Source of the DNA: the human T2T-CHM13v2.0 reference genome, Homo sapiens
Strand: one strand, 5' to 3'
Length of the DNA stretch: 64,000 nucleotides
NCBI RefSeq assembly: GCF_009914755.1
Contig: NC_060934.1
The notes under the pieces are model-generated. The model was not told the DNA's origin and did no database searches. It saw only the letters and a program-made list of their open reading frames with translations. Position numbers and translations under genes: made by a program. This document shows, one piece after another, positions 1 through 64,000 of this stretch; position 1 is the stretch's first letter, and each line of letters opens with the position of its first letter.

Positions 1-447
1 GAACAATAATTGAGCAAGCCAAGGCTGCACTGGGATATAACACAAGACAGAGATAACTGATTGGGTCTGAAACCAAACAGCAACAAGGATGCTCCACAAA
101 TACAAAAATATCTGAACTTCTTTTTGTGCTGGCTCACACAAGTGACTACTCTTTCTTTACCAATGAATAGTGAATCCACTCGAATCTCTCCACCTTCAGA
201 TAAAATTTACCATGATGCTCTTTTACTTCCTGACAGCAGCTTATCCAGAACTAGACTCCACTTCCCATAATCCCTCCTTAAAATTAGCCAGTACAAGCAC
301 AAATTCTACAAGACCTATGCCCCACTAACTCCTTCTTACCAAAATACCTAATAATTCCTCTCATATGCCTCTTCTATGCTGCAGTAAGCTAAATAAGCCT
401 AATATTTTTTTGGCCGTCAGTGAATCCCTGGTAGTTTTTGTTGGTAG

Positions 448-765
<318 letters not shown>

Positions 766-884
766 TGAACTACAATAACTTAAAGCCCTACATCCAAAGC
801 ACTTACTATTATAACCAGAAATTGTTGTGACAAGAGTCTTCAGAAATTTCTAAGTTCCCTACATCAAAAAGATTTTTACACAAG

Positions 885-3389
885 TGTGAAAGATTGTATT
901 TTCCAAGGATGCTTCCACCAATATTTCCCATCTTATATGCTGTTCTGCAATATGGCCTTGCCATTCCCCTATCACAAGGTAAAGTTTAATTCTCTTTCTT
1001 TGAATCTGAACTGGCCTTACTAACTCTAGTAATCAATAAAATACAATGGAAGCAATGCTGTGTGACTTCTGAAGCTATATATAAAAAGTCCACATGGCTT
1101 CCGTCTACCCAATTTCTCTTATAGCATTAGCTCTCTTGATGATCCCTCCCCAGACAGATCCTCTCAGAATCCAGCCATCATGTTATGAAAAACCCAAGAT
1201 ACATGAAGAGCCAGTATTTGGTACTTCAGATAAAAGACTCAGCTGAGCCCAGCCTTCAAGTCATCTTATTCCAGCCACTAAAACATGTGAACACAGAAAC
1301 CTTTAAATTATTTCAGTCTTCAACCATTTTAGTCTGCCTGGCTAAGGCCCCAGACATGGTGGAGCAGAGGCGAGCCATGCTTATATACAATTTCCTGATC
1401 TACAGATCAGGAATCTATGAGCATTTAAAGATGATTGTTGCTTTGTGTCACTAAAACATGTATCATTCACCAGTTTGGGGATTGGACAGGAAATGAAAGT
1501 CTGCTAGGCTTCAAGAAAACTATCTATAAGAGGTTCAAGGAAAGTGAGAAAAATGTTTTGGAAGTTGAAGAAAAAGGGACCTTTGTTATGTAGTGGTAGA
1601 AAGTTTAGTGGAACTGTCACCTAGAGTAATATAGAAATTACTTAATGAATTGATAGATCTGTCTAAGATTTCCAGACAAAGTATCAACTGGTATCTCTTC
1701 CCTGAATATAATAGGATACAAAAAATGAGAGGTGTTAACAAGGAATTATTCCATCTTTGAGAAGAATTTAGAGGTACATAAAGGAAGTAGGATTTGCTGA
1801 GTCAATAATAAAACTGATTCTCAATCCCAGATCCTCAATCTAGAGAGCAAAAGATTCTCAAAGCAGGAAATGTCCTCGATGCAAAGATCAAATCCAGGTT
1901 GGGTTGTTGGATCCTTGTTAATAAGACCTCAGAAGCTGATCACAAGTGTCTCATGATTCAACTAGATAAAGACCTTCTAAGGAGCTTACGGATGTTCCTG
2001 AAAAACTCTTCCTGTTAAACAATAAGGAATTTAGGACTCTTAAGGGTATTGCCCCTCAGTAGCTTCATTGGGATCCCAAGATAGAGAAGGGCCTGACTTG
2101 AAGAAAATTGTGGCTGTGGTTTTTGTCAGATGGAGTGAACTTTCATAAAGTCATAGAATCCACAAAATGTATATGGGTATAAGCACTGTCCACTCAAGCC
2201 AAAAGGATCACGGATAATACAAAAAAAAAAAAAAAGATGTCTTTGTACCTTCAAACTGCTGTGGACAGGAATCAGGCTGAGAAAACGACTCAGCTGCAAA
2301 CACAGCTTAATTTTTATACAAAAAAAAAAATGATGACTCAAAGGGTAAAACTAAGAGACCAGTGATGGAGCCAAAAGCCACAGAGGATCATTACCAGGAA
2401 ACAATACTAAGCCTGCATTAAGGAACTGGGGACACATGGTGGCTGAATTTCAGTATTCTGTATACCAGTGATGTCCCTGTGTTCCCTCTTCCTCCCCTAA
2501 CTCTTTGAATGCGGGTGTCTACTGCACTCAGTCTGTCACTGGGTCTGCCTTGTATCTTGGGTGCATAGGAGGGGAAAGGGGCCAGATAACTTGTTTCTTT
2601 AGGTCATAGGTCTTTAGAAGGGGAAGGACTGGATTCAGAGAGGGACCACTGCCAAAGAACCACATCTGCACCTGAACTTAATTAAATAAGAAGATCATAG
2701 ACTTCGAGCTAATGTCATAATGATCAGATGCATTGGATTTGAGGAAGGTATGTGTTTGACATATGGGAAGGAGTGTATTGCCATGGCCACAGGACAGACT
2801 GTGGCAGACTGTATTTTCTGGAGATGGCCACCACAATATCTCTCCTCCCACATGCTCTTCTGTATTGAGACCTTGTCACTCTTATATCAAGAGGTGGAGT
2901 TTAATATCAACCCCATTAAATTGTGGCTGACCATAGTGGCTTGCTTGTGACCAATAGAATGAGGCAGACAGAGGTGACAGAGTATAGCCCTTGAAGCTAA
3001 GTCAGAATAGGTCATGCAACTTCCCCAGGTTCTCTAGAAACATTCCACATCTGTATGTACTACAGGACATATCCAGAATTTCAGACTTTCAGAACCCAAG
3101 TACCATAATGTGGCAAGTGCATGCCATAAAGAAAGGCCACATGTAAGTGCTCTCCTCAGCAGTCCCGGCTGAACCCAGCCTTCAAGTTGTCCCAGTCCAG
3201 GCATTAGACATAAGTGAAGCAACTTCCAGATGATTCCAGCCTGAGCTGTCTGAGTTACCCCATCATTTGAAACTTCCTATCTAAGGCCCCAACAAGCCAT
3301 CTGTGCTCTGCCATGAAGTTCTGACCTGCTGAATCTGTGAGCAAAATAAATTTGGGTGGTTTCTTGTACAGAAAGAGATAACCGAAGCA
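885..3389 (+). mobile_element. Full-length MaLR provirus, MLT1H-like: LTR (~885-1460), internal region (~1480-2798), LTR (~2799-3389)
   Basis: Two homologous LTRs begin tgtgaaagattgtattttccaagga and tgtggcagactgtattttctggaga; the MLT-int motif ggaagttgaagaaaaagggacctttgttatgtagtggtagaaagtttag lies between them. Confidence 0.8.
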
Positions 3390-3397
3390 GACAGTCT

Positions 3398-3631
3398 AGA
3401 TGCTGCATTTTCCACTGTACTGGCTACTATCTCTCTCTTTCTCTCTCTCTTTCTTTCTCTCTTCATGTGGCTATTTAAATTTATTTAAATTTTGAACCAT
3501 TAATAATGTAGTCCTCAGTCACACTAGACATATTTCAAGTGCTCAAAAGCACGTGTGGCTAGTGGCTACCATATTAAACAGCAAAGATGTAGATTATCTC
3601 CATCACAGAAACTTCTGTTGGAGAGTGCTAA
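3398..3631. mobile_element. MER3-like hAT-Charlie DNA transposon fossil
   Basis: ctcagtcacactagacatatttcaagtgctcaa...gtggctagtggctaccatatt core. Confidence 0.7.
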
Positions 3632-4159
3632 TCCAGAAAATATAGCTTTTATGAGATTTAACATGGATTGTAAACTCAAAAGTTTTCAAGATGCAGGCAG
3701 GTAATGTAAGCAAATGAAACTGAATTAGGAAAACAATAGAACAGCCAGGATTGTGGCAAACTGAAGATCGCATGCCCTATTTCATGACTGATTATCTTAA
3801 ACACCTTATGAAATTAAAAAAACACATACAGTAGATGGATATGGCCTGTAGTACATGAGTTTTTGACCCTAAGTTTATATGAACAATGACATAGTACATT
3901 GTAAATCAGGACTGTCCCTGAAAATTTGGAAAAAATGATCATAGTTGATATAAAAACTCTGTCATATGCTGATGAGTTGTAGGGATATTTATTTATTGCT
4001 CCTTGTGCATTGTACATTTGCTATTAAATTCTCCTACTTTGAATGAATTTGTTAAATTGAAGCCATCAAATACTTGCATCTAAGATAAAGGTAAGAAGAA
4101 AATTTAGAAAATTCAACAGTATGTATTAAGTAAAAAATTTAAAATTCCAAGATCAGTAG

Positions 4160-4290
4160 ATTGTTGGAGTCAAAAGCGTCCTAGGAAACTTTAAGTCCAA
4201 TGCATTTATTTTATTTGTGGAAAAAATGAAAGCCAGAGAGGTTAAGTGGCTTGTCTAATATCACACAAAAAGCTATTAGCAGAATCACTA
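4160..4290 (-). mobile_element. MIR fragment
   Basis: gaaagccagagaggttaagtggcttgtctaatatcacaca MIR core. Confidence 0.6.
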
Positions 4291-4563
4291 GGGACCTTCT
4301 ATCTGTGAACATCTGTGAAACAATGAGAGGTCACTCATTTGATAATTGATGACTGAGTGTTGAAGTAATAGGTCACTTGCCCATGTCTATTACAACCCTA
4401 ACATAGCAAATTTGCATTGGACTGGCTTTTGGTAGAAAGTGCCTTCTTAATTTAAAAAAAAGTCTGGTTTCAGGGCTCTCAACAAGCCACTTGTGAAATG
4501 GCTTTGATTACAGGGGAGATTTCAGGGCTCCTCAAATAACACTCAAAGCCAACCTTGAACAAC

Positions 4564-5120
4564 TGAAGAAAATCAAAATATTTTACCCCAAAATATATTT
4601 CTCTGACATATTTTGAAATGACTGCCACAGGGCCAACAGACACAAGTAGCCCTACAAAGCTGTCTTTTGTGGGGGAAATTTGTATCTGTAAAGAATCTCC
4701 ATTAATGCAGCCTTGCCTTCCCTTTCTAAGCCTTTCCCAGATCTTAGAGAGATTAAACAGAGTCTGACATCTTTAAAGGTCTGAAAAGAGATAGTTAACC
4801 ACCTATTCTTTCTGAGGGCTGCTATCTATGAGTCTTCATCAACATAACAAGGACACCTTTGCTAGCCAGGCCTCTTCCTTTCTCCCTCCCAAAACCTGCC
4901 TTGCCACTAACACCTGTTTTACCAGCCTAACCTATTTTTGACCATACTCTGAGCCCACATTCTTTCTATAACCTCAGGGTGGTGTATAAGCTTCTGTACC
5001 TCATTGGGGGTGGGGTCTTCATTCTGAAGGTGTGCATACATGTTAAATAAATTTGTGTGCCTTTTCTTCTATCAGTCAATCAGCCTCATGTCTGTGATTT
5101 TTCAGCCAACCTTCAGGTTT
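4564..5120 (+). mobile_element. Solo ERV1 LTR (LTR48/LTR49/MER34-group-like)
   Basis: Begins tgaagaaaatcaaaatattttaccccaaaata; has gtataagct TATA and aataaa; homologous to the LTR at 52802. Confidence 0.7.
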
Positions 5121-5516
5121 TATGCTAGGAACCAGGACACAACCAAGAAGAACCCAGAAAAAGAAATCAAACAGAATGATGCCAGATTATTATAATAAGC
5201 CTTCAGAAATAAAAGACACTCAAAATAGCCCTGATAGTTTAAAGTCGTTCCTTGTAGTCCTCAGTATGTTTTTTTGTGGTTTGTAACCTAAAGCCTCTAT
5301 GCATCTGTAAATACCCACATATTATCCTTTTGCTTTATAAATGCAATTACTGCATATAGCTGCTTCAAGAAACACTAGCTGCCTCCAAATTGATTTCACT
5401 TTCCTGGTAAGGTTTGATTCTCTTGTTACCATTCCCACCGTAACTCAGTTCCTAGAGCAGAGAAACTGTAAGCACAGAAAATATCTAAAAATTGTAGGAA
5501 GCAAACGCATGTTACA

Positions 5517-6255
5517 GTGGTATAATAAAAAATATATTTGATTTTGTACGGTTCCTGGCACAGAACTTCTGAGCCCCTGTAATTTCCTAGTGACAAGAGT
5601 GTCTTTTGTTATGCATAAAAACCCCCATTAATCACACCTGAGTTTATGCTAATGCATGACTTAGGGTAGGGTCCCTGGATAGCCTCAGGATGGGACTGGT
5701 CACCAGAAAGACCAAGTGATTAGAGGGTTGGAATTTCAGCCAGGACCACCAGCCTCCAGGAAGGGGCTGGAGGTTAAGCTCTATAAAATTCGAACAATGA
5801 AACTTGATGAATTTCCAGGTTGGTGAACATATCCACATGCCAGGGAGTACAGTGCACCCCAACTCCATGGCAACAGAAGCTCCTGCCCTCGGCACCCTTT
5901 CAGACCTCACCCTAGGTCCCTTTTTATCTGGCTCCTCATCTGTATCCTTTGTAATATCCTTTATGTTAAACTATAATGTTTCTTTGAGGTTTGTAAGCCA
6001 TTATAGCAAACTGTTGAATATAAGGAGAGGGTTATGGGAACCCTCAATTTATAACCTGTTGGTCAGAAATACAGGTGACAACCTGGCACTTGCAATTGGC
6101 ATCTAAAGTGGGAGGCAGTCTTGTGGAACTGGATCCTTAATCTGTGGGGTCTCTGCTAATCCCAGGCAGTAAGTTTCAGAATTAAATTGTAGGACTCTCA
6201 GTTGGTGTCCAGAGTATTGGAGAATTGGTTGGTGAGGGGAAAAAAAACAAACATT
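5517..6255. mobile_element. MER21-family LTR
   Basis: tataataaaaaatatattt...ggttcctggcacaga...; gacaacctggcacttgcaattggcatct; ggtgtccagagtattggagaattg. Confidence 0.75.
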
Positions 6256-6974
6256 TGCTTTCTTTTAGTTCTGCTTCTGTTGCGAGATATTTAAGGCTCT
6301 CTTTTGCCCACATGGGCAATCTGGCAACAACCAAAAAAAAGTTTCTTTGACATAACTTTTTCAAATAGTAAGATGTTCCATCTGCTAATTAAGGCTCTGT
6401 TAGAGGCCTGAACTTCCATGAGGTGCTTATTAAACTCCTTTGGTTTCAGCCCCTGACTGTGATAGAACTAGATAAACATCTTACTTAAATGCTAATAAGA
6501 AACCATTTTAGTTAAGAACTTTGATGTTACATGTGCACTGTGGATTGGAGACTCTCATTTAATACATAATTAAAAGGTTAGGTTTGTTTTCTTTTCACAT
6601 GCCCCTCTCTTCCCACAAACTACATTAAGATTTTCTTCTTTTCTTTAATATCATTTCCTAAATTTTAAACAGATATGACTCATTTTTATTATATCTAGAA
6701 AGGTGGTTTCTTTTTTTTTTTTTTTTGGCTTTTTAAAAAAATTATTCAATTAAACAGAGGTAAGTACAACTTGAGAATTTTAGGATCTAAGCTGAATGAT
6801 TAAAATAAAAAACCTGATTTTTAAAAGATACTTTGACTCTGAAAAAGATCAGGATCTAATGACCAGATTTAATACATGATACTGAAATTTGTCAGAAACA
6901 ATAAATTTAAGCATTTGCATAATGATAACAATTCATTATTAAAATCATGAAGTTCTAAACATGATGCTTATTTC

Positions 6975-7105
6975 ACTAAGTTTTAAAGACCACTTATATC
7001 AGAATTACCACAGATTCTTATTTTTTTTAAATACAGATCCCTGGGCCGCACCTTAGATTTAATGACTCACTTTCTTTGGAATCTGCACTTCCTTAAGTTC
7101 TATAA
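6975..7105. mobile_element. MER5A-like hAT fragment
   Basis: atcagaattacc...aaatacagatccctgggcc...ggaatctgcac. Confidence 0.5.
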
Positions 7106-7364
7106 CAGACATAAGGCTTTTGAAAGCTACCTTTATAGAGAGACATAGAGCATTATTTTTCTAACTTCCCAAGTAAATTTAATGTGACTTATAGTTAAGG
7201 ATTTGCTGTTAGGGCAGAAAACCTTTTTTATGGTAATAATAGGAACTAGTCTACCACATTACCATGCACAAAATAATTCAATAAGTATTATTCATAAATG
7301 CAGATTCATTAAGAGCTTCAGCTATCTAATGCACTCACTTGACCATTTCCTTCTTTAGCAATGA

Positions 7365-7685
<321 letters not shown>

Positions 7686-9524
7686 AAAAAAATTACTTTG
7701 TTAATATATTCACAAAACCGAATTACAGACCTCCTAAAAGAGTTTCTAAAGATGACTTCAGAAGAATTGGCTTTACAATGCAGAAGTTAATTAAGTGGGT
7801 TGGGGTAATTTTGCAAAAAAAGTTGTCCTGGATGATTATGTGAGATAAAGGCTTATTTGTGAAGAATGAGAGCATCACTGGTAGAATAAAGAGGAGAAGG
7901 GGCAATGGTTTGACCAACTACCTCCTTTCTGGAATCCTGCAGAACTCAATTAAAATTCAACTGGAGTTGTAAATGACATGCTTTATTAATGCACTTTCGG
8001 TAATGTTTGCTCTTGACAATCCTAATACAATCTACTGAAAGGGAAGTCCTTACATGAAAAAATGTTGTGTTTCACAAAAGGTGATTTTTGTTCTCAAGAA
8101 ATCATTACTGTTACCTCTCCTGGCTGAGAGAAACGTGTTTACTATTGCCTATAAAAATGGGAAGTGTTTCAAAATAAATTTATATGAAACAATTACAGTA
8201 AATGAATCATTAGGAACTTTACATGTATCAGCATAGTTTCTTTTAGAAGATAGTTAACAAAATTAACTTTACCTCTATGCCAAGAAGTAATGAAATAAAC
8301 AAGTTACATTAATGTTATAATGTGATTTTAATAGTCAGTAAGAACTCAGCAAATATCTGCCTCATCAACTTCAGCTCCCAAATAACAAGTCATTGCTTAT
8401 GGTCATTAAAAGTACATAAGTACATCAGGCAAAATTAGATTAACTTATTAACCAATATTAAATCATAGTCATATTTTGTTTGTTTTTATCAATAAATTAA
8501 ATATTGGAAGCCTTAGTCCTACTCAGTCGGATGCAATTTTAATTGGAAAAGGGCACACAGCTAAGGAGTAGCTGATCTAAACTGATAATTCTTGATTCAA
8601 CAGAATTGTGAATTATTGTGATTTATCACCCTCACAAGACTTTTAATAATAGGAAAATCTTTGTGTATGAAAATGTGCTTCTCATGTTGAATCATACATT
8701 TTCTCCTGCAGTGAGTTTGGAGTAGAGAAAGAAAAGTAGATATTCTATTGTTATGTCATTGCCTGCCAAGTTTTCCCAATACTGAGAAAATTAACCCTGT
8801 GAGGTTTCTGGCAGCTAGGTATGACAACAAAAATCTTGGATTCAAAATTGTCCAACTGGTTCCTCTGTGTGGATTGGGCTGCCATTTTGCTCTTTCCATG
8901 TGACAAGGCACAATCAGGTTCCACTGAGTTGTTCCCAGCACTGTTCTAACAAAAACAAGACGTCATTTTTTTATTTTAAAACCTCACACCAGCATGGTCT
9001 ATTGGCTTTTGGTGCCATCTCAATTGTTCTTAAGAGTCAATCTCTTAATGCCAGAGTCAATGTCTTGGTCATGGAAGAATCAGACTTTAACGTAACAAGT
9101 GAAATGAGCACCCTGTGCAGAGACCAGTCAGCTCATGCAGAGCCGGCAGAGCACTTGTTTCCTTGGCAATCCCTCTTGCTTCTATGGGGCCTGATTTCAT
9201 CATCCAGAAACAAATTCTTATCATTGAGAGAAAGAATTCCTTAAGCCATGTGTTGCTTATTGGAGAGCACTGCTACAGCAATGAAATGGTTCTATTTCTA
9301 AAACAGAGAGAAGTTTGGAGATGTTCAGAAATCAATGACTCTACTGCTGCTCAATCAATTCAGGATCTATATAGTACAATACGAGATATGAAATGGCTTA
9401 ACACTGATTTCTTTGCCATGATAATGTACTATGCTATTAACTTTCCTTACTACATTTATCCCTTAGGGTTAAATCATAATTATGTTGCCATTAAATTATT
9501 GCCATCACTTTATAAAATTTAACA

Positions 9525-10250
<726 letters not shown>

Positions 10251-10326
10251 CTCAATGTTTTAAGTTGCCATAAAGTAGAAAGTATTCCACTAAAATTTGA
10301 TTAAACTTTAAATAAGATTTAAACCC

Positions 10327-10639
10327 TTTGTTGTTGTTGTGTTTGTTTTTTTTTTTTAGATGGAGCCTTGTTCTTGTTACCCAGATTGGAGTGCAGCAGC
10401 ACAATCTCGGCTCACTGCAAACTCCACCTCCCAGGTTCAAGCAATTCTCTGCCCCAGCCTCCCGAGTAGTTGAGATTACAGGCACCTACAACCAAACCTG
10501 GCTAATTTTGGTATTTTTAGTAGAGATGGGGTTTTACCATGTTGGCCAGGCTGGTCTCAAACTCCTGACCTCAGGTGATCCACCCACCCTCAGCCTCCCA
10601 AAGTGCTGGGATTACAGACATGAGTCACCATGCCAAGCC
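10327..10639 (-). mobile_element. AluS
   Basis: Full dimer; TSD agatttaaa(c/a)cc. Confidence 0.95.
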
Positions 10640-11099
10640 AGATTTAAAACCTTTTTAATAATAATTTGATATCTAATTTACAATGGGTTCTAAATGACCC
10701 AACATAAATCATATGAATACATGTATTTAATTAAATAAAATGAAAGCCTCTTTCTGTTATGGTACAATTATTTTTCTATATCAATTCAACTGGTACTTTA
10801 GTTTCATCTTAAGCATATATGTGACTACTTCTTCTTTCAAACTATATGTTTAATCTTATTTAGAAGACATCTAGAGCCAAAATTAACAAGCAGTTCCATT
10901 TCTTTTCTACATGCAGGTTTGTGTTGGTAAACCATTCAGTGCTAAATTTTTCTTTTCACATCACTTACAGAAGCAATATAGCAATTTCCTGTGACAGTGG
11001 CACACTTCAACCTTCAGACCTTGCTCCCTTGCTCAAAACAAGAAAAGTTGAAATAATGTAAAAATGATTACTTCAATATAAAAAATAATTATTTAAATA

Positions 11100-11648
11100 C
11101 ACAGCCATGCTCAAGGTACACTTGGAAGAGGGCCAAGCGGGTGACTTGAGAGATCAAGTGCACCATTTGGCCTTTGACATAGGGTTGTATATGCTGGCAT
11201 ACTTCTGGGGTTTTGAATCCCTTCTCCCCTGATTCTTCCCTTGGGATGGGCAGTCCGCATGCGCAGTGGCCTGCTAGCACTTGGGAGGGGAACATGCACA
11301 GTGTGTTTACTGGAGCTGTATGCATGCTCACTTGAGGCATTCTTCCCTTATCAGTCAAGTGTTTCTATAAGGTTATATACCAGTTAAACTCCACCATTTT
11401 ACCTCTTAGTGCACATACATGAGCCTACTTGCCCAATTTCTGAGATATTATCGGTAAGCTGCTGATCACCAGCTTCAGGTTTTTCCATCTATTGGGAGAC
11501 TGTTTCCCTGGTGCCAGCTGCACCAATTATTATTTTAGAGAAAGGGTGTAATAATGCCTGACCATCACCTGATGGTTGCCTGATATTCCTTGGGGTGGGA
11601 TGGCCCTCTCCTGCCCTGCTCATGTCTGACTAGCTACCTACTGTAACA
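11100..11648 (-). mobile_element. MER50-like ERV1 LTR (partial)
   Basis: Reverse complement begins tgttacagtaggtagctagtcagacatgagcagggcaggagagggcc. Confidence 0.75.
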
Positions 11649-11749
11649 AAACTTCCTAAGCTTTTGGTGAAAAGTGAATCTTGAGAATTCAAAACACCAG
11701 ATTTGCTCTATGTGCAGATGTGCAGCACTCTTTTCACTACTCATAAAGT

Positions 11750-12125
11750 ATGAAAACCCACATTAAGAAGCTCATATAAAAACAATCACCGTAATGACCT
11801 ATTGGACTCCCAAAGAAGAAAATTCCCACTGAAGAATTCATACACAAGATTTAAAAGAACAAGAGGAAATCCACCAGCAAAAAAGACAGACAATGCAGTA
11901 AATGGAAGAATTCACACTTAAAAGTGGTGAATATAGAATAATTTGAAAGAGACTTTATAAGTGTTTTTTAAAGTCCAGAGAAGTAAAGGAACAAACCCAA
12001 AAGTTAAAGGCATGACATTATTTTAAAAATAACAACCAGATTTGAGGATGAAAAAGAAATTCTATAAATTAAAGAGTCATTGAATCTTTTTATAAAGTTG
12101 ATAATAATGGTTAAATACTGGGCTA
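11750..12125 (+). mobile_element. Old L1M ORF1-region remnant (resumes ~13763-13860)
   Basis: A-rich degenerate ORF1-like sequence; atggttaaatactgggcta continues after the insert as gacagttactaagagagaagtaataagtttggaaaatag. Confidence 0.5.
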
Positions 12126-13690
12126 AGAGTACCTCTTATCCAAATGATCACAACAGCTCTCCAGCAAGGGCACAGAACTGGGCTGAGGCTGAGATGGATG
12201 AATTGACAGAAGTAGACTTCAGAATGTGGGTAAAACAAACTTCACTGAGCTAAGGAGTATGTTCTAACCCAATGCAAAAAAGCTGAGAACCGTGATAAAA
12301 CATTACAGGAGCTATTAACCAAAATAACCAGTTAGAGTGGAACATAAATGGCCTAATGGGGCTGAAAAACACAACACAAGAACTTCATAATGCAACAAGT
12401 ATCAATAGCCAAATAGACCAAGTGGAGGAAAGAATCTCAGAGCTTGAACACCATCTTGCTGAAATAAGACAGGAAGACAAGATTAGAGAAAAAAGAATGA
12501 AAAGGAATGAACAAAACCGCTGAGAACTATGGGATTATGTAAAAAGACTGAACCTATACCTGGTTAGGACACTCAAAGAGATGGGGAGAATGGAACCACG
12601 CCTGAAAACATACTTCAGGATGTCATCCAGGAGAACTTCCCCAACCTAGCAAGACAGGCCAACATTCAAATTCACGAAATCCAGAGAACCCTGGTAAGAT
12701 ACTCCATGAGGAGATCAACCACAAGACACATAATCATCAGATTCTCCAAGGTCAAAATGAAGGAAAAAAATGTTAAGGGCAACCACACCAAAAGACCAGG
12801 TCACCTACAAAGGGAAGTCCATCAGACTAACAGCAGAATTCTCAGAAGAAACCCTACAAGCCAGAAGAGATTGTGGGCCAATATTCAACATTCTTAAAGA
12901 AAATAATTTCCAACCCAGAATTTCATATTTGGCCAAACTAAGCTTCATAAGAGAAGGAGAAATAAATGCTTTCCATACAAGCAAGTGCTGAGGGAATGCG
13001 TCACCACCAGGCCTGCCTTGCAAGAGCTCCTGAAGGAAGCATTAAATACAGAAAGGAAAAGCCATTACCAGCCACTATAGAAACACACTGAAGTACACAG
13101 ACCAATGACACTATGAAGCAACTACATTAACAAGTCTGCAAAATAACCAGCTAGCATCATGATGACAGGATCAAATTCACACACAAAAATACTAACCTCA
13201 AATATAAATGGGCTAAATGCCCCAATTAAAAGACACAGAATGGCAAGCTGGATAAAAACTCAAGAACTATCAGTGTGCCGTATTCAAGGGGCCATCTCAC
13301 ATGCAAAGACACACATGGGCTCAAAATAAAAGAATAGAGAAAAATTTACCAAGCCAACAGAAAGCAGAAAAAAGCAGGGGTTGCAATTCCAGTTCCTGAT
13401 ATAACAGACTTTAAACCAACAAATATCAAAAAGACAAAGAAGAGTGTTACATAATGGTAAAGGGTTCAATTCAACAAGGGCTGACTATCCTAAATATATA
13501 TTTACCCAATAAAGGAGCAACCGGGTTTATAAAACAAGCTCTTAGAGACCTACAAAGAGACTTAGACTCCAACACAGTAATAGTGGGAGACTTTAACACC
13601 CCACTATCAACATTAGACATATCATAGAGACAGAAAATTAACAAAGATATTCAGGACCTGAACTCAGCTCTGGATCAAGTGGACTTGAAA
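12126..13690 (+). mobile_element. L1PA internal fragment: most of ORF1 plus the ORF2 endonuclease N-terminus, no 3' UTR
   Basis: ORF1 peptides RRSTTRHIIIRFSKV and QVTYKGKSIRLTAEFSEETLQARR; ORF2 ATG at 13162 (atgacaggatcaaattcacac); IVGDFNTPL EN motif near 13580; stops and frameshifts. Confidence 0.93.
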
Positions 13691-15363
13691 CAGCCCCTCC
13701 CATCACAGGCCTGGAGGCCCAGAAGCAAAAAGTGGTTTTGTAGGATTTTGCATCTTAAAAAAAAATACTAGGCTAGACAGTTACTAAGAGAGAAGTAATA
13801 AGTTTGGAAAATAGAGCCCAAATACTTACAACACAGAGAAATAAAGCAAAAAACGTGGACAGAAGTGGGGTGTTTAAGTCTAAATCTTGTTGGTAACGGA
13901 TAGGGCAATCTAACCTTAACGAATGCTGTGACACCAGAAGACAGGCTGGCTGCTGGCTTAATTCAAATACCCTGAGAAGAAAGCACTGCTAAATGCAAGC
14001 TGGTCCCCATTTCAAATTGAACTTGGTGATCTCACCCACCTGCTTCATTGTTCAGGTTCCAGAAAACCCTCTCCACACTTCTCCTTCTCTTGTCTTGGCT
14101 GTGCTGTTAGTCCTATCTGCTGCTTCTGCTTGATACTTTAGATGTCAAATCCATAGGCTTGAGTCACAAATACAAAGCCATAAATTAACCTTCCTTTAAA
14201 TTCACCTAAAAGGATAGACTGCCCTAAATATGTCCATGAATGCTGGGTTTCAGGGCTGGATTCCATGGACCATGGATTTGTCCCATTGCAGCAGTTCTCA
14301 GTTTCATCTAACATAAAGAGACTTGTAAGGTCTTATGTGAACCAGCTCCTATAGTTTTTATGTCCCACATTTTTACTCTCTTTAATGAGTTTAAAATGTT
14401 CTAACCAGGCATACTTGCCTCTGAAAGAAATTCGGTGCCCTTATTTAGGAAGTCAAATGTATTTCTTTTTTTTTGCAAGGCTGGCACAATATAAAATGAC
14501 CCAAAACTTGGAGTCAGTCACATAAGGAAGGGCCAGGCCACATTTTAGAAGGAAAAATCAAAGAAGGCAAGAGGCAGCATCTGGGATCTATCAGTCTGCT
14601 TGCCAAGAAGAGGCAGGGAGCCTGCGAAGATGCAGAGATGCAGGATTATCAGCATTAGGACCAAGAGCATTGAATTGTTCTGCTTTGGAGAGGCTCAGAA
14701 GATGTTACAGTGGCAGCAGGGTATCAGAGCCAACAACACGCATCACTTTAGGACAGGTGACTGGCATCCCAATAAGAGTCAACAGGCACCCAGCAGGCAT
14801 GCCCCTGGATTACTCTTCCTTGGCAAAAACAGGTGTAATTAATGTATCACAAAAACTTCACATAATCCCAATATATATGATTCAGGGAGCATGAGGAGTG
14901 ATAGGGAAGTTAGGTATACCTGGGTATACCCATTGTTCAAGATAGGCTTTTTTGGTGGGAAAACTGAAGTTCCCAGCCCAGTGCTCCAGGTAGCCATTGT
15001 CAATCAAGCAACACAACTGTACTATATGATACTAAGTTGCCAACCAGGATGGATCTAGCTCTAATCTGATAATGTAGAAAAATACTACTAGCAAGTAAAT
15101 GTGACTTTAGATAGAATACCTCTTTGAAAATCAAAGCAAAGAAAATGTATTTTCAATTGGAAAGGGGAATTCTAAAAATTGAAAACATTCCTTATACTTT
15201 TATTGTATTTTTGAGTTTTAAAAATGATTTCCCATGCATGTTCTCATTTTATACTTCCAACAATTTTGTGGTAGGTACTGAAGTGTTATCTCATTTTGTT
15301 GATAAGTAAACCAAGAGACAGAAAGTTTCCATGACAAGACAAAGCTTGGAAGATTTAGCAAAT

Positions 15364-15445
15364 GGTTCTGCATGGCTGGGGAGGGTTCAGAATCATGGCG
15401 GGAGGCGAAAGTCACTTCTTACATGGTGGCAGCAAGAGAAGAAAA
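15364..15445 (-). mobile_element. Isolated ~80-bp THE1C LTR internal fragment
   Basis: gcatggctggggagggttcagaatcatggcgggaggcgaaagtcacttcttacatggtggcagcaagaga. Confidence 0.8.
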
Positions 15446-15539
15446 GTTCAGGTTTAAGAATGATGTTTTGTCTATTCAGACGCTCTGCCCAGCTTATTAG
15501 AAAAAAAGAGGGGAGAGGAGATGAAACATAACTGAAATG

Positions 15540-15840
15540 TATTATTCCCTGCTTCAATCAGATATCTGTACAAATGTCACCTCAGAAGAGACACTCTGGC
15601 TTAAAATGGCAGATTGAGGCTTTTCACCCTCCATCCCTTTCCCCTGCCTTCTTTTTCTTCTGGCATCTGTGACATTCTGATGTACTGTTGGTACCGCTGT
15701 TAACTGGTCTTGTTTTCCACAGTGGAATGCAAGCGTCTTGAGAATTGGAACTTTTTCTCTTTTGTTTACAGATGTATGTCTAGTCCCTAAAACAATGTTT
15801 TAAGAGGTGGATAAATATGTGTTAAATGGATGAATGAGTA
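15540..15840 (+). mobile_element. L2 3' end
   Basis: aaatgtcacctc...; ends aaatatgtgttaaatggatgaatga. Confidence 0.6.
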
Positions 15841-15877
15841 ACTTGAGGGGCTTCTATGTGCCAACTCTTTTAGGCAG

Positions 15878-18160
15878 TATATTCATTCGTTTTCACACTG
15901 CTGATAAAGACATACCTGAGACTGGGAAGAAAAAGAGGTTTAATTGGACTTACAGTTCCACACGGCTGGGGAAGCCTCAGAATCATGGCAGGAGGGGAAA
16001 GGCAGTTCTTACATGGTGGCAGCAAGAGAAAATGAGGAAGAAGCAAAGCAGAAACCCCTGCTAAACCTATCAGATCCTGTGAGACTTATTCACTGTCACG
16101 AGAATAGCATGGGAAAGACCAGCCCCTATGATTCAATTACCTCCCCCGGGGCCTCTCCCACAACATGTGGGAATTCTGGGAGATACGATTCAAGTTGAGA
16201 TTTGGTGGAGACACAGCAAAACCATCTCATTCCACCACTGGCTCCTCCACATCTCATGTCCTCACATTTCAAAACCAACCATGCCTTCCCAACAGTCCCC
16301 CAAAGTCTTAACTCATTTCAGCATTAAGCCAAAAGTCCACAGTCCGAAGTCTCATCTGAGATGAGGCAAGCCCCTTCTGCCTATGAGCCTATACAATCAA
16401 AAGCAAACTAGTTACTTCCTAGATACAGTGGGGGTACAGGTATTGGGTAAATACAACCATTCCAAATGGGAGAAATTGGCCAAAACAAAGGGGCTACAGG
16501 GCCCATACAAGTCCAAAATCCAACCGGGCAGTCAAACTTTAAAGCTCCAAAATGATCTCCTTTCACTCCAGGTCTCACATCCAGGTTACACTAATGCAAG
16601 AGGTAAGTTCCCATGGTCTTGGGCAGCTCCAGCCCTGTGGCTTTGCAGGGCACAGCCTCCCTCCTGGCTGCTTTCATGGGCTGGCATTGAGTGTCTGTGG
16701 CTTTTCCAGGCACACGGTTCAAGCTGTTGGTGGACCTACCATTCTGGGGTCTGGAGGACGGTAGCCCTCTTCTCACAGCTCCACTAGGCAGTGCCCCAGT
16801 AGAGACTCTATGTGGGGGCCCTGACCTCGGATTTCCCTTCTGCACTGCCCTAGCAGAGGTTCTCCATGAGGGCCCTGCTCCTGCAGTAAACTTTTGCCTG
16901 GGCACCCAGGCATTTCTATACATTTTCTGAAATCTAGGCAGAGGTTCCCAAACCTCAGTTCTTGACTTCTATGCAGCCACAGGCTCAACACCACGTGGAA
17001 GCTGTCAAGGCTTAGAGCTTCCACCCCCTGAAGCCACAACCCAAGTTCTACGTTGGCCCTTTTCAGCCACTGCTGGAGCAGCTGGGACACAGGGCACCGA
17101 GTCCCTAGGGTGCACACAGTAGGGGGACCCTGGGCCCAGCCTACAAAACCACTTATTGCTTCTGGGCCTCCAGGCCTGTGATGGGAGGGGCTGCCCTGAA
17201 GGTCTCTGACATGGTCTGGAGACATTTTCCCCATGGTCTTGAGGATTAACATTAGGCTCCTTGCTACTTATGCAAATTTCTGCAGCCAGCTTGAATTTCT
17301 CCTTAAAAAAAAACAAAACAAAACAAAAGAAAAAAACGGGTTTTTCTTTTCTACTGTATCGTCAGGCTGCACATTTTCTGAACTCTTATGCTCTCTTTTC
17401 CCTTTAAAATGGAATGCTTTAATAGCACCCAAGTCACCTTTTGAATGCTTTACTGCTTAGAAATTTCTTCTGCCAGATACACTAAATCATCTCTCTCAAG
17501 TTCAAAGTTCCACAAATCTCTAGGGCAGGGGCAAAACACCACCAGTCTTTTTGCTAAAACATAAGGAGAGTCACCTTTGCTCTAGTTCCCAACAAGTTCC
17601 TCATCTCCATCTGAGAGCACTTCAGCCTGGACCTTATCGTTCATATCACTATCAGCATTTTTGTCAAAGCCATGCAATGAGTCTCTAGGAGGTTCCAAAT
17701 TTTCCCACATTTTCCTGTCTTCTTCTGAGCCCTCCAAACTGTTTCAACCTCTGCCTGTTACCCAGTTCCAAAGCTGCTTCCACATTTTGGGGTATCTTTT
17801 CAGCAGTACTATATTAGTTCATTTTCACACTGCCGATAAAGACATACCCGAGACTGGGAAGAAAAAGGGGTTTAATTGGATTTACAGTTCCATGTGGCTG
17901 GGGAGGCCTCAGAATCATGGCAGGAGGCAAAAAACACTACTTACATCGTGGCAGCAAGAGAAAATGAGGAAGAAGTGAAAGCAGAAACCCCTGATAAACC
18001 CATCAGAACTCGAGACTTATTCACTACCACAAGAATAGCATGGGAAAGACTGGCCCCCATGACCCAGTTACCTCCCACTGGGTCCCTCCCACAACACGTG
18101 GGTATTCTAGGAGATACGATTCAAGTTGAGGTTTGGTGGGGACAGAGCCAAACCGTATCA
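15878..18160 (-). mobile_element. Full-length THE1C MaLR: LTR 15878-16229, internal 16230-17809, LTR 17810-18160
   Basis: Two ~350-bp LTRs with THE1C-type aagaaaaagaggtttaattggacttacag; typical THE1-int; 5-bp TSD GGCAG at 15873-15877 and 18161-18165. Confidence 0.93.
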
Positions 18161-18559
18161 GGCAGTTTATGGATCCTCCCATCCAAAGGAGCCAGGTATC
18201 TGAACAATAAAAAAAGGGTGTGCCAAGTCTTCTGAGGTCAGATCCAAATGGCTAAGACAATCCTATCCATGTTTAAACAAAGAGTATTTGTGGGTCTGTT
18301 TCATGGATTGTGGAGTAGAGGAGAGCTAAGTCTGTTATGGTTTATTTGTCGGGGGAGATTGTTCTGCAAATGAGGCTAAGACCATTCCTTTCTCTCACTG
18401 ATTCTCAAGAGGAAGCTTATGCCAGAAAAAAGAAAATCTTATTTATATGGACTGTGAGATTATCTCTGGCTACTAAAAGTTGGGACACTAAACTACTGAG
18501 AATTAATGGGCGAACTTTTGTTCCACAGACTAGAAATTTAAAAGGTACCATGGTGCAAC

Positions 18560-18720
18560 AGAACAAGCATGGATTTGGACTTAACACCTATGTGGTCCTG
18601 AAATCCTCTTACCAATAAATGTGTAACCTGAGCACCTCTCTGTAAAACAGCAGTAAGGAGGTGCTGTAAGAGCTAAATGAGATATTTCCTGTGAAGTATT
18701 TTGAAAAACAGAAAGAACTA
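18560..18720 (+). mobile_element. MIR
   Basis: aaatcctcttaccaataaatgtgtaacctgagc...ctgtaaaa...aaatgagata. Confidence 0.5.
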
Positions 18721-18859
18721 CACCAATGAAATTTGTGTTTGTTCATTTGGAATCAAATATAGTAAGTATATTTTATCAATTACTTGCCTTTATGGTAGGA
18801 AGCAGGGTGAATTTAATTCAAGGGAATCAAACAGAATAATTTAGACTTAACCATTTTTT

Positions 18860-18976
18860 TCTCTCTCTCTGTCTGTCCTTCCCTACCTCCCTTCTCTCTC
18901 CCTTTTCTCTCTGTCTCCTCTTTCTCTCCCTCACACACACACACTCACACACTCACAAATACACACTCACACACAT
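18860..18976. repeat. CT-rich and CA-rich microsatellite
   Basis: Seen directly. Confidence 0.85.
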
Positions 18977-19702
18977 GCAGTTTAACCCCCACAGCCACTG
19001 AGAGGGAAAGAGCTGACTCTTCCACCCAGTGTCCACCCACACACCTGAAACCTTCCGACAACCTGCCTCTAGTATCTGAATTCTTGGTTAATGAGCTCTT
19101 GGCTTCAGCCTCAAAAGAAAGAATCAGACATTTTGTAAATATGATGACTTTGAATAAAACTTTTAGGACCTCGAACTCTTTTCCTGAATGCCAAAGCCAC
19201 TACCTAGTCACCCCTCAGCTGTGCCCACAGGTTCCTATAGAGAGTCTGAGCCCCAGCCATTCCTGACCCCCAACCTCCTGGGTGATTCTACATTTTCAAA
19301 TAGAAATTTCAGTGTTTCCCTTAGAATTCGGAATCTTTCCAATTTATCTTTCTAAGCTATAGTTTGCCCCCTAAGATATATATATTTAAATTTTTTAAAG
19401 AAAATTTAGTCATCTCAGTCTGTTTTAGTCCAGGCTTCATACAGAAGAGTTTCAGCCTGAAATCACTGAAAAATCTGTGTCCCATAAAAATGACAAGCCA
19501 CTCAAGACCTTGCATGGTCCCAGAGTACCATCTAGTGACTAAAAGTTGAAATGACGGCCTCCAAATCTTTACTGACACTTTTTCCTGCAAAAAGCCATGC
19601 AGAGAAAGCATGCTTGTTCTTGCTCTCATCAGAGTATCAGATTAGGTGGTCACAGCACCCACGTGCATGGTGAACTATGTGGGGTGGCTGTGGGAGTTAA
19701 AC

Positions 19703-19738
<36 letters not shown>
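19703..19738. repeat. (TG)n(CG)n microsatellite
   Basis: tgtgtg...tgcgcgcgcgtgt. Confidence 0.9.
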
Positions 19739-19739
<1 letters not shown>

Positions 19740-19749
19740 TTAGGACACA

Positions 19750-20065
19750 AGGATGAAATAGTTTAACTGCTTATTAAAAGAATCCCTCTGGATATGGTGT
19801 GTAAAACAGTCCTAACAGCATACAAGATGGAGTCCGGGAAAGCAATAAAGATACCAGAACAATTCAAGCAAGTGCTAATGATAGGTTACACTAGGGTGGC
19901 AGTGGTGAGATCCTAGATATATTCTGAAAAGTAGCTGGCAGGATTTGCTGAGGGGCTTAATGTAGAGTTAAACAAAAAGAGGAGTCGAGGATAACTTCCA
20001 GGTTTTTAACCCGAACAATTAAGAGAAACGTATTGTCATTTATCAAGCTGGGACAGATTGGGTGA
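19750..20065 (-). mobile_element. L2 fragment
   Basis: ggcaggatttgctgaggggcttaatgtag...aagaggagtcgaggataacttccaggtttt. Confidence 0.65.
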
Positions 20066-21518
20066 ATCTCAGTCTACACAGTAATCCTAAACATCTGTAT
20101 AAATAAAATCCTGTTTCCAGGGACTTGGACTGCGCCATTAACTCAAGGCACCTTTCACTAAAATGAGGGCTGATTGTTGCAAGGAAGATGGCTGAGGCTG
20201 TGCAGATGGATCCAAAGAAACCCATCAGTACCGTCAAATGTGACCAAGACCTTAGAAGATTTTTCCTCAGCAACCATAGCACACTGCTCAGAAAAACATA
20301 CAGGAGCCCTTTTACAAAGGCAAGCCCAACAAAATCAGCCAAGACTGGAGCCCGATAGGTTAGCCTCAGTTCCCAGACTGCAAGGAATTAAAAGAAAACA
20401 AACATGTAAATCCCAACAATCTAACTCCCCACAGCCACTGAACTACAGCCAGTATCCATGAAGCTGGTTAGCGGGCTTGTGGTTAATGGCTTAGTTTTTC
20501 AGATACTTATCCAGGACACTCTTCACAACTCCTTGGTACTCCAGATTATTTCAGGCCAATTAAAAGTCCCACTTCTCTTCATCCCACCTGTGATTATGAC
20601 CTCCATGCAACAGAGGTACTTCTAGCAATGATAAGCCAGTTTTAAAAGATGCCCTCCTCCTAAGACTTATTGTTCCATTTAAAGCTTAGCTGCTCCTAGT
20701 AACATAGATGCCCTAGAAATGGGTCAGTTGTGTTTTTCCTGGAAGAACCTGCCTGAATAGTTCACTCACTCCTGTGTGCTCCAGGCAGGTCTAGAGCACA
20801 TGCCCTATTTGCAGAAGAGATCAGTTCAGATGTTCATTTGTTGTAACCTATTATATGTCTGTCACTCTGCTAGATTCTCAGGCTCGATGGTGACCAAGAC
20901 ATCCCTCTTCCCAGAAATCCAATGGAAGAGAAAGCCAAGATGAAAGAAAAACAAATCTTTAGAACTGTGTAATAAGATTTTATTTGTGAGATATAATGAA
21001 ATTATATGTGCTTCATACTCTGATTAGCACGTAAGCACTCATTAAATATTAGGCTCATCAAAAATCTTAATTTAACATATTTTACCAAAATTTAAAAGAG
21101 TGGGGAAAGACAGGGCCTCCTTCCAGCCCCATTTCCCTCAGTAGTGGCCCATTCTCTCAGTAGCCCAGGGGTTTCAACTGCCTCTTTCCTGTGTCTCCTG
21201 TATGGCGCCAGTGGCCTGGTCCTTTAGTTCTGTCTCTACAGTGTCTCTTTCACCTCTTCCTACCTGTTTTTGCTGACTCCTGTGAAATTCAGTGGCACCC
21301 CATTACCCTCTAAATCAAATGAAATCCTCACCCCAACATCCAAGGTCGCAGTAAAGCCACATTTTCAGTCCCATGGCCCACAACTTCCCCAACCATCCTC
21401 TGCCTCAGCCAAACTGGATTCCCACTAATCCCAAACCTGCCTCCTGCTTTACTCTTGCTTTGCCACTACCGGGAATCCTCTTCCTGCCATCTTAACCAGC
21501 AGAGGTTCTATTTTATTC

Positions 21519-21830
21519 TTTTTTTTTTTTAAGAGGCAGAGTCTCACTCTGTCACTCAGGCCAGAGTGCAGTGACTCTATCATAGCTGACTGCAACCTCG
21601 AACTCCTGGGCTTAAGCCATCCTCCCACCTCACAACCCCCGAGTAACTAGGACTACAGGCAATGCCGTCACACTTAAAAAATTAGATGATTTTTCCTAAT
21701 GTTTTACTTTTTGTAGAGATGGGGTCTCCTATGTTGCCCAGGCTGGGCTGAAACTCCTGGACACAAGCAATCCTCTGGCCTCAGCCTCCCAAAGCACTGG
21801 GATTACATGCATGAGCCACCACACCCAGCC
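21519..21830 (-). mobile_element. AluJ inserted in an L2 remnant
   Basis: aactcctgggcttaagccatcctccc J-type features; approximate TSD gttctatt. Confidence 0.92.
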
Positions 21831-22029
21831 AGTTCTATTCATTTTTAAAGACCCAATCTCCTCCATGAAACCTTTCCTTGTTTCCTAATTCAGATGTTTT
21901 TTGAATCTGCATAGAATTTACTTGAGATGCCTATTTCATTATTTCATGTCTTACAGTTATTTAATTAGTTTTCAACTCCTCCTCACCAAATTGTAAACTT
22001 CTCAAGGGTATGTACTGTGTTTCATTTAT

Positions 22030-22240
22030 AAGAGGAAGTAAAGCAGTGATTAACAGCACAGGCTACAAATCCAAATTATCTGGGTTTACCTTTTGGCTCT
22101 GCCACTTGCTAGCTGAGTGAAATTTGGCAAGTTACCTAGCTTCCTTGTACTTCATTTTTTTCATCTATAGATTTTCTATATTTTAAAGAGTTAATGCATG
22201 GAAAACTGAGGTCAGTGCCCAGAACATAGAATGACAGATA
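22030..22240 (+). mobile_element. MIR
   Basis: tggctctgccacttgctagctgagtgaaatttggcaagttacct. Confidence 0.7.
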
Positions 22241-24279
22241 TTAAGGTGACTTTTCCTCCCATGGTTTTGGTTGATACATAAAGACAGTAGATGCTATATT
22301 TCAAAGTAAAGCAACCACACAGGACTTACTAAAGAGAGAGGGCAGAAAACTAGTTTTGCAACACTTAACTGACCACCCACCTCCAGCTATAAAAATGTTT
22401 GGAGAAATTCAAAAGGAAGATAATGAAGACAGAGTCTTTGCAATGAATAGTTGGCATGCCAAGTGAAAACAACAAAGGTGTCATATGTTTTTTCTTGTCT
22501 ACAATGGAGGGCTCCAAAGAAACCACTCAGAGAGCTCATGAGTTCCCCCACAGTGACTGGTCGCCCATCTGAAAATTCTGAAGCCCAGTATTTGTTCTTG
22601 CCAGGAGCTGATGATAGATGAATCAAAAGAGAAGAGGTTGCATTGGTGAGACAGTAGTCTCAGTGTTTGTGAGGGTAGAAAAGAATGATCCTTGGAAGAC
22701 AAGTGGGTTTGGGGGGCTCAGTGGGTAAAGCAAGAGAGCCAACCGGCATTGGATTGTCTTAGATCCAGCCTGAGAAGATCACCTGGAGGGGTAAATAGAC
22801 CTCAGCAGAGAGAAGCTGAAGGTACCACTGGATGGCCAGGGGCAGAGGAAGGATTAGCAAAAAGTTTTAAAAAAGCATATCACCCACAGCAAAAGAACTG
22901 CAGGCAAGAGTCTCCAGCTATTGCAGGCAGGACAGGATGAATGGGTAGACTACAAAGAATCTACAAAATCCAGTCAGCCTAAACACCCGCCTTGGCCCGA
23001 AAGGAAGAGTTCTGCTTGTAACAGGTCTGGCCAGGTAAGCACATTCTTGTTCCCCTTTCTCTTCTGGTCAAGCCAACCCTGGGGGTTAAGAAACTACAGT
23101 TAACAAGATGACTGAAGGAGAAAGGGAAACATCAGATGAGGAGAGGAAGCCAACCACATTCCCATCTCCAACTGCTTATTTTCCTCCTCTCTGTCAAGCC
23201 TGAGATGGTGGAGGATAAACCTCAATGTCAAATCAAGTTCAACATGTTTACTATAACATAGAAATTGGCATTTTAGTTACCTGTCTTACCTAAACATAAT
23301 CAATGACTTGGGGGATAGAGAGAAGCGAAAGTCAAGGTGTCTTATAATTGCATCCCATAAGTCATGCTTATTCAAGTTCGTAGTTAATCCAAGCTAAACA
23401 AATACTCAAGAAGTGTTAATTATTTGTACCACTTTTGTTCCCCCTTGTGTTTTTTAGTGTCTTGAATATACCAGGTGCTCATTTATTCAACCTTCAAACA
23501 GTCAGTAAGTACTGCTATATGCAAGCATATTGACTAGGAACTAGAAATTGAGGAAGGACAATGACACCGCCACTGTCCTCAACAGACACAAAAGACTAAT
23601 GAATTGATAACAGGTAACTTAAAAAATGAAAATATAGAGCATGAAGTGATCTGTAGATATGCACAAAGTGCCATTGGGACAGAAAAAGGAGTGACTAATA
23701 TCTAGGATGGTGGGGAAATGACACGTGAAGGAAACAATTGAGCTGCTCAAGGCTTGCTTATTAACTTTCAACTATTTACCTTTTGCTACCTTGAAAATAT
23801 TCAGATTTAGAGGCGCAGGAAATTTGGATGTTTCCTGTGGTGAAGGCCAAGGAAATAGTCGGGGCGGGGGAAGCTAAATTTTTGTCTTCCAATGTGCCAA
23901 GAGTAGGACTGTAGCTTTCAGACTCACAGTTGGGTGCAGGGCCAGGACAAGCCATTGGCTCCTGTAGCAGAAGCAGCCTCACCACCAGGAGACCACTTTT
24001 GGGATGGCCTGGATAGCACCTCCTTTTGTGCACCAGGAAGTACTCCCCCACTCAATGTCCTGAAATTTTATAAAGAGCAATTTATTGCTCCATCCTCAAA
24101 GGTTTGGCCAGTTAAAATGCAAATACTGCTGAAGAGGGAGTCGATTATTACATTTACATTTATATTTTAGCATGAAGGAATTGTTAGACTATTTCCTGAG
24201 GGTAAGTTCTGACACGGAAAAGAAGGAAAATGCATGACATCCCAGGGTACCAAGAAGAATAAAAAGAGCACTTTTCTGA

Positions 24280-24640
24280 GGTTTTCTAGAAAACATACTG
24301 TAAGATTATGAGATTTGCATATGGGAGGTTTATAAGTGATTGCCTTAGAGAGCAAGAGCTGTGAAGGAAGATTGGACAGAGCAGGAGCTAAACTGAACCA
24401 CAGTTCCAACAGAGGCATCAGCAGATCCTACTAGAAGCTCTAGAACTGGTATAGCCCTTAAAAATTGTCCCAATTGAGGTGAGGGGGCCAGGCTTTTGTA
24501 CCCAGTATTGATTAGTGTCTCTGTTGTGAAGGAGGGCCTGAGGGGACATGACAGTTCTAACACCTTGGAAATTAGCAGAATGTAGAAAACAGAAATTATG
24601 TCTACAGCTGAACACAAACTTCCCCTACGCTGTCATTTAG
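24280..24640 (-). mobile_element. LTR16-family ERVL LTR
   Basis: ggaagattggacagagcaggagctaaactg...cagcagatcctactagaagctctagaactgg. Confidence 0.6.
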
Positions 24641-26369
24641 CTCATCTCTATTTCTCCAGTCATTTGAAGTCCTCCCAGTATTAACTGTAAATTTCTCCTA
24701 GATCCTAAATATTCAAGTCTCTCCTGAAGAAAACAAGTAAAAAATGTTATTTACACATCATAGAAATCACCATGCATTCTCAGTTTCCCCATTGAGCTCA
24801 GGAGAGTTCATCAGGAGATCAAAGAGAAAATGACTGTGAGATTAACATAAGCATTAAGCATAAGGCTTTTTGGCTCCTCTGCTCAGAACTACCCTTCTGA
24901 GGACTGACCCATGACTTGCCAGGGAACAGCTGGTGCTCAAAATGCCTTCTTATACATCACCAACATGCTTTTAAGTTTTTATTTCTAATCCTATATGCCC
25001 CTGGACGTAGTTAAGAGGCTTCATGGGCCAGAAATTCCCATTTTGCATATTACAGTTCTCTAATGCTAGGAAATTTGCCCACTCTATGGGCCAACTCTAT
25101 TGGGCTTGGCAGAAGCTGATATCCAAAGCCCCACTGTGAATAAACAATGCCTGTATCCATTTGTTTGCCAAGTAAACATTTCCTCTGTGCCTACTATGTG
25201 CCAGGAAATGTGCTTGGCACTAGGAATAAAGAGATATGCAAGACAGTGCCGGCGTTCTAGGGCCTCAAAACGTTCTCATAGAAAAGCGATAGATGAGACT
25301 CTGCTATCAAGCAGGGCACTCCCGACTTGTTGGACAGGAAACCACACACCAGGCCAAGGTAATCCATTCTTTCAACAACTCACTGAACCCTGCCAAATTA
25401 TGCCATCATCCCTCGCCAAAAACTCAGCAGGAAAAATTATCACCAAGCAGTGATGTGATTCCTCTGAAATAGGGCAATATTTAAACTCTTCTTGTGTTAG
25501 CAGAGGGTTTTTTTGTGAGTCTTATAATTGGCTCTATGATGGTGGTTTTCCATTCTCAAAACTATAAAGTAAGTTGTACATTCATGCCAGGCCCTTTTCC
25601 CCGTCCAGGCCAAGCCACTGGAGCCTGCTCCAGTTTAAGCAAGAGCACTGGGATTTGGCAGTGTCTGACCGGGAGCACTCCCATGTCTCAAACTCTGGCT
25701 CCCCAGGAGAAGGAATTAGGATGTACAGCTGCCTGTTCACCTTTCCTAATTTTCCATCGATAATTAATCTGTTGCTCCAAACAATATAATTAATAAAGGC
25801 CACAGAAAAGGTAATTTTGTGCTATCCAAATCACCAAAATTGAACACTGAAATTGTAAAAAATCCCCCGTTCTCTAAGAAGGGTATTTTTTAAGTTCCTT
25901 TTTTATTTCCATATGTGTTGTTAAAGAAATGGCTAAGTAGCTTTTATAAGTTAGGCCTATCAATTACCAAATTCTACAAGTATTTATTGGGGGCTACTCT
26001 TTGTGATTTGGTGTGCTAAGTTCACAATAGGAAATGAGACCAGCTGGTTCAGATGAAGCCAGATGATGAAAGGTCCCAGAAGCCAGGGTAAATGATTTAT
26101 ACTTGATTCTCTAGGAGGTGAAGAGCCAATGAGGCTTTTTGAGAAAGCAAAAGGCTCAATGAAAGTAGAATTATGGAAAGTGTAAATGATAAAGACAATG
26201 CAAGGTGAACTAAAACAGAGTTTGGGCAGAGTCCAGATTGTGACTTATTTACAGTGGACAAAGATGGTGGAATGTAAATAGAGATAGAAACAAAGAAGAA
26301 AAAAAAAGGCAATCAAGGAAAGAAATCCAATGTATCCGGATTCTGATCTTTTTTTCTAAAACTTCCTTA

Positions 26370-26590
26370 AGTTTCAATTCCTGCTCTACCACTTATTAGC
26401 TGAGTGATCTTAACGAAGCTATTTAGTTTCTCTTGGCCTCAGTTTCTTTATCTATAAAATGGGAATGCTAATAGAACCTACTGCATAGAGCTCTTATGGT
26501 ATTAAATAGGATAATATACTGAGAAAGAGGAAAGAAGAATGCCTGCTACGTAGCAAGTGCTCAGTAAAATACAGCTAATGTTACCATTAC
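26370..26590 (+). mobile_element. MIR
   Basis: ctctaccacttattagctgagtgatctt...ggcctcagtttctttatctataaaatggg. Confidence 0.8.
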
Positions 26591-27237
26591 TATTCATCAT
26601 AATACAAATGAGGGAAACCTAATTTTTACCTTTAGATAATATTCATCCTGTTGTATTTACCACATTTTTAAAAGTTCCAAGTAGAACATTCAAACAAATG
26701 TATTTCTATGTGCAGAATATTTTGGAAGGTGTACTAGAAATGGTAGTAATGATAATCTCATAGAGGATAGAAAAGACCAGAGGACTGAGGAACAGAGATG
26801 GGAAAGCAATATAATTTTTCCTATACACCCTTTAGTATGGTAGAATATTTTCCATGTGCATGTATTACCTATTCAAGAAAATAATTATTTAAAAGGGCGT
26901 CACCTGTGACCACACAGAAAAGGAATTTATATGAGAGCTGGATGCTTACATTGGGTGAAGTAATAGCCGTAAAAATCACGGTTAACATGCACTGAGTATT
27001 TATCATATGTTTGGCACTGTTTTTTAATTCATATTGTTTTTGTTTTTAAGTACTTTAATTTTTTAAAAATTTTTGTTTCAATAGCTTTAGGGGTACAAGT
27101 GGTTTTTGGTTACATGGATGAATTGTATAGTGGTGAAGTCTGGGATTTTAGTGCACTGGTCACCTGAGTAGTGTACATTGTACCTAATATATAGGTAGGT
27201 TTTTCAGCCCTCACCCCCCTCCCACCCTCCCTCCTAA

Positions 27238-27558
<321 letters not shown>

Positions 27559-28095
27559 CCCTCCCTCCTTCTGAGTCTCCGGTGTCCATTATACCACTCT
27601 CCGCCTTTGTGTAACCACAGCTTAGCTCCCACTTCTAAATGAGAACATGCAGTATTTGATTTCCCATTCCTGAGTTACTTCACTTAGTATAATGGCCTCC
27701 AGTTCCACCCAAGTTGCTGCAAAAGACATTATTTCATTCTTTTTTATGTTGAGTCGTATTCCATGGTATGTATATATGCCACATTTTCTTTTTCCTCTCA
27801 TCGATTGATGGTCATTCAGGTTGATTCTATATCTTTGCAATTATGAATTGTGCAGTGATAAACATACATGTATGGGTGTCTTTTTGAAATAATCTGTTTT
27901 CCTTTGGGTAGATACCCAGTTGTGAGATTGTTGGATCAAATGGTGTATCTATCTTTAGTTCCTTGAGAAATCACCATACTGTTTTCCATAGAGGTTATAC
28001 CAATTTACATTTCCACCAGCAGAGTATAAGCATTCCTTTTTCACCACATCTGTACCAACATCTTTTGATTTTTGACTTTTTAAGAAAATGACCAT

Positions 28096-28437
<342 letters not shown>

Positions 28438-29734
28438 TCATCATGGTTCGCGTTTCCCTGATCATCAGTGATGTTGAGCATTTTTTCATAGTTTGTTGGC
28501 CATTTGTATATCTTCTTTTGAGAATTGTCTGTTAACGTCCTTTGCCCACTTTTCGATGGTATTATTTGTTTCTTTCTTGCTGATTTGTTTGAGTTCTTTG
28601 TAGATTCTGGATATTAGTCCTTTGTCTGATGCACAGTTAGCAAATATTTTCTCCAATTCTGTAGGGTGTCTGTTTGCTCTGATGATTATTTCTTTTGCTG
28701 TGCAGAAGCTTTTTAGTTTAATTGGGTACAATTTATTTATTTTTGTTTTTGTTGCATTTGCTTTTGGGGTCTTCATCATGAATTACTTGCATAAGCCAAT
28801 GTTCAGAAGAGTTTTTCCTAGGTTTTCTTCTAAAATGTTTATGGTTTCAGGTCTTAGATTTAAGATTTTGATCCATCTTGAGTTAATTTTTGTATATGGT
28901 GAGAGATAGGGATCCAGTTTCATTCTTCTACATGTGGCTTTCTAATTTTTCCTGCAGTATTTATTGAATAGGGTGGCCTTTCCCCAGTTTGTTTTTGTAT
29001 GCTTTGTCAATGATCAGTTGGTTGTATTTGGCTTTGTTTCTGAGTTCTCTATTCTGTTCCATTGGTTTATGTGTCTACTTTTATGCCAGTTGCCAGGCTA
29101 TTTTGATTACTATAGCCTTATAGTAAATTTGAAGTCAGGTAATGTGAGGCCTTCAGATTTGTTCTTTTTATTCCTACACATTTTTTGGTAGCCATTATAA
29201 AAGGGATCAAGTTCTTGATTTGATTCTCAGCTTAGTCATTGTTGGTATATAGCAGTGCTACTGAATTGTGTACATTGATTTTATAACGTGAGACTTTGCT
29301 GAATTTATTTATCAAATCTAGGAGTCTTTTGGAGGAGTCATTAGTGTTTTCTAGGTATAAGATCATATCATTGGCAAACAGAGATTGTTTGACTTCCTCT
29401 TTTCCAATTTGGATGTCCTTTATTTCTTTCCCTTGCCGGATTGCTCTGGCTAGGAATTCCACTCGGCACTGCTTTAATCTCTTTCACATGAACTCACATG
29501 ATCAATCCCCACAATACCATATGAGGTTAATATGATTACTTGACACTCAAGCACAGATGATGTATTATTACTATCCCTAAGTTACAGACAATGCACAGCA
29601 AGATTTAATAACTTGCTAAATTTACCCAGCTAATTAGTAGAGAGCCATGACTGGAACCTGAAAATGTACTGGCTCTGAAAATGTACAAATTTACATCCAC
29701 ATCACCTGAAAAGACCTTTTTAGTTATGTGTATG

Positions 29735-30010
29735 GACTAAGGAAACATGCTGACCAAATTCATTGTAGGATTTTGGATTGGATCCTGGGACAGAAAAAGG
29801 ACAGTCGTAGAAAACTGAGGAAACCAAATGAAGTCACTACTTAGTTATGAGTATTGTACTTATGACACTTCCTTAGTTTTAACAAATATAGCACGGTTAT
29901 GTAAGATGGTCACATGAGAGGAAACAGGGTGAAAGGTATAGGGGAAATCTCTATACTCTCTTAGCATTATTTCTATAAAGTTTATGTTATTTTAAATAAG
30001 TGTTTTTTTA
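29735..30010 (+). mobile_element. L1MC-type 3' fragment
   Basis: ggattggatcctgggacagaaaaaggac...gttatgtaagatg. Confidence 0.65.
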
Positions 30011-31179
30011 AAAAGATCTGTATAATCATAGCTGCCAAGCATGACTACAATTTCAGAAAGATGCATCTGTGAGGGAAAATGCTCACTGGTTTTCAAATTC
30101 TGGTCTGTTCTTGTGCTTCACTAGCCTAACACCATGGCCCAGTGCCTAGCCACATCTCAACAACCAATTGATATTCCTGATATTTGAGAGGAATCTACAG
30201 ATTGAGACCATTTTGCAAGAGAAAGAATAAAAAACTAGCTCATCTTTTAATAAAATAATAGCAAATACCTCTGTTGCCAAAATATACTAGAAGCACTGAG
30301 CCTCCTCATATCCAAACTAAATGTTAGAATTCAAGAAAGAGTAAACAGTAAGTACTTTCCTTATTCTTCCAAGATGTTACCATTCTTTTTTAGATGTGTC
30401 TACCCTGCACCTGCCAAATGAATTATTGAATATATGAGGGTGACTCTAAGCCAGAGCTACTGATCAGTGAAATTAGGTGCAATGGGTGGAAGAGCTGCAC
30501 TGCTGCAAACTCCAGCAAATAACAACATCACTCAAAGCCTGAAAGATTCTGCTGTGAAAACATTACATTACCTAGATGTCTGGATGCATAAGGCTCAGGG
30601 GAAAGGTTACTTTAGGAGCCTCATGAAACTTCTATACGATGCTGAGTCTGTTGCTCACCAATGAAATAAGGAAGAAGTATGGCCTAACTATGGAACTAGA
30701 CTTTGTTTGTCAAGATGTTGTTACATCAAAGCCCACTCTCTAAAAAATAAAACCATGAAGTATTTTGTTATTTACCTTTTGAGAACTATCTAATTTCACA
30801 ATCTTATATTTAACCAACATGATAAGCAGACTCTAGAGACAAAGCAAATGTCATAAATGTGTGCACAACTCTAAAGTGGCAAATTATAACATCCAGCAGG
30901 GGTTAATGAAGGATTAACTGCATAGGGTTTCTCCTCAACTTTGTATAATCCTAAGAGACACTCTAGAGATCATAAGCCAAGCCCCTAGGAAAAAAAAATG
31001 TTGATGCATAACTGCTCATTTTGCTTTCAAATTAACACAGTTAAAGGCATATGTTTTGGTACAGAGTCCTGGATACCTGTGAGATGTCCTACAGCCAAGT
31101 ACAAGTATTTATTTTTATGTGAAGCTAAAGATTTCTTACTTGTAACATGCTATGTCAGTTATGAAAAGGTCTTAAATCA

Positions 31180-31965
<786 letters not shown>

Positions 31966-32792
31966 ATTTCTGTTGTCATGACAAAATTTGATATTCCTAG
32001 GATGCGTATTATAACAGTTTACTGAAAAACACAATTCAGTACAGCAAGGCTCTTGCTAGCCCCCTTCATGTAGCTTGAATTCCCAAGTTTCTTATCAAAA
32101 CCTGATGACCATTGTGTTGTTTTTTATTGTTTTCAGTTGTTGCTCCTTTCATTTTAAATGACAAATTAGTATTAGCTTTGTATCACTGCTATTGATTTAG
32201 TTTGTAGTCGTTTGCTTGGTGAACCCAATGGCATATAGTAAAGGATATTTGCATCAACAGTACTTTTGGCTTAAAGTTTTCCAATATCTAGATTTTATAA
32301 ATTGTGTATGTATCAGGAAGAAGTATATGAATTATCATATGCCTATTGCTAAGGCATATGTTTATTAATCTCTCAAAATATATTTGTTCAGTCGTACATC
32401 AATATTATCAATATATTTTCCAAAAAGTGGAACTTGGGTGAGGGCATGGTGCTGACAGGAGCCCAGCATCTGCTGCCTCTTGAAGGCTTGAAACCCGCTC
32501 CTGAAGGACACCACATTGAACCCCTGGCCACCAAGCTACCAATTTACCGTCACCGTCTGCACGGGGGATATGCTATCCACTCTGTCAAGAAATCTATGTT
32601 TTTGAAAGGGAAGGACTGGTTTTGACAAATTACCACAGGAAAAGCATTCCCCAAAGGAGGACCATAGAAACTTCTGTTTTCCTCTCTAAAGTTTTGTCTG
32701 TTCAAACTAGATGACAAACATGCTTCTAAAAAGCTTCTAAACCAAGAGCAAATATCATCCACCACTCCCACCAAAAATATCCAAAGCTATTA

Positions 32793-32875
32793 TTAGGTTG
32801 GTACAAAAGTAATTGTGAAATAATTTGTCATTACTTCCAATGGTGAAAGCCAGAATTACTTTTGCACCCACCTTG
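32793..32875. mobile_element. MADE1 (Hsmar1 MITE)
   Basis: ttaggttggtacaaaagtaattg ... aattacttttgcacccacct inverted termini, ~80 bp. Confidence 0.85.
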
Positions 32876-33809
32876 TACCAACAATCTATAAAATGTTAAA
32901 ATGGAAGGTATTGTAGGCTTTGTCTATTTAACCTCTTCATTTGTCAGTGAGAAAACTGAGGCTCTAGAGTTGTGACTTGTCCTTAATATAGTTCTATGTA
33001 TTTCCAAAGAAACAATTCCCATATAGTACATTCAAAATTAAGCTAGTAACTCCATCTTGCCAATGACACAATTAATCAAAGAGAAACATTCAACGTTTAG
33101 CAAGTCAATTCAAATATCTTAGTTGTGTCTCCACAAAATAAGGCTATTACACAAGAGCTATGGTTAAAGAACACTATTAACAAGTCCTTAGCATTGTAAT
33201 TCAACTAAATGCCTTATCCAAAAGTTTCCAACATTATTTTCCACTCGCATTCCCACCATTAGTCTAAATTTACCATTTACACCTGCTATCCCATTTACTG
33301 CAGGCAATTCCTTTAAATTGGAACTACTTCTGCCCTTCACTTATTCCTCAGAATTTTTTAATGCAAGAAGTGAAAAGTATAATACATTAAACCTAGAAAC
33401 TCAAATTTGAAAATCAAATGTTTTGGACTTTTTTTCTGATATTTCTCCCTGAGGAAACAGAAGTTATGATTTGTAAGTTTCTGATATGTTCCAAGACATG
33501 GTAATTTATTCAAGCAATTGTATCTATCTGTTACCTGTAGAGTTTCTTGACAACCAAGCCAATCCTGGAGCATCTGATTTATTGTAGGACCACAGCCTCC
33601 ACATTCATCCCATTCTCCATGACAATGCACTTTGAAGCGTTGGTTTTAAATTTAAAGCCTGTATTCCTAGAGACACTGTGTGTACCCACCTCCTCGCATT
33701 ATGAAGTCTTAGCAATGCCCAATTAAATGACAAGAACCAGCATCAGAGGCTGTCTTATAATCAGGCATTTCTTTGTTCAAATCCCACATATGCCAACCAT
33801 TTACCATGT

Positions 33810-34242
33810 TATATGGCAGATGCACCTGACAGCAATAATTTAACTAAGCATACCCTCAGAATGACCCCATGGTCTAAGAAGAATGTGTTAAGAGTTGTGA
33901 ACTAAGGAAAACAGGAGTGGCTGGCCCAGAGATTGATTCCTTACCTAAGAAGAACATCTGAACCCCTGGCTCATCCCATGGAACCCAGGCGGTACAGGGG
34001 ATTGAGGCCCTTTGTTTTGGGTTAAATGAAGGTTGCTAGGTGGAAGTTGCTAGAGGGAGGGTGCTAAGTGAAAGTGCTATATAAACTGCATGCTTTTTAC
34101 AAGGGGTTGCTGTTCTGCTGTCCAGCCCACCACCACCGGACTGCCCTGTATGCCCTAAGTCTCGGTTGCTGGGTCTCTTCTTTAGCATTTTGAACATGGT
34201 GCCATCTCTACTGAAGTCAATAGGGGTCCATCCAGCATAACA
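33810..34242 (+). mobile_element. Solo LTR (LTR47-like), inserted in a MIR
   Basis: ggcagatgcacctgacagcaataatttaactaagcataccctcagaatgacc; tatataaa TATA; TSD CATGT at 33805-33809 and 34243-34247. Confidence 0.7.
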
Positions 34243-34829
34243 CATGTAACCCCTCTCATCATCAATATCTTCACATATAAAATGGAATTAAAATTACCTA
34301 CTTGATAAAATTATTATTAGGATTGGAAATAACAAGCCAAAGTTGTCTTATAAGTGTCAGCATATATTATACACTCAATAGATGGAGTTTGGTAGCAGTG
34401 ACTGACTCAAATGTTGGTGAGACAGAGAAAGGGAAAGTGGTCAGAGGCTACTGGGATTCCTCCCTCCATGCTTACTTTTGGTACCTTTGACCATGCTAGC
34501 CACCATGGTGGAAATGCTAGCAGTTCCCAGCATGTCCACTTCCACTTTGCTTCAACCGGTATCTTGATAGGAATTAACTGCCCACAGATGAATCTGCTCT
34601 GTGGTCAGAAGCAGCACCCACTTCAATCCTACAAATAGGTTCTGTTTGATACAAATAAAACAAAGAGAAAGACTGTGGATCCTGCTATAAATAAATCAAT
34701 GACTATGACCGGGATCATGGCATGTCCATATTTCTATTCTGTTTCTAACACTTATCAAATTACCCCTGGAATAAGTCTCAGAAATTTTTCTTAGTGAGTA
34801 ACAGAGGAGCCCCGCACCACACTGGGGGA

Positions 34830-35140
34830 AACAGAGTGCTGCTAGGAGAATCTTTGGCTTCGGAATCAGAGATTGGCCCAATAATGACTCTACCACTTAG
34901 CAACTCTCAACTTAGTTTAGTGTTACTGACATTTTCTATGCTAGTATACCATACTGGCCTGTTATTTAACCAAGTTATTAAGATAGCAGGACTCCTTTAG
35001 TGCTGTTACTTATCTTCTCTGACCCTTCATGTCCTCCTCTATAAAATAAAGAGAACTGCCCTCATGTTTGTTGTATGAGGTAAATGAGATCATGTATGAA
35101 GCAATCAATATAGTATTGCCCTTGGTTTAATAATCATTAT
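34830..35140 (+). mobile_element. MIR
   Basis: ctttggcttcggaatcaga...ctctaccacttagc...aaatgagatcatgtatgaagc. Confidence 0.6.
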
Positions 35141-35177
35141 TTTGCTGTCCTTATTCAGTATTATAAAACTCTATCTT

Positions 35178-35561
<384 letters not shown>

Positions 35562-36046
35562 CTATTGTAGCTCTCCTAGCTCAGCATCATAGATTCCCCA
35601 CAGAGCTGGAAATCAGGAATGCTGACATTACAAACATTCTCCTGTGATATGCTGCAGCCAAGAAAAATGCCAGCCCATTTCCTGGATCACCCACAGGTCA
35701 GTATTCCACTAGCTCCATTCAACCTTTGCCACTAAGTCTATTTAATTGAAAACCTCAACATAGGAATCAAATGCATACTGTTAGTTATATGCTTCAATTA
35801 TCTATGAAGGCTTCTCATTTACCAAGGCCCACATATCCAGAGTCAACAAATATTTTTTCCTTATCTCAGAATAAGGCTAATTTCTCTAAAAATCTGGAGC
35901 ACCTGGGTGGTAGGGATATAGAAATAGAGACAGTTAAAAAGGTAATACAACCTCCATATTCATTTGACATGCAGTAACCAAAGACAAGTGTGTCCCAAAG
36001 TACTTTTCCAGGCTTGAGGTAGCCCCTTAAAAATGACTGAATTTCA

Positions 36047-36348
36047 AGCTACGTGTGATGGCTCACGCCTGTAATCACTTTGGGAGGCTGAAGTAGGAGA
36101 ATCACTTGAGCTCAGGAGTTTGAGACCAGCCTGGGCAACACGGCAAAAACCCATCTCTATAAAAAATACAAAACTTAGCTGGGTGTGGTGGCATCTACCT
36201 ATGGCCCCAGCTACTCAGGAGGCTGAGGTGGAAGGATGGCTTGAACCCAGGAGGTCAAGACTACAGTGAGCCAAAATGGCACCACTGCACTCCAGCCTAG
36301 GTGACAGAGTGAGACCCTATCTCAAAAAAAAAAAAAAAAAAAAAAAAA
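36047..36348 (+). mobile_element. AluJ
   Basis: ttgagctcaggagtttgagaccagcctgggcaaca; long poly-A. Confidence 0.93.
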
Positions 36349-36394
36349 GATTGGTGCTAAATTCACATTGATTAACTACTACTAATCGCAATAT

Positions 36395-36595
36395 TAATAA
36401 TAACATTTATGCAGTACTTACTATGTACTATGCTTTACTTATATTTATTCATTAAATCCTCACAACAATCCTAGGGCTATAGGTACTACTAACATCTCCA
36501 TTTTACTGACAAGGAAACTGAAGGAAAGACAGTTAAGCAATTCGCCAAGGATATACAGCTGGAATTTGAACCTTTTCCTTTACTATGTTGTACTG
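36395..36595 (-). mobile_element. MIR
   Basis: aatcctcacaacaatcct...ccattttactgacaaggaaactgaagg. Confidence 0.75.
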
Positions 36596-37769
36596 ACTCT
36601 CGAAGATCACAGGAAAAAAACATGAAAATAATTCTTTCAAGCTGGGCCTACATGGCACTGAAAAGCTGTTTAAAGAGTCATAGAATGCCACTGATTCCTC
36701 CACTCAACAGTCAAGGAATGTTTACTGAGCATATCCACTCTGCCAGGTGCTAGTTGTTTACAATCATTTCTGTTTAATCTTGCGTTAAACCCTGTCCCTG
36801 ATCATGGAGTAGACAGAGTGCTGTGTAGGCCTATACAATGGAACATCTGTGTCAGTACATCCTTCCATGAGTTCCCTTGGCAGTTGGTTTCACGTAATAT
36901 CGCTTTTTCTAAAATGCACTAACACAATATCCTATCCCCACCTCCGGCCCCCACCAACCTACCCAGCATTCTTGAGAGTATATGAGCTCTGGGTCAGGCA
37001 TGCTTGTCTAATTCCTTGACTTGTTACAAGATGATTGGAAGAGTATCGGGACAAAACTTAATGAACAGAAAATCACATATAATATAGAATCAATCAGCAA
37101 ATAACAGTAGTAATAGCAAGCTACACCTCCTTATGTCATCAAAAGCTAAATACTCCTTCAATTATAGCCATTCTGTTAACCTACACTTGGGAACATTATG
37201 ATAAGGCCTAGAGAATCATTCCTTCCTGACCAAAGATTATTCCTTTCATATGAATGGAAAATTGGATCCATACACTTCAGTCTGTCTTTCCCTGAATATT
37301 GGATTAAACACTGCCAGCTTCTGCATCATTGGAAATCTCCATTCTTTGAAGGCCTTTACTGGGTTTACAATGGCTGAAGGTAAGGAGGTCTTCTTGGTTG
37401 GGTTGCATCCTTTCTAATGCAGCCATATAACTCCATGTGGTTCTTCCAGCCATTCATTCACCCAATAATTACTGAGAACCTGGCAGAATCTGTGCTGGTG
37501 CTAGTGATCTCTACCCTTGAGGAGCTTACAGACTATTGGGAAATATAGAAATTAAACAATATAAATAAGTATAGAATGTAGTCATTCATTGTTTTCAGTA
37601 GTTCCAGGAGCCACAGAAAATCCTATCATTGTAACTGTCACATCTCTTGGATTCAGAGATTATTATAAACTTATCTACCCTCCCTTCATGTCCTATATTT
37701 TCTTTTACTAAAACTGCTGCAAATCTTCCATTTTCCCTCAGACCCACTCTCCATCTTCTCTACAAGCTT

Positions 37770-38195
37770 ATGTGTCTCAGGATGTGTAGAGAGGGTAACA
37801 GAAGGTTCCCTTGTCCTTGGCTTCCTGTTGGGCTCAGCCAAAGGGGTGTGCTGACCAGAGATTTTTTAAAAGGAAAATAGAGAGTAAGGTTGAGGTGTGT
37901 TTTTTTCATCAAATTCCTTTCTGTGGCATCATTGTGGGGTAAATACAACCTTCAACCAAAGACCACAGCCTCTGTCAGGCCACCCTCCCCACACAGCTCT
38001 CTTTCCCTATACCCTCTCCTATCCCTCACCCCTACTACAGGATCTAGTTACAAAACAGGCTCCTAGATTTTGCATTATCCTTTCAGTTTTTAGTAAATTT
38101 CCCCACAACTTTACAATTAGTCTTTTATTAGACTCTCCACAAATCACCCATTTCGAATGTGCCATCTGTTTCTTGCAAGGAGCCTGATTGATACA
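37770..38195. mobile_element. LTR33-like ERVL LTR
   Basis: tggcttcctgttgggctcagccaa; ends gtgccatctgtttcttgcaaggagcctgattgataca. Confidence 0.6.
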
Positions 38196-39871
38196 AATGC
38201 CTTGGATTTCTCCTTCATCATGGCTTTTTCCTGTACAAAGAATTATTTTTGATATTTTATGAAATATTTTGGGCCAATCAATAAACCTTTAATGAGAAAC
38301 CACTATATGCTTGACTGTCCAAAATGTGCTGCGGATACAAAGATGACCAAAACGTAAGATTTGCCCTGTAGGAACTGGGTCTAATGGTAGAAATAGGTAC
38401 ATAAATAGGATACCCTCAAACTTTATTATTAGAACTGCAACCATTTTTAAAAAGAAAGAAGCTGTTATTCACAATTACACCAGGATAATAGGCATAAACT
38501 ATAACAGTCCCAACTTCATCCTATACATCCTTATGTATAAGCAGATTATTGTATTATACAATAATGAGCACTTGGATTAATGTGAATGAGAGATCATAGG
38601 TGAGCAAAGGTGGGCCACCTAACTGACCCCTGAAGAGGATGTCAACAGAAGGCTTCTTGGAAGAGTCTTAAATCCATTCCCCAAAGACCCTCACTTGTCT
38701 CTAGCACCTCTTTGGCACATTGTCTCCTCTGCTAGAGACTCATTTTGACTAGAGCTAACTGCTTGAGAAATCAGGGCCAAATGCAGGCTTATTTAAACAA
38801 GAAAAAAAAATTTACTCTCTAACCTCAGAAACAAATATTTTTAAAAGTATGCATGTAAATATACACACAATGACAAACATTTGTGACTTGTATATACCTC
38901 AGTCCACAAATTTAGGAGTGTATACATTGTTAGTTTTTAAATTTTTTTAATTCCACTTGAGTCAATTCAGGTCGCCCTGAGACTTCTCAAGATTTTGAGG
39001 TGTGTGGGCATGTGGGTGCACAGAAATCTTACTGACAGTTACAGAACAACCAACAGAAAAGAGCAGTGGAGGAACTGACAAAACAGAATTGCTGCAACCT
39101 TTGCTTTGTGTGTTGGGACGAGGCTTCATCATACTAAGGGTGTAGAGACTTCTGGTCCCTGATGCTGTTGCCTGTCCATCATTGAGTGGTGTTTGATCTC
39201 CATGGGTCAGCTGTGATTTCCTTCCATTCCTAACTATGGGGAGTCCTCGTCCTCTCGCTCAGTCTCTGGACCATGTCTACTCCCCTGTCTCATTTGTGGC
39301 CATTATCTGGGGCTGGATGAGGGGAGGACAGGCAGGGCATGAGATTCCTTCTGTGGATCATATTGGTTTTGAAGTACTGGAAACTCCAACCAAAGTCAGG
39401 AGAATCTTTATCGTGACTGGGATGCTCTTATTTATTTTGTATTCTTCCAAATATTACCTTATGTGTCTGGGCCTATCACATTAAATCTCGAGACTCAAAG
39501 ATTTTTTTCTTTGTTATCATGACCTGTCTCATCAGTCCTTCAGTGAGAAAATTAAGACAGGCTGCTCAGCTGCCCAAGGTAAGGAAAGGTGGAAGTAACA
39601 AGTCTCCCCCAATGGTCAGGGAGAGGGGAAGGCATCCATCAATACTTACACATTTTCCCACCCAGATTCTTTGAGTGTGATCTATGTGCCAGGAACTGAA
39701 GACACAGAGCTGAATGTGAAAAAGTGCTCGCCCTCTGGAAGCTCAGAGCCTATTAAGGAATTGTGGAACCAAACAAATAATCATTGCCAAAGTAATAAGT
39801 GATTTCAGAGAAATACATTCCAGAAGACTAAAAAACTGGATTTAAAAAGTTATTTATGGATATATGAACAT

Positions 39872-40241
39872 TGATATGGTTTGGATTTGTGTCCCCACCC
39901 AAATCTCACATCGAATTGTAATCCCCAGTGTTGGAGGAAGGGCCTGATGGGAGGTGACTGGATCATGGGGATGGACTTCCCCCTTGCTGTTCTTGTGATT
40001 CTCAAGAGACCTGGTTGTTTAAAAGTATGTAGCACCTCCCCTGTGCTCTTCCTCCTGCTCCAGCCATGTAGGATGTGCCTCCTTCCTTTTGACCTTCCAC
40101 CATGAGTGGAAGTTTCCTGAGACCTCCCCAGCCATGCTTCCTGTACAGCCTGCAGAACCATGAGCCAATTAAACCTCTTTTCTTTTTAAATTTCCCAGTC
40201 TCAGGTAGTTCTTCATAGCAATGTGAGAATGGACTAATGCA
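39872..40241 (+). mobile_element. MSTA solo LTR
   Basis: tgatatggtttggatttgtgtccccacccaaatctc ... ggactaatgca; approximate TSD aaca(t/a). Confidence 0.9.
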
Positions 40242-41185
40242 AACAATAACTCTGCTCTCTCCCTGCTGATTTCTTGAAACTGAAGCCCATGAATTACCAG
40301 AGTAAGTTTTGTCCTAAACAGTCCATTAAACTGTTGAGTGGCAGCCATGTGCTTTGCAGGCATACGTAAGACTCAATTATTGGTCTGGCAATAATTGAGA
40401 TTTCCAGATTTGGCAAGACCTACCACACACAGTGTCACCAGCAGTTCTCAAACTTGATGATTTACTGCCTTGCTGGCCTTGAATAAGCATGTTCTAGATA
40501 AGATCAACTCATCCTGGCTTCTCTGTTGAGGAACAAGGATTCTGCTTCCGTAATCACTTTAAGATGGATACTCAACTCTCCAATATCTTCAAATAATACT
40601 TCACTTACCAAAGAATAGAGCTAGGAAAGCAACTTGAATATCTCTGCTGAGTTAATTAATAATGAAACTATTGTCAACATATGGGAGCAGTATTAGTCAG
40701 TGTACTGGGTGGGGAGAGATCTGAACTCTCAGTTTGGTCCATGCTATTCCATTTCTCTTACCAGTTCATTTTTGAACTGCTGCATTTTGAAGAGTGGTGA
40801 ATATGTGGTCATTTTCCCTTTCTCTCAGGAAAATCACTAAGGACTAATGTTATTCTGTTAGAAGGCTTCAACACACTCCGTGCTATAATAATTTGATATG
40901 GAACCTCAGAAGTGCACAAGTGGAGATTTGGCTACACTTTCAGATAGAGAATTTCTATTACCCAAGGCAATCTTTAGAATTAAATGCCCTATAGTCACCA
41001 ATTTATATACATAGATAGAATCTGCTCTCAGTCATAAAATGACAGTGGCAGCTTATCACCCATCTGATCAGTAAACCAGCCAGGCACCAGGCATGTATGA
41101 AGCTTCTGCGTATCAGACCAAAATATCTGGACATAAACTCCAAGGCAGCAGTACCTTAGATTTAGAACTGTGGTTTGATTTGAAC

Positions 41186-41482
41186 TTTTTTTTTTTAATT
41201 GAGACAGAATTTTGCTCTTTCACCCAGGCTGGAGTGAAGTGGCACAATCTCAGCTCGCTGCAATCTCCACTCTCCAGGTCCAAGCAATTCTCCTGCCTCA
41301 GCCTCTTCAATAGCTGGGATTACAGGTGCATGCCACCACACCTGGCTAATTTTTGTATTTTTAGTAGAGATGAGACTTCATCATGTTGGCCAGGCTGGTC
41401 CCAAACTCTTGACCTCAGGTGATTCTCCCGCCTCAGCATCCCAAAGTGCTAGGATTACAGGGGTGAGCCACTGTGCCCAGCC
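41186..41482 (-). mobile_element. AluS
   Basis: Full dimer; TSD tgaactttt. Confidence 0.95.
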
Positions 41483-41699
41483 TGAACTTTTAAATTCTTT
41501 TTATAAAAGAAAATTTATCTTTTTTACCCTCAGAAAACTTCAATAGATATCTGGCTAACTAAGAAATCTTACTAACAGATATAGAACAATGTGAGAGGAG
41601 CAGTGCAGGAACTGACAAAACAGAATTGCCGCAATCTTTGCTGACAAGTGAAATTTTAGAAAGGGTGCCCTCACCCTCACCTTTAAGTAGGTACAATTA

Positions 41700-42174
41700 C
41701 AGTTGACCCTTGAACTTTTTTTCAATGTAAGTTACACCTAGTATGCCAGCCTCTCCTGCCTCCCCTTCCACATCCTCCATCTCTGCCTGTGCCACCCTGG
41801 AGACAGCAAGACCAACACTTCCTCTTTCCCCTCCTCCTCAGCCCATCAACATGAAGACAGCAGGGACGAAGACCTTTATGATGATCCATTTCCACTTAAC
41901 AAATAGAAGATTTATTTTTTAGTCTCTATGATTTTTTAAATAACATTTCATTTCTCTATCTTACTTTAAGAATACAATATATAACACATATAATATACAA
42001 AACATGTGTTAATCAACTATTATTGGTAAAGTTTCTGGCCAACAGTAGGCTATTCATAGTTAAGTTTTTGAGGAGTCAAAAGTTATACATAGATTTTCGA
42101 CTGTACAGGGTTCAGCACCCCTAACCAACTCTCCCCCAACCCTCTCCCCACCCACATTCTTCAATGATCAACTA
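41700..42174. mobile_element. Tigger2a-like TcMar element
   Basis: TIRs cagttgacccttgaa / ttcaatgatcaacta; gaagacctttatgatgatccatttccacttaa core. Confidence 0.8.
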
Positions 42175-42659
42175 TGATCTACAAGCCTCTGCAAGCCTCA
42201 GGAGTGGAGGAAGTGAGAGGTATTTGCAACTATTGCAAAAGAAACAATAATCTAAAAAAGAAAAGAACTGGCTCTCTCCTTACTCACCCTTTGGCTCACT
42301 GTATAAATTTTTGATACCTGAGCACAAATGGTATTTTGAATATTGAGAGGGTTTATTTTGTGGTAATAGGATTTTCTAATAATGCCATTAAATATAAATT
42401 ATTAAATTACTGTAAGTTTGAAATGAATAGGAACAGCCTAAACTTATTGTTCTGTCTTCTGAATTGCTAGCATTCTCATCAGGCAAAAAGTTGACAAGGG
42501 CACTTGAATTTTATCCATACATATAAGTAGAGTTGTAAATATAGGATACAAAAATGAATCAGAGTCATGCAGGGGTAGAAAAAGGCCTGTGGTCATCAAA
42601 CCTTTGAAACATCTACTTATTATTAAAAGTACCATAAACAACTAGAAACATTATCTGGA

Positions 42660-44600
42660 AATCAACTCCAAGATAATGGAAAGACCAAGAACAGAAGCAA
42701 ACTATGGGTTAAAAAAAAGCTTTGGAAGAAAAGTTCAAAAATTTTTTTCAAGTGAAATGCTGGCAGAATAAATTCAGCACCAGTTATTGGTAATAGAAAC
42801 TCTTAGCAAAGTATGTAGACAAGAAGAATTCCTTTATATGGCAAAGGTATCTAATAAACGCCTGCAGCAAACTGAATAATAACCTAGTAGCAGTGTTCAC
42901 TTTGAAGTCAGTAAAAAGATAAGAAGCCTGCTATCATGCTTTATTAAGTACAAATGGAGTATTTAATAAGGTAAAGCAGAAAAAATACTTATGAGTACTT
43001 AATAAGGTACTTAATAAGGTAAAGCAGAAAAAAAAAGGAAGGGAAAGAGGAGAAGAGAAGAAAGGAAGGCAGATAGGAAAGGAAGAGGAGTGAAGGGCGA
43101 GGTAAAGAGGAATGAAAGAAGGAAAGAAAGAGTATAGACATTGGGAATAAAGAACAGCACCATTTTTTGCAAAAAGTGTAATTTTTCACACAGAAAATTC
43201 AGGAGACTCCGGAGACCAAAAATTAGACACAAAAAGAAAGTTCAGATAGTTTGTCAATCATAAAAGTAATACCAAAAAAGTCAATTACATTCCTACAAAT
43301 AAATCACAAACTATTAGAAAATGTAATTTTTTATGGATATTACATAAATTATTTAAAATAACCTATAGAAATAAATCTAGCAAAAGATGTGCCATAATCT
43401 TATTGAGAAAAAAAAACTCTATTGAAGGATTTAAAACTTAAGTATTTATGGATGGTGACACGCAATATCTTGAAGATGTCACGTATAACCAAATTAATCT
43501 ATAAATTAAATGTAATTGTAGTCAAAATCTAACAGTTTTTCTTGCAACTTGAAAAGCTGCTTCTAAAATTTATATGGAAGCTACCAGCCAATTAAAATCA
43601 ACAAGACAATTTTGAGGGAAAAAGAAAATCTTAGTAACTCACCATATCATATATAAAGACATTATACAGGGATAGTAATTAAGAAATTAGAGTGTTTGAC
43701 AAGAATAGTCAATTAGAACAATGAAAAAATAACTCAGAAACAAGTTCTTGCTTACATGGACACAAAATTATGTGATATAACAAAGATAATGTCACAGATC
43801 ACAGAGAGTAAATGAACTATTTAATAAATAATGCTAGGACAGTTAGTTAATCTGGTAAACATTAATAGTGCTCAACAATGTCCAATTTTCCTCTCTTTCC
43901 AGACAGACTGAAATCCACACTTGCACACCACTTTGCAGTTGGTCTGGCTGTGTGACGGTGAATAACCAATGACCATAAGCACGAGCAGTAGGAATGGCAG
44001 GTGAAAGATGCTCCCCCTCTCCTTTGCATTGCTAACAAAGGAGGCTGTGTATCCTGGAAGGTAAAGCTACAAAACTGCAGTCACTTCTGCCTGAGCCTTT
44101 ACAAGAGCTGTAGAGCAAAGAACCAACTATGCTCACCCATCCCCAACAGCCATGAATGTTGGACAATTATAAGAAAGAAACAAATCTTTGTTGTGTTAAG
44201 ACATTAAGACTTAGGGCTTAATGTGTTACTGAAACATAACTACCTTATCTTGACAATACAATTGTCCTATGAAAAAATAAAATTAGATCCTTACCTTGCA
44301 ACACAGGTAGGTTTTAACTTAATTTAGATCTAAATATGAAAAAAGAAAACCTTCCAAAAAATTTAGAAGAAAATATACAAGAATATCCTTATGACCTCAG
44401 GGCATAGATGATTTCTTAAATAAGACACAACAAAACTCGAACCATAAGGAAAAATATTAGTAAGTTTCAATACATTAAATTTTAAAAATTCTCTGCAACA
44501 AAAGACATTATAATCAAAGTAGAAAATCAAACCACAATTTGAAGAAGATATCTGCAACCCACATAACTGAAAAAAGAGTAGTATCTGGCATATGTTGACT
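42660..44600 (+). mobile_element. Old L1M ORF2 remnant interrupted by an MLT1 LTR (~43870-44258)
   Basis: aattaatctataaattaaatgtaatt...ttctaaaatttatatggaa; MLT1 3' end ttgttgtgttaagacattaaga...tgttactgaaacataac. Confidence 0.65.
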
Positions 44601-45168
44601 CCTATAAAACCATAATATATCACTCCTTGAATAAAAAATGTAAACAAATATTTCTATTCCAATACATACAATTCTAGATTATGTGTATTGTAATACATAT
44701 AATATAGTAATAGTCTAACTAATTAAGTAGATGTAAATGGCTGTGATGAGGGAAACCACTTAAAAGATGTGGTTTGTGTCTTGCCCAGTAATTGTCTCTG
44801 CTTCTTGGTGCTGCTCAATGCTGGAGTTCTATGGACCAACAGGTCTTTTTCAATCCAGTCTTTAAGAGACCTGTAGAGCAAAGAACCAACTGTGCTCTTA
44901 CGTATTTGTTCCCCTAATGAGATTACACACTCTCAAGGCAGCAGTTGAAATTTTGGGCTTCCTGGCATGAGGCTTTTTCAAAAATTTAATTTGAATGTCT
45001 CTAGATGAAGCTGTGAAATTCCACCATTTGCAATAGGCGCCATCATTCTCTACAGTCTTATCAGCCCAAGTCACATATCTGTTACCTATCTGACCTATAT
45101 ATGCAGTCAAGTTATGACTTCTGCTTATGAGCAGTGATTAGCTTTAACTTTTTAAAACTGATAAATCA

Positions 45169-45430
<262 letters not shown>

Positions 45431-46303
45431 TACCTTTCTGGTAATAGGTCAAACTGATTTTTAGCAAGTTACAAAAGCAATTCAATGAAACGACAGTCTT
45501 CAACAAATGATGCTGGACATTTTTGGTCAAAAAAAAAAAAAAAGAACCTGAACCTAAACCTCACACCTTATACAAAATTAATTTAAAATACATCAAGGAA
45601 TCAAAAGTCTAACATAAAACTATAAAACATTTTAGAAAAAAAATTATAGGCAAAATCTTCAGCACTTAGGGTTCAGTGAAGAGGTTTTAGAATTGATTCC
45701 AAAAGCAAGATTTATGAAAGGAAAACTGATAAATTGAAACTCGCTGAAATTTAAAAATTTGCTCTGCAAAAGACCCTATTAAGATGAAAAGACAAGTTAT
45801 AGACTACAAGAAATCATTCGCCAAACATATATTTGACAAAAAAACCTCTATCTAGAATATATAAGGAACTCTCAAAACATACCAATTTTAAAAAGCCAAT
45901 CCAATTAGAACAGGCAAAAGGCATGAACAGACATTTCACCAAATGGGCATACAGATGGCAAATAAACACATGAAAGGTATTCAATAATATTATCCATTAG
46001 GGAAATACAGATTAAAACCACAACGATATTACTATGCACCAGTAAGCATGGCTAAAATAAAAAATTATGACAATACCAAATGCAAATAAAGTTGAGGAGA
46101 AACTGAATCAGTCATACATTGCTGGAGAGATATGGAATAGTATAGCCAATTTAAAATATAGTTAGCCAAGTAGTTTTAAAAAAAAACCAAAAACTAAACA
46201 TGCACCTACCATATGGTCTAGAAATCCTCCTTTTAGGCATTTATCCCAGAAAAATAAAATTCACACTCACACAAAAACATACACAAGAATGTTCATAAAA
46301 ACT

Positions 46304-46712
46304 ATATTAGGGCTCTCCAGAGAAACAGAACCAATAATACACACGTGTGCACACACGCACAGAGATTTAAGAAATTGGCTCACATGGTTTTGGGGGTTAG
46401 CAAGTCTAAAATCTGCAGGACAGGCCAGTAGGCAGGAGACCCAGGAAAGAGTTATTTTAGTAGTTTTGAGTCCTAAAGTCATCTAGAAGTAGAATTCCTT
46501 TTCCTTGAGAGATCTCAGTCTTTTCTCTTGAAATCTTCAACTGATTAAATGAAGCCCACTCACACTGTAGAGGGTAATCTGCTTTACTCAAAATCTACTT
46601 ATTTATATGTTAATTATACATTTAAAAAACCTTCGCAGCAACATCTAAACTGGTGTTTAACAAATACCTGGGTACCATAATCTAGCCAAGTTAACATATA
46701 TAATTAGCCATG
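46304..46712 (-). mobile_element. MLT2-family LTR
   Basis: tattagggctctccagagaaacagaaccaata; agggtaatctgctttactcaa; ctagccaagttaacatataatt. Confidence 0.8.
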
Positions 46713-47021
46713 ATAGCAGGTTTTGTTGATAGCCAAGTAATAAGAGCAACCAAAAAGTCCTTCAGCATGGTAATGATTAAACAAACTGTGATACATCCAT
46801 GCCATGGAATACTACTCAGCAATAAAAAAAAAAAAAAAAAAAAAAAAAACAAGCTCTTAATGCACACAACAATATAGACGAAACTCAAATGTACTGAGTT
46901 TTAAAAGGAGTCAATATCAAGGTACTATATGATTCCATATATAACATTCTTAAGTAAAATTATACAGATAGAGAACAGATTAGTGGTCTCCAGGGGTTAT
47001 GAATGGGGAGGGGGTGGGTAT

Positions 47022-47655
47022 TGATACGGCTGTGGTGACTGGAGGAATACCAGGGTCCTTTGTCTCAAGCCAGTTTAAATAAAACAACACAGACACACGT
47101 GGAGTGGTTTTAAGGAGTGGAGACAGTTTAATAGGCAAGAAAGAAAGAAGAAGCTCCCCCATACAAAGACAGAGGGAGGGGGGCTCCAGGCCAAGAGAGG
47201 GAACCCTAAGTGCAGTAGAAAACAGAGTTATAATAGGAGGCTGGAGGAGGCAGTATCTGATTTACATAGGGCCCAGGGGATTGGTTTGACCAGATATGTC
47301 ATTCACATAGCCCGCAAAAAAACTGGCCTTCCCACCCTAGTCTTTTAATATGCAAATGCAGGGCACCATGATGTTCTACAGAGGTGAGGGTTATCTGGGG
47401 GCAGCCATGATGCAAGGCACTTGTGATAAGAAGAAGAAGGCGGGAATCGCTATATTGAGTGGACCCAGTTTCTAATGGCTGGCATTTGCTTATCAAAGCT
47501 TGCTGGCCTGGCCCTAAGAGTTGCTTTTCTGCTAGACAAGAAACGTTTCTGGAGCTGCTTTAAAAGAAAAAAAAAATAAAATAAAAAAATAAAACCTTAC
47601 TAAGGACCCCTTTTCTTCTCTGCCTAACAATAATTTCTTAATAACTCCTATAACA
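47022..47655 (-). mobile_element. LTR9-like solo LTR
   Basis: Reverse complement begins tgttataggagttattaagaaattatt; 4-bp TSD GTAT. Confidence 0.75.
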
Positions 47656-47727
47656 GTATAACTATAAATGGATAGCAGGAAGGAATCTTCTGGTGATGCA
47701 ACAGTTTGGTATCTTGGTAGTGGTGGT

Positions 47728-48988
47728 TGTCACGCACGTCCGTGTTGTAGCAGGACAAGCCGCAGACAAAACTCCTCAGACACCGAGTTAAAGAAGGAAG
47801 GGGTTTATTCGGCTGGGGACATCGGCAAGACTCCTGTCTCAAGGGCTGAGCTCCCCGAGTGAGCAATTCCTGTCCCTTTTAAAGGGCTCACAACTCCAAG
47901 GGGGTGTACGTGAGAGGGTCATGATTGATTGAGCAAGCAGGGGGTACGTGACTGAGGGCTGCATGCACCGGTAATTAGATCGGAACAAAACAGGATAGGG
48001 ATTTTCACAGTGCATTTCTATACAGTTTCTGCAAACTATAGATAACATAACCGATTAGGTCAGGGGTCGATCTTTAACTACCAGGCCCAGGCTGTGGGGC
48101 CGGGCTATCTGCTTGTGGATTTCATTTCTGCCTTTTAGTTTCTACTTTTTCTTTCTTTAGAGGCAGAAATTGGGCATAAGACAATATGAGGGGTGGTCTC
48201 TTTAGTGTGAAGAGACCACCAAACAGGCTTTGTGTGAGCAATAAAACTTTTTAATCACCTGGGTGCAGGCCGGCTGAGTCCGAAAAGAGAGTCAGCAGAC
48301 GGAGATAGGGGTGGGGCAGTTTTATGGAATTTGGGTAGGTAGTGGAAAATTACAGTTAAAGGGGTTGTTCTCTGGTGGGCAGGGCGGGGGCTTACAATGT
48401 GCTCCTCCGTGGGGAACTTCTGAGACTCATTGTCCAGGAGAAGGAATTTCACAAGACAGTGTCATCAGTTAAGGCAGGAACCAGGCCATTTTCACTTCTT
48501 TTGTGATTCTTCAGTTGCTTCAGGCCATCTGGATGTATAAGTGCAGGTCACAGGGGATATCATGGCTTAGCTTGGGCTCAGAGACCTGACATTCCTGTCT
48601 TCTTATATTAATAGGAAAAGTAAAACAAAATAGTGATGAAGTGTTGGGGCGGCGAAAATTTTTGGGGGTGGTATGGAGAGATAATGGGCGATGTTTCTCA
48701 GGGCTGCTTTGAGTGGGATTAGGGGCAGCATGGGAACCTAGAGATTAAGCTGAAGGAAGATTTTGCGGTAAGGGGTGATATTGTGGGGTTGTTAGAAGGA
48801 GCATTTGTCGTATAGAATGATTGGTGATGGCCTGGATGCAGTTTTGTATGAATTGAGAAACTAAACGGAAGACACAAGGTCCAAATAAGAGGAGAAAAAC
48901 AGGTATTTAAGGACTAAGAATTGGGAGGACCTAGGACATCCAATTAGACAGTGCCCAAGGGGGTTCAGCGTGATTATTTGCTTGGTTG
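47728..48988 (-). mobile_element. HERV-H 3' remnant: LTR7 (47728-47745 + 48205-48591) and ~400 bp of internal 3' end (48592-48988)
   Basis: tgtcacgcacgtccgtgt|gaagagaccaccaaacaggctttgtgtgagca ... ttagcttgggctcagagacctgaca; PPT-like ttcctgtcttct follows. Confidence 0.88.
47746..48204 (-). mobile_element. LTR2 (HERV-E) solo LTR nested in LTR7
   Basis: Reverse complement begins taaagagaccacccctcatattgtcttatgcccaatttctgcctc; 4-bp TSD GTGT. Confidence 0.82.
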
Positions 48989-49928
48989 TCCCTCTGAACC
49001 GCTCTCAAAATATGTGAAAGAAGTAAATTTTGGGATAAAATACTTTTATTTACTTTGCAATCTTTTAGTAATCGTTATAGGGTAGGACCTGCTAAAATGG
49101 AAAAGTCTCTCCTTGCTGGGCTAAGAATGGCTCTTTTTAAGTTCTTGCAGTCATGAAATAGTCGCTAGTCTTTCTCTCACTACTCAGAAGGTATGTCTAC
49201 AAAACCCTTGAGTTGTCTTTTGAGGGCACTGACCCAGTTTTTCATGTATGGAAAGTGAAATTGTTTCAGAGCCAGACAGAGCCTAGAAACAAATTTGCAG
49301 GAAACCCCCATTGTCACGACTGACCCGTCCCAAGTACAAAACAAAATCATCTGTGGTCCCTGGTGCTGCAATAATGTTTCATTTAACCCTGCAGCTCCAT
49401 GTCCAACCAAGGACAAAATAGATATTGGAACGTGGTGAAGTACAAACTGGGATACATTCACAGCCTCGTAATCATGCTGTGCAAGGAGAGGCCAACATTC
49501 CCTGGTTCCCTTGCAAGCTTGTGTCCTCTCATCTGTGGCAACCTTGCTGAGGCTGCTTCCCTCACTGGCTTACGTGGCCTTAGTGGGATTCAACTGACCC
49601 AGGGTACTCTCCTTTTACTCATAATGTCCTATCCATCTAGGGGGGAGGGCAGGGGATTTCATCTGGCTGGCTTGGTGTTTGGCTTATTTTGAGAAGATAG
49701 CTGCCGAAGAGTGAAATTAGTGCTGGGCAATTTAGAGATGCAAACACCAGTGTGCAGAGAGAGAAGGACATGCCTGGAAGACAAAGATTTCTGTTCAGAT
49801 ATATTTCTTACATACAATGTAAACTGCAGTAAGGACTACTACTATTGTACAGTGCTAAGTGGGAAGGGATATAGTCTTTCTACTTGTAAAACTTAGCCAC
49901 CAAGAGGGCCAAGCACTCAACGTAGAGG

Positions 49929-50654
49929 CGAAACCACCTTTGCAAAAATTATGACAGTAAGAAAAATATGACATAGGAAAATTATGACAGTGAAAGAAAT
50001 CTCACATAACTGACTCCATCTTGCTTCTAACCCCCAAGCTACCCTTATTTATTCCTAGGCATAGGCCCAACTAACTATGGGAGGAATTTAGTTTATAGTT
50101 TAACTTTGAAACAAACATGATAGCCCTTCTCCAAACCCCCTCCTTGCTTGGGGACAAGACTGCCTTTGTAAAATGAAAAAGTTAGAAATTATGGCTCAAG
50201 AGTCATGCAACTAGAAGCCACAAGATTCCTAACCTCCCCAATTGTTCCTATAGATAACATAACCATTGTCAAACCAATGAGTGGTGTTTTGAGGTATTTT
50301 TCAGATGCTGTCTTCTGATGGACCAGCTGGCACCACCCAGATTGGCAAACTGGCTTACTGGGTCTTGTGGCTCCTGACCAGGAACCGATTCAGTCCAGGA
50401 GGACAAGCTCTGACTATGATTTCATCCCTAAGTAATCAGCTCTTCCCATTTCCTAGCCCCCTGCCTACCAAACTATCCTTGAAAAACCCTAGCCTCTGAA
50501 TTTTCAGGGCGGTTGATTTAAGTAATAATAAACTCCTGTCCTTCCATTTATCTGGCTCAGTGTTTATTAAACTCCTCCTCGATCGCGAAAACCTGCTTCT
50601 CAGTATATTGGCTTTTCAGGGCAGCAGGCAAGATGAACCCATCAGGCGATTACA
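49929..50654 (+). mobile_element. LTR8-family solo LTR
   Basis: gaaaccacctttgcaaaaattatgacag ... gcaagatgaacccatcaggcgattaca; TSD GAGG. Confidence 0.82.
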
Positions 50655-51375
50655 GAGGGATGGTGATAAAAGGAGCCTCCTAAAATTAATTATGAGTAAG
50701 CATCAAAATTAAATTATAAGATTAATTTTAAATGTTGATAAATTTTTCAAAGTCCTAGGTGAGTATTCTGAAAATGTAAGACATGTAAATAAGTGTTTAC
50801 ATATATATGTCTATATGATTCCCCAATTAGATTGTAAGTTCCTTAAAAGTAGGAACTCTATAATGTCTAGCCTAGCTTGCCGCACAGACTAGCATTCAAA
50901 AAATTAGAGAAGAAAACTAATATTTGCTCTGTACCTAGTCTTTTCTTTTGCATATTCAAACTCGTCAGTTTAATCCTCACAACAATGCCCTTAGCAAAAA
51001 CTATTATTGGCATTTTGCAGATATGGGAAGATGCTAAGAGAGTTTGAGTGACATGCTCAAGGGCTTACAGAGAGTAAGGGGAGGACTGACACCCATATCC
51101 AGGTCTATGTGTCTGACCCAGAGGCCCCTGTTGTGTCAACAGCACTATTTGGTTTCCCAAATATGTATTATTTCATTTTGAATGTGTGCGAAGTGTGTAT
51201 GTATACACGTATATTTTAAGTGTTAAGGTAACCAAAAGTAAATCCTTACTAAGCAGCACACACTGATGATGTACAGCAGGTTCATGTTTTATAGTTCTAA
51301 TGACACAAAAAGATTCTTGAGTGCTTTCCAAATCAAGCACTATTAAAAATTAACATGAATATTAATTTTAATATG

Positions 51376-51627
51376 AATCACTAAAACATTAATATAGACT
51401 AATTTTAATATAGAATAATATATTTTCATAACATATATAAATATATTAATATAGAATAATATATTAATATATTCATAACATATATAAATATATTAATATA
51501 GAATAATATATTAATAACATATATAAATATATTAATATAGAATAATATATTATTAATGTAGAATGATATACTTAGTCTATATTAATAAATATTCTGTATT
51601 AATATGTTCCATATTGTTTTAGTGATT
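51376..51627. repeat. AT-rich minisatellite (~40-47 bp units) bracketed by inverted repeats
   Basis: taacatatataaatatattaatatagaataatatatta x3; arms aatcactaaaaca/tgttttagtgatt and attaatatagactaa/ttagtctatattaat. Confidence 0.85.
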
Positions 51628-52097
51628 ATTGAAATGGGGCAATCCATGTATAGTGACTCTTTATGGAGAAGACAACTTGTCTATGATGGTTACAATGATA
51701 ATATTAGTAAGTAGAGAAAAGAGAGGAAGAAATTGAGAGGATAAAAGAAAGGAAGGTTGATTCTTTGTTAGCTTCAAAGAGGAACTTAGTCTAGGTTGCA
51801 GAGAACTGGGAAAGTAGTACCAGTCTGAATTAGTACAGCAGTTTCCAATTGTTAAAATATTTTTGTGACATCTCAGTCTCACAGGTAGCATTAGGGATTT
51901 TGTGTTGGAGGACAATACAGGTTCCTTGCAACAGCTACAGAAGTTACAAGTTCTAACCCCAGGCAAAATTTTTATTTCCACCCACCACGCAATTCCAGAA
52001 GACATGTTTTTAAATGAAAGGAAAATATAAAACAAAACAAAAATGTCTGATACAGCTTCTCAAATAGAGAACAGCATTAGAGCCTACAGTTAAGAGC

Positions 52098-52676
52098 TAA
52101 AGGGGAAAAATCACCCACATAGGTTCTTAGTTGGAATGAACTCCTGTTACAAAAGACAGATTAATTAAAAATGAACTCCTGTTACAAAAGACAGATTAAA
52201 AAAAGTTTATTAATATGGATATTTCATTCATATATATATATATATATATATGTATATGAAATACCCAGAGAATGAGTAGTTTTCCAAGAGGTGGCTCTGA
52301 ATTCCCACTTATATAGCATCTTCAACAAAGAACAGTGAATTTTTAGAGAAGTAACAAGGCAAAGGCAAAGAACTTTGAGCCTCTAGGGACAGCAACTTGA
52401 GGAAAGGTAAATTAGTCCCAAATAAAGGCTAATTAGTAGAGCCTGTTAATATAAATTCCTCTGGAATGTTCTCCGGTCCAATGAGGGTTTGAAGTCTTCA
52501 GTGTTTAACCTTTGTTCTCCCCAGTGAAAGAGGGTGCAAGATACCTTTGTAAATCCATGTTATATTTTTAGGCAAATAGAGAGAAGGCAGAGAACTTCCC
52601 TGAATCTGCTTCTTCCTAATTGTCTTCTGCTCAACAATCCTTCATATTTAAGGGCAGTATATCCTGGTCTCCCACA
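52098..52676 (-). mobile_element. MER34/MER39-group solo LTR
   Basis: Reverse complement begins tgtgggagaccaggatatactgcccttaaatatgaagg; contains a ~30-bp tandem duplication at 52136-52200. Confidence 0.7.
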
Positions 52677-52801
52677 AAAGAGAAACCTAATGTAAAATAT
52701 AGCGTAAACTGCATTAGTTGCTGAAAATGTGAAACTTTACCTGAGCCCTGGGCTCCTGGAAAAACAGCCATGGTCAAGAAATCCAACCACTACCACCACC
52801 A

Positions 52802-53135
52802 CGAAGGAAGCCAAAACATTTCACCCCAAAATAGGTTTCCTTGACAAGGAGATTTTCTCTGCATTGACGCAGCCAGATCTTCTTCGAGGGCTTTCTTTTA
52901 TCTGATCATGGAAAGATCAACTAAGAGTCTGACACCTTTAAAGGTCTAAAAGAAACATATTACTATATATTCTCTCTGAGAGCTGCTCAGAGAGGTTTCA
53001 TCTACATAACAAGACCATGTTTGCTAGTCAGCCCTCCTCTTTTTCCCCTCCCATGACTACTTGTTTTGTCATTATAACCTGTTTTGCCACAATCCAAGCC
53101 CCAATTTTTCTTGTAACCCTCAAGATGGTAGGTAT

Positions 53136-53183
<48 letters not shown>

Positions 53184-53242
53184 GTGTGTGTGTGTGTATA
53201 TATATATATGTGTGTGTATATATATGTGTGTATATATATGTA

Positions 53243-53275
<33 letters not shown>

Positions 53276-53434
53276 GCTTCTGAACCCCATTGAGGGGTTG
53301 GGGTAATCACTCCGTGGTTCTCTCCCGTGTGTGTTAATAAATGTGTATGACTTTTCTCCTATGAATCTGCCTTTTGTGAGTTGATTTTTTGAATCTTCAA
53401 AGGGTAAAGGTGAAGTTTTCCCTTGACCACTACA
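52802..53434 (+). mobile_element. ERV1 solo LTR (LTR48-like) containing a compound (TG)/(TA) microsatellite
   Basis: gaaggaagccaaaacatttcaccccaaaata ... ttttcccttgaccactaca; TSD ACCA. Confidence 0.72.
53132..53277. repeat. Compound (TG)n/(TA)n microsatellite
   Basis: ~145 bp of alternating purine-pyrimidine. Confidence 0.95.
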
Positions 53435-53514
53435 ACCACCACCCTTTTGTATTTCAGAAAACAGCTTACTATAAAGAACCATCCTACATATAACTTAAAG
53501 AGGCCCATAGATGA

Positions 53515-54752
53515 TGTGAAAATAAGTAATTCAAAAATCTAAGTTCTTGGAACTCTAAATTATTTTGAGCCAAAAATAAAGATGATTGTGGGGCCTGAGT
53601 CATGTGACAGGCAGCCATAACTTAGGAAGTTGTGACCTTCATTTCTCTGTTAAATTAAGCCTTCTTTGTTTTGGAAAATGATGTAACGAGCTAAAGGGTA
53701 CCAGGAAAGACTCCATCCCCCTTCACTGTTGATCTTCATTGTAGATTAATTTCCCCCCTTCTTTTCTTTTTTTTTAATTGCTTTTAATTTTATTTATTTT
53801 TGCTCTGCAATAAAAATGCTTTTAACAAACACCATATGTTGCACCTTTCCATATATGGCACAGGATACAAATTTGATTAAGATATAATTCTGCCCAGTAG
53901 AAGGTGGGAGAAGGGAAAGGAAGAAGAAATAGAAAATATAAGTTGAATCTGATCCTTAATATGATTTTTACTCCATGTATACTTTTACTCAAATGATAGC
54001 TTGTGCACATGCAAGGATGGACTATGCTATTTCAAGGTACTTTCTATGGGGGAAGGAAAGCAGGAGAAGGAAAAGAAGATGAGGAGAAGGCCATGTATCT
54101 CCACTTCCTGAAGGAAAAAGCACATTGGTCCCCAAAATGTCAAATGAGTAGAAGGAATATTATACAGGGGAGCAGAAGTATGTTTTGCATGGAGGCCTCA
54201 TTTTAGCAATCTTTTTGACCTTCTGCTTCCAAATCTTATTTGCCAATTTAATGCCTTTATATAAAGTTCTTATGATGAATGAAAAACTTTCTCTTTTTTT
54301 GGCTATTTTTTTTTTATTTTACTTTAAGTTCCGGGATACATGTGCAGAACATGCAGGGTTGTTAGATAGATATACACGTGCCATGGTGGTTTGCTGCACC
54401 TATTCTCTCTTACTTTTCTTATACAAAGACTTCACGGCTATCACATTGTCTTAAGATAGAATGTTAAATATAGTCTTTTAAATTGGTTAAAAAACATGAA
54501 AACAAGCCATAAGGAAAATAAAACAAACTAATTAAATTGTAAAGACTCATAAACCAACCATGTATAGAAAATGTTGCAATCTTGTTAAATTTCTTCATTT
54601 TCTGCCTATATAAGAAGAAATTAACTTTTAACTTTGGAACACTGACCACATTTCTCTGGAGTCTTTGTCTCTCAAGTGGCTATTCCCAGCTTTTTGCTTG
54701 AATAAACTCTTTAAAATTGGATTCTGATCCCTTTGATTATTTCATATTGACA
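53515..54752 (+). mobile_element. LTR54/MER4-group solo LTR interrupted by an L1 transduction
   Basis: tgtgaaaataagtaattcaaaaatctaag ... gattatttcatattgaca; TSD ATGA. Confidence 0.72.
53761..54402 (-). mobile_element. Severely 5'-truncated L1PA (~54290-54402) with a ~500-bp 3' transduction and a second poly-A
   Basis: L1PA terminus ttttactttaagttccgggatacatgtgcagaacatgcagg...gtgccatggtggtttgctgcacctat; then non-L1 DNA; then a T-tract at 53761-53775; degenerate TSD in the host LTR. Confidence 0.72.
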
Positions 54753-55261
54753 ATGACTAACTTGTCTACCTATAACAAAGCCAAACACAGACCTTCTAAA
54801 TTGTCTTTTTTTTTCTTATAAATGATTAGTTGAACTGCTTAACCCCACAGACCAATCTGGACAAAATATCCAGTAACTTGACTTGACCAAACCTTAGAGA
54901 CTTCACTCCTTCCCCTATGCCCCTGAACTTTGGCCCACCCTTGAGCTTACTCAAGCATTGCAAGCTAAGGGGACACTGGAACAAGTATCAAAATCTCCTA
55001 AACAGCCCCTCTTGAGAACCAGCTAACCATAAAAAAGGACATTTTCTGCTCAACTCTCCACTGCTGATCCCACTTCCAACACCTGGTTCTTTCTAGCCTT
55101 GTTTACTCTTCCCTATAAAAGAAAAGCTCTTTCTGCCTGATTGTTGAGACAATTGTAGATAATACAGTCAATGCATTCTCCCATTGCAATAGTTCCTTTC
55201 CCCCATTGCAGTAGTCCACCATCCTCAATTGTAATAGTCTCTCCTTACTAAGTCTCAATTT

Positions 55262-55269
55262 GTTTTTTA

Positions 55270-55300
<31 letters not shown>

Positions 55301-55587
55301 GAGACAGAGTCTCACTCTATCTCCCAGGCTGCAGTACAGTGGCTCAATCTCACCTGACTGCAACCTCCACCTGCCAGGCTCAACCAGTTCTACTGCCTCA
55401 ACCTCCTGAGTAGCTGGGACCACAGGCTCAGGCCACCATATCTGGCTGATTTTTGGGGGTTTTTTTGCTTGTTTGTTTGTTTTAGTAGAGACAGGGTTTC
55501 ACCATGTTGGCCAGGCTGGTCTCAAACTCCTGGCCTCGTGATCTGCCAACCTTGGCCCCCCAGAGTGCTGGGATTACAGGCATGAGT
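55262..55587 (-). mobile_element. Alu (J-like), slightly 5'-truncated
   Basis: Dimer with (TTTA)n tail; ends at gcatgag. Confidence 0.92.
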
Positions 55588-56299
55588 CCATTTATTTTAT
55601 GACACTGTGTAAATAGTTTCTAATAGTTTTTAGAAGTATATTTTTCCTGTGTCATATTTGCTTTTATTTATGATTTCCCTTTAATGGATTTTAAGTGTTC
55701 ATCTGAATCAGAAGCCACATAGGCAGAGGGATCAAACTCTTAAAGGGTATTAACAAGATTCCCACATACCTCTAATGTTGAAATGGAAACAAATAGGTAG
55801 GAGGCCCACTTCTATTTGCAAACACCTCCAGATAACTAATTCTATTCTAATAGCTTGCTGGCTGCAGAATCACCATTTCTAAGGCCTTTCAATTCATTTC
55901 CAGCTAATGCCTGCGGTGCTAGTGCATAATGAAAAAGAAAACTAAACTAAAATATTTTATCAGATCACAGCAAGCTAAAAGTCAAGCCAACTCCAAGCTT
56001 CACAGAGTATCTTGTCATCTTATCCCTGAACTGGCCCAAATAAATGGTTTGCAAGTGTTTACAAACTATCAACATTGCACTCTTGCAAATATTTATGTGA
56101 TCCTCTGAGTTTCAATAACATGATTTTCAAAAACAAATGTGGCAATACAATATGCAGACTGGCAAAAGTTTTTTTGACTTATGAACTTAGTAATAGGTAA
56201 AATCATATATGAGTTAAAATGTAAATCACATTTAGTTATGCAAATTTAATGAACTGCTCACTAAAATCATAGCTGACATTAAACCTCCAGGATATATGA

Positions 56300-56674
56300 T
56301 GTATTAGTATATTTTCACACTGCTATAAAGAAATGCCCAAGACTGGGTAATTTATAAAGAAAAGAGATCTAATTGACTCACAGTTCAGCATGGCTGGGGA
56401 GGTCTCAGGAAACTTACAATCATGGTGGAAGGTGAAGGGGAAGCAAGGCACATCTTACATGGTGGCAGGCGAGAAAGAGCCTGTGAAGGAGGAACTGTCA
56501 AACACTTATAAAACCATCAGATATCATGAGAACTCACTATCATGAGAACACCATGGGGGAAACCACCCCCATGATTCAATTACCTCCACCTGGTCTCTCC
56601 CTTGACATGTGTAGATTATGGGGATGACAATTCAAGATGAGATTTGGGTGGGGACACAAAGACTAACCTTATCA
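56300..56674 (-). mobile_element. THE1D-like solo LTR
   Basis: tgtattagtatattttcacactgctataaag ... gagatttgggtggggacaca. Confidence 0.85.
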
Positions 56675-56754
56675 CATGGTGCCCATAGTCATAGGGTACA
56701 TTTACTGGATTCCTTTTCTAAAGTTTCTGGTGTACGCTGTCATTGTTATCAGCA

Positions 56755-57535
56755 TCAGTAGTGTGCTGAGAAATGTTTAACCACTGTCTGGGGATTGTAG
56801 GGGGGGCAGGTAGGTCCTGATGTGTGGCACTTGCCAGTCTCTATGCTGTAAATACTCCCACCATGGATGACTTCAAACTATCAGTATGACTGCACTGGGA
56901 GTTGAAGAAGAGATCCTCAGTAACACACCATCATATATAGCATTTCTGCCGTACATGTGGGGGTCTGTCCTGCAGACCCCAGCTGCACAGCAGATGAGAC
57001 ACGTACTCAGACACCGATATTCAGTGAAAGAGCAGGCCAGGGGGCTGCCGGCACCAGGAGCCAAAGAGAGTTTGCTGCCCGTCTAAGCTGGTAATGCTTA
57101 CATTTATTTAGTACAGATTTAATTGACAGAGGCTTTGAGTCAACACACCTGTGGGTAATTAACCTGGTCACCTCCCCCCGACCACGGAGAGGGCCATTCT
57201 GCCCTCGAATGATCAAAGGTTGATTTAGGACCACATGAGTAAACAAGCTATTTAGATAAACTCCTCTACATTCCTATGTATCTGTGCCCTAAGCTTTTAA
57301 GAGAATTCAGCTGCCTTCAGCCAAATAGTTTATGCAAACCCTCAGGCCTTCCAAGAGGGTTTGTGTTTATTTCCTATAATTTTACAATTTCTCCCACCAT
57401 CCTGACTGAACCCCCACACATACAGATACAACAGATGTAAAATAACCTCAGCACAGATAATAAAATTTAGTATCTTATTAAAATTTAGTAAGACCATAAG
57501 GAAGTAATGAATTTTGACTATATATTACCTTTGTT
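56755..57535. mobile_element. MER63-like hAT fossil interrupted by LTR22
   Basis: cagtagtgtgctgagaaatgtttaac; tgtaaatactcccaccatgg. Confidence 0.6.
56956..57418 (-). mobile_element. LTR22 (HERV-K HML5) solo LTR
   Basis: Reverse complement begins tgtgggggttcagtcaggatggtgggagaaattg; TSD cgtaca/cataca. Confidence 0.8.
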
Positions 57536-57549
57536 TTAATATGACTTTC

Positions 57550-58175
57550 ACATTTATAGCAGCTTTATTCATAATCACCAAAAAATGGAAACAACCTGAA
57601 TATCCTTCATTGGGCGAACAAACTGTGGGACATCCATAAAATGGAATACCACCAAAAAGCAGCAATATGGATTAGTCTCAAAGACGTTGTACTCAGTGAA
57701 AGAAGCCAGTCTCCAGAGGTCATGTTATGCATTATGACATTTATGTGACACCTTGGAAAAGGCAAATCCATAGGGAAGGAGAACAAATCAGTGTTTGCCA
57801 GAGGCTGGGGTAGGGTGAGGGCTTGCCTACAAAGAGGAAGCATGAGGGAATATTTCAGGGTGATGGAACTGCCCTGGATTCTGACTGTGGTTATGGTTAC
57901 ATAAAACTATACATGTGTCAAAACTCATATAACTGTACTTCCAAAAAAGTTAATTTTATGGTATTTTTAAATGAAACAAAGAAATGATAGACAATGGAGA
58001 CTCAGAGTGATGAGAGGGGTAGGAAGCGGGTGGATGATGAGAGGATGCTTGGTGGATACAATGTGTGTTACTCCAGTGATGGATGCACAGAAGGCCCTGA
58101 CTTCACCACAATGCAATATATCAGTGTTGCAAAATTGCACTTGTACCCCATGAATACATACAAATAAAACAATGT
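57550..58175 (+). mobile_element. Two L1 3'-end fragments (older L1M ~57550-57970; L1MA/PB ~57985-58175)
   Basis: atttatagcagctttattcataatcaccaaaaaatggaaacaacc; ccctgacttcaccacaatgcaatatatc. Confidence 0.75.
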
Positions 58176-59450
58176 TAACTTAAATTTTAAAAAGTATTTT
58201 TAAATTTAAAAAAATTAAGTGACAGATATAAACTTGCATATATTTATATTATATATAATTTTATTTATACATAACATTTAATATACATGTTATATATAAT
58301 ATATATTACATACATAACTTTCTCTTAAAAAGTGCTTTAAATTTTCTATTTAGGTTTCTGCCAGAAAAGCTGCTTTGAGGAACTCTGCCACATCTGTGTT
58401 CTCTTAGCCTGATTTTCCATCTCTAAAAGAAGAGGATCAGTCTAGAGCAGTGACTTTTTTTTCATTCATTTTTCCTCCCAAATGGTGTCTCTGGCCACTC
58501 CCTTTGTGGAAGTGGGTGTGTTTGGAGAGAAAGTGCATTCAGCCTCCCCTGGGCTCTGGAGCCACAGCTTCACATCAATCAGAGCATTTGTACTTTTGTT
58601 TTGTCTCATATATTGTCTGCAGACCTCCAGATTCCAATAGCTGATCCCAAACTGCATCCCTAGGCATTCCAGGAGTTTGAACCCTCCCAATTCCAGGGCC
58701 TACTGCTGAGGCCAACTCATTTGTCCCTTGGGCAAGTGCTCCTGTGGCTTGCAGTGGTTAGCCAGACCAGGGAACTGGCTCTGATGGTGAGTGATTCTAA
58801 AGAAAACACTTTGAGATCCAGCTGGCAGGAGCTCCTTGCTTTACAACCTTTGGATTAAACACAATGAGAACTCTGAAAAGGCTGCAAAATCTAGTCCTCC
58901 CTGATGGAGGGTCTGAAAGGATCTTAAACCATTTTTTCCCCCTCCCACAGGATGATATTTGGAAGCACACTTTATAAAAATAAAGGGATATGCACAGATG
59001 GGGAAAATGCTGTGGATGGGGATGAGTGTGCTTCCCCAGGACCGGCAGAGCCCAAGATTATCATTAATAACAAGAACTGCTCTTTAAGCATGTGCCATGT
59101 TCCAGGTCCACTGCTAGCGATCAGTTCATCCTCACAACAACGCTGTGAGAGAAGGGCTGTCATTACTTTGACAGGTGAGGTCATCGGGCCTCCAGGAGGC
59201 CCCATATCAAATGCAATGCAAGTGACTGAGTTGACAGAGCTGGGTCCCAGCCCACAGCTGCAACCTTCCAAGCCAAGGCCTGCAAAATAAAACCCCAAGG
59301 ACTGAAAACAGGCCTGCCCTTCTCTCAGTACATGCCTCAGACAAGGAGACTTAAGCCATTTTTCCTCAAAGGCTGGTGGAAGGTAGCTGCAAACACCTTG
59401 AGACCTTGTCACCTGACAAAACATTATTTTTAAATGTTATACAGTTGATT

Positions 59451-59863
59451 TGATACGGTTTGGATCTGTGTCCCCACCCAATCTCAAGTTGAATTGTAAT
59501 CCCTGGTGTTGGAGGTGGAGCCTGGTGGGAGGGTGACTGGACCACTGGGGAGGAGTTCTTATGAATGGGTTAGCAACATCTCCTCAGTGCTGTTCCCCTG
59601 ATAGTGAGTTATTGTGAGATCTGCTTGTTTAAAAGTGTGTAGCACCTCCCTCTCTCTTTCTTCTTCCTGCTCCTGCCATGTAAGATGCCTGCTCCCACTT
59701 TGCCTTCGGCCATGACTAAAAATTGTTTGAGGCCTCCCCAGAAGCAGAAGTCGCTATGCTTCCTGTATAGCCTGCAGAAGTATGAGCCAATTAAACCTCT
59801 TTTCTTTATAAATTACCCAGTGTCAGATGTTTCTTTATAGCAATGTGGGAACAGATTAGTATA
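59451..59863 (+). mobile_element. MSTA solo LTR
   Basis: tgatacggtttggatctgtgtccccaccca ... gagccaattaaacctctttt. Confidence 0.9.
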
Positions 59864-60510
59864 GGAATACTTTCTTCAAAAGCTTTCTTATGCTTAAGCC
59901 CTTCTAGGAAACCAAAGTTGGGCTGCTCTGGTTAGAGATGAGAGCAAGGGTGACCTGAGGTCGTCTGAGACTCCCTGGGCTCCCAGAGAACCATTTGAAG
60001 GCCACGTATTTTGTAGGTTGGCTCTCATTGTGAGAGATACCAGAGGGCCACGGTGCCTACGGCTCTGTGGTTTTGGGTTCCAATGAATGAGCTAGGATTC
60101 TGGCTGACTTGCTCCTGGGTAGACAGGCTGGGCAGGAATGGGTAGACAGGCTGGGCAGGGCTGTAATATTCCAGGCCTAACACATGGCTTGGGTGCTGCT
60201 GGCCGGTCCCCCTGAGTGGGCACCACCTGCTTCACCTCCCTGACCAGGCACTAGTGGTCATGACTTGGCACTCTCAGGGTAGGAAACTAATATTCATCTT
60301 CTATTTAGTGAGTTTTACTCTTCAAAGATATGTGGACTATAAGGTCAAAACCTCCAGTAACTCTCCCTTTTTTCCTTCCTATTATAGGAGACATCATGTG
60401 AGTTTCTGAATAAACAAAAGTATTATACAAGCTCAAGTTCAGATCTTGGTGGAAGAACAACAGCCGACCAGCACCTGGGACCCCGCAGGCAGGGCTGGCC
60501 AGGATGCCCC

Positions 60511-60991
60511 TCGGTTGGGTTACCCATTAAACCGACCTCCTTCTCATGGACCTCAGGGATCACACCACCCCTCAGGGAGCTGACTATGTGCGCAATATTC
60601 TTGCCAAACCACTGGAACTCCTGGTAGATGCAGGGCTCCCCAAAGCCATTGTCAGGCTGATGGGTGTCCGGCAGGGGCGCAGCTGCTACTTCCCTGGGAG
60701 AGGGCAGAGAGGGGCAGCCCTGCCTCGCGACCATGAATGTGATCCGCGATGTGGCCCAGCAAGTTGCGCAAGTGCGAGACGCGCGCGGCGGCCACAGGCA
60801 CCTGAGCATCCTGAACGCCACTGGAAGATGGCGTCCAACGCCCCCACTGAGACATTGACGACAGTGGTGATACGATTACCGGACAGCATGAGCGTGTTTC
60901 TGGGCCACCCCTTGAATATACAGGTTGTTGGTGATCTGTGAGAGGTCAGTGGCCAAGGCACTGGACAGGAGGGCCCCGGGAGTGTGGTCAC
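60511..60991 (-). pseudogene. Intronless DUSP18/DUSP21-like dual-specificity phosphatase pseudogene
   Basis: Minus-strand blocks in shifting frames are colinear with DUSP18/21 as recalled: VTT (GTG at 60991, equivalent to MTA), LSQITNNLYI (60944-60915), NTLMLSGNRITTVVNVSVGALDAIFQ (60898-60821), GVQDAQVPVAAARVSHLRNLLGHIADHIH (60819-60733), QPDNGFGEPCIYQEFQWFGKNIAHIVSSLRGGVIPEVHEKEVGLM (60659-60525). Compare DUSP18 LSQITKSLYI / NKLMLSSNQITMVINVSV / QVPVAD..IADHIH / RPNSGFWEQLIHYEFQLFGKNTVHMVSSPVGMIPDIYEKEVRLM. It has frameshifts and no HCxxGxSRS motif. Confidence 0.92.
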
Positions 60992-61200
60992 CCAGGCGGA
61001 GGTTCGGCGGCCAGCGAGGAGCGAGGTGCGCATCTTTCTACGGGGGCTCAGCCCACCGAAGCTCTCATCCGTCAATGGGCGGGTTCGTTCAGCAAGCAGC
61101 CACTGCGAAGTCTTCGGAAGGGGTTTGCGGGAGAGAAGACGGGTCATGATCTTGGAGCCATAAGTCCTGCCCGCCCTGGGCTCTGGTTTCCGTGGCAGGC
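60660..61200. promoter_or_regulatory. CpG-island-like GC-rich segment over the 5' half and upstream of the DUSP pseudogene
   Basis: Dense CpGs (e.g. gcgcgcggcgg 60781-60791) in an otherwise CpG-depleted window; GC box gggcggg 61077-61083; half-CRE cgtca 61070-61074; tgcgca 61027-61032. Confidence 0.55.
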
Positions 61201-61829
61201 AGGAATCAGCAGTGCCTGGTCTTCGGAAAAACCCAACCTGGCTTCTTGGCTTCCCTGCCTGGGCTCACCCAGTTACACACCCACAACTGCCACTGGCCCC
61301 ACTGCAGCCCTCTTTGAAAAGTCTGCATTTAATTTTGTTGAGCATTTAAAAGAAAACTTGGTAATCTCCTCCTATTTCTTACGGAGTTTAAAATGCAGTT
61401 CACTATCTCCTCTAAGCACAAATAGAAGAAAATCCATTTCGTCTGCCATATTAGATATTAAATTCAGAACAAAACTACTGGAAATGGGAGCTTTTAGCAT
61501 TGGAGGGCATCTTAATGGAAATGCCCTGTCTGGAAAACTGTAAGATGGGGTACACCCCAGTTGCCTGGAATCCTTTAAGTAATGACTATCTAAACAGCTC
61601 TAGGAGATTTAAGCCCCAAAGGCCAAATGAAGAACTCCCCAAAAAACAGTCTGGAAGTCAGAGGAGATAATGTCCTCAACTACTTGGATGGCTTTACCGA
61701 TTTTTCAAGAGACATCTATGTCTCCATAAAAGCCAATGCAGTGACTAATCGCTCTCAAGTGTCTAGAGAGTTCCTCACTCACTACTGATGTTACTGCTAT
61801 TATTTAGGATTCGTGATTCACCAAACCAC

Positions 61830-61976
61830 AGCCTAGAGACTTCAGAGGGAGCATGACTCTGCCAATATCTTGATTCTGAACTTATAGTCTTCATAACTGT
61901 GAGAGATTAAATGTCTGTGTTTTAAGCCATATGGTTCATAGTGCTTTGTTATTGCAGGCCTAGGAAAGTAATTCAC
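61830..61976 (+). mobile_element. MLT1 LTR 3' fragment
   Basis: cttcagagggagcatgactctgccaatatcttgatt...aactgtgagagattaaatgtctgtgttttaagcca. Confidence 0.7.
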
Positions 61977-62006
61977 CTCTCTCCTGTTTCACTCATGAAA
62001 GTATAC

Positions 62007-62032
62007 CTTGCATTAAGTATACTTAATGCAAG
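62007..62032. repeat. Perfect 26-bp palindrome
   Basis: cttgcattaagta|tacttaatgcaag. Confidence 0.95.
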
Positions 62033-62851
62033 CAAATAAGAGAGACGATATTATAGGAACAACTTTGAATTCACTCTTAAAATACAAAACCATTTCCCAA
62101 ACTTATATTAAATGTAATCTGTAACAAATTGCTTCCAAAACACTTCCCAACCAATCACAATATACTCAAGCAACCCACTATCAGGGCTAGGAACTGTTCA
62201 TCTCACCCAACACTTTCATTTTCCTGGAGAAATGGAGACCCAAAAAGGCCAAACAGCTCACCAAAGGTGACATAGCAACTTGACTGTGCGTTTCTCCTCG
62301 TAGCTAGCTCACTTTGTTCTAGCCAAGTTTTTAGCACAGATAGAAAAAAGAAAATGGGAGGCACGTAGAGGATGTCTCATCATTGCTTATATCAGTCTTC
62401 AGACTTCGCCTTCTGGCTCCAGTTTAAATCACTTTATGCAGGATGGCTGAAGCCTGTGACTTCCATAAGCAATTCTGTTTGTAACTCTGAATTTGAAGGC
62501 TGATACTGGGACCCATTTAGCCCGCCGGACAAACTGAATGACTGTTCAGTGTATAGAGATTAGGATGTAATACAATATCCATGTCAGAGCATAGATCATG
62601 GGCAGAAGAGGAAGAGAATCAGTGCTTTGATATTGCCATTAAGTGGCTCAGATTGATTGGTATTTAACCCTCCTTGGATAGAAAGACCAATGGTGAATCC
62701 ATCAAGAGGCCTGAATTATCATTTTCAAGTGAGTGGTTTCTTCTCTCTGTGTCTCAAACAAGGGTCCTAAACAGTCCTCAAAAGTAGCCAAGATCAAATG
62801 TCAAAATTGGCACATAAGGAATTTATAAGTGCAATTAACTAATATCTTTAG

Positions 62852-63497
<646 letters not shown>

Positions 63498-64000
63498 TAA
63501 AACCTTGAGTTACAGCAGAATAACCTCCCTGAGACATTAGAAGAAGAAATAGGGAGCACTGCTGGGAGATGCCCAACTGTAGCCTAAAGGGCTGCAGTGG
63601 TATCTATAGGGGAGAAAGTAAACTGGGAATAGAACAGGAAGAAAGCAAAGAGGATCCTAGGCAATTGCTTTTAATGAAGCAAAATGTCAGAGGGCTGAAC
63701 ATTTTGATATGTTGAGGTATTTTTCTTAATGCAAATAGCTGACTCATATGTAAATTAAATCAGAAGGGTGATTTGAGGTCTGTCAAAAAATCCCTCAAAA
63801 CCACTTACCTCCTTATAAGTATTCCTATTATTTCTTTTAGGCTGTAAATGTGCCTGCCCTTCCCACAACTCTGTAAGAAACAGTCTCAAATGTTCATGTT
63901 ATCTGCAGTATTACTATGATTGACTGGATAAATAGTGGACACTCGATCCAAGACCAGGCAATCTATTGTCTAGCCAGCACCCAATTAAAATACTTCCTGA

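What the first reader, a model, noticed from the sequence alone, without database searches (positions are those of the whole stretch)
12113..13775. Chimeric insertion: internal L1PA fragment fused to a 54-bp inverted copy of the neighbouring THE1C interior
Seen: the L1PA piece (12126-13690) lacks both ends and stops in the endonuclease domain. It is followed immediately by 13691-13744, which matches the reverse complement of 17140-17193 in the THE1C internal region 3.4 kb away at 53/54 nt. Then come attttgcatctt and a 9-A run. The unit is bracketed by aaatact(g/a)ggcta (12113-12125 and 13763-13775) within an older L1M. Inference: identity this high is beyond what old paralogous THE1 copies usually show, so the local provirus probably served as template. 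Candidate mechanisms are non-classical L1 capture at a break with a templated insertion, or an RT template switch onto a local transcript.
Basis: partly seen in the sequence, partly recalled or inferred. Interest (0 to 1): 0.72.

Follow-up and report, generated by a model that had tools for sequence, protein, structure and literature searches.

The report
Old LINE-1 with patched deletion scar
A 54-base piece copied from a neighbouring retrovirus-like element sits inside an old LINE-1 fragment, most likely as the patch of a later deletion that borrowed two nearby DNA scraps, which is an ordinary, known kind of complex human deletion rather than a new kind of jumping-gene chimera.

Summary
The sequence anatomy is confirmed, and so is the local template. 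The 54-mer matches the THE1 copy 3.4 kb away at 53/54. Of the 20 closest relatives, the nearest differs at 5 positions. Two bases shared with the local copy occur in 0 of 19 relatives that cover them.

The one-step chimera reading fails on timing. The L1 piece is old: about 6.7% on its own branch, and no donor above 88% in three searches of 321-1565 nt. The THE1 is as old (LTRs differ 46/350). The copy differs 1/54 (Fisher p=0.007), so it postdates the L1 insertion.

So the L1 once ran further.

Best reading: an ordinary TSD-flanked L1 later lost 1.1 or 3.5 kb in a complex deletion with two template switches, the published 'Ins with MultiDup and Del' class. One oddity: the TSD's first 9 nt match L1 ORF2 5 nt from the second template, suggesting internal priming or homology-guided repair. 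No outgroup allele was available. Interest is low.

The parts
12113..12125 (+). Left target-site duplication, preceded by TT (endonuclease-like TT/AAAT site; consensus recalled). Its first 9 nt also occur in L1 ORF2, 5 nt after the second template
12126..13690 (+). Old L1 piece from early ORF1 into the ORF2 endonuclease region; 11-15% substitutions to the 14 best relatives held, own branch about 6.7%; last 2 nt (13689-13690) ambiguous
13691..13744 (+). Templated insert 1: 54 nt copied from the local THE1 interior (53/54)
13742..13754 (-). Templated insert 2: 13 nt matching, inverted and with one base fewer in a homopolymer run, L1 ORF2 about 1.06-1.10 kb past the break; first 3 nt overlap insert 1
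13755..13762 (+). TT plus 6 A: remnant of the L1 3' end and tail, or altered ORF2 sequence at an internal priming site (unresolved)
13763..13775 (+). Right target-site duplication (one substitution against the left copy)
17140..17193 (-). Template of insert 1 inside the THE1 internal region; the single difference (17155) lies on this copy, since relatives carry the insert's base
15878..18160 (-).

Best explanation
An old L1 fragment flanked by a 13-nt target-site duplication carries at its right end two short inverted copies of nearby DNA, most likely the scar of a much later internal deletion in which DNA synthesis likely switched templates three times. Step 1 (inferred from TSD and cut site): an L1, 5'-truncated early in ORF1, inserted by target-primed reverse transcription at about the time the THE1 did, or earlier. 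Step 2 (shown by shared rare bases): the THE1 accumulated its own mutations before it was copied. Step 3 (inferred): a stalled fork or break inside the L1 was resolved by template switching (FoSTeS/MMBIR or polymerase-theta-type repair; not distinguishable here). The strand left the endonuclease region, copied 54 nt of the THE1 on the opposite strand, moved by a 3-nt overlap to the opposite strand of L1 ORF2 for about 10 more nt, and rejoined just before the right TSD. The intervening L1 was lost. Two sub-variants remain: the L1 had a normal 3' end and lost about 3.5 kb (about 0.5 of total), or it had been internally primed at the ORF2 site that matches the target and lost about 1.1 kb (about 0.33).
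For: Template: local copy best of 40 scored of 568 candidates, 98% against <=95%. 20 copies picked by the neighbouring 881 nt differ from the insert at 5-10 positions; columns 33 and 36 are shared with the local copy and with 0 of 19 that cover them, column 52 with 5 of 20; column 36 with 0 of 28 best-matching copies. Timing: 1/54 against LTR-LTR 46/350, Fisher p=0.007, binomial p=0.004-0.014; 2 of 171 pairs of relatives have <=1 mismatch here. L1 non-CpG distance to relatives 0.094-0.130 against 0.099 for the LTR pair, and even along the piece. No donor: best 86% over 1565 nt, 88% over 321 nt, 87% over 351 nt. Second template: edit distance 1 in 7 of 23 relatives and 2 in 5 more; 1 of 1000 shuffles and 5 of 1000 window 13-mers reach 7 of 23. 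TSD 9-mer exact in the sense strand of 8 of 23 relatives, once each, at the same ORF2 site, 5 nt after the template in the 6 where both were found; 1 of 204 endonuclease-like 9-mers falls there. Class described in PMC4617611 section 9.
Against: The pre-deletion allele was not seen; no outgroup genome is held. The age contrast rests on 54 sites: the 95% interval of the copy's age is 0.4-75% of the THE1's residence, and the insert was noticed because it is so similar. The first junction has no microhomology and the third at most 1 nt. The second template is short, needs a one-base gap, and is inferred from relatives; 11 of 23 show no match better than edit distance 3. Genome searches score only 40 candidates and state that absence is not proof. 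One short search (68 nt of conserved endonuclease sequence) gave 97% hits.
Confidence: 0.83

Rival explanations
1. One-step retrotransposition chimera: L1 reverse transcriptase started at the right TSD, copied a local THE1 transcript, and switched to an L1 RNA.
For: Both large pieces lie in RNA-sense orientation between one TSD pair with an A-run. Multi-template TPRT insertions with local rearrangement are described in cultured cells (PMC11702581, passages).
Against: The L1 piece is as old as the THE1 but the copy is young. An old L1 transcribed late needs a close donor and none was found. The 13-nt antisense L1 piece cannot be copied from sense L1 RNA. Described chimeras keep the L1 3' end with the partner at the 5' side (bioRxiv 2025.02.02.635956, passages); here it is the reverse.
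Confidence: 0.06
2. Non-classical, endonuclease-independent capture of an L1 fragment at a break with a templated local insertion, or a DNA-level copy from a donor now lost or missed.
For: The L1 piece lacks both ends and carries non-L1 sequence at its 3' side, as such insertions do (PMC5402677, passages).
Against: A 13-nt TSD and an endonuclease-like site are present; that class lacks both. No donor and no second junction copy.
Confidence: 0.05
3. The 54-mer was captured long ago, with the L1, and later homogenised with the local THE1 by gene conversion between the inverted copies.
For: It would explain an old L1 with a young-looking insert; the copies lie 3.4 kb apart.
Against: 54 nt at an expected 13% divergence is a poor recombination substrate (general knowledge, not tested). 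It still needs the antisense ORF2 piece explained.
Confidence: 0.04
4. Chance resemblance to any THE1 copy, or an assembly artefact.
For: THE1 interiors are abundant: 568 candidates for the 66-nt query.
Against: No other copy comes within 2 mismatches among the 28 plus 20 examined. One mismatch to the template and a separate L1-derived piece do not look like a mis-join. Reads were not available.
Confidence: 0.02

Closest known systems
Complex deletions 'Ins with Dup and Del' / 'Ins with MultiDup and Del' (Sudmant et al. 2015, PMC4617611, section 9 read)
   Same: Deletion of kb size with >=10 nt of inserted sequence copied from within 10 kb, two templated pieces, microhomology at a template boundary. 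That paper counts 501 and 191 such sites among 1,651, 53% with a local template, and notes inverted duplications under 1 kb within 5 kb of the other copy.
   Different: Here the deletion is inferred from repeat relatives and dating, not from two alleles; it lies inside an L1 and spares both TSDs, so it mimics a chimeric insertion. Whether it is polymorphic is unknown.
FoSTeS / MMBIR and polymerase-theta templated insertions
   Same: Serial short template switches, inverted local templates, 0-3 nt overlaps (FoSTeS and MMBIR named in PMC4937565 passages; the rest recalled).
   Different: The enzyme cannot be told from sequence; a 3.4-kb reach is longer than I recall for typical polymerase-theta templates.
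Internally primed (tailless) L1/Alu insertions (PMC5322556 and PMC5402677, passages; Srikanta 2009 seen only as a reference)
   Same: TSD present and the target site matches an internal A-rich stretch of the RNA over 9 nt.
   Different: A short A-run is present, and the adjoining bases fit an L1 3' end at least as well. It would explain only the original end, not the THE1 piece.
U6/L1-type chimeric retrocopies (bioRxiv 2025.02.02.635956, passages)
   Same: Two unrelated sequences between one TSD pair, same sense.
   Different: L1 is the 5' partner and has no 3' end, the pieces differ in age, and a third antisense piece is present.
Non-classical (endonuclease-independent) L1/Alu insertions
   Same: Fragment truncated at both ends with extra sequence.
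   Different: TSD and endonuclease-like site are present.

Membership tests
Complex deletion, Ins with MultiDup and Del | Deletion relative to a pre-event allele | not testable with these tools
   No outgroup or second haplotype held; loss of ORF2 inferred from the inverted piece
Complex deletion, Ins with MultiDup and Del | >=10 nt inserted between the boundaries | tested here: met
   About 64 nt, 13691-13754
Complex deletion, Ins with MultiDup and Del | Local template of >=10 nt within 10 kb | tested here: met
   53/54 at 3,395 nt, best copy found
Complex deletion, Ins with MultiDup and Del | Two or more duplicated pieces | tested here: met
   Second piece matches L1 ORF2 antisense in 7 of 23 relatives at edit distance 1; 1 of 1000 shuffles; template itself no longer present
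Complex deletion, Ins with MultiDup and Del | Microhomology at template boundaries | tested here: inconclusive
   3 nt at junction 2, none at junction 1, <=1 nt at junction 3
Classical TPRT L1 insertion (original event) | Target-site duplication | tested here: met
   12/13; 3 of 1500 random pairs
Classical TPRT L1 insertion (original event) | Endonuclease-type cut site | tested here: met
   TT/AAAT at 12111-12116; consensus recalled
Classical TPRT L1 insertion (original event) | Intact 3' end with poly(A) | tested here: inconclusive
   3' UTR absent; CTT+A-run resembles the end of 1 of 2 relatives whose end was seen, of 4 fetched
Internal priming insertion | Target site matches an internal stretch of the RNA at the 3' break | tested here: met
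   9-nt exact in 8 of 23 relatives at one ORF2 site
Internal priming insertion | No poly(A) tail | tested here: inconclusive
   6 free A's precede the TSD
Non-classical L1 insertion | No TSD and no endonuclease site | tested here: not met
   definition from PMC5402677 passages
Non-classical L1 insertion | Truncated at both ends | tested here: met
L1 template-switch chimera (U6/L1 type) | L1 3' end retained with the partner at the 5' side | tested here: not met
   definition
L1 template-switch chimera (U6/L1 type) | All parts inserted in one event (same age) | tested here: not met
   L1 own branch 6.7% against 1/54 for the copy
L1PA / THE1C / L1M subfamily names | Best match to the library consensus | not testable with these tools

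The most novel reading that the evidence does not exclude
A single germline L1 insertion in which reverse transcriptase, primed at a site matching L1 ORF2, copied antisense L1, then the transcript of the provirus next door, then L1 RNA: a three-template retrocopy that captured a neighbouring locus at its 3' end.
Probability: 0.06. Interest if true: 0.65.

Novelty: new member of a known kind. Interest (0 to 1): 0.24.

Why it matters
As read here it is one more complex deletion with local templated inserts, in a stretch with no annotated gene, and no function is implied. Its use is as a caution: a later deletion inside an L1 that spares both TSDs looks exactly like a chimeric retrocopy, and comparing the ages of the parts exposes it. 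The 9-nt match between the TSD and L1 ORF2 beside the second template is a small clue that an element's own target site can steer either priming or later repair. If the one-step reading were true, it would show L1 reverse transcriptase capturing a neighbouring transcript at the 3' end in the germline.

Tried and rejected
Local template for the 10-nt filler in the window: none exact outside the junction; 10 one-mismatch hits against 9.2 expected. Filler as the native L1 3' end: the two relatives' ends seen do not contain it; 2 of 4 fetched stretches missed the end. Donor L1: none above 88% in three searches. Second copy of the junction: none. L1M host: not confirmed by genome search, tblastn or Pfam. 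A younger segment within the L1 piece: none in 6 bins (that script ended with an error on an empty last bin, and its remaining lines were rerun). A listed polymorphism at this locus: 0 hits in the 1 supplementary file held for PMC4617611, using a coordinate estimated from a recalled gene position; its Tables 12-13 may not be in that file, so this is no evidence of absence. Abyzov 2015 and Srikanta 2009 are not held; nothing is taken from them. No literature search targeted this locus by name.

Full report
Observation. The window is human chr10. The 54 nt at 13691-13744 are the reverse complement of 17140-17193 at 53/54, with 3,395 nt between the arms. The L1 piece starts at 12126 and aligns to 23 fetched relatives up to 13683-13692. 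Its frames match L1 ORF1 domains above Pfam cut-off and the endonuclease family below cut-off (3 of 8 frames above cut-off). A 13-nt direct repeat with one mismatch brackets the unit, preceded by TT on the left; 3 of 1500 random window pairs give such a repeat. The THE1-type element spans 15878-18160 with two LTRs and a 5-nt TSD. The L1M host could not be confirmed.

The local provirus is the template. In a genome search the local copy was best at 98%, and the other scored hits were 91-95% (40 scored of 568 candidates). The 28 of these that I fetched have 3 or more mismatches. To avoid selecting on the 54-mer, I took the top 20 of 39 non-self hits for the neighbouring 881 nt (87-89% identity) and read their matching stretch. 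They differ from the insert at 5-10 positions, median 7. Insert and local copy share bases at columns 33 and 36 that 0 of 19 relatives carry (one has a gap), and at column 52 that 5 of 20 carry. At the single mismatch the relatives carry the insert's base, so that change arose in the provirus after copying.

The parts differ in age. The two LTRs differ at 46 of 350 sites. The L1 piece differs from its 14 best relatives by 11-15%, with a three-point own-branch estimate of 6.7% from the top 10. Without CpG columns the L1 distances are 0.094-0.130 and the LTR pair 0.099. So the L1 is about as old as the THE1 or older. Had the 54-mer been copied then, about 7 mismatches would be expected. One or fewer has p=0.004-0.014 (binomial) or 0.007 (Fisher), and 2 of 171 pairs among 19 relatives (one gapped row dropped) are that close. 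The point estimate puts the copy in the last 14% of the provirus's residence, with a wide interval of 0.4-75%. The shared rare bases say the same independently. An old L1 copied late would need a close donor. The best hits were 86% (1565 nt), 88% (321 nt) and 87% (351 nt); a 68-nt conserved stretch reached 97%. No second copy of the junction appeared. Each search scores only 40 candidates.

The filler is a second templated piece. It has no exact local source in the window. Positions 13742-13754 match the antisense strand of L1 ORF2 about 1.06-1.10 kb past the break, lacking one base of a homopolymer run. Edit distance is 1 in 7 of 23 relatives, 2 in 5, and 3-4 in 11. One of 1000 shuffles and 5 of 1000 window 13-mers of equal GC reach 7 of 23. 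Its first 3 nt are also the last 3 nt of the THE1 piece, with imperfect similarity beyond. This implies that the L1 once extended at least that far.

An oddity. The first 9 nt of the left TSD occur exactly, once each, in the sense strand of 8 of 23 relatives at one ORF2 site. It lies 5 nt after the second template in the 6 relatives where both were found. A Markov estimate gives about 4e-4 for a 20-nt window and 0.08 for anywhere in 3.5 kb; 1 of 204 endonuclease-like 9-mers from the window falls near that site. Two readings fit. The L1 was internally primed there, as described for tailless retrocopies (PMC5322556 and PMC5402677, passages), and later lost about 1.1 kb. Or it had a normal end, and the TSD-bearing broken end was drawn to this site by homology during repair, losing about 3.5 kb; the 3' end lay 3,467 and 3,477 nt past the break in the 2 of 4 fetched relatives that showed it (end motif recalled). 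The CTT plus A-run resembles one of those two ends, which slightly favours the second reading.

Mechanism. Shown: TSD, local template, shared rare bases, age contrast, antisense ORF2 match. Inferred: original TPRT insertion, later deletion, three template switches in one event, and the repair pathway. Not seen: the pre-deletion allele.

Known kin. PMC4617611 (passages and section 9) groups 1,651 complex deletions, mean 3.1 kb: 501 with a duplicated insert, 191 with two or more, 871 with a template within 10 kb, attributed to template switching. It also reports inverted duplications under 1 kb within 5 kb of the other copy. This locus fits on every feature I could test except microhomology, which is clear at one junction of three. 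Non-classical insertions lack TSDs. U6/L1-type chimeras keep the L1 3' end. Multi-template TPRT products exist in cultured cells (PMC11702581, passages), which keeps the one-step reading alive at low odds. PMC4937565 (passages) names FoSTeS and MMBIR. Other papers were seen as listings only; one search returned none. A supplement search found nothing in the one file held and is not evidence of absence.

Verdict. Real feature, correct template, wrong event structure: a new member of a known kind. Interest 0.24.

Noticed in passing
window 15365-15440: Isolated 76-nt piece of THE1-type LTR, 84-88% to both local LTRs, with unrelated flanks, about 440 nt left of the provirus. Could be an older templated scrap or a remnant of another copy.
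   Followed up: partly
window 18943-18998 and 19684-19739: Inverted arms, 56 nt at 80%, made of a CA/TG run plus a short non-repetitive stretch, 685 nt apart.
   Followed up: no
window 51440-51608 and 62007-62032: An imperfect palindrome (73%) and a perfect 26-nt palindrome.
   Followed up: no
window 11760-12112 and 13776-13900: Flanks look like decayed ORF1 of an older L1 from recall, but no tool confirmed it and neither flank has a genome paralog at this sensitivity.
   Followed up: partly
L078 (G000:C8:118552800-118553450): An L1 relative appears interrupted by a MaLR-type LTR at the place where its 3' end was expected (identification recalled).
   Followed up: no

What the first reader, a model, noticed from the sequence alone, without database searches (positions are those of the whole stretch)
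60511..60991. Disabled DUSP18/DUSP21-family retrogene, possibly a lost third paralogue rather than a dead-on-arrival copy
Seen: stitching minus-strand frames gives a nearly full-length DUSP18/21-like protein that the ORF track hides across several ORFs. It mixes DUSP18-like (LML, NVSV, QVPVA, FGKN, EKEV) and DUSP21-like (NRIT) residues, judged from recalled proteins. Many substitutions are conservative. No poly-A or TSD is evident and CpGs are retained. Inference: this pattern fits an old intronless gene that evolved under selection and was later lost (a unitary pseudogene) better than a recent retrocopy.
Basis: partly seen in the sequence, partly recalled or inferred. Interest (0 to 1): 0.8.

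Follow-up and report, generated by a model that had tools for sequence, protein, structure and literature searches.

The report
Ancient dead DUSP18 retrocopy, CpG-rich head
This is an old, broken, intron-less copy of the DUSP18 phosphatase gene made from its messenger RNA, an ordinary kind of genomic fossil whose only unusual trait is that its front end looks like a CpG island.

Summary
The DUSP18-like reading on the minus strand is real (tblastn E 3e-10). It is only the coding part of a 3.8-kb processed pseudogene, window 61321-57510.

Retrocopy hallmarks:
- The copy carries DUSP18's 5'UTR exon joined to the coding exon. The parent's 3,379-bp intron is missing.
- It runs through about 3 kb of 3'UTR to an AATAAA and an A-rich remnant.

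Damage: the start codon is GTG, the catalytic loop is deleted, and 12 copy-specific indels lie in the coding part.

Age: its 3'UTR branch is 0.27 substitutions per site, longer than that of DUSP21, which afrotherians and xenarthrans also have. It is therefore old, not recent.

Evidence against a protein-coding past:
- Codon positions 1+2 changed as fast as its own UTR.
- Amino-acid retention equals a neutral simulation.
- Coding indels are as dense as UTR indels.
- No third clade appeared among the 70 named proteins treed, of 120 listed.

Evidence for one: my codon model gives omega 0.36-0.41, below 1.

Most CpGs are new, not retained, with a weak-to-strong (A/T to G/C) substitution bias. Verdict: an ordinary, apparently unannotated, ancient pseudogene. 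The lost-paralogue reading is about 20% likely.

The parts
61062..61321 (-). Copy of DUSP18's upstream 5'UTR exon
   Evidence: Window 61234-61076 aligns to DUSP18 gene positions 14808-14981, which lie 3.4 kb upstream of the coding exon in the parent. A weaker extension, 61321-61253 to DUSP18 14712-14779, scores 35 against a shuffle 95th percentile of 28.
60992..61061 (-). 5'UTR part of the coding exon; the exon-exon junction lies at about 61061
   Evidence: The parent's donor (GAGAG|GTAAAA) and acceptor (CTGCAG|TTTTCC) flank a 3,379-bp intron. In the window the two exon ends abut.
60989..60991 (-). GTG where the parent has its ATG start codon
   Evidence: Four-way nucleotide alignment.
60511..60991 (-).
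   Evidence: tblastn; alignments. 12 copy-specific indels, 7 of them frame-shifting. One premature stop and loss of the parental stop.
60695..60705 (-). Site of the 41-nt deletion that removes the catalytic HCxxGxxR loop (DUSP18 residues about 104-117)
59844..60510 (-). 3'UTR-derived stretch, part 1
   Evidence: Window 60647-59864 aligns to DUSP18 18891-19603 (65% over 795 columns, E 4e-38), colinear with the DUSP21 flank.
59445..59843 (-). Later insertion of a high-copy repeat of about 410 bp
   Evidence: Absent from DUSP18 and DUSP21 at this place. 8128 first-look candidates in the genome, copies 80-83% identical. That it is a solo LTR is my guess only.
58311..59444 (-). 3'UTR-derived stretch, part 2, including a 230-nt tail now missing from human DUSP18
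   Evidence: Window 59282-58528 aligns to DUSP18 20074-20853. Window 58530-58314 aligns to DUSP21 7234-7464 (164 of 209) and to a chr20 copy.
57991..58310 (-). Later insertion: AT-rich low-complexity DNA plus a younger high-copy repeat
   Evidence: Breaks the colinearity with DUSP21 and chr20. Window 57990-58180 has 953 first-look candidates at 78-87% identity.
57550..57990 (-). Ancient interspersed-repeat fragment (L1-like by recall) that formed the end of the ancestral DUSP18 3'UTR; AATAAA at 57569-57564
   Evidence: 730 first-look genome candidates at 67-85% identity among the 42 non-self matches listed. Colinear in the chr10, chrX and chr20 copies. AATAAA is shared by chr10 and chr20.
57510..57549 (-). 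Degenerate A-rich remnant of the poly(A) tail
   Evidence: Starts about 15 nt after the AATAAA. The chr20 copy has an A-rich tract at the same place.
60600..61250 (.). CpG-island-like stretch over the 5'UTR and coding remnant
   Evidence: Window 60600-61199 has GC 0.58-0.65, 38 CpGs and observed/expected 0.53-0.83, against 0.17 for the whole window. It is the only sizeable such stretch in the 64 kb; 60695-61480 passes GC>=0.55 and o/e>=0.65.

Best explanation
The finding is the coding part of an ancient processed pseudogene. A spliced, polyadenylated DUSP18 mRNA was reverse-transcribed and inserted on chromosome 10 by the LINE-1 machinery, around or before the radiation of placental mammals. 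That is about when the X-linked retrogene DUSP21 arose from the same parent.

Shown:
- The parent's intron is absent.
- The copy is colinear with the 5'UTR, coding sequence and 3'UTR.
- A poly(A) signal and an A-rich tail remnant are present.
- The start codon, catalytic loop and reading frame are lost.

Inferred:
- It never served as a protein-coding gene for long, if at all, and has drifted neutrally.
- Its 5' 600 bp later acquired or kept a CpG-island-like composition through A/T-to-G/C-biased substitution. This suggests, but does not prove, that the stretch is unmethylated in the germline.
For: Retrocopy:
- Window 61234-61076 matches a DUSP18 exon that lies 3.4 kb upstream of the coding exon in the parent. 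In the window it lies 60 nt from the rest, and the exon ends abut (intron 3,379 bp).
- Homology runs through the 3'UTR to an AATAAA and an A-rich remnant. A 5'-truncated chr20 copy has these at the same place and also has a 15-bp target-site duplication.

Disabled:
- GTG stands for ATG, and 41-nt and 30-nt deletions are present.
- 12 copy-specific indels lie in the coding part, 7 of them frame-shifting.
- No Pfam hit in 4 of 4 frames tried.

Old:
- Three-point branch lengths over 1370 3'UTR sites: copy 0.268 (0.233-0.306), DUSP18 0.169, DUSP21 0.186.
- DUSP21 proteins are present in elephant, manatee, sloth and armadillo.

Neutral:
- Copy branch at codon positions 1+2 is 0.258 (confident blocks) or 0.355 (all columns), against 0.268 in its UTR. 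DUSP18 has 0.018-0.033 against 0.169.
- Model dN is 0.27-0.34.
- 42 of 78 conserved residues are kept against 41.3 +/- 4.4 in neutral simulation (P 0.49).
- Indels: 12 in 573 coding columns against 21 in 1577 UTR columns. A functional period of 30% or more of its life is rejected at P 0.024.
- None of the 70 named proteins treed (of 120 listed, of 322 found) forms a third clade.
Against: - My own GY94 branch model gives omega on the copy's branch of 0.36 (113 codons) or 0.41 (151 codons). This is above the background of 0.11-0.13 but below 1 (2dlnL 4.3 and 6.5). It is also lower than all of 100 position-blind neutral simulations in each column set.
- Third positions changed somewhat more than first and second positions: 34% against 21-24% in confident blocks (P 0.07), and 35% against 28-30% overall (P 0.30). 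I attribute this to fast third positions, since dS is also about twice the UTR rate in DUSP18 and DUSP21. A short early coding life would give the same signal.
- A CpG-island-like composition in a roughly 100-million-year-old copy in a CpG-poor desert is not expected of inert DNA.
- No target-site duplication was found.
- No other mammal's DNA could be examined.
Confidence: 0.75

Rival explanations
1. Lost third paralogue. The retrocopy was expressed, encoded a working phosphatase under purifying selection for a substantial time in early placentals, and was disabled later in the lineage leading to humans.
For: - Branch omega is 0.36-0.41, below 1, and below all 100 neutral simulations in each column set.
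- The sister retrocopy DUSP21 did become a gene and also has a CpG-rich 5' half (coding part o/e 0.89).
- The copy is full-length, including the 5'UTR exon that sits at the edge of the parent's CpG island.
- Its own 5' half is CpG-island-like.
- In Carelli et al. 2016 (PMC4772013, passages read), CpG islands not tied to other genes were 5.7-fold enriched at promoters of robustly expressed human retrocopies.
Against: - dN equals the copy's own UTR rate.
- Residue retention and BLOSUM score equal the neutral expectation.
- Coding indels are at least as dense as UTR indels. A functional fraction of 0.3 is rejected at P 0.024, and 0.5 at P 0.003.
- Start codon, general-acid Asp73 (role recalled) and the catalytic loop are all lost.
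- No third clade among the 70 named proteins treed.
- Most CpGs are new rather than retained.
Confidence: 0.2
2. The copy derives from DUSP21 (its mRNA or locus), or DUSP21 derives from it, rather than both being independent retrocopies of DUSP18.
For: - Both lack the intron.
- Both share a 3' tail that human DUSP18 lacks. Identity there is 164 of 209, higher than elsewhere.
- Placement with DUSP21 is not rejected (deltalnL 3.2, AU P 0.47; codon lnL -1419.8 against -1418.0).
Against: - The same tail is present in an independent chr20 copy with its own target-site duplication, so it belonged to the ancestral DUSP18 mRNA.
- The copy's homology to DUSP18's 5' exon seems to reach about 96 nt further upstream than DUSP21's.
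- At sites where DUSP18 and DUSP21 differ, the copy follows DUSP18 at 26 against 5 (position 1) and 12 against 7 (position 2).
- Residue 157 is Q as in 96% of eutherian DUSP18, not K as in DUSP21 and non-eutherians.
- The best trees place the copy with DUSP18.
Confidence: 0.1
3. The 5' half is now a working non-coding element: a germline-unmethylated orphan CpG island acting as a promoter or other regulatory site, exapted from the dead retrocopy. This can hold together with either reading above.
For: - Window 60600-61199 has 38 CpGs and o/e 0.53-0.83, against 0.17 for the window. It is the only such stretch in 64 kb.
- In the coding part, 56 A/T-to-G/C changes (30% of A/T sites) stand against 32 G/C-to-A/T changes (18%).
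- The bias also holds at sites invariant in three paralogues (38 of 118 against 17 of 104) and outside CpG contexts (46 of 169 against 25 of 140).
- The 3'UTR part of the same copy has lost its CpGs.
Against: - RefSeq lists no gene and no functional element here; the only enhancer in the window is at 4621-5121 (hub annotation).
- GC-biased gene conversion alone could give the substitution bias.
- The stretch only just meets the stricter island thresholds.
- No methylation, transcription or conservation data could be consulted.
Confidence: 0.3
4. DNA-level (segmental) duplicate of DUSP18 rather than an RNA-mediated copy.
For: None beyond the sequence similarity itself.
Against: - The 3,379-bp intron is precisely absent.
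- Homology starts within the 5'UTR exon and ends at a poly(A) signal with an A-rich tail.
- No homology extends beyond these ends.
Confidence: 0.01

Closest known systems
DUSP21 (X-linked, intron-less paralogue of DUSP18)
   Same: - Lacks the DUSP18 intron between the 5'UTR exon and the coding exon.
- Carries the same long 3'UTR-derived flank.
- Similar age.
- CpG-rich 5' half.
   Different: - DUSP21 keeps an intact 190-aa frame with the catalytic motif.
- It has 1 in-frame coding indel against 12 in the copy.
- Its positions 1+2 branch is 0.15-0.17 against 0.26-0.36.
- It has orthologous proteins across placental orders.
Ordinary LINE-1-mediated processed pseudogenes
   Same: - Intron-less and colinear with mature mRNA including the UTRs.
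- Poly(A) signal and A-rich tail.
- On another chromosome than the parent.
- Multiple frame disruptions, and later repeat insertions.
   Different: - Older than most recognisable ones (about 32% raw divergence from the parent).
- No detectable target-site duplication.
- CpG-island-like 5' half with A/T-to-G/C-biased substitution.
Retrocopies with CpG-island promoters (Carelli et al. 2016, PMC4772013; passages read)
   Same: A CpG-rich stretch not tied to another annotated gene overlaps the 5' end of a retrocopy.
   Different: There the islands were defined experimentally and the retrocopies were robustly expressed. Here expression and methylation are unknown and the coding frame is destroyed.
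5'-truncated DUSP18 3'UTR retrocopy on chromosome 20 (G000:C20:16787171-16788059, found here)
   Same: Same tail unit of the ancestral DUSP18 mRNA, same AATAAA, and an A-rich tail.
   Different: - Only about 0.9 kb, with no coding part.
- Keeps a recognisable 15-bp target-site duplication.

Membership tests
Processed pseudogene / retrocopy | Parental introns absent, exon ends abutting | tested here: met
   The 3,379-bp DUSP18 intron is missing. Donor-side and acceptor-side exon sequences are contiguous at about 61061.
Processed pseudogene / retrocopy | Colinear with the mature mRNA, including 5' and 3' UTRs | tested here: met
   Colinear blocks run from 61234 (perhaps 61321) to 57550, interrupted only by two repeat insertions.
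Processed pseudogene / retrocopy | Poly(A) signal and poly(A) tail at the 3' end | tested here: met
   AATAAA at 57569-57564 followed by a degenerate A-rich stretch at 57549-57510. The chr20 sister copy has the same signal and a clearer A-rich tail. The tail remnant is degenerate.
Processed pseudogene / retrocopy | Flanking target-site duplication | tested here: inconclusive
   The best direct repeat is 7 bp (CAAAATT at 61337-61331 and 57516-57510), with P 0.80 against shuffles. This is expected at this age.
Active dual-specificity phosphatase (Pfam PF00782 type) | Catalytic HCxxGxxR loop | tested here: not met
   A 41-nt deletion removes DUSP18 residues about 104-117.
Active dual-specificity phosphatase (Pfam PF00782 type) | Uninterrupted reading frame with a start codon; recognisable domain | tested here: not met
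   GTG for ATG, 7 frame-shifting indels and an in-frame stop. 0 Pfam families at E<=1 in 4 frames.
Unitary pseudogene / once-functional retrogene | Fewer replacement than silent changes on its own branch | tested here: inconclusive
   Codon-model omega is 0.36-0.41 (below 1, 2dlnL 4.3-6.5). But dN equals the UTR rate and residue retention equals the neutral expectation.
Unitary pseudogene / once-functional retrogene | Coding part protected from indels relative to the non-coding part of the same copy | tested here: not met
   2.09 events per 100 coding columns against 1.33 per 100 in the 3'UTR. A functional fraction of 0.3 or more is rejected at P 0.024.
Unitary pseudogene / once-functional retrogene | Intact orthologue in some other species | tested here: inconclusive
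   Of 322 proteins at E<=1e-20, only the best 120 were listed. The 70 named ones were put in a tree and all fall in the DUSP18 or DUSP21 clade. The other 202 proteins and all unannotated genomic DNA of other mammals were not seen.
CpG island | Length, GC content and CpG observed/expected thresholds | tested here: met
   Window 60695-61480 (785 bp) has GC 0.55, 39 CpGs and o/e 0.65. The core at 61000-61199 has o/e 0.83. It passes only narrowly.
CpG island | Unmethylated in the germline | not testable with these tools
   No methylation data are available here.

The most novel reading that the evidence does not exclude
The chr10 copy was a third expressed DUSP18-family retrogene of early placental mammals. 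It was born in the same burst as DUSP21, with a promoter seeded by the parental 5'UTR exon that it carried. Its protein function was lost early in the lineage to humans. Its 5' half survives as a germline-unmethylated orphan CpG island, possibly still a promoter, and some other mammalian lineage may retain an intact copy.
Probability: 0.15. Interest if true: 0.45.

Novelty: new member of a known kind. Interest (0 to 1): 0.18.

Why it matters
- The human genome holds many thousands of processed pseudogenes, so one more old one changes little.
- It adds an apparently unannotated DUSP18-derived locus. RefSeq lists no gene in the window (hub annotation), and my literature search on DUSP18/DUSP21 pseudogene terms found 0 papers.
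- Together with DUSP21 and a truncated chr20 copy, it shows that DUSP18 mRNA was retrocopied at least three times.
- It preserves the ancestral DUSP18 3'UTR end, which used a poly(A) signal inside an old repeat and which the human parent has since lost.
- The one feature worth a follow-up is the CpG-island-like, GC-gaining 5' half. If it is unmethylated and transcribed, it would be an example of a dead retrocopy turned into an orphan CpG island.

Tried and rejected
- Pfam scan of the four longest minus-strand frames gave nothing at E<=1, so family membership had to be shown by tblastn with the paralogues.
- Literature: 'DUSP18P', 'DUSP21P', 'DUSP18 pseudogene', 'DUSP21 pseudogene', 'DUSP18-like' and 'DUSP18 retrocopy' returned 0 papers. 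Searches pairing DUSP21 with retrogene terms gave no paper on its origin in the 15 and 12 papers listed. One paper (PMC5737092, one passage read) only lists DUSP21 among testis-biased duplicates.
- The supplements of Carelli et al. 2016, which may list this retrocopy, could not be read.
- I first took the distal matches between the window (57970-57554) and the DUSP21 flank for independent repeat insertions. The chr20 copy showed that they belong to the ancestral mRNA's tail.
- Target-site duplication search: nothing significant.
- In the 74-row protein tree the copy sat on a branch of length 2.16 beside two bat DUSP18 proteins. I treat that placement as long-branch noise.
- The clade tests on that 74-row tree did not finish in time. 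I replaced them with a 23-row set, where none of three placements is rejected (AU P 0.46-0.59).
- Clade-diagnostic residues were too few to place the copy: 6 positions in 89 usable columns.
- The segmental-duplication reading was rejected by the exon junction.
- A broken, frame-shifted remnant gives them nothing to test.

Full report
What is there.

The window is human chr10 (hub note). On the minus strand, tblastn with the human DUSP18 protein finds three colinear pieces in three different frames. The protein was read from the genome's own chr22 locus.
- DUSP18 residues 37-62 match 60898-60821 (13 of 26 identical).
- Residues 64-94 match 60816-60724 (15 of 31).
- Residues 142-185 match 60659-60525 (25 of 45, E 3e-10).
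DUSP21 (chrX) and DUSP14 (chr17) match more weakly (17 of 45; 16 of 41, E 0.002).

It is more damaged than 'nearly full-length' suggests.
- The start codon is GTG.
- A 41-nt deletion removes the HCxxGxxR catalytic loop.
- A 30-nt deletion removes residues about 132-141.
- There are 12 copy-specific indels, 7 of them frame-shifting.
- Asp73 is Ala. Its role as general acid is recalled, not tested.
- The parental stop is gone.
Pfam sees nothing in the 4 frames tried.

It is a processed retrocopy.

The finding is only one eighth of the element.
- Upstream, window 61234-61076 aligns to a DUSP18 exon that lies 3.4 kb before the coding exon in the parent (72.6% over 124 columns, E 2e-11; full alignment).
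- The parent has a GT donor and an AG acceptor around a 3,379-bp intron. In the window the two exon ends abut at about 61061.
- Downstream, homology to the DUSP18 3'UTR and to the DUSP21 flank continues for about 3 kb. It is interrupted by two later repeat insertions: 59843-59445 (8128 genome candidates) and 58310-57991 (953 candidates for its repeat part).
- The last 1.2 kb is a tail unit shared colinearly by this copy, DUSP21 and a newly found chr20 locus.
- The tail unit has three parts: the end of the present DUSP18 3'UTR, 230 nt that human DUSP18 now lacks (an Alu sits at the break), and a fragment of an ancient high-copy repeat (730 candidates; L1-like by recall).
- In both the chr10 and chr20 copies the unit ends in GAATAAAGCTGCTATAA followed by A-rich sequence. 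The chr20 copy also has a 15-bp target-site duplication.
So the ancestral DUSP18 mRNA ended at a poly(A) signal inside that repeat, and the chr10 copy is a full-length retrocopy spanning 61321/61234 to 57510. Its own target-site duplication is not recoverable (7 bp, P 0.80). DUSP21 shows the same intron-less junction.

Age and relationships.

Three-point K2P branch lengths over 1370 aligned 3'UTR sites are 0.268 (0.233-0.306) for the copy, 0.169 for DUSP18 and 0.186 for DUSP21. Named DUSP21 proteins exist in elephant, manatee, sloth and armadillo as well as boreoeutherians. Among the 120 listed proteins, platypus, marsupial and reptile sequences group as DUSP18-type. A copy with a branch at least as long as DUSP21's is therefore probably as old as the placental radiation. 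This assumes similar neutral rates; X-linkage may slow DUSP21.

The order of branching is unresolved.
- Codon lnL is -1418.0 (copy with DUSP18), -1419.8 (with DUSP21) and -1420.0 (DUSP18 with DUSP21).
- In a 23-row protein set, none of three placements is rejected (AU P 0.46-0.59).
- Small hints favour origin from the DUSP18 line. The 5' homology is longer than DUSP21's. Q157 matches eutherian DUSP18. At sites where the two paralogues differ, the copy follows DUSP18 at 26 against 5 and 12 against 7 for positions 1 and 2.
- The 'mix' of DUSP18-like and DUSP21-like residues is what a copy of their near-common ancestor should show: 71, 70 and 63 of 151 identical to the three consensus sequences.

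Was it ever a gene? The evidence conflicts and I report both sides.

For a coding past:
- A GY94 F3x4 branch model that I wrote gives omega on the copy's branch of 0.36 (113 codons in confident blocks) or 0.41 (151 codons).
- That is above the background of 0.11-0.13 (2dlnL 6.2-7.1) and below 1 (2dlnL 4.3 and 6.5).
- None of 100 neutral, position-blind simulations in either column set reached so low a value.

Against:
1. The model's dN for the copy is 0.27-0.34, the same as the copy's own 3'UTR rate of 0.268. The low ratio comes from a dS of 0.73-0.84. dS also runs about twice the UTR rate in DUSP18 and DUSP21, so third positions here seem to mutate fast.
2. Distance branches by codon position are 0.29, 0.23 and 0.37 with wide overlapping intervals. 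Positions 1+2 give 0.258 in confident blocks and 0.355 in all columns.
3. At columns where the DUSP18 and DUSP21 residues agree, the copy keeps 42 of 78 against 41.3 +/- 4.4 in 5000 simulations (P 0.49). The BLOSUM sum is 194 against 186 +/- 29 (P 0.41). That null takes its rate from the coding part itself, so it tests the pattern of change, not the rate.
4. Copy-specific indels number 12 in 573 coding columns against 21 in 1577 UTR columns. DUSP18 has 0 and DUSP21 has 1 in-frame. If coding indels were barred during a functional fraction f of its life, f=0.3 is rejected at P 0.024 and f=0.5 at P 0.003. The omega estimate would need f near 0.7.
5. All 70 named proteins placed in the tree fall in the DUSP18 or DUSP21 clade, including those named 'DUSP18-like'. 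No species has two members in the DUSP21 clade. Limits: 202 of 322 hits were not listed, and no other mammal's DNA was available.
I weigh this as about 0.75 for a copy that was dead at or soon after arrival and about 0.2 for a real coding period.

The CpG-rich head.

Window 60600-61199 has 38 CpGs with observed/expected 0.53-0.83, in a window averaging 0.17. The copy's 3'UTR part is depleted like its surroundings. It is the only sizeable island-like stretch in the 64 kb. These CpGs are mostly not retained.
- 19 of 24 in the coding part are shared with neither paralogue, 5 are shared with DUSP21 and 0 with DUSP18.
- None of the 10 CpG positions common to DUSP18 and DUSP21 survives.
- The copy's coding part shows 56 A/T-to-G/C changes (30% of A/T sites) against 32 G/C-to-A/T changes (18%).
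- The bias also holds at sites invariant in three paralogues (38 of 118 against 17 of 104) and outside CpG contexts (46 of 169 against 25 of 140).
Either GC-biased gene conversion or life as an unmethylated island would do this. High CpG o/e favours the latter, but methylation cannot be tested here. DUSP21's coding part is even richer (o/e 0.89), and the parental 5' exon lies at the edge of DUSP18's promoter island. So the retrocopies may have carried a seed of that island. Carelli et al. 2016 (PMC4772013, passages read) report CpG islands at 103 of 200 novel promoters of robustly expressed human retrocopies.

Verdict.

This is an ordinary, very old processed pseudogene of DUSP18 that RefSeq does not annotate (hub note). 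I found no paper on it. Catalogues such as GENCODE and the unreadable supplements may list it. A selected past is not demonstrated.

Noticed in passing
L032 (G000:C20:16783000-16792999), reverse strand positions 4935-5880; chr20 about 16787171-16788059: A 5'-truncated retrocopy of the end of the ancestral DUSP18 3'UTR, about 0.9 kb long. It has AATAAA, an A-rich tail and a 15-bp target-site duplication (GAAAAYTGCATTGRAG).
   Followed up: partly
L024-L026 (DUSP18, chr22), gene-oriented positions 20853-21035: Human DUSP18 lacks the 230 nt and the old repeat fragment that end all three retrocopies (chr10, chrX, chr20). An Alu with a short flanking repeat (AAATGCTT) sits at the break. The parent's 3'UTR end therefore appears to have changed since the retropositions.
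   Followed up: partly
L027 (DUSP21, chrX) 4688-4952 and coding part from 4953: DUSP21 carries a copy of DUSP18's upstream 5'UTR exon about 180 nt before its ATG, with no intron, which shows its retrogene origin directly. Its coding part has 33 CpGs (o/e 0.89) against 17 (0.42) in DUSP18.
   Followed up: partly
Proteins P0046, P0059, P0064, P0067, P0068, P0069, P0074, P0095: Several proteins named 'DUSP18-like' or 'DUSP18' (slow loris, tarsier, colugo, sifaka, woodchuck, aardvark, tree shrew, horseshoe bat) fall in the DUSP21 clade. A wombat 'DUSP21', a turtle 'DUSP21' and a tuatara 'DUSP21' fall with non-eutherian DUSP18. The automatic names do not track orthology.
   Followed up: partly
window 61146-61140 and the DUSP18 5'UTR exon: An upstream ATG in the motif GATCATGAC is shared by the DUSP18 5'UTR exon and the chr10 copy; DUSP21 has GTG there. 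It may be an upstream open reading frame of DUSP18. In the copy it opens a 192-codon stop-to-stop frame, which I take as a by-product of GC richness.
   Followed up: no
window 62999-63328 and 55263-55586: Two Alu-like elements, matching many Alus in the DUSP18, DUSP21 and DUSP14 loci at 70-84%.
   Followed up: no
window 53132-53276 and 52198-52258: Simple dinucleotide-type repeats that cross-match simple repeats in the DUSP18 and DUSP14 loci.
   Followed up: no
Tree: Rooting the DUSP18/DUSP21 protein tree on human DUSP14 puts the root inside eutherian DUSP18. This looks like a long-branch artefact (DUSP14 end branch 1.95), so I used reptile, monotreme and marsupial DUSP18 as the reference instead.
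   Followed up: partly
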